A DNA stretch of 4,470 bases, from positions 1-4,470 of IMG/VR virus record IMGVR_UViG_2531839474_000005. One strand, written 5' to 3'. This document shows, one piece after another, positions 1-4,470 of the stretch. The position numbers and the translations under genes were made by a program. The DNA is from a virus (taxonomy: Duplodnaviria > Heunggongvirae > Uroviricota > Caudoviricetes). The notes beneath the pieces are model-generated. The model made no database searches. It had not been told where the DNA came from and worked only from the letters and a program-made list of their open reading frames with translations. The first letter of the stretch is position 1. The number at the start of each line of letters is the position of its first letter.

Positions 1-1
1 G

Positions 2-643
2 CGACTGGCTAAGGTGAAGGATCTGACGCCGGGCGAGATGACGGCAGAACCCTACGATGATAACTACCTGGATGATGAAGACGCGGACTGGACCGCGACC
101 GGGCAGGGGCAGAAGTCTGCAGGAGATACCAGTTTTACGCTGGCCTGGAAACCGGGAGAAGAAGGTCAGAAAGGGCTTATAGGCTGGTTTGAAAGCGGGG
201 ATGTGCGGGCCTATAAAATCCGTTTCCCAAACGGCACGGTGGATGTGTTCCGTGGCTGGGTCAGCAGTATCGGTAAGGCCGTGACGGCGAAAGAAGTGAT
301 CACCCGCACGGTGAAAGTGACCAACGTGGGCAAACCTTCTGTAGCGGAAGAACGCAGCAAAATTACGCCGGTCACTGCGATTAAGGTGACGCCGACATCC
401 GGTACGGTGGCAAAAGGGAAAACAACCACCCTGACGGTTTCTTTTGAGCCGGAAAGTGCAACCGACAAGACGTTCAGAGCGGTTTCCGCCGATCCGTCGA
501 AAGCCACCATTAGTGTGAAAGATATGACAATTACGGTAAACGGCGTGGCGACAGGTAAGGTGCAGATCCCTGTGGTGAGCGGAAATGGTCAGTTCGCCGC
601 AGTGGCTGAAGTCACCGTTACTGAAGCGGGCGCTGCAGGGTAA
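2..643 (+). CDS. V: Major tail tube protein (lambda gpV-like), 5'-truncated by the window edge; C-terminal Ig-like domain
   Basis: Frame is open from position 2 ([12 protein letters not shown]...) to TAA at 641-643, so the true start lies upstream; the ORF-track Met at 14 is internal. The translation ([26 protein letters not shown]...[41 protein letters not shown]...) closely matches my recollection of the C-terminal two thirds of lambda gpV. Position immediately upstream of G/T/H/M fits lambda gene order. Confidence 0.92.
362..640 (+). other. C-terminal Ig-like (Big_2-type) domain of the major tail protein
   Basis: Segment [87 protein letters not shown] has the alternating beta-strand pattern and T/V/S richness typical of bacterial Ig-like domains. 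Lambda gpV is known to carry such a non-essential C-terminal domain. Boundaries are approximate. Confidence 0.7.
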
Positions 644-645
644 AC

Positions 646-650
646 GGAGG
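646..650 (+). promoter_or_regulatory. Shine-Dalgarno (GGAGG) for G
   Basis: GGAGG sits 6 nt upstream of the ATG at 657. Confidence 0.7.
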
Positions 651-656
651 TAATAC

Positions 657-1088
657 ATGTTTCTGAAAACAGAACAATTTGAATATAACGGTGTGTCCGT
701 CACGCTTTCCGAATTGTCTGCGCTGCAGCGTATTGAGCATCTTGCCCTCCTGAAACGGCGTGCAGAACAGGCAGAATCCAGCGGCAACCTGCAGGTAAGC
801 GTGGAAGATCTCGTCAGAACCGGCGCGTTTCTGGTGGCGATGTCCCTGTGGCATAACCATCCGCAGAAAACGGCATCACCGTCAATGAATGAGGCTGTGA
901 TGCAGATCGAACAGGAGGTGCTCACCACCTGGCCTGCGGATGCCATTGCCCGGGCGGAAGACGTGGTGTTGCGTCTGTCCGGGATGAGCGGGGCTGTTCA
1001 TGTGGATACGGATATCACCGAAGTGGCGAAAAATAACGCGCTTACTGATGATGATTTTTCTGCGGGAAAGTCTTCGACGGCGAGCTGA
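657..1088 (+). CDS. G: Tail assembly chaperone (lambda gpG-like)
   Basis: ATG at 657 with SD upstream; 143 aa; TGA at 1086-1088. Translation MFLKTEQFEYNGVSVTLSELSALQRIEHLALLKRRAEQAE...AFLVAMSLWHNHPQKT...MNEAVMQIEQEVLTTWP...VVLRLSGM closely matches lambda gpG as I recall it. Contains the slippery heptamer near its 3' end. Confidence 0.93.
   Translation: MFLKTEQFEYNGVSVTLSELSALQRIEHLALLKRRAEQAESSGNLQVSVEDLVRTGAFLVAMSLWHNHPQKTASPSMNEAVMQIEQEVLTTWPADAIARAEDVVLRLSGMSGAVHVDTDITEVAKNNALTDDDFSAGKSSTAS
1064..1070 (+). promoter_or_regulatory. Programmed -1 ribosomal frameshift slippery heptamer G GGA AAG (G to G-T recoding site)
   Basis: GGGAAAG at 1064-1070 lies in the G zero frame as GCG GGA AAG (..SAGK..). 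A -1 slip gives GGG AAA GTC TTC GAC GGC GAG CTG AAT TTT..., i.e. GKVFDGELNFALRLAREMGRPDW, which runs open into the T frame. This is the same heptamer and junction peptide known for the lambda G/GT frameshift. Confidence 0.88.
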
Positions 1089-1528
1089 ATTTTGCCCTCA
1101 GACTGGCGCGTGAGATGGGGAGGCCTGACTGGCGCGCCATGCTTGCCGGGATGACATCCACCGAATATGCCGACTGGCGACATTTTTACCGTACGCATTA
1201 TTTTCTCGATACCCAACTGGATATGCATTTTTCCGGGCTGACGTACGCCGTACTCAGCCTGTTTTTTGGCGATCCGGATATGCATCCGGCGGATTTCAGT
1301 CTGCTTGCTCCAGCGTGTGAGGAAGAGCAGACGGAGATGCCGGACGAGGAAGAAATGCTGATGCAGAAAGCGACAGGAGTTGCCGGAGGCGTCCGGTTCG
1401 GAGGGGACGGAGGGCGCGATATTTCACCTTCTGCGGATGTGGTGGATGTCAGCGAGGATGATGTTGCATTAATGATGGCTTCAGCGGGGATTTCCGGAGG
1501 TGTGAGATATGTCCCAGCCAGCGGGTGA
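1064..1528 (+). CDS. T: T portion of the G-T tail assembly chaperone fusion (made as 657..1069 joined to 1069..1528 by -1 frameshift)
   Basis: The -1 frame relative to G is open from the slippery site to TGA at 1526-1528. Translation ...GRPDWRAMLAGMTSTEYADWRHFYRTHYF.DTQLDMHFSGLTYAVLSLFFGDPDMHP.DFSLL...GGVRFG...GGVRY matches lambda gpT as recalled. The ORF-track Met at 1115 has no convincing SD and is probably not an independent start; some pipelines would still annotate T as 1115..1528. Confidence 0.88.
   Translation, partial: GKVFDGELNFALRLAREMGRPDWRAMLAGMTSTEYADWRHFYRTHYFLDTQLDMHFSGLTYAVLSLFFGDPDMHPADFSLLAPACEEEQTEMPDEEEMLMQKATGVAGGVRFGGDGGRDISPSADVVDVSEDDVALMMASAGISGGVRYVPASG
1496..1500 (+). 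promoter_or_regulatory. Shine-Dalgarno (GGAGG) for H
   Basis: GGAGG sits 8 nt upstream of the ATG at 1509, inside the 3' end of the T frame. Confidence 0.65.
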
Positions 1529-4121
1529 TCTGGTTATTGATTTGAGTCTGGATGCGGCCCGGTTTGATGAACAGATGGCCCGGGTACGCCGTCATTTTTC
1601 CAGTCTGGAGGCGGATGCCAGAAAAACCGCCAGTACTGTTGAACAGGGGCTGAGCCGACAGGCGCTGGCTGCACAAAAAGCCGGGATATCAGTCGGACAG
1701 TATAAGGCTGCCATGCGCACACTGCCCGCACAGTTCACGGATATTGTCACTCAGCTTGCCGGTGGTCAGAATCCCTTCCTTATCATGCTGCAGCAGGGGG
1801 GGCAGATCAGCGATTCATTCGGTGGACCGCTCAGCCTGCTTACCCTGCTGAAGGAGGAACTTCTCGGGATCAGGGATGCCTCTGAATCATCAGAGGAGTC
1901 GCTGTCAGATACGGCAAATGCACTGGCTGAAAATGCCCGGAATGCCGGTGAGCTGGGACGATTTATGTCGGTGGCCCGTGTGGCGGCAGGTGGCGGGGTT
2001 GCCGTACTGGCCGCGCTTGCTGCCGCCGCCTGGCAGGCAGAGCAGGCTGACCGGGCCTTATTGCGTTCACTGATCCTGACCGGAGGGGCGGCTGCCACCA
2101 CAACGGCAGAATTGTGGAAAATGGCCGGGGTGATCAGCGATGAAGCCGGTGGTGGTATCAGACAGGCGGCAGAAAATCTGGCCCGTCTGGCAGAAAGCGG
2201 GAAATATACCGCCGGGCAGCTACGGATCATGGGGGAAACCTCTCAGAGATGGCTGCAGACGGTGGGGGACGATGCCGGGAAGGTGGAAAAAGCCTTTGAA
2301 GGGATTGCAGCAGATCCGGTGAAGGCGCTGGCCTCCCTGAATCAGCAGTATAACTTCCTGAGCGTTTCCCAGTTACGCCATATTGATGAGCTTGAGCGCA
2401 CGAAAGGTAAACAGGCTGCGGTGACGGAGGCGATGTCCCTGTTTGCGGATGTCATGAATGCACGTCTGGAGCAACTTGATAAAGCGGCCACGCCGGTGGA
2501 AAAAATCTGGGACGATGTTAAAACCTGGACTTCTGACGCATGGGCATGGATAGGTGATCATACACTGGGGGCACTCAGTCTGATCACTGACGTGGTGGCC
2601 GGAACCGTTGAACAAGTGAAGCTGCTGCTTGTGCAGGGGGATCTGGCGCTGGCTGAATTTATTCAGTCAGCCTGGGAAACGACAAAGAATGTGCCCGGCG
2701 TTGGTGCGTTGTTTGGTGAACTGGCAGAAGAGAACCGCGTATTTATTGAGAAAACAAAACGCGATGAACTGGCGCTGAGAAAATCCATTGCGGAACGGGA
2801 TGCGCGTATACGCCAGGGGGAAATGGGGTACATCAACCGCTCGCGTGCAACAGGCGTCAGCAAAGGTCCTGGGCAGCAGGAAGCCGTCAGCCGTCTGGCT
2901 GAAGAGCTGACAGGTAAAAAGCATACATCACCGAAAACGCGCTCTGCCGGGGAGAGGGAAGAGGAGCAGGCAAGAGAGGCTCTGCTTGCCCTTGAAGCTG
3001 AGCTCAGGACGCTGGAAAAACACAGCGGTGCGAATGAGAAAATCAGTCGGCAGCGCCGTGATTTATGGAAGGCGGAAAGTCAGTATGCGGTCCTGAAAGA
3101 GGCTGCCACGAAACGGCAGTTATCCTGGCAGGAAAAATCCCTGCTGGCCCATGAGAAAGAGACGCTGGAGTACAAACGCCAGCTGGCTGAGCTGGGAGAC
3201 AAAGTTGAACACCAGAAACGGCTGAATGAGCTGGCACAGCAGGCGGTGCGGTTTGAAGAGCAGCAGAGCGCGAAGCAGGCCGCCATCAGCGCAAAAGCCC
3301 GCGGTCTCACTGACCGTCAGGCGCAGCGGGAGTCTGAAGCGCAGCGTCTTCGGGACGTGTACGGTGATAATCCGCAGGCGCTGGCCCGGGTCACCGGGGC
3401 ACTGAAACAGACATGGGCGGATGAAGACATGCTGCGCGGTGACTGGCTGGCCGGGCTGAAGTCCGGCTGGGGGGAGTGGGCGGAAAGTGCGACGGACAGT
3501 TTTTCGCAGGTTAAAAGCGCGGCCACGCAGACCTTTGACGGTATTGCACAGAATATGGCAGCGATGCTGACCGGCAGCGAACAGAACTGGCGTGGTTTCA
3601 CCCGTTCTGTGCTCTCCATGCTGACAGAGATTTTTCTGAAGCAGGCGATGGTGGGGATAGTCGGGAGTATCGGCAGCGCCATTGGCGGTGCTTTCGGTGG
3701 TGGTGCGTCTGCCTCCACGGGGACGGCCATTCAGGCTGCGGCGGCGAACTTCCATTTCGCGACCGGGGGATTTACGGGAACCGGCGGCAAATATGAGCCA
3801 GCGGGGATTGTTCACCGTGGTGAATTTGTCTTCACGAAGGAGGCAACCAGCCGGATTGGTGTCGGCAACCTGTACCGCCTGATGCGGGGCTATGCGGAAG
3901 GTGGTTATGTGGGCGGTGCCGGAAGTCCGGCGCAGATGCGGCGGGCTGAAGGCATTAATTTTAATCAGAACAATCACGTGGTGATTCAGAACGACGGTAC
4001 GAATGGTCTGCCAGGTCCACAGATGATGAAGGCAGTGTATGACATGGCCCGCAAGGGTGCCCGTGATGAAATCCAGGCACAGATGCGCGATGGTGGCCTG
4101 TTCTCCGGAGGTGGACGATGA
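1509..4121 (+). CDS. H: Tail tape measure protein (lambda gpH-like), 870 aa
   Basis: ATG at 1509 with SD; TGA at 4119-4121. N-terminus (GDLVIDLSLDAARFDEQMARVRRHFS...ISVGQYKAAMRTLPAQFTD..LAGGQ) and C-terminal ~390 aa (ELRTLEKHSGANEKISRQRRDLWKAESQ ... SVKSAATQTFDGIAQNMAAMLTGSEQNWR ... KYEPAGIVHRGEFVFTKEATSRIGVGNLYRLMRGYA ... KAVYDMARKGARDEIQAQMRDGGLFSGGGR) closely match lambda gpH as recalled. Large size, Ala/Gln/Glu-rich helical composition and position between G-T and M are typical of tape measure proteins. Confidence 0.95.
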   Translation: MSQPAGDLVIDLSLDAARFDEQMARVRRHFSSLEADARKTASTVEQGLSRQALAAQKAGISVGQYKAAMRTLPAQFTDIVTQLAGGQNPFLIMLQQGGQISDSFGGPLSLLTLLKEELLGIRDASESSEESLSDTANALAENARNAGELGRFMSVARVAAGGGVAVLAALAAAAWQAEQADRALLRSLILTGGAAATTTAELWKMAGVISDEAGGGIRQAAENLARLAESGKYTAGQLRIMGETSQRWLQTVGDDAGKVEKAFEGIAADPVKALASLNQQYNFLSVSQLRHIDELERTKGKQAAVTEAMSLFADVMNARLEQLDKAATPVEKIWDDVKTWTSDAWAWIGDHTLGALSLITDVVAGTVEQVKLLLVQGDLALAEFIQSAWETTKNVPGVGALFGELAEENRVFIEKTKRDELALRKSIAERDARIRQGEMGYINRSRATGVSKGPGQQEAVSRLAEELTGKKHTSPKTRSAGEREEEQAREALLALEAELRTLEKHSGANEKISRQRRDLWKAESQYAVLKEAATKRQLSWQEKSLLAHEKETLEYKRQLAELGDKVEHQKRLNELAQQAVRFEEQQSAKQAAISAKARGLTDRQAQRESEAQRLRDVYGDNPQALARVTGALKQTWADEDMLRGDWLAGLKSGWGEWAESATDSFSQVKSAATQTFDGIAQNMAAMLTGSEQNWRGFTRSVLSMLTEIFLKQAMVGIVGSIGSAIGGAFGGGASASTGTAIQAAAANFHFATGGFTGTGGKYEPAGIVHRGEFVFTKEATSRIGVGNLYRLMRGYAEGGYVGGAGSPAQMRRAEGINFNQNNHVVIQNDGTNGLPGPQMMKAVYDMARKGARDEIQAQMRDGGLFSGGGR
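4107..4111 (+). promoter_or_regulatory. Shine-Dalgarno (GGAGG) for M
   Basis: GGAGG sits 6 nt upstream of the ATG at 4118, within the last codons of H. Confidence 0.65.
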
Positions 4122-4447
4122 AAACCTTCCGCTGGAAAGTGAAACCCGGTATGGATGTGGCTTCGGCCCCTTCTGTAAGAAAGGTGCGCTTTGGTGATGG
4201 CTATTCCCAGCGAGCGCCTGCCGGGCTGAATGCCAACCTGAAAACGTACAGCGTGACGCTGTCTGTCTCCCGTGAGGAGGCCACGGCGCTGGAGTCGTTT
4301 CTGGCTGAGCACGGGGGCTGGAAGGCCTTTCTGTGGACGCCGCCTTATGGTTACAGGCAGATAAAGGTGACCTGCGCAAAATGGTCGTCGCGGGTCAGTA
4401 TGCTGCGTGTTGAGTTCAGCGCAGAGTTTGAACAGGTGGTGAACTGA
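4118..4447 (+). CDS. M: Minor tail protein M (lambda gpM-like), 109 aa
   Basis: ATG at 4118 overlaps the H stop (ATGA); TGA at 4445-4447. Translation MKTFRWKVKPGMDVAS.PSVRKVRFGDGYSQRAPAGLNANLKTYSVTLSV.REEAT.LESFL.EHGGWK.FLWTPPY..RQIKVTC.KWSSRVSMLRVEFSAEFEQVVN is near-identical to lambda gpM as recalled. Confidence 0.95.
   Translation: MKTFRWKVKPGMDVASAPSVRKVRFGDGYSQRAPAGLNANLKTYSVTLSVSREEATALESFLAEHGGWKAFLWTPPYGYRQIKVTCAKWSSRVSMLRVEFSAEFEQVVN
4434..4439 (+). promoter_or_regulatory. Shine-Dalgarno-like (AGGTGG) for L
   Basis: AGGTGG sits 7 nt upstream of the ATG at 4447. Confidence 0.55.
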
Positions 4448-4470
4448 TGCAGGATATCCGGCAGGAAACA
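4447..4470 (+). CDS. L: Minor tail protein L (lambda gpL-like), 3'-truncated by the window edge (first 8 codons only)
   Basis: ATG at 4447 overlaps the M stop (TGATG). Translation MQDIRQET matches the N-terminus of lambda gpL as recalled, and the position after M fits lambda gene order. Only 24 nt are visible. Confidence 0.75.

What the first reader, a model, noticed from the sequence alone, without database searches (positions are those of the whole stretch)
1064..1070. Conserved G/G-T programmed -1 frameshift site, directly readable in the sequence
The heptamer G GGA AAG lies 16 nt before the G stop codon, and the -1 frame is open from there through the whole T region to position 1528. The window therefore encodes two chaperone isoforms, G (657..1088) and G-T (657..1069 plus 1069..1528), from one start codon. 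In lambda the low, fixed G:G-T ratio is essential for tail assembly. Naive ORF calling would report a separate T gene starting at Met 1115, which is probably wrong. The mechanism is known, but it is the clearest non-canonical coding signal in the window.
Basis: partly seen in the sequence, partly recalled or inferred. Interest (0 to 1): 0.45.

Follow-up and report, generated by a model that had tools for sequence, protein, structure and literature searches.

The report
Lambda-type G/GT tail chaperone frameshift site
This is the textbook phage-lambda "slippery" sequence that makes a few percent of ribosomes slip back one base so that one gene yields two tail-assembly helper proteins; it is really present here, in a lambda-like prophage, and it is ordinary and already well understood.

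Summary
GGGAAAG lies at 1064-1070 and is phased G_GGA_AAG in the G ORF (657..1088). The G stop starts 16 nt after the heptamer's last base. The -1 frame is open only from 1055 to 1528, so any shift into T must happen within about 31 nt.

The window is a lambdoid (Stx-phage-like) tail module, V-G-T-H-M-L. The conceptual G-T fusion is 70% identical to lambda gpGT. It matches the G and T family models, and the T model begins 11 residues upstream of Met1115.

In 403 of 405 related loci an in-phase N_NNA_AAG sits exactly 42 nt before the conserved ARE motif. The variants are GGGAAAG, GGAAAAG and AAAAAAG. The AAA core is invariant in 83 distinct sequences.

ATG1115 has no Shine-Dalgarno sequence, and this Met is Phe in the N15-like clade. 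Independent T translation, as RefSeq annotates it, is therefore unlikely.

A candidate downstream RNA structure looked promising on 15 sequences but did not hold on 83.

Verdict: a real, orthologous copy of the known lambda G/GT -1 programmed frameshift. It is already known and of low interest. The main practical point is that automated annotation mis-calls T.

The parts
2..643 (+). 3' part of the major tail (tube) protein gene V, with a C-terminal Ig-like domain. It gives the upstream context of the G/T pair.
   Evidence: ORF 14..643 runs off the left end of the window. Pfam Phage_TTP_12 at 7e-55 and Big_2 at 5e-19.
657..1088 (+). Gene G, the zero-frame tail assembly chaperone (143 aa). It has a strong SD (GGAGG) upstream of ATG657.
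   Evidence: PF06894 at 2.8e-49. TIGR01674 at 7e-48. SD duplex energy -10.8 kcal/mol.
1046..1054 (+). Three consecutive TGA codons in the -1 frame, produced by GAT GAT GAT in the G frame. They close the T frame just upstream of the slip site.
1055..1085 (+). The G/T overlap. This is the only stretch where a -1 shift can join G to T, and it holds 9 in-phase heptamer positions.
1064..1070 (+). Slippery heptamer G_GGA_AAG. It encodes Gly-Lys in both frames and is the site of -1 slippage.
   Evidence: It is identical to, and aligns with, lambda's site. It sits at a fixed offset of 42 nt before the ARE motif in 403/405 loci. AAA is invariant and the final G is present in 81/83 distinct sequences. 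Literature: PMC3296357, PMC5009743, PMC7618472.
1070..1528 (+). The -1-frame T segment (152 codons plus stop), translated only as the C-terminal part of the G-T fusion. The full fusion is join(657..1070, 1070..1528), 290 aa.
   Evidence: PF06223. The TIGR01715 match begins at fusion residue 143, and Met1115 is residue 154.
1115..1117 (+). ATG used by automated annotation as the start of T. It is probably an internal Met, not a start codon.
   Evidence: No SD: -2.3 kcal/mol, which 76% of all window 20-mers equal or beat. This residue is Phe in the N15-like clade. The first ATG in the T frame varies among relatives: +18, +21, +33, +51 or +75 nt from the heptamer.
1104..1139 (+). Predicted hairpin that encloses ATG1115. 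It is clade-specific at best, and a function is not supported.
   Evidence: Searches suggested it. Searches do not support conservation across the family.
1509..4121 (+). Gene H, the tape measure protein (870 aa). Its start overlaps the end of T by 20 nt. H is the binding target of G and G-T in lambda.
   Evidence: TMP_2, Tape_meas_lam_C; 52% identity to lambda H, mosaic. Role taken from PMC5009743.
4118..4447 (+). Gene M, a minor tail protein. It gives the downstream context.
   Evidence: PF05939 at 2.7e-39.

Best explanation
The window carries the V-G-T-H-M-L tail module of a lambda-like (Stx-phage-like) prophage. Ribosomes start at ATG657 and most terminate at TGA1086, giving the 143-aa chaperone G.

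When GGA and AAG (1065-1070) occupy the P and A sites, a small fraction of ribosomes slips back one base. In lambda this fraction is about 4%, a G:GT ratio of about 30:1. tRNA-Gly re-pairs with GGG and tRNA-Lys(mnm5s2UUU) re-pairs with AAA. Decoding then resumes at GTC (1070-1072) and runs to TGA1526, giving a 290-aa G-T fusion.

By homology with lambda, the G parts of both proteins coat the tape measure protein H. The T part recruits the tube protein V. Neither protein ends up in the finished tail.

What is shown here: the site, its phase, the frame geometry, orthology to lambda G/T, family-wide conservation of the site, and the absence of start signals for T. What is inferred by homology: that slippage occurs, how often it occurs, and the assembly role.
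For: Geometry and phase:
- The heptamer is in phase inside a 31-nt overlap. The chance placement probability is about 0.013.

Orthology:
- The fusion is 70% identical to lambda gpGT across the junction.
- It hits Pfam Phage_TAC_2 and Phage_tail_T, and the NCBIfam equivalogs TIGR01674 and TIGR01715.
- The DNA around the site is nearly identical to lambda, although the part of G just upstream has diverged.
- The gene order V-G-T-H-M-L matches lambda.

Comparative evidence:
- 403/405 loci from four or more clades, down to 28-37% protein identity, have an in-phase N_NNA_AAG exactly 42 nt before the ARE motif.
- The AAA core is invariant. The last base is G in 81/83 distinct sequences, although AAA is the commoner Lys codon (49 versus 25 in this window; PMC3296357 Table 2).
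- The -1-frame peptide after the site is conserved (GK..EL.F...LAREfGRPDWR). The zero-frame tails are 0-5 variable codons followed by a stop.
- Substitutions between the site and the G stop are mostly synonymous in the -1 frame and never synonymous in the zero frame.

No independent T start:
- Anti-SD duplex energy is -2.3 kcal/mol before ATG1115, against -10.8 for G, H and M.
- The Met is Phe in the N15-like clade, and the position of the first ATG is not conserved.

Literature and annotation:
- Lambda gpG/gpGT are made by -1 PRF at GGGAAAG with about 96% of ribosomes staying in the zero frame. The ratio matters for phage yield and depends on tRNA-Lys U34 thiolation (PMC3296357).
- The 30:1 ratio is crucial for tail assembly, and G_GGA_AAG is highly shift-prone in E. 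coli (PMC5009743).
- Phage LLS, a relative, carries a curated '-1 programmed translational frameshift site GGAAAAG' annotation at the homologous position.
Against: - Nothing here measures translation.
- No stimulatory RNA element was found. Rfam gave no match. The downstream fold is not more stable than shuffled sequence (z = +0.7 to -1.7) and is not conserved across the family. This agrees with the low efficiency seen in lambda and is not evidence against slippage.
- The element may sit in a cryptic prophage that no longer makes tails. The window is too short to tell.
- Two related loci (L004, L006) lack the site, but both carry indels that disrupt G or T.
Confidence: 0.93

Rival explanations
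1. T is a separate gene translated from its own start at ATG1115, as RefSeq/PGAP and several phage records annotate it, and the heptamer is incidental.
For: An ATG-initiated ORF 1115..1528 exists. The homologous ORF is annotated as 'phage tail assembly protein T' in E. coli Z1323CEC0019.
Against: - There is no SD, and GAG abuts the ATG: -2.3 kcal/mol, no better than 76% of random window 20-mers.
- The ATG lies inside a predicted hairpin.
- The TIGR01715 model and the conserved -1-frame peptide start 11-15 residues upstream of this Met.
- The Met is Phe in the N15-like clade, and the first ATG in the T frame ranges from +18 to +75 nt. In 28 distinct sequences it lies after the conserved LAREFGRPDWR motif.
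- In lambda the T reading frame is expressed as the gpGT fusion (PMC3296357, PMC5009743).
Confidence: 0.04
2. A shorter T is made by internal initiation at ATG1139, using the GGAGG at 1119-1123.
For: The GGAGG pairs well with the anti-SD sequence (-9.3 kcal/mol).
Against: - The spacing is about 15 nt, well beyond the usual 5-9 nt (general knowledge of E. coli initiation).
- The GGAGG is an Arg-codon choice (AGG) that is absent in lambda (GGGGCGACCC) and in most relatives.
- The product would lack the most conserved T motif, LAREMGRPDWR.
Confidence: 0.01
3. The G-T fusion arises from RNA polymerase slippage, which would delete or insert a base in the mRNA, and not from ribosomal slippage.
For: The site contains short homopolymer runs (GGG, AAA). 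One related clade has A6 (AAAAAAG).
Against: - Runs of 3 are much shorter than the homopolymer tracts at which transcriptional slippage is described (PMC5009743).
- The constraint is on codon phase and on the final G of A_AAG (81/83). That fits tRNA-Lys re-pairing, not run length.
- In lambda the frameshift rate responds to tRNA-Lys U34 modification (PMC3296357).
Confidence: 0.01

Closest known systems
Bacteriophage lambda G / G-T -1 programmed ribosomal frameshift (Levin, Hendrix & Casjens 1993; Xu, Hendrix & Duda 2004, 2013, 2014, as cited in PMC5009743)
   Same: - Identical heptamer G_GGA_AAG in the same phase.
- The G stop lies the same distance downstream (15 nt between).
- The same Gly-Lys junction, followed by VFDGEL.
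- The same gene order V-G-T-H-M-L.
- 70% identity over the whole fusion.
   Different: - The last ~30 residues of G before the site have diverged (...VAKNNALTDDDF here, ...EQTEDAGPAEPV in lambda).
- The -1 frame opens only 9 nt before the heptamer here, against 39 nt in lambda.
- T is 11 aa longer.
- H is mosaic and 17 aa longer.
- Frameshifting has not been measured for this variant.
N15 / HK225 / mEp237 / LLS-type G-T pairs, which use GGAAAAG
   Same: Homologous G and T (37-49% identity). The slip site is at the same aligned position, 42 nt before ARE. The A_AAG core and the conserved -1-frame peptide are the same.
   Different: - The P-site codon is GAA, so GGAAAAG is not a perfect X_XXY_YYZ heptamer. 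This suggests that slippage of tRNA-Lys alone on A_AAG is sufficient.
- The Met corresponding to 1115 is Phe.
- T lacks the second C-terminal GGVRY repeat.
E. coli dnaX A_AAA_AAG -1 frameshift
   Same: Same host tRNA-Lys and the same A_AAG A-site logic. One related G-T clade uses exactly A_AAA_AAG (PMC5009743).
   Different: dnaX frameshifting is about 50% efficient and is driven by an upstream SD-like element and a downstream stem-loop. No such stimulators were found here. The product logic also differs: a truncated protein in dnaX, an extended protein here.

Membership tests
Lambda-type G/GT tail assembly chaperone -1 PRF | Two overlapping ORFs located between the major tail protein gene and the tape measure gene | tested here: met
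   V (Phage_TTP_12 + Big_2) at ..643, G at 657..1088, the T frame at 1055..1528, and H (TMP_2, Tape_meas_lam_C) at 1509..4121.
Lambda-type G/GT tail assembly chaperone -1 PRF | The downstream ORF is in the -1 frame relative to the upstream ORF and lacks its own translation start signals | tested here: met
   The -1 relation is shown. There is no SD before ATG1115 (-2.3 versus -10.8 kcal/mol for neighbouring genes). That Met is not conserved. This is a computational test only.
Lambda-type G/GT tail assembly chaperone -1 PRF | An in-phase slippery heptamer (X_XXY_YYZ) inside the overlap, shortly before the upstream ORF's stop | tested here: met
   G_GGA_AAG at 1064-1070, with the stop at 1086. 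The chance of such a placement is about 0.013.
Lambda-type G/GT tail assembly chaperone -1 PRF | Sequence homology of both parts to lambda gpG and gpT | tested here: met
   TIGR01674 at 7e-48 and TIGR01715 at 6e-59, both equivalog models scoring above their cut-offs. PF06894 and PF06223. 70% identity to lambda gpGT.
Lambda-type G/GT tail assembly chaperone -1 PRF | The slip site is conserved at the same position in diverged relatives, with constraint on synonymous sites | tested here: met
   403/405 loci carry it. AAA is invariant and the final G is present in 81/83 distinct sequences. Entropy is 0-0.16 bits at these sites, against about 1.2 bits at other third positions.
Lambda-type G/GT tail assembly chaperone -1 PRF | A G-T fusion protein is actually produced at a low, fixed ratio to G (about 1:30 in lambda) | not testable with these tools
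   This needs protein or ribosome-profiling data. The lambda values come from PMC3296357 and PMC5009743.
Lambda-type G/GT tail assembly chaperone -1 PRF | Both G and G-T are required for tail assembly and both are absent from mature tails | not testable with these tools
   This is a genetic and biochemical property shown for lambda (PMC5009743). It is inferred here by orthology.
-1 PRF signals with a 3' RNA stimulator (dnaX / IS / retroviral type) | A stable, conserved stem-loop or pseudoknot 5-9 nt downstream of the heptamer | tested here: not met
   A stem that starts 8 nt downstream was predicted on 15 sequences. On 83 distinct sequences the robust covariation measures are at chance level (265/500 and 289/500 shuffles reach the observed value). 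RNAalifold does not recover the stem, and synonymous sites inside it are not constrained. Single-sequence folds are not unusual.

The most novel reading that the evidence does not exclude
In the lambda and N15-like clades only, a long-range stem (1079-1085 with 1141-1147) starts 8 nt after the heptamer and encloses a hairpin (1104-1139) that buries ATG1115. This structure could fine-tune the G:GT ratio, suppress spurious initiation inside T, or do both. It would be a previously unrecognised, clade-specific RNA element at the classic lambda site. The three top pairs of the stem differ in sequence among three clades yet stay complementary (GGC/GCC, AGU/GCU, CGG/UCG).
Probability: 0.1. Interest if true: 0.3.

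Novelty: already known. Interest (0 to 1): 0.1.

Why it matters
The biology is textbook. The G:GT ratio set by this slip site controls correct assembly of long phage tails, and it links phage yield to host tRNA-Lys modification.

The practical value here is for annotation. RefSeq/PGAP and many phage records call T as a separate 137-aa protein from an internal Met. They therefore miss the true 290-aa product and the first 15 conserved residues of the T domain. This locus type matches 3629 of 5426 complete E. coli genomes.

The family survey also shows a useful rule. An in-phase A_AAG exactly 42 nt upstream of the ARE(F/M)GRPDW motif marks the site in all clades sampled, including those with the non-canonical GGAAAAG.

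Tried and rejected
1. Downstream stimulatory RNA structure. It was predicted and looked significant on 15 sequences. I rejected it as a family-wide element on 83 distinct sequences, and synonymous-site entropy gave no support.
2. Rfam scan of the whole window at E <= 1. The only hit was a chance RNase P fragment (12 bits, E = 0.84).
3. Upstream SD-like stimulator of the dnaX type. None is visible in 1040-1063.
4. PDB sequence search with the fusion found no solved relatives.
5. The genome-contig scan returned a single locus (E. albertii), because single-protein patterns reach only close relatives. Viral contig scans seeded from four clades were used instead.
6. The primary lambda papers are not in the held library: Levin 1993 was not looked up, and look-ups of Xu 2004, Xu 2013 and a PMC id guessed for Xu 2014 all failed. 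Their content is cited through PMC5009743, PMC3296357 and PMC7618472. My recollection that lambda needs no defined 3' structure is from memory only.
7. L004 and L006 looked like counter-examples without a site. Both carry indels that break G or T, so they are decayed prophages or sequencing errors.
8. The long antisense ORFs inside H have no Pfam hits and were treated as non-coding.

Full report
**Observation**

The window reads ...GAT GAT GAT TTT TCT GCG GGA AAG TCT TCG ACG GCG AGC TGA in the frame that starts at ATG657. GGGAAAG occupies 1064-1070 and is the only copy on either strand. Its first base is the third base of a G codon, so the phase is G_GGA_AAG. The G stop is at 1086-1088. The -1 frame carries TGA TGA TGA at 1046-1054 and is then open from 1055 to TGA1526-1528. 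Any shift that joins G to T must therefore occur within 1055-1085, which holds 9 in-phase heptamer positions.

One GGGAAAG in 4.5 kb is what chance gives, since 1.03 are expected. However, only 2 of 1331 in-phase positions in V, G, H and M carry any X_XXY_YYZ heptamer. The probability that one falls in those 9 positions is about 0.013. The 1069/1069 join and the 1070/1070 join give the same 290-aa protein.

**What the locus is**

The window is the V-G-T-H-M-L tail module of a lambdoid prophage.
- It is 94-96% identical to Stx1a- and Stx2a-converting phages.
- The 600-1600 stretch is 97.5% identical to the best complete E. coli genome, and 3629 of 5426 genomes hold a match to it.
- The fusion matches an Escherichia albertii contig at 93% protein identity.
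- Pfam assigns V (Phage_TTP_12 plus Big_2), H (TMP_2, Tape_meas_lam_C) and M (Phage_min_tail).
- The conceptual G-T fusion hits Phage_TAC_2 and Phage_tail_T, and the NCBIfam equivalogs TIGR01674 (G) and TIGR01715 (T).
- The fusion is 70% identical to a lambda gpGT built in the same way (E = 8e-142), and the alignment runs straight through the junction.
- At the DNA level, the C-terminal part of G upstream of the site has diverged from lambda. From TTTCTGCGGGAAAG onward the two sequences are nearly identical.

**Evidence that the T frame is read by frameshifting and not from its own start**

1. The T family model begins at fusion residue 143. Met1115 is residue 154, so starting there would remove conserved sequence.
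2. G, H and M each have GGAGG 4-6 nt upstream of the start, with an anti-SD duplex energy of -10.8 kcal/mol. ATG1115 has only GAG abutting it, at -2.3 kcal/mol, which is no better than 76% of all 20-mers in the window.
3. I compared 405 related loci from at least four clades, down to 28-37% protein identity. They came from lambda, HK630, LLS, mEp237, HK225, phi458, a Providencia phage and about 400 IMG/VR contigs.
   - In 403 of them an in-phase N_NNA_AAG lies exactly 42 nt upstream of the conserved ARE(F/M)GRPDW motif.
   - The heptamers are GGAAAAG (235 loci), GGGAAAG (155), AAAAAAG (8), GGGAAAA (3), GGCAAAG (1) and AGAAAAG (1).
   - The two exceptions, L004 and L006, carry indels that break G or T.
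4. In 83 distinct sequences the AAA is invariant and the last base is G in 81. These synonymous sites have 0-0.16 bits of entropy, while other third positions nearby average about 1.2 bits. AAG is retained although AAA is the commoner Lys codon (49 versus 25 in this window; PMC3296357 Table 2).
5. After the site the -1-frame peptide is conserved (GK-v-l-x-x-e-l-x-F-a-m-r-LAREfgRPDWR). The zero-frame tail is 0 to 5 variable residues and then a stop.
6. Within the GGGAAAG clade, substitutions between the site and the G stop are synonymous or conservative in the -1 frame and are always amino-acid-changing in the zero frame.
7. The Met at 1115 is Phe in the N15-like clade. The first ATG in the T frame falls at +18, +21, +33, +51 or +75 nt from the heptamer, depending on the clade. 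In 28 distinct sequences it lies beyond the conserved motif.

Only some curated phage records mark the frameshift, for example LLS, which has a joined CDS and a '-1 programmed translational frameshift site GGAAAAG' feature.

**Mechanism**

The lambda mechanism is documented in the literature.
- gpG and gpGT arise by -1 PRF at GGGAAAG, which encodes Gly-Lys in both frames. About 96% of ribosomes stay in frame.
- The ratio affects phage yield. It rises when tRNA-Lys(UUU) U34 is under-thiolated (PMC3296357, PMC7618472).
[quoted passage not shown] G and the G part of GT bind the tape measure protein, and the T part binds the major tail protein. Neither is present in the virion.
- G_GGA_AAG is highly shift-prone in E. 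coli, and A_AAG is the minimal shift-prone unit (PMC5009743).

Applied here: tandem re-pairing of tRNA-Gly (GGA to GGG) and tRNA-Lys (AAG to AAA) at 1064-1070, then decoding of GTC at 1070-1072. The comparative data add one point. The family-wide invariant is A_AAG, not the full heptamer. The commonest relative, GGAAAAG, is not a perfect tandem site, so slippage of tRNA-Lys alone may be enough. The G_GG of the window and lambda clade adds P-site re-pairing.

**Stimulators**

- There is no SD-like element upstream.
- Rfam finds nothing relevant.
- The 60-100 nt downstream do not fold unusually well (z = +0.7 to -1.7).
- RNAalifold on 15 sequences proposed a stem that starts 8 nt after the heptamer (1079-1085 with 1141-1147) and encloses a hairpin (1104-1139) containing ATG1115. 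It showed apparent covariation, with 0/500 shuffles reaching the observed values.
- On 83 distinct sequences the measures that are robust to relatedness fall to chance (265/500 and 289/500). Whole clades break the helices, RNAalifold does not recover the structure de novo, and synonymous sites inside the helices are as variable as those outside (1.08 versus 1.23 bits).
- I therefore treat the structure as clade-specific at best and unproven. A site that acts alone is consistent with the low efficiency of the lambda site.

**Rivals**

- Independent initiation at ATG1115 is addressed above.
- Initiation at ATG1139 from the GGAGG at 1119-1123 has about 15 nt of spacing. The GGAGG is absent in lambda, and the product would lack the conserved motif.
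- Transcriptional slippage is unlikely on runs of three. It also does not explain the constraint on phase and on the final G (PMC5009743).

**Comparison and novelty**

This is an ortholog of the lambda G/GT recoding site, with an identical heptamer, spacing and junction. All sequence-level membership criteria were tested and met. Production of the fusion, the ratio, and the requirement for tail assembly cannot be tested with these tools. It is already known. The residual value is in correcting annotation and in the simple positional rule for locating the site across the family.

**Caveat**

The window cannot show whether the prophage is active. All five genes visible here are intact, which fits a functional or recently functional tail module.

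Noticed in passing
window 1079-1147 (helix 1079-1085/1141-1147; hairpin 1104-1139): A predicted long-range stem starts 8 nt after the heptamer and encloses a hairpin that buries ATG1115. It looked covarying on 15 sequences. On 83 distinct sequences it is not supported. One pair (1079/1147) still shows three Watson-Crick types across three clades.
   Followed up: yes
related loci L085-L089, L170-L408 (for example L085:1008-1014): Most relatives use GGAAAAG, which is not a perfect X_XXY_YYZ heptamer because the P-site codon is GAA. Only A_AAG is invariant across the family, and it always lies 42 nt before the ARE motif. The G stop is 0, 3 or 15 nt after the heptamer, depending on the clade.
   Followed up: yes
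window 1046-1054: Three consecutive -1-frame TGA codons, created by GAT GAT GAT (Asp-Asp-Asp) in G, close the T frame 9 nt before the slip site. In lambda the T frame is open 39 nt upstream.
   Followed up: partly
window 1053-1072: The heptamer can pair with the upstream T-run (GAUUUUUC / GGAAAGUC, loop UGCG) in an 8-bp hairpin. A ribosome sitting on the site would melt this hairpin. No function is proposed. The pairing is weaker in lambda.
   Followed up: no
window 1119-1123 and 1139-1141: A GGAGG (Gly-Arg codons in the T frame) lies about 15 nt upstream of the in-frame ATG1139. It is absent in lambda and most relatives, so it is probably incidental.
   Followed up: partly
window ~1350-1525 (C-terminal third of T): Lambda-type T carries two copies of the motif LM..(A/S).G(I/V/L).GGVR(F/Y), while N15-type T ends after one copy. 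This looks like an internal duplication of about 38 aa at the C terminus, next to the overlap with the H start.
   Followed up: no
window 1509-4121: The tape measure protein H is mosaic relative to lambda H. Residues 1-110 and about 480-870 are highly similar, while the middle (about 110-480) has diverged with many gaps. H is 870 aa here and 853 aa in lambda, which implies a slightly different tail length.
   Followed up: partly
window 226-232: This is the only other in-phase X_XXY_YYZ heptamer in the four ORFs: C_CCA_AAC in V. By my own reading of the sequence, the -1 frame closes after about 14 codons. It is probably a chance occurrence.
   Followed up: partly
window 3120-4379 (- strand) and 1766-2230 (- strand): Long antisense ORFs (419 aa and 154 aa) lie inside H and M. 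They have no Pfam hits and are most likely a composition artefact of the G+C-rich coding strand.
   Followed up: partly
L004:1501-1971 and L006:1501-2124: Two IMG/VR relatives have indels that put G out of frame at or near the slip site. L004 is missing one T from the T-run, and L006 has a deletion that fuses G to T out of frame. They are either decayed prophages or homopolymer sequencing errors.
   Followed up: partly
L070 / H70 (MW057783.1): A record named 'Campylobacter phage CJLB-4' carries a G-T region with the same identity to the query as lambda (73.8%). This suggests a lambda contaminant or a mislabelled record.
   Followed up: no

Follow-up and report, generated by a model that had tools for sequence, protein, structure and literature searches.

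Tape measures account for ~1.5 Å per residue, and classical work on phage lambda established that internal in-frame deletions within its tape measure protein (TMP) gpH (NP_040595; PDB 8IYK, 8IYL, 8K35 and 9E7M) shorten the tail and yet allow it to assemble. The G-T frameshift of lambda has been described, and gpG binds multiple regions along gpH, as reviewed in PMC5009743. Residues 818–849 of gpH bind gpI in the tail tip, and gpH*, the trans-envelope channel, harbors a possible transmembrane domain at residues 116–140 (PMC12617516). Lambda gpH is proximity-labeled by ManZ and the gpH substitution A304V confers ManYZ independence, as does a variant lying within residues 300–400 of PhiR68.2 gpH (preprint 10.1101/2025.11.03.685801). 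DNA entry is ManYZ-dependent in lambda and in phage 434. Defenses acting at this step include DicB, an inhibitor of ManYZ, and SNIPE, a ManYZ-associated nuclease.

We analyzed a 4,470-nucleotide stretch of a lambda-like E. coli prophage, hereafter the window, whose open reading frames (ORFs), frames and annotated neighbors define the gene order V–G–T (−1 frameshift)–H–M of the lambda family (Table 1). The V gene is truncated by the left end of the window and aligns with those of lambda, VT1-Sakai and E. coli prophages. The T ORF is shifted by −1 from the frame of G, matching prophages annotate it as tail assembly protein T, and M shares 92–100% nucleotide identity with the lambda and phi21 M genes. 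A 419-residue antisense ORF at 3120–4379 was set aside as a composition artefact, as it is in separate pieces in lambda.

Gene H encodes a lambda-family TMP and its length of 2613 nt is identical in the CEC0003, CEC0019 and O104:H4 prophages. The protein matches TMP_2 (PF06791; 157.7 bits versus a cut-off of 30.2), in two pieces separated by a 41-residue insert, Tape_meas_lam_C (PF09718; 75.4 bits versus 23) and, over residues 489–830, TIGR01541 (364.8 bits versus 104.75). Residues 836–866, the predicted gpI-binding tail, match the resolved C-terminal peptide of lambda gpH (9E7M_Ha, E=1.4e-10), in agreement with the proposal of an earlier note on this DNA that the C-terminus is kept for the tail tip (PMC12617516). 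With 870 residues versus 853 in lambda gpH, the sequence predicts a difference in tail length of ~2.5 nm, which is under one gpV ring.

Table 1. Features of the window, with nucleotide positions counted from its first letter and residues (aa) from the start of the H protein.
Feature	Position	Strand	Basis
Major tail protein gene V, 3' part	1..643	+	ORF list; alignment with annotated V genes
Tail assembly chaperone gene G, 143 aa	657..1088	+	ORF; gpG annotation in the 100%-matching CEC0019 prophage
GGGAAAG slippery heptamer, −1 frameshift for the G-T fusion	1064..1070	+	Exact motif match
T frame (C-terminal domain of the G-T chaperone)	1115..1528	+	ORF; 20-nt overlap with H start
Tape measure gene H, intact 870-aa ORF	1509..4121	+	ORF; Pfam TMP_2 and Tape_meas_lam_C; TIGR01541
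Lambda-type N-terminal module, aa 1–99	1509..1805	+	Identity to lambda; quartet for aa 59–106
Left crossover zone	1794..1826	+	Codon alignment; within the codons of the pan-family motif LQQGGQ-IS-DSFGG
Non-lambda central module, aa 107–477	1827..2940	+	Identities; quartet; allele surveys; PDB relative
41-aa acidic, Ser-rich insert, aa 107–147, PLSLLTLLKEELLGIRDASESSEESLSDTANALAENARNAG	1827..1949	+	Alignment; interrupts the TMP_2 match
Distal TMP_2, diverged, aa 147–293	1947..2387	+	PF06791 profile positions 64–208 (distal two-thirds)
Hydrophobic, transmembrane-like segment, aa 152–177, VARVAAGGGVAVLAALAAAAW	1962..2039	+	Kyte-Doolittle 19-mer maximum 1.84
Most conserved motif of the window, Klebsiella and T1 centers, aa 328–378, TPVEKIWDDVKTWTSDAWAWIGDHTLGALSLITDVVAGTVEQVKLLLVQGD	2490..2642	+	Alignments
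Right crossover zone	2940..2990	+	Codon alignment; conserved SAGER...ALLALEAELRTLEKH motif
Lambda-type C-terminal module, aa ~495–870	2991..4121	+	83% lambda identity (aa 495–800); quartet; Pfam; TIGR01541
Parts of the C-terminal module: Tape_meas_lam_C, aa 644–718; Gly-rich hydrophobic stretch, aa 700–731; predicted gpI-binding tail, aa 836–866			
Tail tip gene M	4118..4447	+	ORF; ATGA overlap of its start with the H stop codon

Comparison with lambda gpH (NC_001416, 10542–13103) using BLASTP and HMMER resolves H into three parts, with strong matches over residues 1–110 (175 bits) and 470–870 (657 bits) and a weak one over residues 160–309 (29 bits; 24% identity with E=2e-10 when the centers are compared alone). 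Amino-acid identity is 81–83% over residues 1–106 and 71%, 92% and 73% in three sub-segments of residues 478–870, versus 13–23% over residues 107–477, where nucleotide identity is at background. In bins of 60 to 90 nt, nucleotide identity to lambda is 72–80% until position ~1800, 27–47% between ~1809 and ~2950, where gaps are frequent, and 57–100% beyond, some bins within the termini falling to 47–65%. This discontinuity far exceeds chance, as it extends over 1.1 kb and more than 600 complete genomes show it in identical form. The earlier note had placed a central block differing from lambda at 1825–2970, which our codon alignment reproduces to within ~30 nt, and the three peptides it quoted all occur in the H ORF. 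Its description of the two ends as near-identical to lambda was too strong given the identities above, and its statement that the center is unlike lambda holds for residues 107–477 as a whole, although TMP_2 remains recognizable in the first half of the block.

Both boundaries of the block are sharp, as nucleotide identity passes from ~80% to background in ~30 nt, and similarity to lambda is not uniformly high along the protein. The crossovers lie within motifs kept across all the families compared, QQGGQxxDSFGG on the left and SAGxR...LxxLRTLxxH on the right. The left junction falls inside TMP_2, at profile position ~63/64: residues 86–95 are lambda-type (80% versus 47%), the I-S codons ATC AGC are exactly those of the Klebsiella type where lambda has GTG AAG, and from residue 107 on the protein aligns to the Klebsiella type only. 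On the right, nucleotide identity to the lambda-type phage PhiR12 climbs across residues 470–519 from 40% to 60%, 73%, 80% and 87%.

Bootstrapped quartets assign the segments to different lineages. The window groups with lambda for residues 59–106 (968 of 1000 replicates) and 495–800 (all 1000), and its center groups with P0030, a long TMP of the Klebsiella type (998 of 1000). This strongly supported conflict between segments, together with the sharp boundaries, bears out the view of the earlier note that H is an intragenic mosaic produced by recombination. A center that diverged in place, faster than the constrained ends and without any recombination, would agree with the generally lower conservation of TMP centers and with the homology to lambda that is still detectable in the first half of the block. 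It is difficult to reconcile with the ~30-nt transitions at both ends, with the grouping of the center and the sharing of the 41-residue insert with the other family, or with PhiR12_2_star, in which a lambda-type center is embedded between flanks 80–100% identical to the window. We consider it highly improbable, and the incongruence of the segments leaves it effectively refuted.

We are therefore confident, though short of certain, that H is a functional lambda-family TMP and an intragenic mosaic with lambda ends and a center from another lineage. The N-terminal ~100 and the C-terminal ~380 residues belong to the lambda lineage and the central ~370 to another TMP lineage. The nearest sampled kin of the latter are long TMPs from temperate, lambda-like phages of Klebsiella and other Enterobacteriaceae, with those of T1-like virulent phages next. 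Recombination at the two short stretches encoding conserved motifs would have created the chimera, which would have formed once and would now circulate among E. coli lambdoid prophages, many of them Stx phages, through homologous recombination in the lambda-type flanks. Mosaicism of this kind is ordinary phage gene shuffling, and intragenic mosaics are expected in lambdoid tail genes.

The central swap is position for position, with 371 residues replacing 354, and thus the ruler function and the tail length should barely change. The module opens with the acidic insert (8 acidic and 3 basic residues), which is missing in lambda, phi21, PhiR12 and IsaakIselin and is present with 49–61% identity in the Klebsiella-type P0016 and P0019. 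The hydrophobic segment that follows corresponds to residues 113–138 of lambda gpH. Further on, the W, G and D columns of the 51-residue TPVEKIWDDVKTWTSDAWAWIGDHTLGALSLITDVVAGTVEQVKLLLVQGD motif are invariant in our alignment and the motif is ~70% kept with respect to virulent T1-like phages; lambda A304 aligns near P329 of the window protein, in a region of low identity.

The block could alternatively be an inserted foreign element or an embedded enzymatic domain; a mobile element, a lysin domain and the variable region of a diversity-generating (DGR) system are examples. Some TMPs, those of mycobacteriophages among them, are reported to carry peptidoglycan hydrolase motifs (PMC1796659). The profile searches suggested by the earlier note recovered TMP_2 as the sole Pfam domain of the center and no NCBIfam match, and PHROGs and PDB returned TMPs only. 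An AlphaFold2 model of the center is all-helical (mean pLDDT 50.7, informative for secondary structure only). Direct or inverted repeats and tandem arrays of any significance were not found, which excludes a DGR-like mechanism and internal duplication. The block moreover stands in for the lambda segment position for position, with no added sequence of its own. We therefore judge an inserted element or domain to be the most improbable of the alternatives. Composition carries no foreign mark either, with 56.8% GC in the block versus 56–59% in the flanks and a similar outcome for GC3.

The nearest relatives of the mosaic's center are the Klebsiella-type TMPs (P0030, 1056 residues; P0031, 1119 residues; P0016, P0018 and P0019; loci L014–L017), with 53–59% amino-acid identity over residues 148–477 and 54–67% across segments of residues 107–477. 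They are colinear with the window protein, and their hallmark, in which the QQGGQISDSFGG motif precedes the insert KEELLG..SESLS.NANAL.ENA and the W-rich motif comes after it, is present in the window. Their loci share the synteny G-T-TMP-M-L-K-I-J and are related to Klebsiella phage Kp4865-4. They differ from the window by an N-terminal extension of 195–290 residues preceding the GxSxGQY motif, an extension absent from the window, where the motif begins at residue 59 as in lambda, and by C-terminal halves only 42–43% identical to that of the window, versus 83% between the window and lambda. The best PDB relative of the center is the phage T1 TMP (9L9P_B, E=3e-67). The TMP of the T1-like phage IsaakIselin/Bas10 (QXV80553; Drexlerviridae) is 41% identical overall and 35–47% identical over the center, with high conservation of the motif at residues 296–378; these virulent phages lack the acidic insert, carry ~140 extra N-terminal residues and have ends only 40–65% identical to those of the window.

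Searches for a donor at 60–95% identity returned no phage tblastn match between 46% and 99%. A closer donor was detected neither in 5.8 billion protein clusters, in a word-indexed search whose results were swamped by identical E. coli fragments, nor in 1.84 billion representatives (at most 55%), and in species-representative genomes an exact-peptide scan found none and a profile scan reached at most 58%. The lack of a donor above 58% implies that the event is old or that its source is unsampled. P0015, an apparent 72% match, was rejected because it joins an identical N-terminal part to unrelated sequence and is probably an assembly or frameshift artefact. The earlier note had named a different lambdoid phage as the donor, which is reasonable by tail type, given the lambda-like clusters and the temperate Klebsiella-type relatives.

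The exchange might have run in the reverse direction, with a fully colinear window-type H as the ancestral form into which a lambda-type center, especially lambda residues ~300–450, was swapped; the diverged block would then be a peculiarity of lambda. Indeed, the window protein is contiguous with IsaakIselin over residues 59–796 and with P0030 over residues 56–808, acidic insert included, whereas lambda gpH matches the T1-like and Klebsiella-type TMPs in two blocks only and leaves residues ~300–450 unmatched. The lambda center is also an outlier, 15–22% identical to every other family when those families are 42–62% identical among themselves, and the lambda-type allele may accordingly be the derived one. 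Against this, the window and P0030 are 55% identical in the center and 42% in the C-terminus, an excess that the T1-like outgroup does not show (45% versus 46%) and that suggests that the lineages had already split when this center was joined to lambda-type ends; the near-invariance of the window-type center in E. coli also fits a younger arrival. We regard the reversed direction as possible but rather unlikely, and both centers, that of the window and that of lambda, may have been exchanged.

The chimeric allele is common and homogeneous. VT1-Sakai is one of 21 Stx phage records in which the central block reaches at least 99% identity (99.2–99.9% at the nucleotide level across these records and related prophages). 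Of 5426 complete E. coli genomes, 639 (~12%) carry the window-type center and 3717 the lambda type. At least 99% identity is found in 628 of 641 records of the window type, whereas the lambda type spans 80–100%. No intermediates between these two discrete classes were seen in the phage and E. coli surveys. All carriers share 97–100% nucleotide identity from residue ~55 to residue 520, with patchy outer flanks (47–100%). The resulting, nearly identical 1.4-kb cassette occurs in up to 5 copies per genome, which makes recombination between prophages of STEC genomes likely to use it as a substrate. The homogeneity could also stem from gene conversion between prophages residing in one genome. The allele itself is already known as a sequence, in GenBank since VT1-Sakai; no explicit earlier description of the chimera was found in the literature library searched, though the original VT1-Sakai paper may mention the divergence.

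The ends of H vary among these carriers. The VT1-Sakai, SCU-171 and Stx2_14040 proteins (881–882 residues) differ from the window at residues 1–40, as does the 3' end of T, and their C-terminal and M regions are 67–88% identical to the window where the latter is lambda/phi21-like. This variation does not fit a uniformly conserved N-terminus, as the earlier note expected. Its appeal to G/G-T binding there is not established either, since gpG contacts several regions of gpH and the G allele varies independently of the type of H center.

The spread of the center could reflect neutral exchange, in which the middle of the TMP is mainly a helical spacer, replaceable by any colinear segment of comparable length, whose alleles travel by hitch-hiking and inter-prophage recombination and leave entry route and defense sensitivity unchanged. 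This reading agrees with a length kept within 17 residues, with the predicted all-helical fold and with the shorter tails still assembled by gpH deletion derivatives. Mosaic patches throughout the window likewise resemble background shuffling: they affect G (positions 721–1080, 39–56% identical to CEC0003, Stx1_9793 and VT1-Sakai where the remainder is ~100%), the 3' end of T with the 5' end of H, and H residues 800–835. Yet the center is constrained, as its 51-residue motif is shared with virulent phages, the allele classes are discrete, and in lambda ManYZ dependence shifts with single changes or with small patches in the corresponding region. We give neutrality a substantial chance, somewhat below even.

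Both the lambda A304 site and the candidate transmembrane segment fall inside the swapped module, and the region that determines ManYZ dependence is thus replaced in the window. Because the module carries a transmembrane-like segment together with the stretch that sets this dependence in lambda, the exchange plausibly affects DNA entry at the inner membrane or the sensitivity to defenses acting there. More tentatively, and with the balance in our view tilted against it, residues ~107–477 could constitute an exchangeable entry cassette that diverts entry from ManYZ, or towards a different inner-membrane factor, and thereby escapes defenses such as DicB and SNIPE. The lambda-type ends would then be kept to fit the lambda tail tip and tube, and the discrete, homogeneous allele classes would reflect selection rather than neutral shuffling. 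As a sequence feature the mosaic carries little weight. Its value is that of a natural experiment on the center of gpH, as the swapped part combines a membrane-like segment with residues recently implicated in ManYZ dependence and in recognition by an injection-targeting nuclease. It bears on whether the TMP center alone sets the entry route and the defense sensitivity, and on how long-tailed Stx phages enter cells.

Among known systems, the same block is found in VT1-Sakai H (BAB19568, annotated as minor tail protein precursor H) and in the prophage proteins WP_053879360, WP_096935483 and WP_000081807. Lambda gpH shares with the window the V-G-T-H-M context, the G-T frameshift, the TMP_2 and Tape_meas_lam_C domains, a similar length, the Gly-rich region and the C-terminal peptide that binds gpI in lambda. 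It differs in lacking the 41-residue acidic insert, in its hydrophobic segment and in its version of the region around A304, and its residues ~300–450 have no counterpart in the window. None of the PhiR panel phages carries a window-type center, and the variant patch of PhiR68.2 gpH (XSB43506), considered as the same module, was rejected: it is smaller (residues ~325–395), also occurs in PhiR12 and has no sequence relationship with the window center, the rest of the protein being 97–100% identical to lambda. PhiR68.2 nonetheless sets a precedent for a natural intragenic H mosaic with a phenotype, and its patch falls within the stretch exchanged in the window.

The + strand of the window carries a block of lambda-type tail-assembly genes, and the same gene arrangement is annotated in lambda, the Stx phage VT1-Sakai, phage 21 and several E. 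coli prophages. Its top whole-window matches are E. coli chromosomes (from chicken and others), at 96.8% identity over 100% or 99.4% over 92% of the window, and Stx1 and Stx2 phages are also among the best. The window is E. coli prophage sequence, and H is a standard lambda-family tape measure gene.

Features of the window and of the central block of H (nt, positions in the window; aa, residues of H)
Feature	Position	Strand	Remarks
V, 3' part	to nt 643	+	ORF list
G, tail chaperone gene	nt 657-1088	+	ORF list
GGGAAAG heptamer	nt 1064-1070	+	canonical lambda G-T -1 frameshift site; 19 nt upstream of G stop codon
T frame	nt 1115-1528	+	ORF list; -1 frame relative to G
H, intact, 870 aa	nt 1509-4121	+	ORF list
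M	nt 4118-4447	+	ORF list
Acidic, Ser-rich insert, 41 aa	aa 107-147	+	absent from lambda
Remainder of TMP_2	aa 147-293	+	
Strongly hydrophobic segment	aa 152-177	+	counterpart is lambda aa 113-138
Distal half of block	aa ~296-477	+	no detectable lambda similarity

The minus strand contains a 419-aa antisense ORF (3120-4379) opposite the C-terminal half of H and M. The same region of lambda is broken into antisense ORFs of 172, 221 and 270 aa, so GC-rich codon usage, rather than a real gene, most likely accounts for the long one.

H matches lambda gpH in three parts. The similarity is strong over aa 1-110 (175 bits) and aa 470-870 (657 bits) and weak over aa 160-309 (29 bits; 24% identity and E=2e-10 with the centres alone). 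Amino-acid identity drops from 81% (aa 1-58) and 83% (aa 59-106) to 23% (aa 148-295) and 13% (aa 296-477), then returns to 71% (aa 478-640), 92% (aa 641-800) and 73% (aa 801-870); in nucleotides, the identity is 72-80% up to nt ~1809 and only 27-47%, with many gaps, from there to ~2950. In the codon alignment the crossovers fall at nt ~1794-1826 (left) and ~2940-2990 (right), within about 30 nt of the limits (1825-2970) that an earlier note had given for a block swapped between lambda-like ends. That note described the termini as near-identical to lambda, which overstates an identity of 71-92%, and the centre as not matching lambda, which holds for its distal half; the first half is still the distal two-thirds of TMP_2. 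Since this first half is the rest of that domain, the left breakpoint lies inside TMP_2.

The block substitutes the lambda segment position for position (371 versus 354 aa), and tails of a lambda carrying it are predicted to exceed the lambda length by one gpV ring at most. Searches of the centre against Pfam, PHROGs, NCBIfam and PDB sequences returned tape measure families and nothing else, an AlphaFold2 model is all helical, at low confidence (pLDDT 50.7), and no meaningful repeats were found in the block. Together, these results rule out an embedded enzymatic or mobile element.

In the phage collection, the central block is at least 99% identical in 21 Stx1/Stx2 records, including VT1-Sakai, CP-1639 and ASU11, and all other matches are below 46% identity, mostly to T1-like virulent phages (Drexlerviridae). 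The closest solved structure is the phage T1 tape measure protein (9L9P, E=3e-67), compared with E=6e-7 for lambda gpH. Nearer relatives, with 53-59% identity and the acidic insert, are long tape measure proteins (1056-1119 aa) from Klebsiella, Pluralibacter, Leclercia and an Escherichia species, which are located in lambda-like G-T-TMP-M-L-K-I-J clusters related to temperate Klebsiella phages. The closest donor-like gene, on a Logan contig (L014:988-4157), is called as separate ORFs of 534 and 530 aa, which jointly correspond to the 1056-aa Klebsiella-type protein P0030, the split being a frameshift or sequencing error in the assembly. We also noted that 20 phage-collection records labelled as Campylobacter phages, such as MG065671 (Campylobacter phage A120), have a T1-like tape measure protein about 45% identical to the central block, as do Citrobacter, Salmonella and E. 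coli Drexlerviridae; their host label as Campylobacter phages looks doubtful.

The lambda-like ends and diverged centre could reflect recombination, as the earlier note had proposed, or divergence of the centre in place. A four-taxon distance analysis run per segment (1000 column bootstraps) groups the window with lambda over aa 59-106 (968/1000) and aa 495-800 (1000/1000), and with P0030 over aa 148-477 (998/1000). Moreover, in the phage PhiR12_2_star a lambda-type centre is enclosed by flanks that share 80-100% identity with those of the window, and no allele intermediate between the two centre types was found in the phage collection or among complete E. coli genomes. These conflicting groupings, the sharp boundaries, PhiR12_2_star and the lack of intermediates exclude in-place divergence and bear out the mosaic reading. 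Both crossovers fall at motifs conserved in every examined family (QQGGQ[IV][SK]DSFGG and SAGxR...L.AxLRTL..H), a pattern that would follow either from homologous recombination where the sequences are locally similar or from selection for junctions that work. The window centre is nearer the Klebsiella-type clade than the window ends are, and this sequence affinity favours import of the centre into a lambda-type backbone. Against this, the lambda centre is the outlier among all families compared, and both centres may have been exchanged.

The window-type centre occurs in 639 of 5426 complete E. coli genomes (1442 places, up to 5 copies per genome; at least 99% identity in 628 of 641 records), and the lambda-type centre in 3717 of them (6822 places, up to 7 copies per genome; 80-100% identity). 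Carriers of the window-type centre are 97-100% identical from about aa 55 to aa 520, both junctions included, and their outer flanks are patchy (47-100%). This pattern points to one ancestral chimera that later reached other backgrounds when its lambda-type flanks underwent homologous recombination; prophages sharing a cell may, in addition, keep the centre uniform by gene conversion.

The flanks hold further patches. Within G, nt 721-1080 is only 39-56% identical to the E. coli prophage CEC0003 and the Stx phages Stx1_9793 and VT1-Sakai, whose surrounding sequence otherwise shows about 100% identity. The identity of this stretch is 90-100% to the prophage CEC0019, whose H 3' end differs, and 89-92% to PhiR12_2_star. 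The window G has 143 aa and the other type 140 aa, and every combination of G type and H centre type occurs. Over nt 1351-1620, which spans the 3' end of T and the first 40 codons of H, an alternative allele (42-58% identity in nucleotides) is present in VT1-Sakai, Stx2_14040 and SCU-171, another carrier of the central block. In these, T is annotated as shorter (309 nt) and H is longer (881-882 aa), the C-terminus of T and the N-terminus of H being swapped jointly. A small variable patch at nt 3871-4010 (H aa ~790-835), flanked by the conserved GGYVG motif and the tail that binds gpI and within the part of gpH cleaved off as gpHC, is 47-58% identical in nucleotides to lambda/CEC0019 and 93-100% to CEC0003, Stx phages and PhiR12. 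Finally, nt 4051-4470 (H 3' end and M) is 92-100% identical to lambda/phage 21 but 70-81% to the Stx phages sharing the central block, which implies a further recombination boundary between nt ~3510 and ~4050.

By analogy, the H protein should work like lambda gpH, which in the current model has G/GT as its chaperones, determines how long the tail becomes, attaches to gpI in the tip through its C-terminus and, on ejection, forms a trans-envelope channel (PMC12617516; PMC5009743). The earlier note attributed conservation of the ends to chaperone binding and tail-tip engagement, respectively. The latter is supported by gpI anchoring (PMC12617516), the resolved lambda peptide being matched. The former is not borne out: gpG reportedly binds several regions along gpH (PMC5009743), G alleles assort independently of the H centre, and copies of the VT1-Sakai type carry another version of H aa 1-40.

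The swap may change the inner-membrane step. During injection, lambda gpH is proximity-labelled by ManZ, the gpH substitution A304V makes delta-manYZ cells infectable, the natural variant PhiR68.2, differing in gpH aa 300-400, is ManYZ-independent, and tape measure clades track ManYZ use and susceptibility to the nuclease SNIPE (preprint, 2025, 10.1101/2025.11.03.685801). ManYZ-dependent phages are blocked by DicB of the Qin prophage (PMC6832061). The replaced module contains all these gpH determinants and the candidate transmembrane segment, which makes it a reasonable, if doubtful, hypothesis that the module alters entry-factor dependence or defence sensitivity; exchange of the centre as a neutral spacer is quite conceivable. 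In a region of low identity, lambda A304 falls opposite about P329 of the window H, where the motif most strongly shared by the window allele, Klebsiella-type and T1-like proteins begins. The aa ~325-395 patch tied by the preprint to ManYZ independence in PhiR68.2 (L010:7122-9698) has similar sequence in PhiR12_2_star (L007:2009-4441), in whose record H appears as two CDSs, with the break close to the 3' end.

Public records have carried this exact H allele, with annotation, since VT1-Sakai, and our literature searches found no explicit description of this H chimera or of its affinity to Klebsiella-type and T1 proteins. Mosaicism within lambdoid tail genes is a familiar phenomenon, with PhiR68.2 as a published case in the same gene, and the chimera is an instance of it; its interest is modest and comes from the link to the inner-membrane entry step, which can be tested. 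The Klebsiella-type long proteins and the T1-like IsaakIselin protein are colinear with the window H over nearly its entire length, whereas lambda gpH matches the IsaakIselin protein in two blocks only.
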